This document shows positions 1 through 45,349 of a stretch of 45,349 nucleotides of DNA, piece after piece. The stretch lies in assembly GCF_003334405.1 (NCBI RefSeq), contig NZ_QOWM01000023.1; one strand, given 5' to 3'. This stretch comes from Escherichia coli. Lineage in GTDB: Bacteria > Pseudomonadota > Gammaproteobacteria > Enterobacterales > Enterobacteriaceae. Under the pieces are notes generated by a model. It did no database searches, had not been told where the DNA came from, and saw only the letters and a list, made by a program, of their open reading frames with translations. Within the stretch, counting starts at the first letter, position 1, and each line of letters starts with the position of its first letter. Made by a program: the position numbers and the translations under genes.

Positions 1-1
1 T

Positions 2-77
2 TGGTGGGTCGTGCAGGATTCGAACCTGCGACCAATTGATTAAAAGTCAACTGCTCTACCAACTGAGCTAACGACCC
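2..77 (-). tRNA. lysT: tRNA-Lys (anticodon UUU)
   Basis: Reverse complement is a 76-nt tRNA ending in CCA, with anticodon loop CUUUUAA and TTCGAATCC in the T-arm, matching E. coli tRNA-Lys. It sits just downstream of cpoB, as the first tRNA of the lysT-valT-lysW cluster does in K-12. Confidence 0.93.
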
Positions 78-127
78 ACTTTTTCGTTGCTTTCGGTTTG
101 TTTGATATCCCGTGGCAACGGCGGCAT

Positions 128-155
128 ATATTACTGATTTCAGACTTGAGCGCAA
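128..155 (-). promoter_or_regulatory. Candidate sigma70 promoter for the tRNA operon
   Basis: On the minus strand: TTGCGC (150-155), a 16-bp spacer, TAATAT (128-133), then a GC-rich discriminator (GCCGCCG), about 50 nt upstream of the mature tRNA 5' end. Typical layout for a stringent tRNA promoter; by eye only. Confidence 0.35.
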
Positions 156-198
156 CAAAAATTTCGATGTAGATCACTCAACTGCTTATGATTCGCAC

Positions 199-234
199 GA
201 CACGACCAGAAATAATGCGACTTCTGGTCGTGTG
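199..234 (-). terminator. Hairpin immediately downstream of cpoB (possible Tol-Pal operon terminator)
   Basis: Inverted repeat GACACGACCAGAA / TTCTGGTCGTGTG around a 10-nt loop, directly 3' of the cpoB stop codon. The U-tract is weak, so the call is tentative. Confidence 0.3.
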
Positions 235-241
235 TTATGCA

Positions 242-1033
242 TTACATCGCGTTCAGACGTTTTTGTGCCTGTTTAGCGCCATCAGTACCAGGGTATTTAC
301 TGATAACCTGCTGGTATACGGCTTTCGCTTTTGCGGTGTCACCTTTGTCCTGCATGATGACGCCGACTTTAAACATCGCATCTGCAGCCTTTGGTGACTT
401 CGGATAGTTTTTCACTACCGAAGCAAAATAGTACGCCGCATCATCTTTTTTACCCTTGTTGTAGTTTAACTGACCCAGCCAATAATTGGCGTTTGGCAGG
501 TAAGTTGAATCAGGGTAATTTTTGATGAAATTCTGAAATGCCACCATTGCGTCATCCTGGCGGGATTTATCCTGCACCAGCGCAATAGCTGCATTGTAAT
601 CCGTGTTTGCATTACCGCTTTTCACCGGCGCGCCAGCATTCGCAGTACCAGCATCAGCTGTCGGCGTCGTTGATGCCGCCGCACCGCTTTGATCGCCGCT
701 GGTTGATTGCGCCGCTGCACCACCGCTGCTGAGGCTGTCGATCTGCAACAGGATCTGCTTTTGCCGCTCCACGACCTGATTCAGTTGATACTGATTTTCC
801 TGAATCTGACCACGCAGGGAATCAATATCGGATTGATTATCAGAAAGTTGTTGCTGGAGTTGGGTTAAAAGCTGGCTGTGAGCATTAGAAATACGCTCAA
901 GTTGAGTGACGCGGTCTTCGACCGAGCCTGAGCCGACACTACTGATTGGTGCCTGAGCAAAAGCGGCCCAGGGGGCCGCTATACCAACCAGTAACGACAG
1001 ACTCAATAGTTGATGTCTGAAGTTACTGCTCAT
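242..1033 (-). CDS. cpoB: Cell division coordinator CpoB (YbgF), periplasmic TPR protein
   Basis: 263-aa ORF starting MSSNFRHQLLSLSLLVGIAAPWAAFA (signal peptide), with a Q/L-rich coiled coil and C-terminal TPR-like repeats. Last gene of the tol-pal cluster. Confidence 0.95.
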   Translation of the reverse strand: MSSNFRHQLLSLSLLVGIAAPWAAFAQAPISSVGSGSVEDRVTQLERISNAHSQLLTQLQQQLSDNQSDIDSLRGQIQENQYQLNQVVERQKQILLQIDSLSSGGAAAQSTSGDQSGAAASTTPTADAGTANAGAPVKSGNANTDYNAAIALVQDKSRQDDAMVAFQNFIKNYPDSTYLPNANYWLGQLNYNKGKKDDAAYYFASVVKNYPKSPKAADAMFKVGVIMQDKGDTAKAKAVYQQVISKYPGTDGAKQAQKRLNAM

Positions 1034-1042
1034 GCAATTCTC

Positions 1043-1588
<546 letters not shown>

Positions 1589-1598
1589 TTAATTATTA

Positions 1599-2891
1599 TC
1601 ACAGATACGGCGACCAGGCAGGGAATTTGACCTGTCCATCAGTTGCCGGAAGACGCGCTTTGAAACGCCCATCTGTAGAAACCAAATTCAGCACGGATCC
1701 CATCCCCTGAGAAGAGCTGTAGATTACCATAGTGCCGTTAGGTGCCAGACTTGGCGTTTCATCCAGGAACGTGGACGACAGAACTTGTACGCCTCCCGTT
1801 GCCAGATCTTGTTTGGCAATGTGCTGCTGCCCACCATTGGAGCTGACCATTACCATAAATTTACCGTCGCTGCTGACATCCGCATCCTGGTTCTGCGAAC
1901 CTTCCCAGGTAATACGTTGTGGCGCACCGCCGTTGATATTCACTTTATAAACCTGCGGACGACCGGCCTGGTCAGAAGTAAATGCCAGGTTCTGGCTATC
2001 CGGGAACCAGGTCGGTTCGGTATTGTTACTGCGACCATCAGTCACCTGGCGGATCTGACCAGAAGCCAAATCCATTACGTACAGGTTCAGACTACCGGTT
2101 TTCGACAAGGCGAATGCCAGTTTGCTGCCGTCTGGCGAGAATGCAGGTGCACCGTTGTGACGCGGGAATGAAGCCACCTGACGTACAGCGCCATTTGCCA
2201 GCGTCTGAATAACCAGCGCGGAACGACCGCTTTCGAAGGTCACATAAGCCAGTTTAGAACCGTCTGGTGACCACGCCGGAGACATCAGCGGCTGCGGTGA
2301 ACGGTGAACGACAAACTGGTTGTAACCGTCATAGTCAGATACGCGCAGTTCATACGGGAACTGACCGCCGTTGGTCTGAACAACGTAGGCAATACGAGTA
2401 CGGAACGCACCTTTAATGCCGGTCAGTTTTTCAAACACTTCATCACTGGCGGTATGACCAGCATAACGCAGCCACTGCTTGTTCACTTTGTACGAGTTCT
2501 GAGCAAGTACAGTACCCGGTGCGCCGCCAGTGTCAACAAGTTGATAAGCAACATTGTAAGAACCATCCGGATTCGGAGTGACCTGACCGACAACTACAGC
2601 GTCAATGCCCAGTGCGGACCATGCAGCTGGTTGTACTTCCTGCGCACTACCCGGCTGCTGTGGCAGACGAGCGCGATCTAACGGATTAAATTTACCGCTG
2701 TTACGCAAGTCAGCAGCAACGATGCCGCCAATATCTTCAGGTGCCGCACCAGGCCCCGCCCACTGGAAAGGAACAACACCAATAGGACGACCGGAATCTA
2801 CACCGCTGTCGATCACAATGCGGACTTCAGCATGCAGAACTGATGCCCACAGTATGAGAAAACCAAATGCTACTCGTAATGCCTGCTTCAT
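1599..2891 (-). CDS. tolB: Tol-Pal system periplasmic beta-propeller protein TolB
   Basis: 430 aa from [21 protein letters not shown]. The ORF track begins one Met earlier at 2894. Confidence 0.95.
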
Positions 2892-3023
2892 CATATCTCC
2901 CTTATCTGGACCGATGGCCCACGATAATTTAGCAGAATGTTAACAAACTAAAATACACAAAACTACCAGAACCCCGTGGCAACCGGTGCCTGATGTTGAC
3001 CGTCCGAACAGTCAACATCGCGA

Positions 3024-4289
3024 TTACGGTTTGAAGTCCAATGGCGCGTTTTTGAACACTTCATATACTGCCTGGCTTGGTGGTTTCGGGATCTTCGCAA
3101 GTTTAGCTGCTGCCAACGCAGCCTGACAAAGTGCGGGATCGCCACCTTCAGGTTTGATATCCAGTAACATACCATCGGGTGCCAGTTTTATGCGCAGCGT
3201 ACAGGTTTTGCCTGCATAGGACGATGCGTCATAGAACTTACTTTCGATAGCAGATTTAATCTGCCCGGCATAGTTATTGATATCGGCCCCTGATGCGCCA
3301 TTGTTTTTAGTATTACCACTCCCGGCAGGCGAAGCATTGTTCCCTTTCGCCCCTCCCCCCGTTTTCGGTGCATTCTTACCAGAGCTTAGCTCACCGAAAA
3401 TATCATCTGCCTCTGCGGCCGCTTTTGCTGCAGCGGCTTTTTCAGCTGCAGCTTTTGCCGCTGCCGCTTTTTTGTCTGCGGCGGCTTTTTCTGCCGCTGC
3501 TTTCTTATCAGCTGCTGCCTTTTCAGCAGCCGCTTTTTCTGCTGCTTTTTTGTCGGCTGCAGCTTTCTCTGCTGCCGCTTTCTTATCAGCTGCAGCCTTT
3601 TCAGCAGCCGCTTTCTTCTCAGCTTCTGCTTTGGCTTTTTCAGCAGCTTCAGTTGCCGCTTTCTTTCTTGCTTCAGCTGCAGCTGCTTCTGCCGCTTCCG
3701 CTTTCTTCTTCAGTGCCGCAGCGGCTGCCTCGGCTTTTTTCTGCGCTTCGGCTGCGGCTTTGGCGGCTTCTGCTTCTGCTTTTTTCTTTGCGTCTGCAGC
3801 CGCTTTCTTCGCTGCTTCTTCCGCAGCTTTAGCATCTGCTTCGGCCTTCGCTTTAGCATCTGCCGCCGCTTTCGCTGCCGCCTCTTCAGCTTGCTTCTGC
3901 TTTAACTCGGCCTGTTTTGCGGCTTCTTCAGCCTGCTTTTTCTGCTCCTGAGCCGCTAACCGCTCTTTCTCAAGTTGCTTCAGGCGTTCCTGTTCAGCCG
4001 CTTGTTTCTCACGCAGTTCTTCAGCAGCCTGCTGTTCCTTCATCTTGCGCTGTTCATCAGAACGCTTCGCGCTTGATTCCTGGCTTTGCATGCGTTTGTA
4101 CTGCTCAACTACCGCACCTGAATCAACCATGACAGCGTCGATGGACGAACCACCGCCGCCTCCGGCTGAAGCTTCTATATTCTCATCGAACGAACTCCAG
4201 ATCAGCGCCGCAAATAAGATGACATGCAGCACTGCTGAAATAATTATCGCCCGCTTGAGCTTGTCGTTTTGTTCGGTTGCCTTTGACAC
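3024..4289 (-). CDS. tolA: Tol-Pal system protein TolA
   Basis: 421 aa: MSKATEQNDKLKRAIIISAVLHVILFAALIW membrane anchor, long Ala/Lys/Glu-rich helical domain II, Gly-rich linker and C-terminal domain III. Confidence 0.96.
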   Translation of the reverse strand: MSKATEQNDKLKRAIIISAVLHVILFAALIWSSFDENIEASAGGGGGSSIDAVMVDSGAVVEQYKRMQSQESSAKRSDEQRKMKEQQAAEELREKQAAEQERLKQLEKERLAAQEQKKQAEEAAKQAELKQKQAEEAAAKAAADAKAKAEADAKAAEEAAKKAAADAKKKAEAEAAKAAAEAQKKAEAAAAALKKKAEAAEAAAAEARKKAATEAAEKAKAEAEKKAAAEKAAADKKAAAEKAAADKKAAEKAAAEKAAADKKAAAEKAAADKKAAAAKAAAEKAAAAKAAAEADDIFGELSSGKNAPKTGGGAKGNNASPAGSGNTKNNGASGADINNYAGQIKSAIESKFYDASSYAGKTCTLRIKLAPDGMLLDIKPEGGDPALCQAALAAAKLAKIPKPPSQAVYEVFKNAPLDFKP

Positions 4290-4353
4290 TCTCGGTTTCC
4301 AAAAACTGTTCGCCTGTTACCCGCTCTCTTTCAAGCAAGGGAAACGCAGATGT

Positions 4354-4782
4354 TTAGATAGGCTGCGTCATTAAACCAACCGATTTCACACCCGCACTAT
4401 GTAACAAGTTCAGTGCTTTAATTATTTCATCGTAAGGCACATCTTTTGCGCCACCGATCAGAAAGACCGTTTTCGGGTTGGCCTTGAAACGGCTGGACAC
4501 TTCCGCCACCACCTGCTCTGGTGGTAAACGCTCCAGGCGATCTTTCTCAACCACCACGGTGTACTGACCAATACCAGACACTTCAACAATCACTGGCGGA
4601 TTATCGTTACTGCTCACCGCCTGTGATTCAGTAGCGTCTGGCAGATCGACCTCCACGCTCTGGGTGATGATGGGCGCTGTCGCCATAAAGATCAGCAACA
4701 GCACCAGCAGTACGTCCAGCAACGGTACAATGTTGATTTCGGACTTGAGATCGCGACGACCTCGTCCACGCGCTCTGGCCAT
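4354..4782 (-). CDS. tolR: Tol-Pal system protein TolR (ExbD/TolR family)
   Basis: 142 aa, MARARGRGRRDLKSEINIVPLLDVLLVLLLIFM, single TM helix. Confidence 0.95.
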   Translation of the reverse strand: MARARGRGRRDLKSEINIVPLLDVLLVLLLIFMATAPIITQSVEVDLPDATESQAVSSNDNPPVIVEVSGIGQYTVVVEKDRLERLPPEQVVAEVSSRFKANPKTVFLIGGAKDVPYDEIIKALNLLHSAGVKSVGLMTQPI

Positions 4783-4785
4783 GGC

Positions 4786-5879
<1,094 letters not shown>

Positions 5880-5983
5880 TTTACATCCCGGTAATGCAAC
5901 AAAAGTTAGAGCTTTTAAACGCTGCTACTATACGCGCGCGATTGAGGTTTGGGAATGAGGGCAAGTTAAGGGAGCGTAAAAAT

Positions 5984-6013
5984 TTATGGGCCTGGAGCGG
6001 CCCATAATTTTTT
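5984..6013. terminator. Bidirectional intrinsic-terminator-like hairpin between ybgE and ybgC
   Basis: TTATGGGCCTGGAGCGGCCCATAA palindrome flanked by an A-run on one side and a T-run on the other. It is placed to terminate the cydAB-cydX-ybgE transcript on the minus strand. Confidence 0.45.
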
Positions 6014-6028
6014 AAAGAGAATTCTGAT

Positions 6029-6322
6029 TTAAAAGAAGAAGAAAATCAGCCCGACAATGAGAACAATATCGGCAAGCAATGGGCAAAAAATCCCTTGCCA
6101 AAGAACCTTCTGCGGACGAAAGCCCACGCCGTGAATCACACCAGCACAGACGGCCCACATCAGCAATAAACCATGCCAGATTTCCAGTTCACTGGTCTTC
6201 GCGGCAAAACGAGATGGGTCCCAAAACATACATCCTGCTAACAGAAGCGCCATCACGAAGGAAAGCGCCCGCAGGGGGCGCTTGTCCATTACCGCATACA
6301 AAGTCGCGATAATCTTACTCAT
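6029..6322 (-). CDS. ybgE: Small inner-membrane protein YbgE (cyd operon)
   Basis: 97 aa, hydrophobic, MSKIIATLYAVMDKRPLRALSFVMALLLAGCMFW. Confidence 0.9.
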   Translation of the reverse strand: MSKIIATLYAVMDKRPLRALSFVMALLLAGCMFWDPSRFAAKTSELEIWHGLLLMWAVCAGVIHGVGFRPQKVLWQGIFCPLLADIVLIVGLIFFFF

Positions 6323-6435
6323 CAGATGTCTTCTTGACCGGCTTTGCCTGATTCGACGTGTTCAAGCGCCAGCGCGGTGATTACCCCAAACGAACAGGCA
6401 AGAAGCGTTCCCAGAATCCATGCGAAATACCACAT
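6322..6435 (-). CDS. cydX: Cytochrome bd-I oxidase accessory subunit CydX (37 aa)
   Basis: Hand translation of the minus strand gives MWYFAWILGTLLACSFGVITALALEHVESGKAGQEDI followed by TGA. Absent from the ORF track because it is under 60 aa. Its stop overlaps the ybgE start, and it starts 11 bp after the cydB stop. Confidence 0.9.
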   Translation of the reverse strand: MWYFAWILGTLLACSFGVITALALEHVESGKAGQEDI

Positions 6436-6449
6436 TTTTAGCTCCTTAC

Positions 6450-7589
6450 TTAGTACAGAGAGTGGGTGTTACGTTCAATATCTTCTTTGGTGATACGACC
6501 GAACATTTTCCAGTAACACCAGGCGGTGTAGAGCAGAATGATCGGTACCAGAACCACCGCAACCCAGGTCATGACGTTAAGCGTCAGCTGGCTGGAAGTT
6601 GCATCCCACATTGTCAGACTTGCGTTCATCATGGTGCTGGACGGCATCACAAACGGGAACATTGCGATACCGGCTGTCAGGATGATGCAGGCCAGCGTCA
6701 GGGAGGAGAACACAAACGCCCACGCGGCTTTATCCATACGTGCAGTCAGGATGGTCAGCAGCGGCAGAACCACACCCAGTGCCGGAATAGCCCACAGAAT
6801 TGGCGTGTTGTTGAAGTTAACCAGCCATGCGCCAGCTTCACGAACCACTTCTTTATTCAGTGGGTTAGAGGCTGCGTAATGGTCCATTGTCGATTTCACG
6901 ACATAACCATCGATACCGTACATCACCCATACGCCAGCCAGTGCGAAACAGACCAGTGTCACCAGCGCAGCCACCTGAGCCGTTGCACGGGTACGCAGGT
7001 GCAGTTCGCCCACGGTACGCATTTGCAGATAGGTTGCGCCCTGAGTAATGATCATCCCTACGCTCACCACGCCTGCCAGCAGGCCGAACGGGTTAAGCAA
7101 CTGGAAGAAGTTACCGGTGTAGTACAGACGCAGATATTCATCAACGTTGAACGGTACGCCCTGCAACAGGTTACCGAACGCTACACCAATTACCAGCGGC
7201 GGAACGAAGCTACCAATGAAGATGCCCCAGTCCCACATGTTACGCCAGCGGGTTTCTTCAATCTTGGAGCGGTAGTCAAAACCGACCGGACGGAAGAACA
7301 AAGACGCCAGCACGAGGATCATCGCCACATAGAAGCCGGAGAACGCAGCGGCATAGACCATCGGCCAGGCAGCAAAGAGTGCGCCGCCCGCGGTGATCAG
7401 CCAAACCTGGTTACCGTCCCAGTGTGGTGCAATGGAGTTAATCATAATTCGACGCTCGGTGTCGTTACGACCGAGGAAACGGGTGAGCATGCCCACCCCC
7501 ATGTCGAAACCGTCAGTGACTGCAAAACCAATCAGCAGAACGCCAACCAGCAGCCACCAGATAAAACGCAATACTTCATAATCGATCAT
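6450..7589 (-). CDS. cydB: Cytochrome bd-I ubiquinol oxidase subunit II
   Basis: 379 aa polytopic membrane protein, MIDYEVLRFIWWLLVGVLLIGFAVTDGFDMGVGML. Confidence 0.96.
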   Translation of the reverse strand: MIDYEVLRFIWWLLVGVLLIGFAVTDGFDMGVGMLTRFLGRNDTERRIMINSIAPHWDGNQVWLITAGGALFAAWPMVYAAAFSGFYVAMILVLASLFFRPVGFDYRSKIEETRWRNMWDWGIFIGSFVPPLVIGVAFGNLLQGVPFNVDEYLRLYYTGNFFQLLNPFGLLAGVVSVGMIITQGATYLQMRTVGELHLRTRATAQVAALVTLVCFALAGVWVMYGIDGYVVKSTMDHYAASNPLNKEVVREAGAWLVNFNNTPILWAIPALGVVLPLLTILTARMDKAAWAFVFSSLTLACIILTAGIAMFPFVMPSSTMMNASLTMWDATSSQLTLNVMTWVAVVLVPIILLYTAWCYWKMFGRITKEDIERNTHSLY

Positions 7590-7604
7590 TTGACGACTCC
7601 TGTC

Positions 7605-9173
7605 TTAGCGTGCCGGCTGAGTAGTCGTGGAAGACTGCTCAAAGTGATAGCGACCGGTTTTCAGGCTGCTTGGGCCGAGGCGTGCAAACTTGAACATTAA
7701 GAACAATTCTGCCACCAGGAACAGGGTATACAGGCCGCAAATCAGCACCATTGAGAAGATGAGATCGCCTGCGGTCAGTGACGAGTTCGCCACAGCTGTC
7801 GGCAGCACTTCACCGATAGCCCACGGTTGGCGGCCATATTCAGCCACGAACCAGCCCGCTTCTACAGCAATCCACGGCAGCGGAATACCGTACAGCGCGG
7901 CGCGCAGAAGCCATTTTTTCTCGCCAATGCGGTTGCGGATGACACTCCAGAAAGAGAGCGCGATGATTGCCAGAAGCAGGAAGCCACACGCCACCATGAT
8001 ACGGAACGCAAAGTACAGCGGCGCTACACGCGGGATGGAGTCTTTGGTTGCCTGTTGAATCTGCGCTTCAGTCGCATCAGCCACGTTTGGCGTATAGCGT
8101 TTCAGCAGCAGACCGTAACCGAGGTCTTTCTTCATGCTATTGAACTGGTCACGAACCGCCTGGTCGGTAGAACCAGAACGCAGTTGTTCGAGCAGAGAGT
8201 ACGCCTTCATCCCGTTACGAATGCGTTCTTCATGCTGCACCATCAGCTCTTTCAGGCCGATAACCGGGGTATCCACGGAACGCGTTGCAATGATGCCCAG
8301 TGCGTAAGGGATCTGAATCGCAAATTTGTTCGTCTCCTCTTCCTGATCAGGAATGCCGAACAGAGTAAAGGCAGCAGGCGCAGGTTGCGTTTCCCACTCG
8401 GCTTCAATAGCAGCCAGTTTGGTTTTCTGCACGTCGCCCATTTCGTAGCCGGATTCATCACCCAGAACAATAACAGACAGAACAGCAGCCATACCGAAGC
8501 TGGCAGCGATAGCAAAGGAGCGTTTAGCGAAGGCGAAGTCACGACCTTTCAGCATATACCATGCGCTGATACCGAGGATGAACATCGCGCCAGTCACATA
8601 ACCAGACGCTACAGTGTGAACGAATTTCACCTGAGCAACCGGGTTAAGCACCAGCTCGGAGAAGCTCACCATCTCCATACGCATAGTTTCAAAGTTGAAA
8701 TCGGACGCGATTGGGTTTTGCATCCAGCCGTTCGCAACCAGAATCCACAGTGCGGACAGGTTTGAACCGAGCGCCACCAGCCAGGTGACACACATATGCT
8801 GAACTTTACCCAGACGATCCCAACCGAAGAAGAACAGACCTACAAAGGTGGATTCGAGGAAGAAGGCCATCAGACCTTCGATTGCCAGCGGCGCACCGAA
8901 GATATCCCCTACATAGTGGGAATAGTAAGACCAGTTAGTCCCGAACTGGAACTCCATGGTCAGACCGGTAGCCACACCCAGAGCGAAGTTGATACCAAAC
9001 AACTTGCCCCAGAACTTGGTCATATCTTTATAAATCTGTTTGCCGGAGAGGACGTAGACCGTTTCCATAATGGCCAGCAGGAACGCCATACCGAGCGTCA
9101 GTGGCACAAAAAGGAAGTGGTACATCGCGGTCAAGGCAAACTGTAAGCGCGACAGTTCGACTATATCTAACAT
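7605..9173 (-). CDS. cydA: Cytochrome bd-I ubiquinol oxidase subunit I
   Basis: 522 aa from [31 protein letters not shown], including the Q-loop. The ORF-track start at 9176 is one Met upstream. Confidence 0.96.
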
Positions 9174-9455
9174 CATGACTCCTTGCTCATCGCATGAAGA
9201 CTCCGAGAGTGAACCCCGTTAGAAAGGGTCACACGCATGCCCCAATAGAAATTTGTTTGAACACTTTCATCATACCATGTGAATGCACACAAAAACGGCG
9301 TAAAGAAAGGTTGCAAACATGTTAATAAAAACTCAAATTGATCCCACGTATATATTACGCCGCAAAATCCTTACAATAAACAGGTTTTTGTTGAAGCAAA
9401 TTTGCATTTTTCGACGGTGATCAATTTATAGCTAAATCACCGCCTTTCAGCCAAT

Positions 9456-9521
9456 TTGATCGAGAACAATTTATCTCTTTTTGATGCCCATTTCCAAGGC
9501 TTATACATTGATAAATATCAA
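9456..9521. promoter_or_regulatory. cydAB upstream control region with FNR-type palindromes
   Basis: TTGATAAATATCAA (9508-9521) matches the FNR consensus TTGAT-N4-ATCAA exactly. A second near-site, TTGATCGAGAACAA, lies at 9456-9469. Both are about 280-350 bp upstream of the cydA start in an AT-rich 846-bp leader. Confidence 0.45.
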
Positions 9522-10019
9522 TTCCTACAAATTATGTTAATCATGTTTCAATAAGGTAACTTTAGTGACATTTATGTTTAAAATGTGTGAGTTATAAGGC
9601 TGAAATTAGTTTCGGTTGGCAATTAAAGATAAAAAGAGACGAAGCAAAAACAGCACGGTTGACCTTAATTCTTTTTTTGGTCACTGGCTAATACGACGCA
9701 GAGTTTCAGGATTACTAATAAAGGCATAAATCCACCCCGCCAATATTAACATTTAGTTAACTTATAATTATATTATAATTAACTCACCCAGGGTTATTAT
9801 TTTGTTAAAAATAAAGCCACATATACGTGGCTTGAGAGTGAAGATAAACGCAAAATTACCTGATGCGCTACGCTTGCCAGTGTCTACATCATCTCTGCAA
9901 TATATTGAATTTGCCTGCTTTTGTAGACCGAATAAAGCGTTCATGCCGTATCCGGCATGAACAAAGCGCCCTTTGTCAACAATCTGGCCGCGCATATGTG
10001 GCTTCGGTTTGATTGCTAT

Positions 10020-12653
10020 TCAGGCAAGCCGGTAACTGAACGTCCGTGACTGGCCGGGTAAAAAAGGCCCCGATAGATTTGAACCTTGATTTTCCTCGGT
10101 GGTAATGTGTTCATCCATCATCGTTTCTGAGCAAGAAATCACCTCGCGACTGAAAGCAACAGTCGCATCACAGGTTGCTGATTCAGCCGGATTAAACAGC
10201 CGTAAAATCACTTCTTGTCGGTCTTCAGCTTTCTTAAGTGCGCTTATCAGGCATCCCACTGGGGGCATTTTCAACAAACTATAACTTTCCGGCACGTTGA
10301 ATCCGGCTTTGTTGAGCTTCATCACATCCCATGGGATTTTGTTGTAACACTGTACTGGAGTCAGCCATGCTCGCGCCTGCTGAGCTACACCAGCGGCGGT
10401 TGGCGTACCGGTATAACTCAATAAACTTAGGCGACAAGAAAGCAGACCACGTAGTTGTGAGTCCGGGACTGGCATTTTAATTCCCGAAGGCCGCCCAGGC
10501 CTTAAAAGCAGATCTTCTTTGCCCAGTAAGCCCACGCCACGCAGCAACGTAATGGCAAAGGTTTTCTTCTCTTCACCGATGACTTCAAATTCACGTAACC
10601 CTTCGCTAAAGACAGCCATGCCGTTACGCCCTTCCTGTAAGGCAACATAGTTGAGCATATTCCATACCGGAACCGGCGCTTCTTTCCAGCCTTCTTGCTG
10701 CCAGTTGTTCATTGCACTGTCGTTCACGGGGCGCGTTAGCGAACCAAACTGCGTATCTGCCAGAACACTGTCGGTGTTAAAAGGTGTAGGGACCAGGACA
10801 CGAAGGCGATGATCGTCAGCCTGGTTATCAAGATTGATATCCACATCAATACGCCTGCTGTTATGACTAAGAGTGACAACCAACACCACCCCTACTCTGC
10901 CAGTGGATTGCCGGGCGCTGCGTTCTGACAAATTGAGCGGCACTGCCATGTCATAGCGGATAACAGCCCTGCTCTGCCAGGCTTCATGAATAATATCGCA
11001 TTGCGGTTTCGCGTTCGCTGCGGTAATTACCCACTCTTCTTTTGCGGGTGAATAGTCATATTCATCACCATCATCAGAGCTTTCTTCAATTTGCAATACC
11101 CGGTCATAGCGCACACCGCTGTCTTTATCTACCAGTTGCAGAGAACCATCCTCATTGAGCGCAATTTGCCAGAAAGCATTTTCCAGTATCCCTTCAGCGT
11201 CACTTTTTGCCGCAATTACGTTGCCAGGCTGATTCGCTTCGATATAAAGCGTGCGATAGCCCATAGAAGGGACAATCTGGTTGATCTGTATATCAAACTC
11301 CATAAAGGGATCATAATTACCGTAATGAACTATTTGCCGATCGATTAGGCCTGGATCGATCTCACGGGCATGGCGAATAAAATACGGTACAGGCTGACCG
11401 CGATCGTCCCGCAAATTAAACTGGCTGGCGCGCAGCCGCACAGTGGTGTTGATAACTTCTTCACGCGGCCAGGGCATCAGGTTAAACAGGACGAGTTTGT
11501 CGGCGTCGCTCTGCGGCATGTTGTCGGCAATTTTGCGCATGTAGAAACGAATCAGATTATCCGCCATGTCTTCAGCCAGTTCGAAGCGGGCGACGATTTC
11601 GCGATGAACTTTGTCACTACAGCAGCAGCCGATACTGTCGTGGGCATGATTTTTTAAGATCTCTTTCCACATTTTCTCCAGCAAGCCGTGGTGGTATTCA
11701 AAACCCAACGTCCAGGCCAGTGTTGCCAGCGGTTCCAGCAGATTAACAATCTTATTTTCAATACGCGCGTGGGCAATTTTGATATCCATACGCGTAGAAC
11801 CGATGGTGCGATGCACGCGCATATATTTGCCATCAATAAATTCCCCTTTCAGGGTTGCCAGATTATCTCGCTGCGCTTCGATCTTCTCAAATACCTCTTC
11901 AAAGCGGCTCATCACAAACTTACGTTGAGGGTAGATCTCACGTAGCTTATCCATCACTTCGAAGATATTTTGCTGCAATGGCATCTGGTCATGCCCATTC
12001 GGCAGCAAAATCTCTTTGGTTACAGACGCTTTTTCCAGCACGTCAAAATAACTGTCGAGGCGTTTACGTAATCCGTTTTCGTCGGCAGGTAAGTACTTAC
12101 CGATGGCGTAGCCCAGCGGCAGCACCTGCGCCGTCACTTCGCTACCGTCACTGCTTTGCCACAAAAACTCGGTTTTATCAGTACCGTGGCGCTCCGAACA
12201 TCCGCGCCAGAACATGGTGCGGGTAATGCCAAATCCATTGTAGATATGCGGCAGTTGCCCGGACATGCCAAAGGAATCTGGTAAATAACCTATTTTCATC
12301 GGCTCGCCAAACGCGAGGCAGTCACGCATTCCGTACATCAGATTACGGACGATGGATTCCGCAGAAACAATCGTGGTATCGGTCTGGGTATACCAGGGGC
12401 CGATAATCAACTTGCCGGCTTCTACCTGTTTCTTCACACGGTCTTTGTTTTCCGGTTTCACCGCGAAATAATCTTCGAGGATCGCCGTTTGCCCGTCGAG
12501 TACGTAATATTTGTATTCGTTGTCCTGTTCCAGTCGGCACAGGATCTCTTCCATATTATTGACCAGCAGAATACGTGACTCTTCGGTGGTGAAATACCAC
12601 TCTCGATCCCAGTGCATATGCGGGGTGATGTGAACGCGAGATACTGCTTTCAT
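10020..12653 (-). CDS. mngB: Mannosylglycerate hydrolase (GH38 alpha-mannosidase)
   Basis: 877 aa, [30 protein letters not shown] (GH38 N-terminal motif); immediately downstream of mngA. Confidence 0.93.
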
Positions 12654-12670
12654 CGTCGTTTCCTTTTTGT

Positions 12671-14647
12671 TTATGGCATTACGCCATCAGTCAGATAGTT
12701 GCCATGCTTAACCGCGTGACGCCGCCACATCAGGAGAATTGCAGTCGAGATTGCAGCCCCCACCAATGCCGCGCCAAACCAGCCAATTGCCGCCATAACA
12801 CCGCCCGCGCCATTATCATGAAGTAAAAAGAGCGAGAAAATGCCGGCACCGGGTGTCGAAAGGCCGATATTCATCGCACCGACAATAGCGCCCGTTACCA
12901 TAGAGCCCAGCACAAACGAACCAATAACCCGCAGCGGATCTTCAATCGCCATCGGGATCGCCCCTTCGGTAATACCTGCCAGCCCTAACAGCCAGGTGGA
13001 TTTCCCGGTCTCAATTTCAAACTCTTTAAACAGGCGCGGTGCGAGCATCGTGGAAGCGGTTACGGTAAATGCCGAAACCATTTTGACGGAGGCGAAAATG
13101 GCATACGGGCCGTAAACGCCGTTCGCCATTGCGCCCAGGCAGAATGCATAAGCGGCTTTATTCACTGGCCCTCCAAGGTCAAAGGAACACATAAAACCGA
13201 GAATGGCACCCAGCAACAGCGCGTTACTTCCTGACAGACCGTTCAGCCAGGCGGTAAGCGAGTTATTGATCCAGGCGACAGGTTCCCCCACCACAAACAG
13301 CATCAGACTGCCCGCTCCCAACGTACCGAGCACCGGGTAGAGATAAAAAGTCAGGAATCCATTGAATTTACTGCTAAGACGCAAGTGATTTTTCACCCAG
13401 CGCATCAAGTAACCGGCTATCAATCCGCCAACGACCGCGCCGAGAAACCCGGAGCCGATCATGTTGGCGGCAAGTCCAGCCGCAAAGCCTGGCGCTAACG
13501 CCGGTTTATCTGCCAGAGAATAGGCGGTATAGGCCGCGAGCACCGGTACCATCAAAATTCCGAGCAGCCCGCCGCCCAGCTTGCGGTACATCCACAGCCA
13601 GGAGTTTTCTTCATTAAACAGATCTTGTAGCCCGAAGATTTGCGACAGTAATACCGCGACCGCCAGCACCGTGCCCCCCGCGACAATCAACGGTACGGCA
13701 AAAGAGATTCCGCTCAACAGTGCCTGTTTCAGCTCCGTTTTGACACTTTTCACCGGTTGCGTATCTTGCTGTACGGTACGCGTCTCATCGCTACGCTTGA
13801 GGGTAAGCGCTTGTTGGATCAACGCTTCTGCATGGCGAATCGGCTCGGCAACAGGCACTGAAAGCGCGGGAATGCCATTAAAACGCTCACTCTCCTTGAT
13901 GGCGACTTCAGCCGCAAAAATACAGGCGGTTGCACTATTGAGTTGATCCGCCGTTAAACGCCCTTCAATGCCGTTAGCGCCTTGTTTTTCAACGTAAACA
14001 TTTACGCCGAGTTTGCGTCCGGCTTTTTCCAGATATTCCGCAGCCATATAGGTGTGAGCAATACCCGCCGGACAGGCCGTTACGCAGACGATAGTTGGCG
14101 CGTTGGAAAAAGAGGCAGAAGGTTGCGTGCCTCCCTTGTCATCCAGCGCCGAGAGCAACTCATCAGGCGTCGTCGCCGACTGTATACGCGCCCGAATCTC
14201 ATCATCCGCAAGGCGCGTGGTCAGCGCTGTCAGCAGTTGCATATGCGTAGTACCCGCTTCATTGGGGGGAATCGCCAGCAGCACCACTAAATCAACTGCT
14301 TCCGGGCCATCAACGCCTTCCCACTGAAGCGGCTCGCTGAGTGTGGCGACCGCAAACGCCGCTTCTTTTACCGCAGCAGTTTTGCCATGCGGCACAGCCA
14401 ACCCTTCACCTAAGGCGGTCGGGCCAAGGCTTTCACGGCGATACACTTCTTCCAGAAATTGCTCAGTACTGGAAATTTTCCCCAGAGCAGCAAGACGTTG
14501 AGTCAACGCGTGGATGGCCTCTTCACGGCTGGTAAAGCGCGCATTCAGACACAACGCATCGCGGTGGGTCAGAGTCGTCAGATTCATCATGATCCTCACT
14601 TGATCGTTTTTATAGTCGCGCCAGTGTGCCCGATAAAACAATACCAT
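12671..14647 (-). CDS. mngA: PTS 2-O-alpha-mannosyl-D-glycerate-specific EIIABC component
   Basis: 658 aa with PTS EIIA(Fru)-like, EIIB and polytopic EIIC regions; fits the mngR/mngA/mngB context. Confidence 0.92.
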
Positions 14648-14755
14648 TATGTGATCAATTTCACTTGATTGAAATTATTTGTATTGTATTTGTATTATTT
14701 ACAGGATGAATTTATCGGGCATGATGGTTAAATTCGTATTAATGAGATACTAAAA
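14648..14755. promoter_or_regulatory. Divergent mngA / mngR promoter-operator region
   Basis: 108-bp AT-rich intergenic region containing the inverted repeat AATTTCA-N6-TGAAATT (14657-14676) and tandem TGTATT repeats (14681-14697). A candidate MngR (GntR/HutC-family) operator, by inference. Confidence 0.35.
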
Positions 14756-15478
14756 ATGGGACACAAGCCCTTATACCGGCAGATTGCCGATCGCATTCGT
14801 GAACAAATTGCGCGTGGCGAGCTTAAACCTGGCGATGCGTTACCCACTGAATCAGCGCTACAAACAGAGTTTGGCGTCAGCCGGGTTACGGTGCGTCAGG
14901 CTTTGCGCCAGCTAGTCGAGCAGCAGATCCTCGAAAGCATTCAGGGCAGCGGGACTTACGTCAAAGAAGAGCGGGTCAATTACGATATTTTTCAGTTAAC
15001 CAGTTTTGATGAAAAACTGTCGGACCGTCACGTCGATACACACAGTGAAGTTCTGATATTCGAAGTGATTCCGGCTGACGATTTTCTTCAGCAACAGCTA
15101 CAAATCACCCCGCAGGATCGTGTGTGGCATGTGAAGCGCGTGCGCTATCGCAAGCAAAAGCCAATGGCGCTGGAAGAAACCTGGATGCCGCTTGCGTTGT
15201 TCCCGGATCTCACCTGGCAGGTCATGGAAAATTCGAAATATCACTTTATCGAAGAAGTGAAGAAAATGGTTATCGATCGTAGCGAACAGGAAATCATTCC
15301 TCTGATGCCAACCGAAGAGATGAGCCGTCTGCTTAATATCAGCCAGACAAAGCCGATTCTTGAAAAAGTATCGCGTGGATATTTAGTTGATGGTCGGGTG
15401 TTTGAATATAGCCGCAACGCTTTTAATACCGATGACTATAAATTTACCCTGATAGCGCAGCGAAAATCATCGCGATAA
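14756..15478 (+). CDS. mngR: GntR/HutC-family transcriptional repressor MngR (FarR)
   Basis: 240 aa, N-terminal GntR-type HTH (ALPTESALQTEFGVSRVTVRQALRQLVEQQILESIQGSGTYV) and UTRA-type C-terminal domain. Confidence 0.93.
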   Translation: MGHKPLYRQIADRIREQIARGELKPGDALPTESALQTEFGVSRVTVRQALRQLVEQQILESIQGSGTYVKEERVNYDIFQLTSFDEKLSDRHVDTHSEVLIFEVIPADDFLQQQLQITPQDRVWHVKRVRYRKQKPMALEETWMPLALFPDLTWQVMENSKYHFIEEVKKMVIDRSEQEIIPLMPTEEMSRLLNISQTKPILEKVSRGYLVDGRVFEYSRNAFNTDDYKFTLIAQRKSSR

Positions 15479-15484
15479 GCACAA

Positions 15485-15581
15485 AAAAGGCCATCATACG
15501 ATGGCCAACCATGTCGAAACCGACAGCCCTTCGCCATTCCTGTAGAGGGAAGCGGCGAGGGCTATTTCTTATTACAGATAT
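15485..15581 (-). ncRNA. sdhX: SdhX (RybD) sRNA from the sucD 3' UTR
   Basis: The sequence directly 3' of the sucD stop ends in the intrinsic terminator GGCCAUCGUAUGAUGGCC followed by UUUUUU (15483-15510, minus strand). Position and terminator fit the known 3'-UTR-derived sRNA of the sdh-suc transcript. The 5' boundary is set by processing and not determinable here. Confidence 0.6.
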
Positions 15582-16451
15582 TTATTTCAGAACAGTTTTC
15601 AGTGCTTCACCGATATCCGCCAGGCTGCGAACGGTTTTCACGCCTGCGGCTTCCAGAGCAGCGAATTTCTCATCCGCAGTCCCTTTCCCACCGGCAATGA
15701 TGGCACCCGCGTGGCCCATACGTTTGCCTTTCGGCGCAGTCACACCAGCGATGTAACCCACAACTGGCTTGGTAACGTGCTCTTTGATGTACGCAGCTGC
15801 TTCTTCTTCAGCGCTACCGCCGATCTCACCGATCATCACGATCGCTTCGGTCTGCGGATCTTTTTCGAACATTTCGAGAATGTCGATAAAGTTAGAGCCC
15901 GGGATCGGGTCACCGCCGATACCGACACAGGTCGACTGACCGAAACCGTAATCCGTGGTCTGTTTAACCGCTTCATAGGTCAGTGTACCGGAACGGGAAA
16001 CGATACCCACTTTACCCGGTTTGTGAATGTGACCAGGCTGGATACCGATTTTGCATTCACCCGGAGTGATAACGCCTGGGCAGTTCGGGCCGATCATACG
16101 AACGCCTGCTTCATCCAGCTTCACTTTCACGGTCAGCATATCCAGCGTCGGGATGCCTTCAGTGATGGTGATAATCAGTTTGATGCCTGCGTCGATGGCT
16201 TCCAGAATGGAGTCTTTGCAGAACGGTGCTGGTACGTAGATAACAGAAGCGGTAGCGCCAGTGGCAGCAACGGCTTCACGCACGGTGTTGAACACCGGCA
16301 GGCCGAGGTGGGTGGTGCCGCCTTTACCTGGGGTTACGCCGCCAACCATTTTAGTGCCGTATGCAATGGCCTGTTCTGAGTGGAAAGTCCCCTGGCTACC
16401 GGTAAAGCCCTGGCAGATAACCTTGGTGTTTTTATCGATTAAAATGGACAT
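15582..16451 (-). CDS. sucD: Succinyl-CoA synthetase alpha subunit
   Basis: 289 aa, [45 protein letters not shown]. Confidence 0.97.
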
Positions 16452-17617
16452 TATTTCCCCTCCACTGCGGCAACAACCTGCTGAGCTGCATCCGTCAGAC
16501 CTTTTGCTGCAATAATATTCAGGCCGCTGTCAGCCAGTTTCTTCGCGCCGAGTTCGGCGTTGTTACCTTCCAGACGTACCACGACCGGTACGTTAACACC
16601 CACTTCTGCTACCGCGCCGATGATACCGTCAGCGATCAGGTCGCAACGAACGATACCGCCGAAGATGTTAACCAGAACGGCTTTCACTTTGTCGTCAGAG
16701 AGGATGATTTTGAACGCTTCGGTTACACGTTCTTTGGTTGCGCCGCCGCCAACGTCAAGGAAGTTAGCCGGTTCGCCGCCGTGCAGTTTAACGATGTCCA
16801 TCGTACCCATCGCCAGACCTGCGCCGTTAACCATACAACCGATGTTACCGTCCAGCGCAACGTAGTTCAGTTCCCACTGTGCAGCCTGTGCTTCACGCGG
16901 ATCTTCCTGCGACTGGTCACGCATTTCGCGCAGATCAGGCTGGCGGAACAGTGCGTTGCCGTCAGCGCCCAGTTTGCCGTCGAGGCAAATCAGATCGCCC
17001 TGTTTGGTGATGACCAGCGGGTTGATTTCGATCAACGCCAGGTCGCGCTCCAGGAAAATGGTCGCCAGGCCCATGAAGATTTTGGTGAACTGCTGAACCA
17101 GTTTACCTTCCAGACCCAGTTTGAACGCCAGCTCGCGTCCCTGATACGGCATCGGGCCAGTCAGCGGATCAAGCGCAACTTTATGGATCAGGTGCGGAGT
17201 TTCTTCCGCCACTTTTTCGATTTCCACGCCGCCTTCGGTGGAGGCCATAAAGACCACACGACGGGAACTACGGTCAACAACGGCACCGAGATACAGCTCT
17301 TTAGCGATATCGGTCGCTGCTTCAACCAGAATCTGGTTAACCGGTTGGCCATTGGCATCTGTTTGATACGTTACCAGACGCTTGCCCAGCCAGTTTTCTG
17401 CAAAAGCACGGATGTCTTCTTTGCTGTTTACAACTTTCACACCGCCCGCTTTACCGCGGCCACCAGCGTGAACCTGACATTTCACTACCCACGGACCGGC
17501 ACCGATTTTTGAAGCGGCTTCTTCTGCTTCGCGCGGAGTAGTACAGGCATAACCCACCGGTGCTGGTAAGCCATAGCGGGCAAAAAGTTGTTTTGCCTGA
17601 TATTCATGTAAGTTCAT
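16451..17617 (-). CDS. sucC: Succinyl-CoA synthetase beta subunit
   Basis: 388 aa, [39 protein letters not shown] (ATP-grasp); overlaps the sucD start by 1 nt. Confidence 0.97.
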
Positions 17618-17699
17618 GTGTTCTGTCCATCCTTCAGTAATCGTTATCTTTTAAACCGTAGACCGAATATTTCGTATCGCTTCCGGGCATTGTCGGTCA

Positions 17700-17960
17700 C
17701 CCGTAGGCCTGATAAGACACGTTAAACGTCACATCAGGCATCGCTTGTCGGATGCGGCGCTTGCGCCTTATCCGACCTACATTGGTGGTCCCCGTAGGCC
17801 TGATAAGACACGTTAACCGTCACATCAGGCATCGCTTGTCGGATGCGGCGCTAGCGCCTTATCCGACCTACATTGGTGGTCCCGTAGGCCTGATAAGACG
17901 CGTCAGCGTCGCATCAGGCTTCAATTGCCGGAGAAGGCGATAATGCCTTATCCGGTCTAC
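17700..17960. repeat. Tandem array of three ~90-bp BIME/REP units in the sucB-sucC intergenic region
   Basis: Units at 17700-17790 and 17791-17880 are near-identical (two substitutions and one indel by eye). A third, more diverged unit lies at 17881-17960. Each unit holds two REP-type palindromes (GCCTGATAAGAC...GTCACATCAGGC and GTCGGATGCGGCGC..GCGCCTTATCCGAC). Confidence 0.85.
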
Positions 17961-17982
17961 AGTGCAGGTGAAACTTAAACTA

Positions 17983-19200
17983 CTACACGTCCAGCAGCAG
18001 ACGCGTCGGATCTTCCAGCAACTCTTTGATCGTTACCAGGAAGCCCACGGATTCGCGACCATCGATCAGACGGTGATCGTAGGACAGCGCCAGGTACATC
18101 ATCGGCAGGATCTCAACCTGACCATTCACCGCCATCGGACGATCTTTGATAGCGTGCATACCCAGAATTGCGCTCTGCGGCGGGTTGATGATCGGCGTAG
18201 ACATCAGGGAACCGAACACACCACCGTTGGTGATGGTGAAGTTACCACCGGTCAGATCTTCAACGGTCAGCTTGCCGTCACGGCCTTTGACTGCCAGCTC
18301 TTTGATTTTCTTCTCGATGTCTGCCATGCCGAGGGTATCGACATCACGCAGAACCGGCGTCACCAGGCCGCGCGGCGTAGAAACCGCCATGCTGACGTCG
18401 AAATAGTTGTGGTAAACCACGTCATCGCCGTCGATAGAAGCGTTCACTTCCGGGTAACGTTTCAGGGCTTCAACCACCGCTTTCACGTAGAAGGACATAA
18501 AGCCCAGACGGATGCCGTGGCGTTTTTCAAACGCTTCACCGTACTGCTTACGCAGATCCATAATCGGCTTCATGTTGACTTCGTTGAACGTGGTCAGCAT
18601 GGCGGTGGAGTTTTTCGCTTCCAGCAGACGCTCTGCCACACGCTTACGCAGGCGAGTCATCGGGACACGTTTTTCACTACGTGCAGCCAGAGCCGGTTGC
18701 GCCGCCGGAGCAGCCGCTGCCGGAGCAGACTCTTTCGCCGGGGCTTTCGCCAGATGTTTTTCCACATCTTCACGAGTCAGACGACCACCCACACCGGTGC
18801 CTTTAATGGCGCTGGCGTCGAGATTGTGTTCAGCCAGCAGGCGACGGATCGCCGGGCTTAACGCATCGTTGTTTTGCTCTTCCAGAGACGCCTGCTGGCG
18901 TTGCGCCGGAGTGGACGCTTTCTCTTCAGATTTGGCGCTGGTTTCTTTACCGGCGCTGTTGCCTTCACGCAGGCGACCAAGGATCTGACGAGACGTTACC
19001 GTTGTACCTTCATCTTCCAGAACCGCATCCAGAATGCCGTCTGCTGATGCCGGTACTTCCAGTACCACTTTGTCAGTTTCGATTTCTACCAGCACTTCAT
19101 CACGTACGACTGCGTCGCCGGGTTTTTTATGCCAGGTTGCGACGGTGGCATCGGCTACGGATTCAGGCAGGTCAGGGACCAGAATATCTACGCTACTCAT
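17983..19200 (-). CDS. sucB: 2-oxoglutarate dehydrogenase E2 (dihydrolipoyllysine succinyltransferase)
   Basis: 405 aa, [49 protein letters not shown] (lipoyl domain), Ala/Pro linker, catalytic domain. Confidence 0.97.
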
Positions 19201-19214
19201 TGTGTATCCTTTAT

Positions 19215-22016
19215 TTATTCGACGTTCAGCGCGTCATTAACCAGATCTTGTTGCTGTTTCTGGTGAACGGACATATACCCTACCGCCGGAGAGGCGGAGG
19301 CCGGGCGGCCTGCATAACGCAGAGAAGCCCCAAACGGAATCACTTCACGGAAATGATGCTGGCTGCAGTACCATGCGCCCTGGTTGAGCGGCTCTTCCTG
19401 GCACCAGACAAAATCCTTGACGTGAGCAAACTGCTGCAACACTTCCTGCATCGCTTTATGCGGGAACGGGTAGAGTTGCTCGATACGCACAATGGCGACA
19501 TCGTGTTGATTGTTCTTACGACGCTGTTCCAGCAGGTCGTAATAAACCTTACCAGAACACATCACTACGCGCTTCACGCCCTTCGGATCAAGCTCGTCGA
19601 TTTCACCGATGGCTGGCAGGAAGGTGCCGTTCGCCAGTTCTTCGAGGCTGGAAACCGCCAGCGGATGACGCAGCAGGGATTTCGGCGACATCACGACCAG
19701 CGGACGACGCATCCCGCGCAGCGCCTGACGACGCAGCATGTGGTAAACCTGTGCCGGGGTAGACGGTACGCAAACCTGCATGTTTTGCTCAGCACAAAGT
19801 TGCAGATAACGTTCCAGACGCGCGGAGGAGTGCTCCGGCCCCTGCCCTTCGTAACCGTGCGGCAGCAACATCACCAGACCACACATCCGGCCCCATTTCT
19901 GTTCGCCAGAGGAGATGAACTGGTCGATAACCACCTGCGCACCGTTGGCGAAGTCACCGAACTGCGCTTCCCAGATGGTCAGAGTGCGTGGTTCTGCGGT
20001 GGCATAACCATATTCAAACGCCAGCACTGCTTCTTCAGACAGTACGGAGTCCCAGACACGGAACGCGCCCTGCCCGTTATGGATATGTTGCAGCGGCGTG
20101 TAAGTGGAACCGTTAGACTGGTTGTGGATCACCGCGTGGCGGTGGAAGAAGGTACCGCGACCGGAGTCTTCACCCGACAGGCGAACCGGAATGCCTTCAT
20201 CAACCAGCGTGGCGTAAGCGAGGTTTTCCGCACCGCCCCAGTCGAACAGTTTCTCACCGGCAGCCATCGCCTGGCGATCGCCATAAATCTTGGCAACGCG
20301 AGACTGCATTTCAACTGCTTCCGGCACCGTGCTGATGCGTTTCGCCAGCTCCTGCAGGCGCTTCATCTCAACTTTGTTCGGGTACTCTTCGTCCCATTCG
20401 TGGTTGAGGTACGGCGACCAGGTGAAAGAGTGCATGTTCATCGGACGCCACTCTGCCACTACGCAATCGCCAGCATCCAGCGCATCGCGGTACAGGTTAA
20501 CCATCTCGGTGGCATCTTCCAGCGTCGCCACTTTTTCCTGCTCCAGCTTGTCAGCGTAGATTTTGCGCGGTGTCGGATGTTTTTTGATTTTCTGATACAT
20601 CAGCGGCTGGGTTGCGCTCGGCTCGTCGGCTTCGTTGTGGCCGTGACGGCGGTAGCACACCAGGTCGATGAAGACATCACGTTTAAAGGTGTTACGGAAA
20701 TCGAGCGCCAGACGGGTCACAAAGGCAACGGCTTCCGGATCGTCCGCGTTAACGTGGAAAATCGGGGCCTGAACCATCTTACCGATATCAGTACAGTACG
20801 GCGTAGAACGGGCATCCAGCGGATTAGAGGTGGTGAAACCAACCTGGTTGTTGATAACGATACGTACCGTACCGCCAACTTCATAACCACGCGCTTTCGA
20901 CATGTTCAGGGTTTCCTGAACCACGCCCTGCCCGGTCACTGCGGCGTCACCGTGGATGGTGATTGGCAGCACTTTGTTGCTGCTCGGCTCATCAAGTCTG
21001 TCCAGACGGGCACGAACAGAACCGATAACTACCGGGCTTACAATCTCAAGGTGAGACGGGTTAAACGCCAGCGCCAGGTGCACCAGGCCGCCATCGGTCT
21101 GGAAGTCAGACGAGAAGCCCATGTGGTATTTCACGTCACCCGTGCCGAGGTGTTCTTTATGTTTACCGGCGAACTCGTCGAACAAGTCTTGCGGTTTTTT
21201 ACCCAGCACGTTCACCAGCACGTTCAGACGACCACGGTGCGCCATCCCGAGAACCACTTCGCGGGTGCCGCTGTTGCCAGCGTGGCGGATCATCTCTTTA
21301 AGCATCGGGATTAACGCGTCACCGCCTTCCAGCGAGAAGCGTTTTGCGCCAGGGAATTTTGCGCCGAGGTAACGTTCAAGACCTTCAGCGGCGGTCAGTT
21401 CGCTTAAGAAGCGTTTTTTCTCTTCGCTATTGAAAGTCGCGCGACCAGACTCGATACGCTGTTGGATCCAGCGTTTTTCTTCGGTGCTGGTAATGTGCAT
21501 ATACTCGGCACCAATCGGGCCGCAGTAGGTTTGCTTGAGGGCTTCCAGCAGCTCGCCGAGTTTCATGGTTTCTTTGCCGCTGGCAAATGAACCGACGTTG
21601 AAGGTCTCCTGGAAGTCTGCTTCGGTCAGATCGTGGAAAGACGGATCCAGATCGGCCACTTTATCTTGCTGCCACAGTCCCAGCGGATCGAGATTCGCAT
21701 GCTGGTGACCACGGAAGCGGTATGCGTTAATGAGCTGCAGGACTTTAACCTGCTTCACATTGGTGTCAGGGTCGGAGATCGTTGAAGAGTAACGTGAAGC
21801 GTCTTTCGCCAGGCGGCGGAAATATTCACGCGTTTGAGAGTGGAATTGATCCGGTTTGACTCCCGTACCAGGTAACTGCTGGAACGTCGAACGCCAGTTA
21901 GCGTCAACCGAGTCAGGATCGGTTAAGAAGTCTTCATAGAGCTGTTCTATCCAGCTCTGGTTTGCGCCAGAGAGGTAAGAAGAGTCCAACCAGGCTTTCA
22001 AAGCGCTGTTCTGCAT
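19215..22016 (-). CDS. sucA: 2-oxoglutarate dehydrogenase E1 component
   Basis: 933 aa, [38 protein letters not shown]. Confidence 0.97.
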
Positions 22017-22195
22017 CGTGATCCCTTAAGCATCTTTTTTATGCTTACTTCGCCGTGGATACTACCACGCACAGTGATGTGCGTGCCGGGGTTCACTTGC
22101 GAGCTCTTGTCTACGTAGTGGCTCGCGAAGGAACCTTTAAAAACTGTCTTAGTGTCAGGGGCAGTTTTTAAAGATTTCCTGCATTTCTTTGTTAC

Positions 22196-22316
22196 GCCTG
22201 ATGCGCTGCGCTTATCAGGCCTACGGGTAATGACTTGTAGGCCGGATAAGGCGTTCACGCCGCATCCGGCACTGGTTGCCTGATGCGACGCTTGCGCGTC
22301 TTATCAGGCCTACGGT
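22196..22316. repeat. REP (BIME) palindromic units in the sdhB-sucA intergenic region
   Basis: Three REP-type palindromes: GCCTGATGCGCTGCGCTTATCAGGCCTAC, GTAGGCCGGATAAGGCGTTCACGCCGCATCCGGC, GCCTGATGCGACGCTTGCGCGTCTTATCAGGCCTAC. They abut the sdhB stop codon. Confidence 0.85.
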
Positions 22317-23033
22317 TTACGCATTACGTTGCAACAACATCGACTTGATATGGCCGATGGCGCGCGTCGGGTTCAGCCCCTTCGGACATACACTGACGCA
22401 GTTCATGATGCTGTGACAGCGGAATACGCTGAATGCATCACTCAAACCGTCGAGGCGGCTGTCAGTCTCGGTATCACGGCTATCAATCAGGAAACGATAT
22501 GCCGCTAACAAGCCTGCCGGGCCGATAAACTTATCGGGATTCCACCAGAAAGACGGACAAGAGGTTGAACAACATGCGCAGAGAATACATTCATACAGCC
22601 CGTCGAGTTTTTCGCGCTGCTCTGGCATCTGTAAATGCTCGCGAGCTGGCGGATTTTGTCCATTATTCAACAGGTAAGGCTTAATTTTCTCATATTGCGC
22701 ATAGAATTGTCCCATGTCTACCACCAAATCGCGGATCACCGGTAAACCTGGCAGCGGGCGAATCACAATCTTCTTGCCCGGCTGGTTGAGTGCCGAAATC
22801 GGGGTAATACAGGCCAGACCATTCTTGCCGTTCATGTTCAGACCGTCGGAACCGCACACACCTTCACGGCAGGAGCGGCGGAACGACAGGCTGGGATCTT
22901 TCTCTTTTAGCTGGATAAGCGCATCCAGCAGCATCATGTCGCGACCTTCATCCGCTTCCAGGGTGTAATCCTGCATACGCGGAGCATCATCAACATCCGG
23001 GTTATAGCGATAAATTGAAAACTCGAGTCTCAT
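22317..23033 (-). CDS. sdhB: Succinate dehydrogenase iron-sulfur subunit
   Basis: 238 aa, MRLEFSIYRYNPDVDDAPRMQDYTLEADEGRDMMLLDALIQLKEKDPSLSFRRSCREGVCGSDG (2Fe-2S), plus 4Fe-4S Cys clusters. Confidence 0.97.
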   Translation of the reverse strand: MRLEFSIYRYNPDVDDAPRMQDYTLEADEGRDMMLLDALIQLKEKDPSLSFRRSCREGVCGSDGLNMNGKNGLACITPISALNQPGKKIVIRPLPGLPVIRDLVVDMGQFYAQYEKIKPYLLNNGQNPPAREHLQMPEQREKLDGLYECILCACCSTSCPSFWWNPDKFIGPAGLLAAYRFLIDSRDTETDSRLDGLSDAFSVFRCHSIMNCVSVCPKGLNPTRAIGHIKSMLLQRNA

Positions 23034-23048
23034 TTTCCTGTCTCCGCA

Positions 23049-24815
23049 TTAGTAAGTACGAATCTTCGGCGGGAATGCCGGGCGCAGTTTCGGTTCCATG
23101 TTGACGCTTCGGCGCGTCATGGATTCCGACTCTGGCAGATACAGGGAGTGGCACAGCCAGTTTTCATCATCACGATCCGGGAAGTCGAAGCGGCTATGCG
23201 CGCCACGGCTTTCGGTACGGAAGTTGGCAGAAACAGCCGTTGCATACGCCGTTTCCATCAGGTTATCCAGTTCCAGGCACTCAACGCGCTGGGTGTTGAA
23301 CTCGCTGGAAGTGTCATCCAGACGGGCATTTTTCAGACGCTCGCGGATCACTTTCAACTGCTCAAGCCCTTTCGCCATCGCATCACCTTCACGGAAGACC
23401 GAGAAGTTATGCTGCATACATTCTTGCAGCGCTTTACGGATCGCCACCGGATCTTCACCGTTACGATTATTGTTCCAGCGGTTCAGGCGATCCAGAGACG
23501 CTTCAACATCAGACTCGCTGGCATCGCGCAGTGCGCCCTGCTCGGCGATAGACTCTTGCAGATGCAGACCTGCCGCGCGACCAAAGACCACCAGGTCCAG
23601 CAGCGAGTTGCCGCCCAGACGGTTAGCGCCGTGTACCGATACACAAGCGATTTCACCAACGGCAAACAGTCCCGGAACAACCACATCTTCGCCTTTCTCA
23701 TTCACAGTCAGCGCCTGACCGGTAACTTTGGTCGGAATACCGCCCATCATGTAGTGACAGGTTGGGATAACCGGAATCGGCTCTTTCACCGGATCGACGT
23801 GAGCGAAGGTACGGGAAAGCTCCAGGATACCCGGCAGACGGGATTCGAGAACTTCTTTACCCAGGTGATCGAGTTTCAGTTTCGCGTGTGGCCCCCACGG
23901 ACCATCACAGCCGCGACCTTCACGGATTTCGATCATGATGGAACGCGCAACCACGTCACGGCCCGCCAGGTCTTTGGCGTTCGGCGCATAACGCTCCATA
24001 AAACGTTCGCCATGTTTGTTCAGCAGATAACCGCCTTCACCACGGCAACCTTCGGTGACCAGTACGCCCGCACCGGCAATGCCGGTCGGGTGGAACTGCC
24101 ACATTTCCATATCCTGCACCGGTACGCCGGCACGGATAGCCATGCCGACACCGTCGCCGGTGTTAATGTGGGCGTTGGTGGTGGACTGATAAATACGCCC
24201 TGCTCCGCCAGTCGCCAGCACGGTAGCGCGGGCTTTGAAATAAACCACTTCACCGGTTTCGATGCACAGTGCGGTACAACCCACCACCGCGCCATCCTGG
24301 TTTTTCACCAGATCCAGCGCATACCACTCGGAGAAAATGGTGGTGTGGTTTTTCAGGTTCTGCTGATAAAGCGTGTGCAACAGTGCGTGACCGGTACGGT
24401 CAGCTGCTGCCGCAGTGCGTGCCGCCTGCTCGCCGCCGAAGTTTTTCGACTGACCGCCAAACGGACGTTGATAGATACGACCATCATCGAGACGCGAGAA
24501 CGGCAGGCCCATGTGTTCGAGTTCCAGAATCGCTTCCGGCCCGGTTTTACACATATATTCAATCGCGTCCTGGTCACCGATATAGTCCGACCCTTTCACG
24601 GTGTCGTACATATGCCATTCCCAGTTATCTTCATGGGTATTACCCAGCGCAACGGTAATGCCGCCTTGCGCAGAAACGGTATGGGAACGGGTCGGGAAGA
24701 CTTTAGAGAGCAGCGCACAGGTCTGGCCGCTCTGGGAAATTTGCAGCGCCGCGCGCATACCTGCGCCACCGGCACCAATCACAACTGCATCAAATTCTCT
24801 GACTGGCAATTTCAT
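23049..24815 (-). CDS. sdhA: Succinate dehydrogenase flavoprotein subunit
   Basis: 588 aa from [25 protein letters not shown] (FAD-binding GxGxxG). The ORF-track start at 24827 is 4 codons upstream. Start overlaps the sdhD stop by 1 nt. Confidence 0.97.
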
Positions 24816-25162
24816 CACACACCCCACACCACAACGAATCCATAAATCACGTAAACCACCAGTGCAACGACAATCACCAGTTGCAGCATCAGGCGCAAAG
24901 CCAGCGGTTTAACGTAGTCGGTCAACACCTGCCACATGCCGATCCAGGCATGGATCAAGATAGAAAACAGCGCCAGCAGGGTGAACACTTTGGTGAACGC
25001 AGAGGCGAAGAAACCGATCCAGACTTCATATGTCAGCTCGCCACTGGTAGCGAAAAAACCGACCATATAAATGATGTAGAGCGTCAGGACGATAGCGGTA
25101 GCGCGAACGAGGATGAAATCATGTACGCCATTGCGTCCTAATGCGGAGGCGTTGCTTACCAT
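24815..25162 (-). CDS. sdhD: Succinate dehydrogenase membrane anchor subunit
   Basis: 115 aa hydrophobic protein, [37 protein letters not shown]. Confidence 0.95.
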
Positions 25163-25545
25163 ACGAGGACTCCTGCGAGAAGTGAAAGCACGACAGTAAT
25201 AACAAAGGAGATTTTGGCGGAGCGTTTACCCGCTTCGAATGTTTCTTCCAGATAGCCAAAATCCATCATCATGTGGCGAATACCTACGACGACGTGATAC
25301 GCCAGAGCGGTAAGGATGCCCCACATGATAAATTTGACGAAGAAGCTGCCCATAATCGCGGAAGCTTGCTCGAAACCTTCAGGGGAAGAGAGGCTGGTAC
25401 CCAGAAGCCACAGCAGGATGCCCACTGCAACAAAGGTGATCACACCGGAAACGCGATGGAGAATGGACGCTATCGCCGTGATGGGGAACCGGATGGTCTG
25501 TAGGTCCAGATTAACAGGTCTTTGTTTTTTCACATTTCTTATCAT
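25156..25545 (-). CDS. sdhC: Succinate dehydrogenase cytochrome b556 subunit
   Basis: 129 aa from [35 protein letters not shown]. The ORF track extends to 25560 from an upstream Met; overlaps sdhD by 7 nt. Confidence 0.93.
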
Positions 25546-26253
25546 GAATAACGCCCACATGCTGTTCTTATTATTCCCTGGGGACTACGGGCACAGAGGT
25601 TAACTTTCTGTTACCTGGAGACGTCGGGATTTCCTTCCTCCGGTCTGCTTGCGGGTCAGACAGCGTCCTTTCTATAACTGCGCGTCATGCAAAACACTGC
25701 TTCCAGATGCGAAAACGACACGTTACAACGCTGGGTGGCTCGGGATTGCAGGGTGTTCCGGAGACCTGGCGGCAGTATAGGCTGTTCACAAAATCATTAC
25801 AATTAACCTACATATAGTTTGTCGGGTTTTATCCTGAACAGTGATCCAGGTCACGATAACAACATTTATTTAATTTTTAATCATCTAATTTGACAATCAT
25901 TCAACAAAGTTGTTACAAACATTACCAGGAAAAGCATATAATGCGTAAAAGTTATGAAGTCGGTATTTCACCTAAGATTAACTTATGTAACAGTGTGGAA
26001 GTATTGACCAATTCATTCGGGACAGTTATTAGTGGTAGACAAGTTTAATAATTCGGATTGCTAAGTACTTGATTCGCCATTTATTCGTCATCAATGGATC
26101 CTTTACCTGCAAGCGCCCAGAGCTCTGTACCCAGGTTTTCCCCTCTTTCACAGAGCGGCGAGCCAAATAAAAAACGGGTAAAGCCAGGTTGATGTGCGAA
26201 GGCAAATTTAAGTTCCGGCAGTCTTACGCAATAAGGCGCTAAGGAGACCTTAA
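25546..26253. promoter_or_regulatory. Divergent gltA / sdhCDAB promoter region
   Basis: 708-bp non-coding, AT-rich region between divergent gltA and sdhC. Known from K-12 to carry the promoters and ArcA/CRP/Fur-type control of both operons; individual sites not resolved here. Confidence 0.6.
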
Positions 26254-27537
26254 ATGGCTGATACAAAAGCAAAACTCACCCTCAACGGGGATACAGCTGT
26301 TGAACTGGATGTGCTGAAAGGCACGCTGGGTCAAGATGTTATTGATATCCGTACTCTCGGTTCAAAAGGTGTGTTCACCTTTGACCCAGGCTTCACTTCA
26401 ACCGCATCCTGCGAATCTAAAATTACTTTTATTGATGGTGATGAAGGTATTTTGCTGCACCGCGGTTTCCCGATCGATCAGCTGGCGACCGATTCTAACT
26501 ACCTGGAAGTTTGTTACATCCTGCTGAATGGTGAAAAACCGACTCAGGAACAGTATGACGAATTTAAAACTACGGTGACCCGTCATACCATGATCCACGA
26601 GCAGATTACCCGTCTGTTCCATGCTTTCCGTCGCGACTCGCATCCAATGGCAGTCATGTGTGGTATTACCGGCGCGCTGGCGGCGTTCTATCACGACTCG
26701 CTGGATGTTAACAATCCTCGTCACCGTGAAATTGCCGCGTTCCGCCTGCTGTCGAAAATGCCGACCATGGCCGCGATGTGTTACAAGTATTCCATTGGTC
26801 AGCCATTTGTTTACCCGCGCAACGATCTCTCCTACGCCGGTAACTTCCTGAATATGATGTTCTCCACGCCGTGCGAACCGTATGAAGTTAATCCGATTCT
26901 GGAACGTGCTATGGACCGTATTCTGATCCTGCACGCTGACCATGAACAGAACGCCTCTACCTCCACCGTGCGTACCGCTGGCTCTTCGGGTGCGAACCCG
27001 TTTGCCTGTATCGCAGCAGGTATTGCTTCACTGTGGGGACCTGCGCACGGCGGTGCTAACGAAGCGGCGCTGAAAATGCTGGAAGAAATCAGCTCCGTTA
27101 AACACATTCCGGAATTTGTTCGTCGTGCGAAAGACAAAAATGATTCTTTCCGCCTGATGGGCTTCGGTCACCGCGTGTACAAAAATTACGACCCGCGCGC
27201 CACCGTAATGCGTGAAACCTGCCATGAAGTGCTGAAAGAGCTGGGCACGAAGGATGACCTGCTGGAAGTGGCTATGGAGCTGGAAAACATCGCGCTGAAC
27301 GACCCGTACTTTATCGAGAAGAAACTGTACCCGAACGTCGATTTCTACTCTGGTATCATCCTGAAAGCGATGGGTATTCCGTCTTCCATGTTCACCGTCA
27401 TTTTCGCAATGGCACGTACCGTTGGCTGGATCGCCCACTGGAGCGAAATGCACAGTGACGGTATGAAGATTGCCCGTCCGCGTCAGCTGTATACAGGATA
27501 TGAAAAACGCGACTTTAAAAGCGATATCAAGCGTTAA
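26254..27537 (+). CDS. gltA: Citrate synthase (type II)
   Basis: 427 aa, [78 protein letters not shown]. Confidence 0.97.
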
Positions 27538-27565
27538 TGGTTGATTGCTAAGTTGTAAATATTTT

Positions 27566-27598
27566 AACCCGCCGTTCATATGGCGGGTTGATTTTTAT
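27566..27598 (+). terminator. Rho-independent terminator of gltA
   Basis: AACCCGCCGTTCATATGGCGGGTT hairpin followed by a T-run, 29 bp after the gltA stop. Confidence 0.7.
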
Positions 27599-27926
27599 AT
27601 GCCTAAACACAAAAAATTGTAAAAATAAAATCCATTAACAGACCTATATAGATATTTAAAAAGAATAGAACAGCTCAAATTATCAGCAACCCAATACTTT
27701 CAATTAAAAACTTCATGGTAGTCGCATTTATAACCCTATGAAAATGACGTCTATCTATACCCCCCTATATTTTATTCATCATACAACAAATTCATGATAC
27801 CAATACTTTAGTTTTGCATTTAATAAAACTAACAATATTTTTAAGCAAAACTAAAAACTAGCAATAATCAAATACGATATTCTGGCGTAGCTATACCCCT
27901 ATTCTATATCCTTAAAGGACTCTGTT

Positions 27927-28493
27927 ATGTTTAAAGGACAAAAAACATTGGCCGCACTGGCCGTATCTCTGCTGTTCACTGCACCTGTTTATGCTGCTGA
28001 TGAAGGTTCTGGCGAAATTCACTTTAAGGGGGAGGTTATTGAAGCACCTTGTGAAATTCATCCAGAAGATATTGATAAAAACATAGATCTTGGACAAGTC
28101 ACGACAACCCATATAAACCGGGAGCATCATAGCAATAAAGTGGCCGTCGACATTCGCTTGATCAACTGTGATCTGCCTGCTTCTGACAACGGTAGCGGAA
28201 TGCCGGTATCCAAAGTTGGCGTAACCTTCGATAGCACGGCTAAGACAACTGGTGCTACGCCTTTGTTGAGCAACACCAGTGCAGGCGAAGCAACTGGGGT
28301 CGGTGTACGACTGATGGACAAAAATGACGGTAACATCGTATTAGGTTCAGCCGCGCCAGATCTTGACCTGGATGCAAGCTCATCAGAACAGACGCTGAAC
28401 TTTTTCGCCTGGATGGAACAAATTGATAATGCAGTCGATGTCACGGCAGGTGAAGTAACCGCTAACGCAACCTACGTGCTGGATTATAAATAA
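27927..28493 (+). CDS. ybgD: Fimbrial major subunit-like protein YbgD
   Basis: 188 aa with signal peptide MFKGQKTLAALAVSLLFTAPVYA, a Cys pair and C-terminal beta-strand motif typical of chaperone-usher pilins. First gene of the cluster, downstream of a 389-bp AT-rich region. Confidence 0.9.
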   Translation: MFKGQKTLAALAVSLLFTAPVYAADEGSGEIHFKGEVIEAPCEIHPEDIDKNIDLGQVTTTHINREHHSNKVAVDIRLINCDLPASDNGSGMPVSKVGVTFDSTAKTTGATPLLSNTSAGEATGVGVRLMDKNDGNIVLGSAAPDLDLDASSSEQTLNFFAWMEQIDNAVDVTAGEVTANATYVLDYK

Positions 28494-28552
28494 GTATTAT
28501 TTTGGCGGCATCATCGCCGCCTTTCATAAAATATTTATCAGGTATGGACACC

Positions 28553-31000
28553 GTGAATATTTATCGACTCTCTTTTGTATCCTGCCTGGTCATGGCGATG
28601 CCTTGCGCAATGGCGGTCGAATTCAATCTGAATGTTCTCGATAAATCAATGCGCGACCGCATTGATATTTCATTATTAAAGGAAAAAGGAGTCATTGCTC
28701 CCGGTGAATATTTTGTTAGCGTTGCGGTGAATAACAACAAAATCAGTAATGGGCAAAAAATTAACTGGCAAAAAAAGGGTGACAAAACCATTCCATGCAT
28801 CAATGATTCACTGGTCGATAAATTTGGTTTAAAACCAGATATCCGTCAGTCCTTGCCACAGATAGATCGGTGTATTGATTTCAGTTCCCGACCTGAAATG
28901 CTCTTCAATTTCGATCAAGCCAATCAGCAACTGAATATTAGTATTCCGCAAGCCTGGCTGGCGTGGCACTCAGAAAACTGGGCTCCCCCCTCTACATGGA
29001 AAGAAGGTGTTGCCGGTGTCCTGATGGATTACAACTTGTTTGCCAGCAGCTACCGCCCACAGGACGGCAGCAGCAGCACTAACCTGAATGCCTACGGTAC
29101 CGCCGGAATTAACGCCGGGGCATGGCGCTTACGCAGTGATTACCAGCTTAATAAGACCGATAGCGAAGATAACCATGACCAGTCAGGCGGAATATCGCGC
29201 ACCTATCTTTTTCGTCCATTACCGCAATTAGGCTCTAAGTTAACCCTCGGCGAAACCGATTTCAGTTCCAATATTTTCGATGGTTTTTCTTATACCGGCG
29301 CGGCACTGGCGAGTGACGATCGAATGTTACCGTGGGAGCTGCGTGGCTACGCCCCACAAATTAGCGGTATTGCACAGACCAATGCCACGGTGACGATCAG
29401 TCAATCAGGCCGCGTCATTTACCAGAAAAAAGTCCCGCCAGGCCCGTTTATTATTGATGACCTCAATCAGTCTGTTCAGGGCACGCTGGATGTCAAAGTG
29501 ACGGAAGAAGATGGTCGGGTGAACAATTTCCAGGTTTCGGCAGCATCGACGCCCTTCCTGACTCGCCAGGGACAGGTTCGCTATAAATTGGCCGCGGGTC
29601 AGCCACGGCCTTCCATGTCACATCAAACTGAAAATGAAACCTTTTTTAGCAATGAAGTTTCCTGGGGGATGCTCTCAAACACCTCGCTGTACGGCGGCCT
29701 GCTGATTTCTGATGATGACTACCATTCTGCCGCAATGGGTATCGGGCAAAATATGCTGTGGCTTGGCGCACTGTCCTTTGATGTCACCTGGGCCAGTAGC
29801 CATTTTGATACTCAGCAGGACGAGCGGGGCTTAAGCTACCGTTTTAATTACAGCAAACAAGTGGATGCCACCAACAGCACGATTTCGCTCGCCGCTTATC
29901 GCTTCTCAGATCGTCATTTTCACAGCTACGCCAACTATCTGGATCACAAATACAACGACAGCGATGCGCAGGACGAAAAACAGACGATCAGCTTATCCGT
30001 GGGCCAACCGATTACCCCACTAAACCTCAATCTTTACGCCAACCTGCTACATCAAACCTGGTGGAATGCAGACGCCTCCACGACCGCCAACATCACAGCA
30101 GGTTTTAATGTTGATATTGGTGACTGGAGAGATATCTCGATTTCGACGTCATTCAATACGACCCACTACGAAGATAAAGATCGCGACAACCAGATTTATC
30201 TGTCGATTTCGCTCCCCTTCGGTAACGGTGGTCGGGTTGGCTATGACATGCAAAACAGTAGCCACAGCACCATACACCGCATGTCGTGGAACGATACGCT
30301 GGATGAACGTAATAGCTGGGGCATGTCTGCCGGACTGCAATCCGATCGTCCGGACAATGGAGCCCAGGTGAGCGGTAACTATCAGCACCTGAGTTCAGCG
30401 GGTGAGTGGGATATTTCTGGTACCTATGCCGCCAGTGATTACAGTTCCGTCAGCAGCAGCTGGAGCGGTTCTTTCACCGCAACCCAATATGGTGCAGCAT
30501 TTCATCGCCGCAGCTCCACCAATGAACCACGCCTGATGGTCAGCACCGATGGCGTGGCAGATATTCCGGTTCAGGGCAATCTCGACTACACCAACCATTT
30601 TGGCATTGCGGTGGTGCCGTTGATTTCCAGTTACCAGCCTTCCACCGTGGCGGTGAACATGAATGACTTACCCGACGGCGTAACAGTTGCAGAAAACGTC
30701 ATCAAGGAAACATGGATTGAAGGCGCGATAGGTTACAAATCACTGGCTTCCCGTTCCGGTAAAGACGTTAACGTCATCATACGCAACGCCAGCGGTCAGT
30801 TCCCTCCCCTCGGTGCGGATATCCGCCAGGATGACAGCGGCATTAGCGTGGGTATGGTTGGCGAGGAAGGACATGCCTGGTTAAGCGGTGTCGCTGAAAA
30901 TCAACTGTTTACCGTGGTCTGGGGTGAGCAAAGCTGCATTATTCATCTGCCAGAACGTCTGGAAGACACGACCAAACGCCTGATTTTACCTTGTCATTAA
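28553..31000 (+). CDS. ybgQ: Fimbrial outer-membrane usher YbgQ
   Basis: About 815 aa PapC/FimD-type usher. Start taken at GTG 28553 to match the length I recall for K-12; in-frame ATGs at 28544 and 28502 are alternatives. Confidence 0.85.
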   Translation: MNIYRLSFVSCLVMAMPCAMAVEFNLNVLDKSMRDRIDISLLKEKGVIAPGEYFVSVAVNNNKISNGQKINWQKKGDKTIPCINDSLVDKFGLKPDIRQSLPQIDRCIDFSSRPEMLFNFDQANQQLNISIPQAWLAWHSENWAPPSTWKEGVAGVLMDYNLFASSYRPQDGSSSTNLNAYGTAGINAGAWRLRSDYQLNKTDSEDNHDQSGGISRTYLFRPLPQLGSKLTLGETDFSSNIFDGFSYTGAALASDDRMLPWELRGYAPQISGIAQTNATVTISQSGRVIYQKKVPPGPFIIDDLNQSVQGTLDVKVTEEDGRVNNFQVSAASTPFLTRQGQVRYKLAAGQPRPSMSHQTENETFFSNEVSWGMLSNTSLYGGLLISDDDYHSAAMGIGQNMLWLGALSFDVTWASSHFDTQQDERGLSYRFNYSKQVDATNSTISLAAYRFSDRHFHSYANYLDHKYNDSDAQDEKQTISLSVGQPITPLNLNLYANLLHQTWWNADASTTANITAGFNVDIGDWRDISISTSFNTTHYEDKDRDNQIYLSISLPFGNGGRVGYDMQNSSHSTIHRMSWNDTLDERNSWGMSAGLQSDRPDNGAQVSGNYQHLSSAGEWDISGTYAASDYSSVSSSWSGSFTATQYGAAFHRRSSTNEPRLMVSTDGVADIPVQGNLDYTNHFGIAVVPLISSYQPSTVAVNMNDLPDGVTVAENVIKETWIEGAIGYKSLASRSGKDVNVIIRNASGQFPPLGADIRQDDSGISVGMVGEEGHAWLSGVAENQLFTVVWGEQSCIIHLPERLEDTTKRLILPCH

Positions 31001-31014
31001 TTAAGGAAAAGAGA

Positions 31015-31743
31015 ATGACATTTATTAAAGGATTACCCTTAATGTTGTTAACCATCAGCTTGGGTTGCAATGCTGCGGTGCAACCCGATCGCACACGCAT
31101 TGTGTTTAACGCCAATGACAAAGCCACCAGCCTGCGTATCGAAAACCAAAGTGACAAACTGCCTTATCTTGCTTATTCCTGGATAGAAAATGAAAAAGGG
31201 GAGAAAAGCGATGCTCTTCTGGTCGCTTTGCCCCCTATTCAACGTCTGGAACCGAAAGCGACATCGCAGGTGCGGGTTGTGAAACAAGCCTCAACCACAC
31301 AATTACCTGGCGATCGCGAAACGCTATTTTTCTACAATATGCGCGAAATTCCTCCCGCTCCGGATAAAAGCAGCGACCATGCGATACTTCAGGTCGCTAT
31401 TCAAAGTCGTATTAAATTGTTCTGGCGACCGGCTGCATTACGCAAGAAAGCAGGAGAAAAGGTCGAACTGCAGTTACAGGTCAGCCAGCAGGGCAACCAA
31501 CTGACACTGAAAAATCCTACCGCGTATTATCTGACCATTGCCTATCTGGGGAGAAATGAAAAAGGCGTTCTCCCAGGCTTCAAAACCGTGATGGTTGCAC
31601 CTTTTAGTACGGTCAACACAAACACCGGAAGTTATAGCGGCAGCCAGTTTTATCTCGGTTACATGGATGATTACGGCGCATTACGCATGACGACGCTCAA
31701 CTGCAGCGGACAATGCCGTTTACAAGCAGTGGAGGCGAAATGA
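31015..31743 (+). CDS. ybgP: Fimbrial periplasmic chaperone YbgP (PapD-like)
   Basis: 242 aa from [36 protein letters not shown]. The ORF track starts 8 codons earlier at 30991. Confidence 0.88.
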
Positions 31744-32801
31744 GTGCTGGCAAGGGATTGTTGCTCGTCATCTGCCTGTTATTTCTGCCGTTGAAGTCTG
31801 CAATGGCGCTGAACTGCTATTTTGGTACATCTGGTGGCGCAGTAGAAAAATCAGAAGCGATTCAACCGTTTGCTGTACCAGGCAATGCCAAACCCGGTGA
31901 TAAGATCTGGGAATCTGACGATATTAAAATTCCCGTCTATTGTGACAACAATACCAACGGCAACTTTGAAAGCGAGCATGTCTACGCCTGGGTAAACCCC
32001 TATCCGGGGGTGCAGGATCGTTATTATCAACTCGGCGTGACATACAACGGTGTCGATTACGATGCCAGTCTGGGAAAAAGTCGCATCGACACTAACCAGT
32101 GTATCGACAGTAAGAACATTGATATTTATACCCCTGAGCAGATCATCGCGATGGGATGGCAGAACAAAATTTGCTCGGGCGATCCCGCTAATATTCATAT
32201 GTCGCGTACCTTTCTCGCTCGCATGCGGTTATACGTCAAAATACGAGAAATGCCGCCGCATGATTATCAAAGTACGCTTAGCGACTATATCGTCGTGCAA
32301 TTTGACGGTGCCGGTAGCGTTAACGAAGACCCTACTGCCCAAAACCTGAAATATCATATTACTGGTCTGGAAAACATTCGCGTGCTGGATTGCAGCGTCA
32401 ATTTTTCCATTTCACCGGAAACACAGGTGATTGATTTTGGTAAATTTAATTTGCTGGATATACGTCGCCACACAATGTCGAAAACGTTCAGTATTAAAAC
32501 GACCAAGAGCCAAAACGATCAATGCACCGACGGATTTAAAGTCAGTTCCTCCTTTTATACCGAAGAAACGTTGGTTGAAGAAGATAAAGCATTGTTGATT
32601 GGTAATGGTCTGAAGCTACGTTTACTGGATGAAAACGCCTCGCCTTATACCTTCAATAAATATGCTGAATACGCCGATTTCACCAGTGACATGTTGGTCT
32701 ACGAAAAAACCTATACGGCTGAACTTTCGTCCATTCCAGGCACCCCCATCGAGGCTGGCCCCTTCGATACAGTGGTGCTTTTTAAGATTAACTATAACTG
32801 A
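31740..32801 (+). CDS. ybgO: Fimbrial adhesin-like protein YbgO
   Basis: 353 aa from [23 protein letters not shown] (signal peptide). Start overlaps the ybgP stop (ATGA). Last gene of the chaperone-usher operon, so a putative tip adhesin. Confidence 0.85.
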
Positions 32802-32952
32802 TTTACCATGATGCCCTTTGCCGCCGGAAAGGGCATCTCTTTCAGAAAATTGCTGATTTTCCCCTTTTCCTTGATTGCTGTTATTTTTTCCTGGCCCAGC
32901 TTTCTTTATGCTGTATCGATACACCAAAGAGAAAATAATGAGGGAGCGAAGG

Positions 32953-33999
32953 ATGCCAGTTTTGCAGTGGGGAATGTTATGTGTGCTATCACTTCTCCTT
33001 TCTATTGGTTTCCTCGCGGTACATCTCCCGGCGGCGCTATTACTTGGGCCGATGATCGCCGGGATCATCTTTAGTATGCGCGGAATTACTCTGCAACTTC
33101 CCCGCTCTGCTTTTCTCGCCGCCCAGGCCATTCTTGGCTGCATGATTGCGCAAAACCTCACTGGTTCGATTCTCACCACCCTGGCCGTCAACTGGCCGAT
33201 CGTGCTTGCAATTTTACTGGTAACGCTGCTTTCCAGCGCCATTGTGGGTTGGTTATTGGTGCGCTATAGCTCATTGCCTGGAAATACCGGTGCCTGGGGC
33301 TCCTCTCCTGGCGGCGCGGCGGCAATGGTCGCTATGGCGCAAGATTACGGCGCAGATATTCGCCTGGTGGCGTTTATGCAATATCTGCGAGTGCTGTTCG
33401 TCGCGGGGGCCGCTGTTCTGGTCACCCGCATGATGCTGGGCGATAACGCTGAAGCGGTTAACCAGCATATCGTCTGGTTCCCGCCAGTGAGCATTAATCT
33501 CCTGCTTACTATTTTGCTCGCGGTCGTTGCCGGTACAGTGGGATGCCTGCTGCGTCTTCCTTCCGGCACGATGCTCATCCCGATGCTGGCGGGCGCAGTG
33601 CTCCAGTCTGGTCAGCTCATCACCATCGAACTACCGGAATGGCTGCTGGCGATGGCGTATATGGCAATTGGCTGGCGGATTGGTCTTGGTTTCGATAAAC
33701 AAATCTTACTGCGGGCACTACGCCCGCTACCGCAAATCCTGCTGTCGATTTTTGCTCTGCTGGCTATTTGTGCGGGTATGGCGTGGGGGCTGACCCGGTT
33801 TATGCACATTGATTTTATGACTGCCTACCTCGCCACCAGCCCCGGCGGGCTTGATACCGTGGCGGTCATCGCCGCAGGGAGCAATGCCGATATGGCGCTC
33901 ATTATGGCGATGCAAACCCTACGCCTGTTCAGTATTTTGCTGACAGGGCCTGCCATTGCGCGGTTTATTTCAACCTATGCGCCGAAGCGGTCGGCCTAG
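32953..33999 (+). CDS. abrB: AbrB-family putative membrane transporter (regulator of aidB expression)
   Basis: 348 aa polytopic membrane protein from [26 protein letters not shown]. The ORF track extends 26 codons upstream to 32875. Confidence 0.85.
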
Positions 34000-34787
34000 T
34001 GCTGGCAGCCAGGGCACCAGTAAAACGGGCGAGATGACAGCGTGGTTTTCTCAATGATGCTGCCACAACGTTCGCACGGTTCGCCATCTCGATGAAAAAC
34101 CTTAAAGCGAAACAGCGCCCCATGATGCTTATTCTCATCCACCTGCCCCCGCGTAGCGTAGGAAAATCGAGGAATCTCCAGTAACGCGTGTGCGAGTGCA
34201 TCCAGTTGCGCCGCATTGAGATCTTTCGCTTTATGATTTCCAGTCAACCCAACCTGCCAGAGGATCTCCACCCGCAAATAATTGCCAAGCCCAGCCAGAA
34301 ACGCCTGATCGAGCAGTAATCCAGCAAACTGACGGTTACGAAAGCGCGGCGACAATAATCGTTCTTTCACCACCTCCGGCGTCAGATTCGGATCCAGCAC
34401 ATCGGGACCAACGCGTTGTAAAAACGGATGCGTGGTCAGTTGTTCCGGGGTCAACATCTCAATATCCGAGGCGCTATAAAGCAGAATGGTTTTGTCAGCC
34501 GTTTGCAGTTTTACCCGCAATACTCGCGTGGTCTGCGGCTCTTCGCCGGTATCAACCACGCGCCAGACGCCGTAAAGCTGATTATGGCTGTAGAGCGTTA
34601 AGTCGTTGGAAAAATGAGTTAACAACGCCTTACCACGCGTTTCCACATGGGTAACGTGTTGACCGATAAGTTGTGATTGATAAGGTTTTAACTGCGGGAA
34701 GGCAAACCAGACATCAGTTAGTGGTTTGCCTTTGATCGCCGCCTCCAGGTTATCCGCTGCACGGCGGATCTCCGGGCCTTCAGGCAT
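33996..34787 (-). CDS. nei: Endonuclease VIII (Fpg/Nei-family DNA glycosylase)
   Basis: 263 aa, [21 protein letters not shown] (catalytic N-terminal Pro), C-terminal zinc finger [24 protein letters not shown]. Confidence 0.96.
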
Positions 34788-34822
34788 GGTGATATCCTTT
34801 TTTCATTCTTTATTAATCGGGG

Positions 34823-35557
34823 TTATGCTGCGACAACAATCCCCTTTTCGGCAAATGCAGAGCGTAGTCGGCGGGCGAACGCCAGTGCGTGCTCGCCGTC
34901 GCCATGCAGGCAGACCGTTTGCGCCGCGACCGTTGCCCATTCGCCGGTGATACTTTTGACTCTGCCGTGTTGCACCATCTCCAGCGTTTGCGCCAGCGCC
35001 TGTTCTTCGTTTTCAATCAACGCGCCTGACTGGCTTCGCGGCACCAGCGAGCCGTCAGCCTGATAACCGCGATCGGCAAACACTTCCTCGCGCGTTGTCA
35101 GACCATATTGCTTGCCTGCACGAATCAGCTCGCTTCCCGCCAGCCCGACGAGAATCAATGCTGGATCGCAAGCGTATACCGCTCTGGCGATGGCGTCTGC
35201 CAGTTGTGCTTCTTTCGCCGCCTGGTTGTACAACATGCCGTGCGGTTTGACATGACGCATTACGCCGCCTTGCGCACGGGCAATCGTTGCCAGCGCGCCA
35301 ATTTGATACAGCGTCTGGGCGTAAACGGTTTCTGGCGGCAGCTGCATGGCGCTGCGACCAAAATTTTCCCTGTCGGGAAAACTCGGGTGAGCGCCAATCG
35401 CGACACCATTTTTTATTGCTTCACGCACGCAAGCCTGCATGATTTGCGCATCGCCTGCATGAAATCCACAGGCAATATTGGCAGAGGAAACCAGCGTTAA
35501 TAGCTCTGCGTCGCTGGCGCAGCCTTCGCCCAGATCGGCGTTCAGGTCAATTTTCAT
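34823..35557 (-). CDS. pxpA: 5-oxoprolinase subunit A (LamB/YcsF family)
   Basis: 244 aa, [36 protein letters not shown]. Confidence 0.93.
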
Positions 35558-36479
35558 TGTGCAGCCGCCACGCTAATTGTTCAAAATAACGTTGCTGATC
35601 TTGCCGTGCTTTTAGTGCCTCTTCCAGTGAACACTGGACAAAATGAATCGGCTGACCGAGCGGAATTTGCGCCAGATGGTACATATCAGCCTCAATGATA
35701 CAGGCAATACGCGGGTAACCACCGGTGGTCTGTGCGTCGTTCATCAACACAATCGGCTGCCCGTTATGTGGCACCTGCACCACGCCCGGTAACAAACCGT
35801 GAGATAACAGTTCGCGATCGGTGGTGCGTTTTAAAATTTGCCCCTGTAAGCGATAGCCCATGCGGTTACTTTGCGAGCTAAGCTGCCAGGGCGAACGCCA
35901 GAATGCATCCTGCGAGGCGCGATCGAACTCATGATATTCCGGCCCCGGCAAGGCGCGAATGCGGTTGCCCCACAGCAGCTGTTTAACGCCCTGCGCTTCC
36001 ATAGAATCACGCTTCGATTTGCCAATCGGGAGTCGGTCACCATCCTTCAGTAAACGGCCTTCCAGCCCGCCAATCCCCACTTTGAGATCGGTGCTGCATG
36101 AGCCCATTACCGGCGGAACATCAATACCACCCGCGACCGCCAGATAACTGCGCATCCCGTGCTGCGGGCGTTTAAGCGTTAAACGCTGGCCTGCTTTCAT
36201 CGGCAATCGCCAGCCGGTCCAGACGGCATTATCATCCAGCCGCGCTTCGCAACCGGCACCCGTCAGAGCAAACCACCCATCAGTTTCGAACTCAACAGTT
36301 AACTGACCGAGCGTGATCTCCAGCGCGGGGGCATTGGCGTCATTACCCACCAGTAGGTTAGCAATGCGTAACGCGGGCATATCCAGTGCGCCGCAGTGGC
36401 TGATACCCGACTGGCGAAAACCGTGACGACCGCCATCCTGCACAGTGGTATACATGCCCGCACGAATAATCTTCAGCAT
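35547..36479 (-). CDS. pxpC: 5-oxoprolinase subunit C (allophanate hydrolase subunit 2-like)
   Basis: 310 aa, [33 protein letters not shown]; overlaps pxpA and pxpB. Confidence 0.92.
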
Positions 36480-37129
36480 ACTCCCTCCTTCTGCGGTACA
36501 AAGCGCACGCTGTCTCCCGGACGTAATAAGATGGGTTCGTCACGCGCCGGATCAAACAGGCTGAGTGAGGTATGACCAATCAACTGCCAGCCACCCGGCG
36601 TTGCCAGCGGATAAACACCAGTCTGCGGCCCGCCGATCCCGACAGAACCTGCCGGAACGAGTAAGCGCGGTTCAGCGCGCCGTGGCGTGTGTAGTTGTTC
36701 CGGCAAACTCCCGAGATACGGGAAGCCCGGTTGAAAACCTAAAAACCAGACCACGTATTCCACGGAGGAGTGCAATTCAACAACCTGTTTTTCGCTCAAC
36801 CCGCAATGCGCCGCGACCACCGCCAAATCCGGTCCGCCTGCACCACCGTAAACCACCGGAATTTCAATAAAGCGAGACTCCGGCTCCAGCGCCTCGCTCT
36901 CCTCCCACCAGCGTTGCAAACGCTCTATGGCATCCAGCGCCAGCGACTCAGGATTACGCAAAATCACCGTGATATTGTTCATGCCGGGAATGGCTTCAAC
37001 CACATTCGGCATATCCACCAGACGCTGCGCCAGTCGCCAGATCCGTTTCTGGCTAGCCAGCGTCACCGGCGGTTCCAGTTCCAGCACTACCGCCGTTTCA
37101 CCTATCAGATAACAACGCGCTCGTTGCAC
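36473..37129 (-). CDS. pxpB: 5-oxoprolinase subunit B (allophanate hydrolase subunit 1-like)
   Basis: 218 aa, [31 protein letters not shown]. Confidence 0.92.
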
Positions 37130-37151
37130 TTTCGATCCCTCTGATTATTCG

Positions 37152-37895
37152 TTATGCAGGATTAGGAATATCAATAAAGGTCACATCAAGATCGGTATTT
37201 TCATTCAGCCACTCGCTCAATGCGCGAATACCACCACGTTCAGTGGCATGGTGACCTGCAGCATAAAAATGCAATCCCTGCTCGCGGGCTGAATGAATGG
37301 TCTGTTCAGAAACTTCGCCAGTAATAAAAGCATCCACGCCAAAACGCGCGGCGCTATCGATAAAACTTTGCCCGCCGCCCGTGCACCAGGCGACGCGCTG
37401 GACCACCTCAGGTCCGGTATCGCCACACCATAACGGCTTACGTCCCAGACGCGCTTCAATCCAGGAAGCCAGCTCCAGTCCCGGCACAGGCATGGTCAGT
37501 TCGCCCCACGGCACCAACGGCTCAATTTCGCCCATGACCGTGATCCCCAGTAACGCCGCCAGCTGTGCGTTATTGCCCAGCTCAGGATGTGCGTCAAGCG
37601 GCAAATGCCAGCCATACAGGTTGATATCATTCGCCAGCAACGTTTTTAAACGGTTACGCTTCATTCCGCGAATGACCGGAGACTCTCCTTTCCAGAAGTA
37701 GCCATGATGCACAATGACCGCATCCGCGCCCAGACGCACTGCCTCATCGAGCAAAGCCTGGCTGGCGGTGACACCGGTAACAATTTTTTGCACCGTCTCT
37801 TTGCCTTCCACCTGCAAACCATTCGGCGCGTAATCACTAATCGCCGCGCTGTTCAGTTTTTCGTTAATCAGTTGTTCCAGTTCGGTGTTTTTCAT
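37152..37895 (-). CDS. ybgI: Nif3-family metal-binding protein YbgI (GTP cyclohydrolase 1 type 2 homologue)
   Basis: 247 aa, MKNTELEQLINEKLNSAAISDYAPNGLQVEGKETVQKIVTGVTASQALLDEAVRLGADAVIVHHG. Confidence 0.93.
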   Translation of the reverse strand: MKNTELEQLINEKLNSAAISDYAPNGLQVEGKETVQKIVTGVTASQALLDEAVRLGADAVIVHHGYFWKGESPVIRGMKRNRLKTLLANDINLYGWHLPLDAHPELGNNAQLAALLGITVMGEIEPLVPWGELTMPVPGLELASWIEARLGRKPLWCGDTGPEVVQRVAWCTGGGQSFIDSAARFGVDAFITGEVSEQTIHSAREQGLHFYAAGHHATERGGIRALSEWLNENTDLDVTFIDIPNPA

Positions 37896-37982
37896 CTTCG
37901 CGCCTTCCGTATTCTGATAGCTACACCGTTAACATAGCGTTACCTCGCCAGTTCGTCGATAGCCAATCTTTTGACATATTAA

Positions 37983-39647
<1,665 letters not shown>

Positions 39648-39662
39648 TAGGCCAGCACCGAT

Positions 39663-39770
39663 GCCTGATGCGACGCTTGACGCGTCTTATCAGGCCTACG
39701 TATTTCCTGCAATTTATTGAATTTGCACAAATTTGTAGGCTGGATAAGGCGTTCACGCCGCATCCGGCAT
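39663..39770. repeat. REP (BIME) palindromic units between dtpD and phr
   Basis: GCCTGATGCGACGCTTGACGCGTCTTATCAGGCCTAC and the inverted GTAGGCTGGATAAGGCGTTCACGCCGCATCCGGC, separated by an AT-rich spacer. Confidence 0.85.
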
Positions 39771-39796
39771 CTGGGCTCGATTGCCTGACGCGTCTG

Positions 39797-41215
39797 TTAT
39801 TTCCCCTTCCGCGCCGCCTCATACGCTGCCAACGTTTGTACTCTCGCTTCTTTGTGCTCGACTATCGGTTGCGGATAATCCAGCGTCACACCTGCTTTCT
39901 GCGCCCACTTCCACGGCTCATGCACCACTTTCCCTGGCACATCGCGCAGTTCCGGTAGCCACTGGCGGATAAACTCGCCCTCATGATCAAATTTCTCGCC
40001 CTGGGTTGTCGGGTTGAAAATACGAAAATACGGCGCTGCATCGGTTCCGGTTGAAGCGGCCCACTGCCAGCCACCGTTATTGGCTGCCAAATCACCATCA
40101 ATCAGCTGCGACATGAAATATCGCTCGCCTTCGCGCCAGTCGATCAATAAATCTTTCACCAGAAAACTGGCTGTAATCATCCGTAGCCTGTTATGCATCC
40201 AGCCAGTGCTGTTAAGCTGACGCATAGCGGCATCAACAATCGGGTATCCCGTTTTGCCTTCCTGCCAGGCCTGTAAATGTGCGGGATTGCTCTGCCACTG
40301 TACACGATCCGTCCAGGCAATAAATGGACGATGTTTACACAACGAGGGGTGATACGTTATCAGGTGACGGTAAAACTCGCGCCAGATCAGCTCATTAAGC
40401 CAGACACTACCGGCCCCACCGTCCAGCGCCTGCGGCTGTTCAGCCAACAAGCGATGCAAGCACTGGCGAGGCGATAACCCGCCCGTTGCCAGGCTGGCCG
40501 ACAAACGGCTGGTGCCTTCCACTGCCGGAAAATCTCGTTGTTGCTCATATTCTCCGGCACCGTTCTGGCAAAACTGGCGTAATTGCGCAATCGCCGCTTT
40601 TTCTTCCACCGGAAAATGCGCAGTATCGAAAGACTGACGAGGATAATTCAGCGTAATGGATGGCGAGGGCTCTATCGATCCGCTACTACGAACTTTTGGC
40701 GCAGCGACGCACTCCGGCATCCCTTCCCGCAGCCGTTTCAGCCAGGCATTCTTAAAAGGCGTAAAGACTTTGTACATCTCGTGATTACCGGTCATCACCG
40801 CGCCAGGCGGCAGGATCACGCTGTCATCAAATCCTTCACACACCACGTTACGCAGCGCTCTTTCAACTTCCACATCCCGCGCCCGCTCATTCACTTCATA
40901 CTGATAGTTATAAAACAGGTGGGTAACGCTGTTTTCCGCGCACACCTGTTTAACTATTTCGACACTGGCGACAAAGTCATCCACTTCACGGAACAATAAA
41001 GGAATACCTTTTTCCGCAAGCGCTATTTGTAGCCCATTCAGTTGAGCATTGATAAGTTCAGCCTGACGCGGCGACATGTTATGCGTCGCCCACTGGCGTG
41101 GTGTAGCGATATACAACGCCAGCACGCGTGCAGACGAATTGCGGCAGGCGGCAGCCAGTGCGAGATTATCGTGCAGACGTAAATCCTGGCGAAACCAGAC
41201 CAGATGGGTAGTCAT
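39797..41215 (-). CDS. phr: Deoxyribodipyrimidine photolyase
   Basis: 472 aa, MTTHLVWFRQDLRLHDNLALAAACRNSSARVLALYIATPRQW, FAD-binding C-terminal domain. Confidence 0.97.
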   Translation of the reverse strand: MTTHLVWFRQDLRLHDNLALAAACRNSSARVLALYIATPRQWATHNMSPRQAELINAQLNGLQIALAEKGIPLLFREVDDFVASVEIVKQVCAENSVTHLFYNYQYEVNERARDVEVERALRNVVCEGFDDSVILPPGAVMTGNHEMYKVFTPFKNAWLKRLREGMPECVAAPKVRSSGSIEPSPSITLNYPRQSFDTAHFPVEEKAAIAQLRQFCQNGAGEYEQQRDFPAVEGTSRLSASLATGGLSPRQCLHRLLAEQPQALDGGAGSVWLNELIWREFYRHLITYHPSLCKHRPFIAWTDRVQWQSNPAHLQAWQEGKTGYPIVDAAMRQLNSTGWMHNRLRMITASFLVKDLLIDWREGERYFMSQLIDGDLAANNGGWQWAASTGTDAAPYFRIFNPTTQGEKFDHEGEFIRQWLPELRDVPGKVVHEPWKWAQKAGVTLDYPQPIVEHKEARVQTLAAYEAARKGK

Positions 41216-41721
41216 AAAACTCCTGAATGGCGCAAGTTAATCACACGCGGCCAAAGTTCGAAATAACGCTGCCCTGAAAGCCAGGCGTCAGGATAAAGCG
41301 CCATATAGTGTTTGATACGCATCAGCGGCGCAAGAAGTGGTTGCTCGCCACGGCGATAACTGTCGATAAGCGCAGCCAGCTGCTGGCGTTCTGTGGAATC
41401 AATATGCGGGCGAAAATAACCCTGAACGTGCATCAAAACATTGGTGTGATCGCGCGGGTTGGCGGGGTGAGAAAGCAAAACAACTACGCGTTGGCGGTAC
41501 TGGTTGTAATAGTCATCCAGATTTTGCCACTGGTGAATATCAGCCACGAACGGGCCAAGTTTGCGGTACTCCGGCTGAGAATGCGCCAGAAAGACGAGTT
41601 TATAGCGGCTGTGATAATCGAGAAGCGCCCCGCGCGTTAAGCCATGTTCTTTCAGTCGATGTAACTCATGAAGGGCAAAGATACGGATTAGGGTGCTGTC
41701 ATCAAATCGTTGTAGATTCAT
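41212..41721 (-). CDS. ybgA: DUF1722-family protein YbgA
   Basis: 169 aa, MNLQRFDDSTLIRIFALHELHRLKEHGLTRGALLDYHSRYK. Its stop overlaps the phr start (ATGA). Confidence 0.9.
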   Translation of the reverse strand: MNLQRFDDSTLIRIFALHELHRLKEHGLTRGALLDYHSRYKLVFLAHSQPEYRKLGPFVADIHQWQNLDDYYNQYRQRVVVLLSHPANPRDHTNVLMHVQGYFRPHIDSTERQQLAALIDSYRRGEQPLLAPLMRIKHYMALYPDAWLSGQRYFELWPRVINLRHSGVL

Positions 41722-41868
41722 TACTGCTCCTGAGCGGTTTACAGGAGTAAGTGTAGACGTTGAGAAATGATATTTGTGAAGTTAATCCTGTTGTAGCAGG
41801 ACAAATTTACGAAAGCCTGCTCCCCGCAAGGACTGACGTCAGGTAGTTTCTAACCATAGCTGCCCTTT

Positions 41869-42630
41869 CTATTCAAACGTGAAATCAATAAGCTCATCAG
41901 GGACATCGCAAACAATATGAAGACGGGTTTCTTCTCTGCCGTGACTCTTTTCACTAATTGCGTAACTGTCATGCTTGGGATTATTTAATTCTTTCAGCGG
42001 AAATTTTTCCTCGAAGGCTTTATTTAGCCGCCCCTGGTTTCCTTTTACAGCGAATAAATAATCACCTCCCTGTTTTTGTATCTTCTCTGCAATATCTTTC
42101 TGGCAACCCATCGCATCAGTTGTGATGATTTTTCCTTTAATATCCAGCATGTTAAGAAGTTCTGGGATAGCTGTAATCTCATTAGATTTCTCATCCGTCT
42201 TGATCTGTCCGATGACCAGACTGTGCATTGTTGAGAACGCACTAATGACATGAATCGCTCCCCTGCGGCGACTCTTGTCATAAGAGTGCCGGAGCGTTTT
42301 TCCATCAATTGCAATGACGTCTTTATCATCTGAAGAATGGCAGTCACGCATCCAGTTAATAAAGCACTCGTGAAATTTTGCAGGACTGATACAGGATACA
42401 ACTCTGGCAATGGTATCGTGAACAGGAATACCATTTTCAAAATCACCATATTGCTTCAAAAAATCGGGATGTGTTTCCCCAAAATCCTCTATATCTTCCC
42501 AGCCTTCTGCACCAGAAATAACGGCACAAATAGTCAACAGTAGAATATCCGATAACTTATGTTCCATTTTCCAGGCTTGTCTGTAATCGGGGATAATAGA
42601 AATATGTCCCATCAATTTTTTAAGTTCCAT
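41869..42630 (-). mobile_element. ybfD: H-repeat-associated ISAs1-family transposase, N-terminal 253-aa fragment
   Basis: 253-aa [24 protein letters not shown]...[24 protein letters not shown]. Paralogous to the adjacent copy and ends where a full-length ISAs1 transposase would continue, so C-terminally truncated. Confidence 0.85.
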
Positions 42631-42869
42631 TTTGTTCTCCTTAATTATGTAAGGAGTATTTGATCATGTGTAAGCAATAAAAAACAGCTTTAGGTAATAA
42701 GGAATATCTCAATTTTTAAACATAAAATGCGAATTGTTTAGTACAAAAAGTGAACTTCTGATGATCTTTCCCTGTGTTTAACGCAGCCTTCTTTCTTTTC
42801 CTCTTCACCCTTAATGTCTTTGCAATCTCTTAATAAATTCAGTGCCATCTTCTTTATTCCAGATATTAT

Positions 42870-43860
42870 TTAGGCTGCGTTTCCTCTTCTTATCCGGCTG
42901 GCATCTTCATTCATTTTTACATCTAACACCCAATGAAGACTGTGCTCGATCAGCCAGTGCGCTCTGATAGCATGTGCAAATTCTTTAGCATCCATATCCT
43001 TTGATGAAATATAATATCGGATGCTTACACCTTCTGCTGATTTATCTTCTTTCTTCTGCCTGAATGACAATGCTACACAAAGCTTTTTTAATCCCTTCCA
43101 TTCGAATTCAAAATCACAAAAGTTCAGGCGTTACGTTACTGACAATATGCAAACGTGTTTCTTTTCTTCCATGACTTATCTCCTGCGTACTAAACGAATC
43201 GCCTTTATAATTAGAAAACACATTTACAGGAAATTTTTCCTCGAATGCATGATGTAATTTCCCCTGATTGCCTTTTACTGCCAGAAGATAATCTGCTTTT
43301 TTATCTTTGATCTTCGAAGCGATATCTTTCTGACAGCCCATAGCATCAATGGTTATCAAATTTTTCTTTAAATACAGTAGGTTAAGCAACTCTGGAATGG
43401 CTGTAATCTCATTACTTTTGGCTTCCGTTTTCACCTGCCCCAGTACAACACCATTTTCGTTCGAGAATGCACTCACCATATGGATTGCTCCTTTTCTTTT
43501 TCCCTTATCAAAGGAGCCTCTTATGGTCTTTCCATCTATTGCTATAATTTCACCATCAGTGATTTCATGGCACTCCTGCATCCATTCAATAAACATCTTT
43601 TCAAAGGCCAAACTGTCAATGTTACTCACAACGCGTGCAATGGTGTCATCGACCGGAATGCCATTATCAAAATCACCATATTTCTTTAGCCATTCAAGTC
43701 TTTCATGTCCAAAATCTTCAATTTCCTGCCACTCATCGGCACCTGCAATTACTGCACATACGGTGAGAAACAAAATAGCAGATAATTTATGTTTAACCTT
43801 TCCTTGTTGTCGTATATCAGGGGTCACTGAAATATAATCAAGCAAACTTTGAATACTCAC
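42870..43860 (-). pseudogene. ybfL: Frameshifted, C-terminally truncated ISAs1-family (H-repeat) transposase
   Basis: The N-terminal part (43114-43860, 248 aa, MSIQSLLDYISVTPDIRQQGK...) stops at 43114. The continuation (...[65 protein letters not shown]) lies in another frame at 42870-43070 and ends short of the family's usual C-terminus. Confidence 0.8.
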
Positions 43861-44041
43861 CTGGCGTCCTTTTTTATCTTTTTAGTTATTCCAAAGGTTA
43901 AATTTTGATCACCTGTAGGCGTTAAAGCAAAGATGAAAATCGTGATTTACATCACAATTTTCATGATCTTGCCCTGCCCCGTCCCTTGCTCTCATGTCTT
44001 TCTGTATGTATTTTATATTTTTCTCTTTCTGGTGTTGTTCA

Positions 44042-44500
44042 TTATGACCATTTACCAATCCAGTCAAAAACTTCATTTTTCAAATTGTTATCATAATAAT
44101 CAACATCATAATAGTCTCCATAATTAATTATTTTATAACTAGCCTTCTTGTTTTTATCACTAAAATACACCCGTTGTTTTGTAGCGCAGAACTCCATATT
44201 CTCCAGTTTACTAATGTTTTTTAATCGCACGCTATAAAGAATATCATTGAAAAAATTAAGATTTATATCAACCACTCCACAGTGCGTCCTGTAATTATTA
44301 ACCATTATACTTATAAAATGACCATTCCCTCTACTAATTTTTTGGTCATTAATTATTTTATAAATAATATTTTTTTCAGAAAGATATATCTCAACGCTCT
44401 TTGGTGTTTTATGTCCATAAAATACGATGTCAGAATTTGAATTGTTATCAAACCCAAGGTAAACAACAAATAAACAAAGGGTAATTAAAAAAAATGACAA
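44042..44500 (-). CDS. Candidate Rhs-tip immunity protein (AT-rich ORF with N-terminal hydrophobic segment)
   Basis: 152-codon ORF beginning 8 bp after the Rhs-tip stop, with an apparent TTG start (the ORF-track 'M'). Strongly AT-rich with Asn/Ile/Lys/Tyr-rich composition and MSFFLITLCLFVVYLGF at the N-terminus. May correspond to K-12 ybfC; start codon uncertain. Confidence 0.6.
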   Translation of the reverse strand: MSFFLITLCLFVVYLGFDNNSNSDIVFYGHKTPKSVEIYLSEKNIIYKIINDQKISRGNGHFISIMVNNYRTHCGVVDINLNFFNDILYSVRLKNISKLENMEFCATKQRVYFSDKNKKASYKIINYGDYYDVDYYDNNLKNEVFDWIGKWS

Positions 44501-44508
44501 GTTTGCCT

Positions 44509-45349
44509 CTAATAATTTGAAGCATCTGAACTCCCTTGCTTTGCTTTTATTGGATTATCTGCTTTTATACCATCTAACCCGAAGAGTTGCCCAGTGTTAT
44601 ATTTTTCAATACATGCATCGCTACATTTGGCAGAAAAATCGCCACAAGCAATACCGACAGTGTTATTTTTAAGATCCATGATTCTTTCTTTAGCTGGCTG
44701 ACCTTGTCTATCCCCTGCCGCCTCATGATTTTTACCTATCACGTCAGCTATTGTTGATCCAAATGTCTTAGTCATTCGACACATCAAGTAACAATGTCTC
44801 ATTGCATCGGCGGCCCCATTATGAGCTCCGCCAACAATAGCATCCATATCATAACCGAACTGGTAAGCACTGTTAGTAATGCTGTTTGCAGCAATCAATC
44901 CAGGTACACCAGATACGGCATAAATTAGTCCACCTGATGTCATATTCTCAATCGCATCTAACCCCATTGGGTCTATCACTTGTATGGGATTCAACGGATA
45001 CTGATACATATTCCATCCACCTCTCAACCCAATCGGGTCCGGGGTGATATACCGCCCCTGCAACGGATCGTAGTGCCGGTGACGGTTATAGTACAGCCCC
45101 GACTCCTCATCATGCTGCTGCCCTGGCAGACGGTACGGCTGGTGCAGGTGATGCGGGTTCTCCTCATTAAGCTGGTTGCCCCATTCATCATACTCCCCGC
45201 GCCACGCCGTATTGCCGTCTTCGCTGATGAGCGCCAGCGGCAGGCCCCGGTGGTCGCAGTGGTAAAAATGAACTTTTCGCGCCGGTGTGTATTCCGGCTC
45301 CACCTGTCTGGCCAGTTGCTCCACCGTCAGCCCGCACTGCGCAAGCCAC
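44509..45349 (-). CDS. Rhs-family protein C-terminal region (partial; 5' end beyond the window): end of Rhs core plus variable toxin-like tip
   Basis: Reading frame is open to the window edge (...[37 protein letters not shown]...). It contains the core-terminal motif [27 protein letters not shown] (PxxxxDPxGL), then about 149 aa of unrelated AT-rich sequence to the stop at 44509. The ORF-track 'M' at 45324 is an internal GTG. May be K-12 ybfO. Confidence 0.8.

Follow-up and report, generated by a model that had tools for sequence, protein, structure and literature searches.

RudS is a fusion of a [4Fe-4S] TudS domain and a DUF1722 domain, and it binds tRNA and erases the near-UV sensor 4-thiouridine at position 8 (s4U8) of tRNA (Jamontas 2024, NAR, PMC11417400). 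P. putida PP_0741 and Salmonella STM1389/ORF319 are examples of this enzyme, and rudS genes commonly lie within photolyase or light-response operons (PMC11417400). The DUF1722 half was assigned as the tRNA-docking domain on the basis of docking and MD models together with mutagenesis of the fusion: in RudS_KT, S243, R244 and T246 are tRNA-contact residues, R244 is modelled as a contact to an anticodon phosphate, and mutation of S243 and R244 impairs RudS (PMC11417400). Roughly three in four DUF1722 domains occur as fusions with a tRNA desulfidase (PMC11417400).

The same study addressed the stand-alone DUF1722 protein YbgA. Overexpression of YbgA caused no significant change in s4U and did not rescue the use of thiouracil, and when stand-alone TudS and YbgA were overexpressed separately, neither altered s4U (PMC11417400). 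E. coli was described as having no TudS homologue, and gene splitting was raised by the authors as a possibility (PMC11417400). Our search of the literature after 2024 found no papers on YbgA function, and a search for 'orf169' together with phr found nothing relevant. YbgA is one of the remaining E. coli K-12 proteins of unknown function, and it is encoded within a textbook DNA-repair operon. For YbgA itself, the sequence-only reading is still right that a biochemical function has yet to be assigned; for the domain it is superseded, DUF1722 having been characterised in RudS in 2024.

Anatomy of the ybgA-phr locus

The window, 45,349 nucleotides of E. coli DNA, carries ybgA at 41212..41721 and, as the downstream gene of the operon, phr (phrB) at 39797..41215, both on the minus strand. 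The ybgA coding sequence starts with ATG and encodes a protein of 169 aa (20.2 kDa, pI 9.55, zero cysteines) that consists of DUF1722 without a partner domain, whereas phr encodes a deoxyribodipyrimidine photo-lyase of 472 aa (RefSeq annotation; NCBIfam NF007955, 958 bits). The ybgA-phr segment is 100% identical to that of MG1655, which bears out the pairing in K-12 stated by the sequence-only reading, and it was found in 5423 of 5426 complete E. coli genomes at a coverage of at least 80%.

The ybgA stop codon overlaps the phr start, as had been noticed before: positions 41212-41215 read 'tcat' on the plus strand and hence ATGA on the minus strand, and these 4 nt combine the ybgA TGA (41214..41212) with the phr ATG (41215..41213). 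The phr Shine-Dalgarno sequence AGGAG (41220..41224, minus strand) lies within ybgA codons 166-167, 4 nt 5' of the phr ATG, while in Citrobacter the homologous GGGAG/AGGAG with its TTTT spacer is intergenic and not coding. Terminator-like and promoter-like sites were looked for in the ybgA-phr interval and none was predicted. A phr promoter internal to ybgA was likewise rejected, as the consensus scan predicted none and its sole match fell within phr. Together with the overlap and the conserved adjacency of the two genes (see below), this supports the earlier prediction that ybgA and phr are co-transcribed.

Translational coupling from ybgA to phr is plausible. An RNA structure that would enforce it by hiding the phr SD or AUG was considered and dropped, since the MFE of the junction fold was no different from that of shuffled sequence (z=-0.91) and no significant SD-occluding structure was found. 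The ATGA type with 4 nt is the commonest overlap in bacterial operons, and for this reason the overlap is real but statistically unremarkable. It was present in 7/7 Escherichia lineages and in no other sampled genus; outside Escherichia, ybgA or rudS is separated from phr by spacers of 3-65 nt, in one case of 163 nt. It therefore represents a recent local change and no conserved functional signature, and the argument for function that had been drawn from the tight coupling is a weak one. As phr has a strong SD of its own and a spacing of 3-65 nt in most genera, coupling through the overlap is not generally needed by phr.

Upstream of ybgA, a Shine-Dalgarno sequence AGGAG (41727..41731, minus strand) lies 5 nt 5' of the ATG and is homologous, according to the upstream alignment, to the SD of full-length and truncated Citrobacter rudS. 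It is preceded by a conserved -10-like element, GTCTACACTTA (41748..41758, minus strand), with a sigma-S-like C at -13; CTACACT begins 35 nt before the ybgA ATG. In 50 of 86 loci, a CTA[CT]A[CA]T motif lies 32-42 nt 5' of the start codon, directly following the ybfA terminator wherever that terminator is present. The generic sigma-70 scan did not call the GTCTACACTTA element. In the alignment, the E. coli ATG, SD and GTCTACACTTA line up with the Citrobacter start region, and GTCTACACTTA is presumably the ancestral rudS-phr promoter, its sigma-S assignment being suggested by motif resemblance.

Next to this region lies ybfD (41869..42630, minus strand), the ISAs1-family (H-repeat) transposase ORF of the RhsC-associated insertion (RefSeq label; NCBIfam NF033564). 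In K-12-type strains, the end of ybfD borders directly on the ybgA promoter region; at the position of this insertion, E. coli E69 and SCPM (L010, L011) as well as Citrobacter have the ybfA terminator. A TudS pseudogene remnant 5' of E. coli ybgA was sought and rejected, as tblastn with the 158-aa TudS domain gave nothing in the K-12 ybgA locus and the 147 bp there are made up of promoter, leader and the end of the H-repeat insertion.

Loss of the TudS half beside a conserved photolyase gene

Residues 41-158 of YbgA match positions 1-117 of the 117 in the Pfam model of DUF1722 (PF08349, i-Evalue 6.2e-35), and the full-length protein (1-169) matches the NCBIfam equivalog NF007549 (PRK10167) with 347.9 bits at a cut-off of 237. 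Residues 8-165 align with approximately 160-320 of TudS-DUF1722 fusions, which are 315-330 aa long, and residues 11-164 fall on profile positions 162-315 of 319 in phrog_3275. By these alignments, YbgA is the counterpart of the C-terminal half (~residues 160-318) of an ancestral RudS. The AF2 model is confident (pLDDT 91.7) and all-helical, with 10 helices, in keeping with the DUF1722 fold and its two groups of some four helices each. PADLOC gave no defence-system match for ybgA, and membership in a defence system was dropped as a candidate. The NCBI name 'YbgA family protein' is given to full 319-aa RudS fusions as well, so that catalytic and non-catalytic proteins go under one family name; the comparison thereby exposes an annotation problem, the full RudS and the headless YbgA bearing a shared label.

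A DUF1722 gene lies immediately 5' of phr on the same strand in 87/87 Enterobacterales loci, and the gene order kdpFAB - ybfA(DUF2517) - [rudS or ybgA] - phr - ybgI(NIF3) is conserved. The DUF1722 genes of 82 of these 87 loci could be aligned: 59 encode an intact RudS, defined by the full catalytic set C12, C44, E46, R55, S107, S/T109 and C110, 20 lack the TudS half (all Escherichia among them) and 3 have a degenerate TudS. K-12 YbgA shows gaps at all seven catalytic columns. In the Citrobacter freundii-complex, TudS residues 1-12 (MSKRIPVGIxxC) are still fused to DUF1722, and two database proteins (P0122, P0126) are full length with cysteines absent. Stand-alone forms are scattered over at least 5 clades of the phr tree and grouped together on long branches in the DUF1722 tree. 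The grouping may have come about through accelerated rates combined with long-branch attraction, or else because one allele spread laterally. Because the two trees conflict, a count of independent TudS losses from the DUF1722 tree was abandoned and no firm number is given.

The constant neighbourhood could be taken to mean that YbgA is an accessory of photolyase, one that binds Phr, loads or protects its FAD or MTHF or targets lesions, with the overlap enforcing stoichiometric co-production. The adjacency persists even after TudS loss, some databases use the label 'photoreactivation-associated protein' for YbgA-type proteins (P0081), and YbgA is constrained by selection to about the same degree as phr. 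Nevertheless, we regard an accessory function as quite improbable. Adjacency inside one bacterial order is largely inherited synteny, and beyond the Enterobacterales a MerR gene splits rudS from phr in one locus (L091), while in another (L092) the neighbours of rudS are hemH, GST and OsmC and a photolyase is missing from the vicinity. As regards the co-occurrence of DUF1722 and photolyase genes proposed for checking, the locus scan (alignment A2) returned Enterobacterales only, so that beyond the order the comparison relies on a few look-ups and the literature. Three distant stand-alone DUF1722 representatives (P0205, P0215, P0184) had no photolyase on their contigs, which at 0.8-1.8 kb are too short for neighbours.

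Moreover, the fusion of about three in four DUF1722 domains to a tRNA desulfidase explains the light linkage of the family without photolyase. Two further facts count against an accessory: E. coli photolyase is fully active after overproduction and purification on its own, and DUF1722 genes are missing from many organisms that do have a photolyase. A cofactor-binding fold was looked for in YbgA and none was recognised. A general light/UV link is supported, though by way of tRNA s4U8 and RudS and not by the route that the sequence-only reading proposed; none of our results, the lack of cysteines included, speaks for its suggested role in photoreactivation or with the photolyase cofactors.

Alternatively, YbgA might act in trans as a tRNA-targeting adaptor for a separate enzyme, in the style of a split enzyme, its partner being a plasmid TudS/RudS or an unrelated tRNA-modifying or repair enzyme. 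The gene splitting envisaged by the RudS authors would fit such a role, and a RudS gene is present in 70 of the 5426 E. coli genomes, mostly on plasmids. A screen has also placed ybgA beside tRNA modification: its Keio deletion was a hit, as yet unvalidated, for hypersusceptibility to the LeuRS inhibitor epetraborole, as were the tRNA-modification mutants trmU, trmC and yheM (PMC12457515). However, the DNA search gave no TudS-like sequence in the remaining 5356 of 5426 genomes, in agreement with the RudS paper, and the plasmid genes are complete 319-aa fusions for which an adaptor is unnecessary. The N- and C-terminal motifs of YbgA that would be expected to touch TudS are degenerate, and TudS or YbgA overexpressed singly left s4U unchanged, co-expression not having been reported. 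An adaptor is accordingly very unlikely in our estimate.

Selection and residue conservation in YbgA

Estimated by the pairwise NG86 method, a coarse test with few lineages, dN/dS of stand-alone DUF1722 was 0.141 in Escherichia (phr 0.100), 0.084 in Citrobacter, 0.114 in Trabulsiella and 0.087 in the Klebsiella group, and that of the DUF1722 domain inside fusions was 0.025-0.052. YbgA is under purifying selection. All residues that were invariant across 23 diverse sequences (K41, G56, N94, H98, G101, I119 and Q151) are kept by YbgA, and the basic character is similar in both forms, with a net charge of +3 to +6 and a pI of 9.0-9.7 in stand-alone DUF1722 and medians of +6 and 9.7 in fusions.

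Two motifs that are 100% conserved in fusions only, the N-terminal L-x-D-P-x-L-R-E-N-F and the C-terminal L-R-Y-G-H, were lost in the stand-alone lineages, among which Trabulsiella alone kept the ENF core; this is as predicted by loss of the TudS partner. Changes were also seen at the modelled tRNA contact, for which the RudS_KT numbering was mapped via a proxy, the Pseudomonas cluster representative P0206. The equivalent of R244 is R in 100% of 59 fusions, P89 in K-12, P/R/S/T across Escherichia and P in Yersinia, and D91 of E. coli stands in place of a neighbouring N that is 98% conserved. K-12 keeps R90, adjoining P89, and has N88 as the S243-equivalent, a position at which 81% of fusions have T. 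With the R244-equivalent and the neighbouring N changed, tRNA contact of the RudS type may be lost or altered in YbgA.

These data bear on whether ybgA is a decaying relic without protein function, its ORF being kept purely in cis for phr as promoter, leader and a track for translating ribosomes. The catalytic domain is gone and YbgA was inert in both published assays, the phr start lies in the ybgA stop codon, dN/dS is 2-5x that of DUF1722 in fusions and one functionally important arginine has disappeared; shortened E. coli variants, e.g. clusters of 132 aa and 115 aa, also exist in databases. An ORF maintained in cis only should, however, drift towards a dN/dS of ~1 and a variable length, whereas four separate stand-alone lineages showed 0.08-0.14 with invariant DUF1722 residues and domain length kept, and phr has its strong SD and spacers in most genera. 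We consider a relic improbable: YbgA is not dead, because it is still under purifying selection.

Proposed origin of YbgA and comparison with described systems

Among the explanations weighed here, we consider it reasonably probable that ybgA is the phr-linked rudS orthologue minus its catalytic half and that the 169-aa product is non-catalytic with putative residual RNA binding. This reading joins what was observed here on anatomy, orthology, loss of the domain, selection and conservation with RudS activity and negative YbgA assays known from the literature. The unvalidated epetraborole hit of the ybgA deletion, shared with tRNA-modification mutants, also speaks for it (PMC12457515). The ancestor would have been a two-domain enzyme, in which the N-terminal TudS (DUF523) with its [4Fe-4S] cluster converted 4-thiouridine-8 of tRNA to uridine and the all-helical C-terminal DUF1722 docked the anticodon arm. 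An in-frame deletion may then have removed the TudS half in the Escherichia lineage and in several others, with the promoter-like element, SD and start codon of the ancestral gene apparently retained. Owing to this retention, a protein consisting of DUF1722 only would still be co-expressed with photolyase.

Headless YbgA would be unable to desulfurate s4U, and its residual activity is most likely a non-catalytic binding of tRNA or other RNA in stationary-phase or UV stress. The ATGA overlap probably arose late and in Escherichia only, upon loss of the ancestral stop codon and spacer. It would guarantee co-transcription and probably lets phr, a very weakly expressed gene with its own SD, be translated by termination-reinitiation.

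A rather unlikely extension is that DUF1722 has an autonomous non-catalytic function that was kept beside photolyase after repeated loss of the desulfidase half in Enterobacterales, making YbgA a pseudoenzyme-like tRNA 'reader'. Such a putative reader might bind s4U-containing or UVA-cross-linked tRNA and thereby tune the near-UV growth delay and the stringent response. More speculatively, YbgA might bring photolyase to damaged RNA.

The ybgA-phr pair had been described before, as had the overlap and the domain family; what is new is a modest evolutionary context, and the practical impact is modest too. With YbgA placed as the non-catalytic remnant of an s4U eraser, what was a vague guess about photoreactivation becomes a set of specific testable questions. 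This placement also offers a possible explanation for the stronger and longer near-UV growth delay noted in the literature for E. coli compared with Enterobacter, which keeps the full enzyme.

Among the described systems, YbgA belongs to the family defined by PF08349 and NF007549, of which the K-12 protein is the founding member and both of whose models it exceeds well above threshold. The stand-alone proteins of Citrobacter, Trabulsiella, Klebsiella, Enterobacter and Yersinia that are related to it share its architecture, and their genes have the same neighbour as in E. coli. RudS resembles it through the homology of YbgA residues 8-165 to the DUF1722 half, and the locus of ybgA is occupied by a full RudS in 59 related species, again upstream of the same photolyase; shared are further the promoter-like motif, the SD, the start codon, all invariant domain residues and the basic charge. 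Unlike RudS, YbgA has no TudS domain, cysteines or Fe-S site, its LRENF linker motif and C-terminal LRYGH tail are degenerate, and its R244-equivalent is a proline.

TudS, the stand-alone DUF523 desulfidase of thiouracil and s4UMP (PDB 6Z92/6Z96), corresponds to the half of the ancestral fusion that YbgA lacks and shares the pathway context of thiolated uracil, but it is unrelated to YbgA in sequence and fold and is missing from K-12. DUF1722 genes co-transcribed with photolyase, as in E. coli, are known from LitR/MerR-phrB-rudS in Pseudomonas and from the RpoE2/ChrR-dependent ybgA-phrB-cfa operons of Shewanella and Vibrio. In contrast to these, the Enterobacteriaceae locus has no adjoining MerR/LitR or ChrR regulator, and its conserved upstream element is of the sigma-S-type, -10-like. 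Set against these light- and stress-response photolyase operons, the DUF1722 gene of E. coli is distinguished by encoding what is probably a non-catalytic protein.

Gene pair and its junction

The ORF predictions place ybgA (169 aa, 41212..41721) and phr (472 aa, 39797..41215) on the minus strand, and the sequence-only reading that the ybgA stop overlaps the phr start was borne out to the nucleotide: the two share an ATGA at 41212-41215 (minus strand; 'tcat' on the plus strand). The last codons of ybgA read GGA GTT TTA TGA, the phr ATG has TG in common with that stop, and the AGGAG (SD) of phr lies inside ybgA codons at 41220-41224 (minus strand), 4 nt before the phr ATG. Co-transcription, proposed in the same reading, also holds given the 4-nt overlap and a sequence scan that detected no terminator-like or promoter-like site between the genes. 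The gene ybgA, its operon with phr and the YbgA family were already known. The 2.2-kb ybgA-phr segment matches MG1655 at 100% identity; of 5426 complete E. coli genomes, 5423 carry it. YbgA matched Pfam DUF1722 (E=6.2e-35) and the NCBIfam equivalog PRK10167 (347.9 bits, cut-off 237), and the phr product is a photolyase (NF007955, 958 bits). Searches for a solved structure or known fold relative of YbgA, and for defence systems at ybgA, returned no match. Immediately past the phr stop and in the same orientation, the convergent intergenic region between phr and dtpD contains an ES036 (CssrF) sRNA family match (39692-39734, minus strand; Rfam, 75.1 bits, gathering threshold 37.6).

The 4-nt ATGA is the commonest overlap type in operons, so the ybgA/phr overlap is in itself not unusual. 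It occurred in 7/7 Escherichia lineages and in no other genus sampled; elsewhere the spacers between ybgA or rudS and phr were 3-65 nt, with one of 163 nt, each containing an SD. Genes encoding the full TudS-DUF1722 fusion end in ...LRLRYGH-stop, and E. coli YbgA ends in ...LRHSGVL-stop, its ORF reading through the sequence that serves as the intergenic SD in Citrobacter. Judged from these alignments, the overlap is recent, having arisen through loss of the ancestral stop codon and spacer, and does not qualify as a conserved mark of a functional link between YbgA and Phr. RNA folding of the junction revealed no significant structure hiding the phr SD (z=-0.91). Of the earlier proposal, co-transcription and the UV-related context stand, whereas the role in photoreactivation or with photolyase cofactors does not; the argument from tight coupling fails for an Escherichia-specific overlap. 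That YbgA is a photolyase accessory protein is unlikely.

DUF1722 genes with and without a TudS half

YbgA itself is still without an assigned function, as had been stated, but for DUF1722 this is out of date since the work on RudS, a TudS/DUF523 [4Fe-4S] desulfidase fused to DUF1722 (Jamontas et al., NAR 2024, PMC11417400). RudS takes the sulfur off the 4-thiouridine-8 (s4U) of tRNA, to which it binds in EMSA; mutation of S243 and R244 in DUF1722, both modelled anticodon-arm contacts, cost it activity. According to the same study, ~74% of DUF1722 domains come fused to TudS and ~21% occur by themselves, rudS genes are frequently found in photolyase or other light-response operons, and E. coli is without TudS (PMC11417400). 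In a full-database search the strongest YbgA relatives were mostly 315-330 aa long, YbgA residues 8-165 aligning to ~160-320 of these, and the phage RudS family phrog_3275 was matched at profile positions 162-315 of 319.

One genome per species was scanned, yielding 406 confirmed relatives; the 80 best-scoring of these loci, all from Enterobacterales, were combined with the window and six loci looked up earlier. Close relatives share the order kdpFAB, ybfA (DUF2517), rudS or ybgA, phr, ybgI (NIF3). Among the Enterobacterales loci, a photolyase gene lay directly downstream on the same strand in 87/87. Of contigs outside the order, one had hemH-rudS-GST-OsmC and no photolyase, and a marine gammaproteobacterial one carried rudS-merR-phr followed by SnoaL-like, short-chain dehydrogenase, amine oxidase and DUF1365 genes. 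The association of DUF1722 genes with light and oxidative stress is general; adjacency to photolyase is not universal.

DUF1722 genes aligned cleanly for 82 of the 87 loci. The full TudS catalytic set (C12, C44, E46, R55, S107, S/T109, C110) was present in 59 and the TudS domain was absent from 20: all 7 Escherichia lineages, 7 of the Citrobacter freundii complex, 2 Trabulsiella, 3 of the Klebsiella/Enterobacter group and 1 Yersinia. The remaining three had a degenerate TudS half, namely a metagenomic 282-aa gene with the cysteines replaced (L005), Leminorella (~259 aa) and Samsonia erythrinae (C44S, L058). Internal deletions were also seen in the 282-aa gene. In the full-length database proteins P0122 and P0126 all three cluster cysteines are replaced, and these full-length or almost full-length forms with cluster cysteines lost (L058 and L005 included) resemble pseudoenzymes on the way from RudS to YbgA. 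Stand-alone Citrobacter genes open with MSKRIPVGIxxC, corresponding to TudS residues 1-12, and continue almost directly into DUF1722, the mark of an in-frame deletion within the gene.

How often TudS was lost is uncertain, although we conclude that the loss was repeated. In the phr tree, stand-alone and degenerate forms fell into at least 5 separated clades, a stand-alone Yersinia sp. adjoined Y. nurmii with a full fusion, and the N-terminal junctions of stand-alone genes varied by lineage. In the DUF1722 tree the stand-alone forms grouped together on long branches, which could be due either to accelerated rates coupled with long-branch attraction or to a single allele having spread laterally. 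Since the Escherichia and Citrobacter stand-alone genes are sisters in both trees and share a derived FD[DE][SN]TL motif, they probably descend from a single loss; the 282-aa degenerate gene, which groups with Buttiauxella fusions, is clearly a separate event.

Citrobacter contained both alleles (L017 against L043; L015, L031, L023): C. youngae CCUG 30791 and C. portucalensis carried a 184-aa headless gene, and C. youngae ATCC 29220, C. werkmanii and Citrobacter sp. MGH106 full 317-318 aa fusions. Despite this split, the phr tree intermingles the phr genes of the two sets, which suggests recombination or allele replacement. A record named 'Chryseobacterium sp. 18061' (L035, CACSKA010000002.1) contained a rudS-phr locus of Enterobacteriaceae type that hardly differs from the one in 'Citrobacter sp. 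18056' (L030), and the record is probably mislabelled or contaminated. Seemingly frameshifted rudS or phr genes were noted in L001 (Pluralibacter gergoviae NCTC assembly), L041, L073 and L028; many neighbouring genes in L001 are split too, so the frameshift there is probably a sequencing error rather than pseudogenisation.

Start region of ybgA

The E. coli ybgA ATG, its AGGAG and the upstream GTCTACACTTA aligned as homologous to the Citrobacter start region, and tblastn of the whole K-12 locus detected no remnant of TudS. Together these argue strongly that ybgA is orthologous by position to rudS, having lost the catalytic half by deletion and kept the ancestral expression signals, including a putative promoter. 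The motif CTA[CT]A[CA]T, found 32-42 nt 5' of the start codon in 50/86 loci and usually right after the ybfA terminator, looks like a -10 element with the C at -13 of a sigma-S-type signature. The primer table of one study lists ybgA as an RpoS-regulon qPCR target, which fits this reading (PMC3306417).

In the region 5' of ybgA (41722-41868), K-12-type strains have the ybfD-side end of an RhsC/H-repeat insertion next to the -10-like GTCTACACTTA, in place of the sequence formerly 5' of that element; at this spot the ybfA terminator is found in E. coli E69 and SCPM (L010 and L011) and in Citrobacter. The insertion may have altered the -35/UP context of the putative ybgA-phr promoter. Upstream of ybgA, the RhsC element tail comprises two paralogous truncated ISAs1-family (H-repeat) transposase ORFs (253 and 248 aa) and an Rhs-type C-terminal ORF (41869-42630, 43114-43860 and 44509-45324, all minus strand), together with an AT-rich 152-aa ORF (44042-44500).

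Constraint on YbgA and comparison with known systems

Within Escherichia, pairwise Nei-Gojobori dN/dS over the DUF1722 region was 0.141, against 0.100 for phr; stand-alone Citrobacter gave 0.084 (0.069 for phr), Trabulsiella 0.114 and the stand-alone Klebsiella group 0.087. For the same domain in fused genes the values were 0.025-0.052; constraint is two- to five-fold relaxed, yet strong. All invariant DUF1722 residues are kept in YbgA, stand-alone domains remain basic (net charge +3 to +6, pI ~9.4; fusion medians +6 and 9.7) and AF2 predicts an all-helical fold with confidence (pLDDT 91.7). Columns 100% conserved in fusions and lost in stand-alone lineages clustered at both ends, in the N-terminal L-x-D-P-x-L-R-E-N-F linker helix, whose ENF core only Trabulsiella keeps, and in the C-terminal L-R-Y-G-H tail, as expected for surfaces that touched TudS. 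All this speaks against a dead relic, and renders unlikely the explanation that ybgA persists as a cis-only leader relic, even though the equivalent of RudS_KT R244 (mapped via the Pseudomonas proxy P0206), arginine in 59/59 fusions, is P89 in K-12, varies among P, R, S and T over the Escherichia lineages and is again P in Yersinia, while D91 takes the place of the conserved N beside it in E. coli. The RudS-type anticodon contact may, by these substitutions, not be preserved.

A Citrobacter TudS segment matched DNA in only 70/5426 E. coli genomes (~1.3%; 56 plasmid, 14 chromosomal), so a typical E. coli has no TudS partner for YbgA. A function as trans adaptor for another enzyme is unlikely. 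One example, plasmid NZ_CP042902.1 (2642-4939), carried a MerR-uraH-rudS module with a complete 319-aa fusion. RefSeq names this protein 'YbgA family protein', as it does the headless chromosomal YbgA, and thus does not separate catalytic from non-catalytic forms. In a Keio screen ΔybgA was listed as hypersusceptible to the LeuRS inhibitor epetraborole, an unvalidated hit in one table with the tRNA-modification mutants trmU, trmC and yheM (tusC) (PMC12457515). This points towards tRNA, and our literature search found no further ybgA phenotype.

On balance we consider it probable that ybgA preserves the DUF1722 part of a phr-linked tRNA-s4U desulfidase, is co-transcribed with phr and is kept for a non-catalytic role. 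The catalytic half would have been lost, leaving DUF1722 as YbgA, which would be transcribed with the photolyase gene from an ancestral, probably sigma-S-type, putative promoter; s4U erasure would be beyond YbgA, and selection would maintain it most likely for RNA or tRNA binding. The case for origin is strong, and the function we infer. What this analysis adds is that ybgA and rudS are orthologous by position and that the start signals were retained, along with estimates of selection and a picture of which surfaces decayed.

Compared with RudS, YbgA aligns with the DUF1722 half; RudS erases s4U, whereas overexpression of E. coli YbgA left tRNA s4U content and growth on thiouracils unchanged (PMC11417400). 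In Shewanella, a DUF1722 gene likewise forms an operon with photolyase, ybgA-phrB-cfa, under an RpoE2-type promoter (PMC4336711), whereas the E. coli motif appears sigma-S-like.

Follow-up and report, generated by a model that had tools for sequence, protein, structure and literature searches.

Two decayed ISAs1-family H-repeats lying head to tail in an Escherichia coli rhs locus next to ybgA

H-repeats (H-rpt, Hinc repeat) were reportedly described by Zhao and colleagues in 1993 in the Rhs elements of Escherichia coli (J Bacteriol 175:2799; cited in PMC3032704). Strain K-12 carries such elements downstream of its Rhs tips, as ybfQ-ybfL-ybfD at RhsC and as yncI-ydcC at RhsE. The RhsC series, which occupies the site beside ybgA, consists of three ISEc1-type copies, ybfQ (a fragment), ybfL (with an internal stop) and ybfD. 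Transposition of H-rpt has not been observed (PMC3032704).

We analysed a window of 45,349 nucleotides of E. coli DNA, the end of which matches the chromosomal side that carries ybgI-dtpD-phr-ybgA, with an rhs element after it. The H-repeats found there, placed between an Rhs toxin cassette and ybgA, belong to the same family as those of K-12, lie at the same position downstream of an Rhs tip and include the same ybfD scar beside ybgA. Whereas RhsC of K-12 holds three ISEc1-type copies, the window contains an RhsE-type, ISEc26-like copy (element A) beside a chimeric ybfD (element B), and across 41862-45349 the sequence shares 99.5-99.7% identity with the RhsE locus of K-12-type strains. Such a feature is ordinary and has long been known (H-rpt, ybfD/ybfL/ydcC/yncI), with nothing new in kind; its arrangement is rare. 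RefSeq names the genes and annotates them as ISAs1 pseudogenes. It is very probable that two dead ISAs1 H-repeats, standing head to tail, were juxtaposed at this locus by an RhsE-type block that recombined into the ybgA-side locus.

Gene order at the rhs locus

Read along the minus strand, the locus begins with the C-terminal portion of an RHS core protein bearing a tip of RhsE type (44509-45349; NF041261 RHS_core, E 6.5e-74; TIGR03696, Rhs_assc_core, E 4.9e-25), whose frame is still open at the window edge (to 45348) and which is 99.7% identical to the K-12 RhsE locus. It is followed by ydcD, the gene after the RhsE-type tip (44042-44524; NF050020 YdcD_fam, E 1.5e-61), by the small ORF yncO on the opposite, plus strand (43942-44127; annotation transferred from FELIX_MS771, the K-12-type RhsE locus and O157:H7 strain 4276, 'protein YncO', WP_120795385.1), and by elements A (42775-43976) and B (41797-42774), both on the minus strand. 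The first core-genome gene past the scar is ybgA (41212-41721, minus strand), which was identified from the ORF list and the annotation of relatives. The gene order on the Rhs side is the same in FELIX_MS771, the K-12-type RhsE locus, O157:H7 strain 4276 and S40.

The initial annotation had located two transposase remnants where an Rhs element ends, beside ybgA-phr, and the RHS core/tip and the YdcD-family gene directly upstream of A, with ybgA beyond B, bear this out. The two minus-strand transposase ORFs do lie side by side, but the extent assigned to them, 41869-43860, was too narrow, and the whole scar covers 41797-43976.

Two distinct ISAs1-family remnants

Both elements are ISAs1-family (H-repeat) transposase remnants. 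The N-terminal transposase ORF of A (43114-43860, minus strand, 248 aa, GTG start) and the ybfD ORF of B (41869-42630, minus strand, 253 aa) matched the NCBIfam ISAs1 transposase equivalog NF033564 with E values of 1.7e-87 (profile positions 1-218) and 4.5e-88 (1-220 of 314), respectively. The frame-shifted continuation of A (42870-43070, minus strand) matched the same profile at positions 240-300 (E 3.4e-23), and all three ORFs scored above its cut-off of 70 bits, far beyond what chance would give. Pfam, run on the intact ISEc5 relative, assigned PF13808 to residues 9-94 and PF01609 to residues 102-343; the domain content of the window copies was read by aligning them to the ISEc5 transposase, along which the frame of A is interrupted at codon 247 and that of B at codon 254. 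Terminal inverted repeats are present at the left end of A, the left end of B and, in degenerate form, the right end of B, and the intact relatives measure 1291 bp (ISEc5) and 1305 bp (ISEc26). No target-site duplications were found around A, B or the four intact relatives (copies of ISEc1, ISEc5 and ISEc26); they could be missing because truncation and recombination would erase them.

A and B had been read as two copies of one insertion sequence at different stages of decay. Their identity is 58-59% at the amino acid level and about 67% at the nucleotide level, and they are therefore two distinct members of the family. Alignment with intact ISEc26 and ISEc5 mapped the breakpoints, and the surviving termini, which the initial annotation had left unidentified, are now placed by their inverted repeats.

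Element A is 98.85% identical in nucleotide sequence to the intact ISEc26 of E. coli O157:H7 strain 4276 over 42773-44600, and we take it to be the counterpart of the pseudogene yncI at the K-12 RhsE locus. The intact ISEc26 (locus L003, 3903-5207; WP_000027427.1) is bounded by CAGGGCAAGA-type inverted repeats and encodes a transposase of 390 aa, which aligns with the ISEc5 transposase along the latter's full length. It shares its left repeat and the neighbouring ydcD and yncO with A and is undamaged, whereas A carries four lesions. Relative to the O157:H7 copy, one extra C at 43122 (+1) shifts the frame at codon 247, which agrees with the frameshift already noted near 43100. A G>T substitution at 42872 creates the nonsense codon at 42870-42872 (E330*), and the continuation at 42870-43070 indeed ends early. 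When base 43122 was removed in silico, the translation became colinear with ISEc26 up to the stop at codon 330, and 340 of the first 345 residues matched. The remaining two lesions had been missed: a 5-bp deletion at 42811 and a truncation of the 3' end, where homology stops at 42775 and the last 98 bp, including 27 codons and the right repeat, are gone. A measures 1202 bp as opposed to the 1305 bp of intact ISEc26.

The left boundary of A was set by its inverted repeat alone (CAGGGCAAGAT, 43966-43976, minus strand), which matches the right repeat of the O157 ISEc26 at 16 of its first 17 positions. Among the E. coli genomes matching a probe for this end, no independent flank was found that would reveal a separate insertion site; in 2443 of the 2467 matching genomes the match continues into ydcD. 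A partial match in CH427 was considered as an empty site and rejected, since an IS1 interrupts it.

The intact relative of element B is ISEc5 encoding ydcC (378 aa, WP_000421020.1), a 1291-bp element at 5623-6913 of a K-12-type RhsE locus (L002). B, 978 bp long, matches this locus at 6001-6913 and, separately, at 5623-5689; the intervening 311 bp (5690-6000) are missing, with a GC microhomology at the junction (41862/41863), and the deletion is out of frame. The ybfD frame closes before it is reached: the TGG codon (W254) of intact copies is TAG at 41869-41871, 8 bases upstream of the deletion junction. The left end of B reads CAGGGAAAGATCA... and carries the left inverted repeat CAGGGAAAGAT (42764-42774, minus strand); it was placed by repeat comparison and by where homology begins in four independent flanking contexts. 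The right-end remnant of 67 bp (41797-41863, minus strand) retains the final 18 codons with their stop codon, together with a right repeat that has degenerated (ATTTGTCCTG as opposed to the canonical end ATCTTGCCCTG), and is 86.6% identical to the right end of ISEc5. At this same position beside ybgA, strain GZ2408C carries a canonical H-repeat end, which confirms the right terminus of B.

B keeps both termini, and its description as a 253-aa N-terminal ORF stands; it is, however, no plain fragment, given its internal deletion and surviving right end. YbfD retains the N-terminal PF13808 domain and about 60% to two thirds of the DDE domain. Compared with ISEc5/ISEc1, B has the same left inverted repeat and differs at only 3 sites within its 5' 657 bp; these relatives are intact, whereas B bears W254*, the 311-bp deletion, a degenerate right repeat and a 3' coding part of the native ybfD type. 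The ybfD stop had been said to fall where the frameshift of A lies. This holds approximately, as codons 247 and 254 stand 7 codons apart in the alignment, but the two are independent lesions of different kind.

It is thinkable that the 67-bp remnant came from a third, separate H-repeat instead of B, because its identity to ISEc5 is only 86.6%. A comparison made to see whether it belongs to a separate, more divergent element showed that the sequences closest to it are right ends of the ordinary ISEc1 type (GMF065, GZ2408C). A single internal deletion of B is therefore the simpler reading.

In GZ2408C (L005 3973-4100), what remains of an H-repeat next to ybgA is about 50 bp of its right end, closed by the canonical ATCTTGCCCTG terminus, beyond which an island with symE and xerC stands instead of ybfD and the rhs element.

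Both elements are predicted to be transposition-incompetent, in line with the initial annotation: A because of its frameshift, nonsense codon, 5-bp deletion and lost right end, and B because the C-terminal third of its DDE domain is missing.

Distribution and origin of the arrangement

The left repeat of B directly abuts truncated A at 42774/42775, with a 2-bp ambiguity (CA). A 3' tail of A beyond B was found neither in the window (41700-41880) nor downstream of intact ISEc5 at RhsE; in the search for it, only the repeat itself and a chance-level 9-bp match aligned. With B directly abutting A and no piece of A found behind it, the two elements form a head-to-tail scar and not a nested one.

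The K-12-type RhsE locus contains the same damaged A with all its lesions and the same A-B junction, but its B is intact (ydcC/ISEc5). We compared the junction across 5426 complete E. coli genomes with three probes. A 100-bp probe across the A-B junction was matched in 2205 genomes, mostly once per genome and normally at the RhsE locus. A 163-bp probe spanning the ybfD deletion junction, the right end and the ybgA flank detected the ybfD scar beside ybgA in 3087 genomes, 2726 of them at an identity of at least 99%. The third probe, which requires A, B and ybgA together, found the linked arrangement in three genomes (CEA106S, FELIX_MS771 and S40), at 97.3-98.9% identity.

Variable sites within ybfD divide the gene into two parts. 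At 41862-42049, the window copy matches every ybfD allele and differs from ydcC/ISEc5 at 10 sites, whereas at 42118-42774 it differs from ydcC/ISEc5 at 3 sites only. Against K-12 ybfD, the listed variable sites include 37 differences in the latter interval; 20 of these fall in 42751-42774, where the K-12 copy is truncated and unaligned. The ybfD of the window is a ydcC/ybfD chimera, of ydcC/ISEc5 type at the higher coordinates and of native ybfD type at the lower ones, with the crossover confined to the 68 bp of 42050-42117. In CEA106S, FELIX_MS771 and S40 the crossover points differ from that of the window, which indicates that similar exchanges happened repeatedly.

The K-12 ybfD element, as seen in strain g62 (L007 10001-10025), lacks 24 bp at the very tip of its left end that are still present in the window copy; the third K-12 copy is accordingly truncated at its left terminus.

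The chimeric ybfD, with its crossover at 42050-42117, is what leads us to a recombined RhsE-type block. In the proposed sequence of events, the A-B junction would have arisen once, elsewhere, when B inserted into or next to the 3' end of A and the tail of A was lost up to the terminus of B, either by insertion of B and a later deletion or by an IS-mediated adjacent deletion. The ybfD deletion scar would have arisen separately beside ybgA. Homologous recombination or gene conversion would then have carried an RhsE-type block, consisting of the Rhs tip, ydcD, yncO, A and the 5' part of B, to the ybgA-side rhs locus, with one crossover inside the H-repeat between 42050 and 42117. A second crossover presumably lies in the Rhs core, beyond the window, and the exchange may have been a gene conversion, a reciprocal exchange or a translocation. 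We infer both this order of events and the mechanism that removed the tail of A.

The initial annotation favoured a local history, in which B transposed into the 3' end of A at the present locus and later deletions trimmed both elements, leaving a nested scar. The position of the left repeat of B exactly at the truncation point of A is the trace expected of an insertion or of an IS-mediated adjacent deletion, and would fit such a course. The identical junction and the identical A lesions, however, are found at RhsE in 2205 genomes and beside ybgA in three only, B is not followed by a tail of A at either locus, and the ybfD of the window is a ydcC/ybfD chimera. We regard successive local insertions and deletions as very improbable on these grounds.

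Alternatively, the RhsE-type block could be joined to ybfD-ybgA through an assembly artefact, namely a chimeric contig produced by collapse of H-repeats that are 97-99% identical. The great rarity of the arrangement (3/5426 genomes) and a switch point inside repeated sequence would speak for it, but three independent complete genomes have the same gene order with different crossover points, and S40 has a full RHS gene and ydcD upstream, as in the window. An artefact is thus quite improbable, and a recombined RhsE-type block remains our preferred reading.

Two of the three genomes with the linked arrangement show further features around it. In CEA106S (L009 11461-12860), pptA, the usual RhsE neighbour, and a further frameshifted ISAs1 copy lie in the RhsC locus, between ybfC and element A, which suggests that the two rhs loci of that strain underwent a larger exchange. 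In S40 (L008 12045-19712), which shows the greatest colinearity with the window, the rhs gene before ydcD comes after hcp and vgrG, part of a type VI secretion cluster, whereas K-12 has rhsC-ybfB-ybfC there. The window ends inside the RHS gene, and its locus may be of the S40 type.

Possible roles of the remnants and neighbouring features

The 253-aa ybfD frame stands open beside ybgA in more than half of the complete E. coli genomes. It could be asked whether YbfD has been domesticated and kept as a truncated transposase acting in trans, either as an inhibitor of ISEc1/ISEc5 transposition or as a DNA-binding regulator; its N-terminal part would then be preserved through recurrent conversion by intact H-repeats, of the kind seen in the window. 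The ORF and the scar recur at an identity of at least 99% in 2726 genomes, but alleles that share a recent ancestor and are repeatedly converted by intact copies can show such identity as well. Transcripts of ybfD and ydcC were reported to be raised in long-term stationary phase (PMC4032248), where cross-hybridisation between the copies is possible. The private substitutions of K-12 ybfD, 10 non-synonymous and 8 synonymous, include fewer non-synonymous changes than strict neutrality predicts; these counts are small and fall between the neutral and the constrained expectation. Pairwise dN/dS, computed to look for selection on ybfD, is 0.1-0.27, which mostly reflects divergence among once-active elements. 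With an extra internal stop at codon 18 in the S40 allele and the use of the ybfL-ybfD interval as a neutral integration site (PMC7797564) also standing against it, a retained function of YbfD is highly unlikely.

A and B now do nothing but supply about 1 kb of repeated sequence. Their importance beyond annotation is slight, as decayed insertion sequences at an Rhs locus are a textbook case. For annotators, the pseudogenes can be bounded at 41797-42774 (B) and 42775-43976 (A). The useful addition is the view of H-repeats as portable homology, here with a breakpoint mapped to 68 bp. H-repeat homology lets a whole Rhs tip cassette and the downstream ydcD move between rhs loci, which fits both the original 'rearrangement hot spot' sense of the name and the accepted displacement of Rhs C-termini.

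Two small features upstream of the remnants were also observed. Within ydcD (44494-44524), the window has a run of eight T residues (T8) as opposed to T7 in the K-12 RhsE locus and in strain S40. Read from the canonical ATG (44524), the frame is lost about 12 codons in, and what is left is a TTG-started ORF of 152 aa only (44500-44042). The T8 run may be a true frameshift or a homopolymer sequencing error.

Just inside the left repeat of A, a self-inverted BLAST match and folding identified a subterminal hairpin at 43933-43964, with a perfect 14-bp stem, a free energy of -21.9 kcal/mol and a z score of -5.8. The small ORF yncO starts within this hairpin, inside the left end of A, reads outward over the inverted repeat and overlaps ydcD, which lies on the other strand, at the latter's 3' end.

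What the first reader, a model, noticed from the sequence alone, without database searches (positions are those of the whole stretch)
44042..44500. AT-rich 152-codon ORF downstream of the Rhs tip: candidate cognate immunity gene
Seen: an ORF starts 8 bp after the tip stop on the same strand, apparently at TTG with a weak AGG upstream. The DNA is very AT-rich and the product is Asn/Ile/Lys/Tyr-rich with a hydrophobic N-terminus (MSFFLITLCLFVVYLGF). Established: Rhs toxin tips are followed by small, compositionally atypical immunity genes. Inference: this is the immunity partner. The start codon and true length are uncertain, and the hydrophobic N-terminus could be a membrane anchor or signal peptide, which would be informative about where the toxin acts.
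Basis: partly seen in the sequence, partly recalled or inferred. Interest (0 to 1): 0.5.

Follow-up and report, generated by a model that had tools for sequence, protein, structure and literature searches.

The report
Frameshifted ydcD, probable Rhs immunity gene
The ORF is the known E. coli gene ydcD, most likely the membrane-anchored antidote to the Rhs toxin tip encoded just upstream, but in this window one extra T cuts it off from its real ATG start, so the "TTG start" is a by-product of a frameshift.

Summary
A 152-codon, 27% GC ORF lies on the minus strand at 44042..44500, starting at TTG 8 bp after the Rhs stop.

It is not an unknown gene and is unrelated to K-12 ybfC. It is ydcD (NCBIfam NF050020, 207 bits). 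Across 2.9 kb the window differs from the K-12 rhsE-ydcD module by one base, an extra T in a T-run (T8 at 44487..44494, T7 in K-12).

The native start is the ATG at 44525. It has a good Shine-Dalgarno and overlaps the Rhs stop by 17 nt. Here that frame stops after 25 codons, and RefSeq's PGAP annotation marks two other T8 copies as frameshifted pseudogenes. T8 occurs in 23 of 2459 complete E. coli genomes that carry the region, T7 in 2367.

The immunity reading is well supported but untested. YdcD homologues (27-60% identity) overlap the 3' end of DUF6973 toxin ORFs in five lineages. All have an N-terminal hydrophobic segment and two invariant cysteines. The tip is related to the periplasm-acting Bacteroides effector BteO and to prok-SAA "Lipocone" toxins.

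The YdcD domain structure is already solved (PDB 8WJ5). This is a known gene in a damaged or mis-sequenced copy, of low to moderate interest.

The parts
44042..44500 (-). Residual ydcD reading frame (TTG 44500 to stop codon 44044..44042), 152 codons. It corresponds to residues 9-160 of the 160-aa K-12 YdcD.
   Evidence: ORF list. NCBIfam YdcD_fam 207 bits, profile positions 9-164. Identical to K-12 ydcD apart from the T-run.
44448..44525 (-). Severed 5' end of ydcD: native ATG (44525), 25 codons ([25 protein letters not shown]) and a TGA stop. It overlaps the Rhs stop by 17 nt (44509..44525).
   Evidence: Translation. K-12 annotation gives ydcD 4036-4518 overlapping rhsE, which ends at 4052. 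Alignment.
44531..44537 (-). Shine-Dalgarno-like AAGGGAG, 5 nt upstream of the native ATG.
   Evidence: Read directly from the sequence.
44487..44494 (-). T8 homopolymer (A8 on the + strand), T7 in K-12. This +1 insertion breaks the ydcD frame.
   Evidence: Pairwise alignment; it is the only difference in 531 aligned bases and the only difference from the K-12 rhsE locus between 45349 and 42416. Exact T8 allele in 23 genomes, exact T7 allele in 2367, of 2459.
44509..44958 (-). Rhs C-terminal toxin tip (149 aa after the DPMGL motif, plus the TAG stop). Pfam DUF6973; BteO-like and prok-SAA-like all-helical domain.
44959..45349 (-). End of the Rhs core (Pfam RHS motif; DPxGL-type junction). The frame is open to the window edge, so whether the Rhs gene is full-length cannot be seen.
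   Evidence: Translation. Pfam RHS PF03527, E 2.8e-17.
43933..43964 (-). Perfect 14-bp hairpin with a T-rich tail about 80 nt after the ydcD stop. It is a candidate terminator for the rhs-ydcD transcript.
   Evidence: Terminator scan: one site found, shuffles give a mean of 1.1, so it is not statistically distinctive.

Best explanation
The ORF is ydcD, the gene that follows the RhsE-type toxin tip in E. coli.

Normal arrangement (inferred from layout). ydcD is translated from an ATG that overlaps the last 17 nt of the Rhs gene, so it is co-transcribed and probably translationally coupled with the toxin. The product is a 160-aa protein with three parts:
- a positively charged N-terminus followed by a roughly 17-residue hydrophobic helix that anchors it in the inner membrane, or acts as a signal peptide;
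- a short disordered linker;
- a compact alpha+beta "double-wing" domain with an invariant cysteine pair, facing the periplasm.

Likely function (inferred). There it most likely binds and neutralises the DUF6973 tip, a BteO-like / prok-SAA-like Lipocone domain that T6SS delivers into the periplasm of neighbouring cells.

This window (shown). One extra T in a T7 run shifts the frame. The native ATG now yields only a 25-residue peptide. The rest of the gene survives as an ORF that happens to begin at an in-frame TTG. This copy is therefore a frameshifted ydcD, unless the extra T is a sequencing error. At best it is expressed weakly from the TTG or through slippage on the T8 run, without its charged N-terminal region.
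For: Identity and frameshift (shown):
- NCBIfam YdcD_fam hits at 207 and 215 bits.
- A single-base T8/T7 difference from K-12.
- The ATG frame terminates after 25 codons.
- RefSeq's PGAP annotation labels the T8 copies in A14 (identical over 681 bp) and fEC.1 (identical over the 91-nt start region) as 'frameshifted'.
- T7 is the consensus: 2367 of 2459 genomes, against 23 with T8.

Immunity role (inferred from association):
- YdcD-family genes directly overlap the 3' end of DUF6973 ORFs in K-12, an E. coli variant (tip 82% identical, YdcD 60% identical), metagenome locus L011 (tip 47%, YdcD about 28%), Salmonella and Buttiauxella (profile E 3e-45 and 3e-47).
- The downstream gene diverges faster than the toxin domain, as expected for an immunity gene.
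- Strain S40 has tssBCE-hcp-vgrG-rhs-ydcD at the same ybgA locus.

Compartment (inferred):
- An N-terminal hydrophobic segment is present in all 11 full-length homologues examined; the two 5'-incomplete sequences of alignment A2 were not examined.
- C82 and C113 are invariant.
- The model has helix 2-26, a disordered linker and a folded domain, pLDDT 86.6.
- The domain structure is solved as 8WJ5.
- The closest solved relative of the tip, BteO, is toxic only in the periplasm and has a periplasmic immunity protein.
- Lipocone toxins are predicted to have transmembrane or lipoprotein immunity proteins.
Against: - No experiment on YdcD or this tip was found. Binding and protection are inferred only.
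- More distant DUF6973-like toxins in marine contigs have no YdcD neighbour.
- One homologue sits alone, with no toxin gene nearby.
- In K-12 and several other strains the upstream Rhs gene is itself a pseudogene, so selection on ydcD may be relaxed.
- Whether the T8 is real cannot be decided from the sequence.
Confidence: 0.72

Rival explanations
1. The extra T is a homopolymer sequencing or assembly error. The real genome has T7 and an intact 160-aa ydcD starting at the ATG at 44525.
For: It is the only difference from the K-12 rhsE-ydcD module over about 2.9 kb, and it lies in an 8-base homopolymer, the classic site of indel errors (general knowledge). The T8 allele is rare (23 of 2459) and is found at different chromosomal loci: the rhsE locus in A14, the yafV/ivy locus in fEC.1 and the ybgA locus here. 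That scatter fits sporadic errors or recurrent slippage. The protein database also holds many other frameshift chimeras of this AT-rich gene.
Against: Several T8 genomes look like related isolates with the allele at the same coordinate, for example GF8 and GF161 at 824957, which suggests inheritance. No read data are available to test this.
Confidence: 0.3
2. One reading: the 152-aa protein is made from the TTG at 44500 and still works as the immunity protein, so the frameshift is functionally rescued.
For: GAGG lies 5 nt upstream of the TTG. The ORF keeps almost the whole hydrophobic segment (mean hydropathy 2.85) and the entire folded domain. A T8 run could also allow low-level transcriptional or +1 ribosomal slippage (general knowledge, not tested).
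Against: The TTG lies inside the 25-codon ORF that is translated from the stronger ATG and AAGGGAG site, so initiating ribosomes compete with elongating ones. The R6 and K8 charges that orient the anchor are lost. TTG is not in the ydcD frame in the 96% of genomes with T7, so it cannot be an evolved start. RefSeq's PGAP annotation treats T8 copies as pseudogenes.
Confidence: 0.15
3. YdcD is not an immunity protein. It is an unrelated small membrane or periplasmic protein, or a MotA-like double-wing DNA-binding protein, that merely travels with the Rhs element.
Against: Overlapping linkage to DUF6973 ORFs is conserved across five diverged lineages. The N-terminal membrane or signal segment and the invariant cysteine pair argue against a cytoplasmic DNA binder. 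Orphan immunity genes without a toxin are common in polymorphic toxin systems (general knowledge).
Confidence: 0.08

Closest known systems
E. coli K-12 ydcD (b1457; NCBIfam NF050020 'YdcD family protein'; PDB 8WJ5 'Double-wing domain of E. coli YdcD')
   Same: The DNA is identical apart from one T. The position is the same, immediately after the RhsE-type tip and followed by two ISAs1/H-repeat genes and the antisense yncO. Residues 26-160 are identical to the crystallised construct.
   Different: T8 instead of T7, so the native ATG is out of frame. The chromosomal place differs: next to ybgA-phr-dtpD (the K-12 rhsC locus) rather than between yncH and pptA.
BteO-BtiO, Bacteroides fragilis T6SS effector-immunity pair (PMC12541434; PDB 9UU0)
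prok-SAA family of the Lipocone superfamily and its 'TM+Imm-SAA' immunity proteins (Burroughs, Nicastro and Aravind 2025, PMC12419801)
   Different: Pfam files the tip under DUF6973, not SAA. The paper does not mention DUF6973, YdcD or RhsE. Imm-SAA is described as having four absolutely conserved cysteines, while the YdcD family has two invariant ones.
   Same: Both are small AT-rich ORFs that follow an Rhs fragment at the ybgA-proximal Rhs locus.
   Different: No sequence similarity (BLASTP E 3.9). ybfC follows a different tip (rhsO).

Membership tests
YdcD family (NCBIfam NF050020) | Whole-protein HMM score above the curated cut-off of 65 bits | tested here: met
   Window ORF 207.1 bits, profile positions 9-164 of 164. 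The T7-corrected protein scores 215.3 bits, positions 1-164.
YdcD family (NCBIfam NF050020) | Intact reading frame from the family's N-terminus (the ATG that overlaps the Rhs stop) | tested here: not met
   The ATG frame stops after 25 codons because of T8 in place of T7. RefSeq's PGAP annotation flags the T8 copies in A14 and fEC.1 as 'frameshifted'.
Cognate immunity gene of an Rhs / polymorphic toxin | Lies immediately downstream of the toxin tip, on the same strand, abutting or overlapping it | tested here: met
   17-nt overlap of the native ATG ORF with the Rhs stop. Overlaps of 17, 8, 8 and 5 nt in L005, L011, L012 and L013.
Cognate immunity gene of an Rhs / polymorphic toxin | Linkage to the same toxin domain is kept across diverged lineages, and the immunity gene diverges faster than the toxin | tested here: met
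   Tip 82% with YdcD 60% (L005); tip 47% with YdcD about 28% (L011). Salmonella and Buttiauxella pairs are confirmed by profile, E 3e-45 and 3e-47. The link is not universal: it is absent next to the most distant DUF6973-like ORFs.
Cognate immunity gene of an Rhs / polymorphic toxin | Protein binds the toxin and protects against it | not testable with these tools
   No experiment was found in the library. Both structure-prediction jobs went on the single chains, so no complex was modelled.
Cognate immunity gene of an Rhs / polymorphic toxin | Located in the compartment where the toxin acts | tested here: inconclusive
   YdcD has an N-terminal hydrophobic helix (mean hydropathy 3.37), K/R residues before it and an invariant cysteine pair. 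The tip's homologue BteO acts in the periplasm. The site of action of this particular tip has not been measured.
Bacterial lipoprotein | Lipobox [LVI][ASTVI][GAS]C at the end of the signal segment | tested here: not met
   The only Cys in the segment is in L-I-T-L-C, with Leu at position -1 (read from the sequence). Some structural relatives in AFDB are annotated as lipoproteins.
Lipocone superfamily, prok-SAA-like toxin (the upstream tip) | Helical core of 4-5 helices with the conserved polar motifs; profile similarity to family members | tested here: met
Imm-SAA immunity family (PMC12419801) | Transmembrane anchor plus an alpha-helix and four beta-strands, with four absolutely conserved cysteines | tested here: inconclusive
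   The transmembrane anchor is present. Only two cysteines are invariant in the YdcD family, although some members have four.

The most novel reading that the evidence does not exclude
YdcD defines a 'double-wing' fold family of membrane-anchored, periplasm-facing immunity proteins that neutralise an Rhs-borne BteO-like / prok-SAA-like Lipocone toxin. If so, the orphan rhsE-ydcD module of E. coli K-12, whose immunity-domain structure is already solved, is a ready genetic system. It could settle whether this toxin class is enzymatic (cleaving lipid-linked head groups, as predicted for Lipocones) or non-enzymatic (binding OmpA/Pal-type domains, as reported for BteO). A more speculative add-on, with probability about 0.05, is that the T7/T8 tract at the 5' end acts as a slippage-prone on/off switch for immunity.
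Probability: 0.5. Interest if true: 0.5.

Novelty: already known. Interest (0 to 1): 0.27.

Why it matters
For annotating this window, the feature should be called ydcD with a frameshift (or a homopolymer sequencing error), not a new TTG-initiated gene, and it should not be compared with ybfC.

Biologically, the useful by-product is a chain of links made here:
- K-12 RhsE tip = Pfam DUF6973;
- DUF6973 is homologous to the Bacteroides T6SS effector BteO and to the prok-SAA Lipocone family;
- YdcD, whose structure is solved but whose function is unassigned, is the conserved downstream partner, with periplasmic topology signals.

Together these give a concrete and inexpensive hypothesis for a K-12 gene of unknown function. 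They also offer a tractable system for testing how Lipocone-type toxins kill. About 45% of complete E. coli genomes carry the module, often as an orphan, so it may shape strain-to-strain T6SS compatibility.

Tried and rejected
- **Pfam scan of YdcD:** no significant domain; best hits E 0.046 and 0.11.
- **PADLOC defence models:** no hit for YdcD or the tip.
- **NCBIfam for the tip:** nothing.
unrelated.
- **Literature:** 'ydcD' retrieves mostly B. subtilis ydcD (an unrelated antitoxin gene) and genome-wide lists. 'DUF6973' gives no papers. '8WJ5' appears only in a benchmarking paper. 'rhsE' plus 'immunity' gives only an in-silico EHEC study whose RhsE is a different locus.
- **Lipoprotein idea:** rejected, because there is no lipobox.
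- **The name 'dCTP deaminase' on some database entries:** treated as annotation noise.
- **Word-indexed protein search:** returned almost only E. coli copies and frameshift chimeras. The exhaustive search was needed to find homologues at about 30% identity.
- **Distant DUF6973-like ORFs in marine contigs:** these did not have YdcD neighbours.
- **Promoter scan:** no excess over shuffles, 7 sites against a mean of 5.6.

Full report
**1. The observation**

It runs 44042..44500, 152 codons, starts at TTG, and encodes MSFFLITLCLFVVYLGF.... The Rhs reading frame upstream is open to the window edge and ends ...SSDASNY-TAG at 44511..44509, leaving an 8-bp gap. GC is 27.0% (GC3 25.5%) against 50.5% for the window, and N, I, K and Y are the commonest residues. 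A GAGG lies 5 nt before the TTG. Every descriptive element is confirmed.

**2. What the ORF is**

A 681-bp query around it matches 2469 of 5426 complete E. coli genomes at 99% identity or more, almost always once per genome. The matching region is annotated 'ydcD: YdcD family protein', and the matches include K-12 MG1655. The window ORF scores 207 bits against NCBIfam NF050020 (cut-off 65), but only from profile position 9 onward.

Alignment with K-12 shows a single difference. The window has eight T's at 44487..44494 where K-12 has seven. Over the whole stretch 45349..42416 this is the only difference from the K-12 rhsE-ydcD-H-repeat region.

K-12 ydcD starts at an ATG (window 44525). It is preceded by AAGGGAG at a 5-nt spacing and overlaps the last 17 nt of the Rhs gene. 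In the window that frame reads [25 protein letters not shown] and stops. The TTG is simply the first start-type codon in the frame that the rest of the gene now occupies.

RefSeq's PGAP annotation labels the T8 copies in strains A14 and fEC.1 'frameshifted'. With 90/91-nt probes, 2367 of 2459 genomes carry the exact T7 version and 23 the exact T8 version.

Whether the eighth T is a real mutation or a homopolymer sequencing error cannot be decided from the sequence. I put the error reading at about 0.3. The gene has several other A/T runs, and the protein databases contain many frameshift chimeras of it.

**3. Locus context**

Bases 33000..41800 are 100% identical to K-12 and to several other E. 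coli strains (abrB through phr and ybgA).

In K-12, ybgA is followed by ybfD, ybfL, ybfQ, ybfC, rhsO, ybfB and rhsC. In the window, ybgA is followed by a ybfD-like H-repeat whose sequence switches in patches (42118..42415) to the K-12 ydcC/rhsE-locus type, and then by ydcD and the RhsE-type tip.

Only strain S40 in the collection has the same order (97.9% identity). There the Rhs gene sits directly after tssBCE, hcp and vgrG, which ties this Rhs class to T6SS delivery. In fEC.1 the same module is an orphan unit behind another full-length Rhs gene. In K-12 and A14 the Rhs gene is truncated.

**4. Is it the immunity gene?**

No experiment was found in the library, so the evidence is associative.

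An exhaustive HMMER search found homologues at about 30% identity outside E. coli. They align over the full length, with invariant C82, G83, F91, F92, C113, W155 and W159 and a C-terminal WIxKWS motif.

| Locus | Source | Toxin tip vs window | YdcD homologue vs K-12 | Arrangement |
|---|---|---|---|---|
| L005 | E. coli variant | 82% identical | 60% identical | 17-nt overlap |
| L011 | metagenome contig | 47% identical | about 28% identical | 8-nt overlap |
| L012 | Salmonella | DUF6973 ORF (P0099; 48% by BLASTP, 41% in alignment A4) | family profile E 3e-45 | 8-nt overlap |
| L013 | Buttiauxella | DUF6973 ORF (P0098; 51% by BLASTP, 52% in alignment A4) | family profile E 3e-47 | 5-nt overlap |

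The downstream gene diverges faster than the toxin, as expected for an immunity gene.

There are exceptions. One homologue is an orphan between truD and an eptA-like gene. The most distant DUF6973-like ORFs, from marine contigs, have other neighbours.

**5. Topology and fold of YdcD**

All 11 full-length homologues examined have a strongly hydrophobic N-terminal segment; the two 5'-incomplete sequences of the alignment were not examined. In K-12 YdcD the best 12-residue window has a mean hydropathy of 3.37. The segment is usually preceded by K/R residues, and nothing comparable occurs later in the protein.

Other PDB neighbours are weak:

In AFDB, the structural relatives beyond the family are mostly uncharacterised proteins and annotated lipoproteins of 160-200 aa. 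There is no lipobox in YdcD.

The positive-inside rule, the invariant cysteine pair and these neighbours point to an N-in, C-out anchor or a signal peptide, with the domain in the periplasm. This is inference.

**6. The toxin**

The tip (149 aa after DPMGL) matches Pfam DUF6973. Thirteen diverse homologues share N47, D51, R54, H55, C56, C60, E79, E91, D95, N98, N99, G102, C112 and C116, which form a twin C-x3-C pattern.

BteO is toxic only when sent to the periplasm. It is reported to act non-enzymatically by binding OmpA C-terminal domains, and it has an exported immunity protein (PMC12541434).

Profile-profile comparison with published prok-SAA sequences gives 97.4% probability (E 1.4e-11), with the motifs aligned. 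The paper defining the Lipocone superfamily predicts that such toxins attack lipid head groups at or outside the membrane. It also notes that their immunity proteins are all transmembrane proteins or lipoproteins, including a 'TM+Imm-SAA' family found downstream of prok-SAA and RHS genes (PMC12419801). I could not test whether YdcD is Imm-SAA.

**7. Mechanism proposed**

Shown:
- gene identity;
- the frameshift;
- the overlap with the Rhs stop;
- conserved linkage to DUF6973 toxin ORFs;
- homology of the tip to BteO and prok-SAA.

Inferred:
- co-transcription and translational coupling;
- periplasmic orientation of the YdcD domain;
- neutralisation of the tip by direct binding;
- loss or severe reduction of expression in the T8 allele.

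The TTG-initiated product would lack R6 and K8. Its start also lies inside the short ORF that is translated from the stronger ATG site. Residual expression from the TTG, or by slippage on the T8 run, is possible but unsupported.

**8. Verdict**

The feature is an already known gene with a solved structure. The modest interest lies in the functional hypothesis that links a K-12 gene of unknown function to the BteO / Lipocone toxin class.

Noticed in passing
window 42118-42415 (context 41869-43860): The ISAs1/H-repeat gene next to ybgA is a patchwork of K-12 ydcC-type and ybfD-type bases. Above 42416 the window equals the K-12 rhsE locus and below 42117 it equals the K-12 rhsC locus. The RhsE-tip/ydcD module therefore sits at the rhsC/ybgA locus through recombination within H-repeats. 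Only strain S40 of 5426 complete genomes shares this order.
   Followed up: partly
window 43942-44127 (+): An antisense small ORF, annotated 'protein YncO' in K-12, overlaps the 3' end of ydcD by 86 nt. It has no NCBIfam hit, and its start lies in one arm of the hairpin at 43933-43964.
   Followed up: partly
window 43933-43964 (-): A perfect 14-bp inverted repeat with a 4-nt loop and a T-rich tail lies about 80 nt after the ydcD stop. It could be a terminator or an element boundary. One such site is no more than the shuffled controls give.
   Followed up: no
window 44370-44376 (A7 run) and other A/T runs in ydcD: Public protein sets contain many ydcD frameshift chimeras, for example the 142-aa forms that begin MLFTLGLITIQILTSYF... 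and switch frame at the A7 run. This AT-rich gene is therefore repeatedly broken or mis-sequenced at homopolymers.
   Followed up: partly
protein P0072 (E. coli): A 261-aa protein joins a DUF6531-type N-terminus directly to the same DUF6973 tip, as if the whole Rhs core had been deleted.
   Followed up: no
L005 1003-1949: Directly after the diverged ydcD homologue comes a second orphan module: an Rhs core end with a DUF4329 tip, followed by a 100-aa ORF. This shows stacked orphan toxin-immunity units.
   Followed up: no
L010 5001-5498: A YdcD homologue (28% identity) sits alone between truD and an eptA-like gene with no toxin gene nearby. It may be an orphan immunity gene.
   Followed up: no
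database names for YdcD: Some NCBI and UniProt entries for YdcD-family proteins are named 'dCTP deaminase'. Nothing in the sequence or fold supports this, and it looks like propagated mis-annotation.
   Followed up: no
L014 and L016 (marine metagenome contigs): Distant DUF6973-like ORFs with their own N-terminal hydrophobic segment are flanked by multi-pass membrane proteins, an ankyrin-repeat protein and DUF6714 proteins instead of YdcD. They may represent a different immunity solution for the same toxin fold.
   Followed up: no
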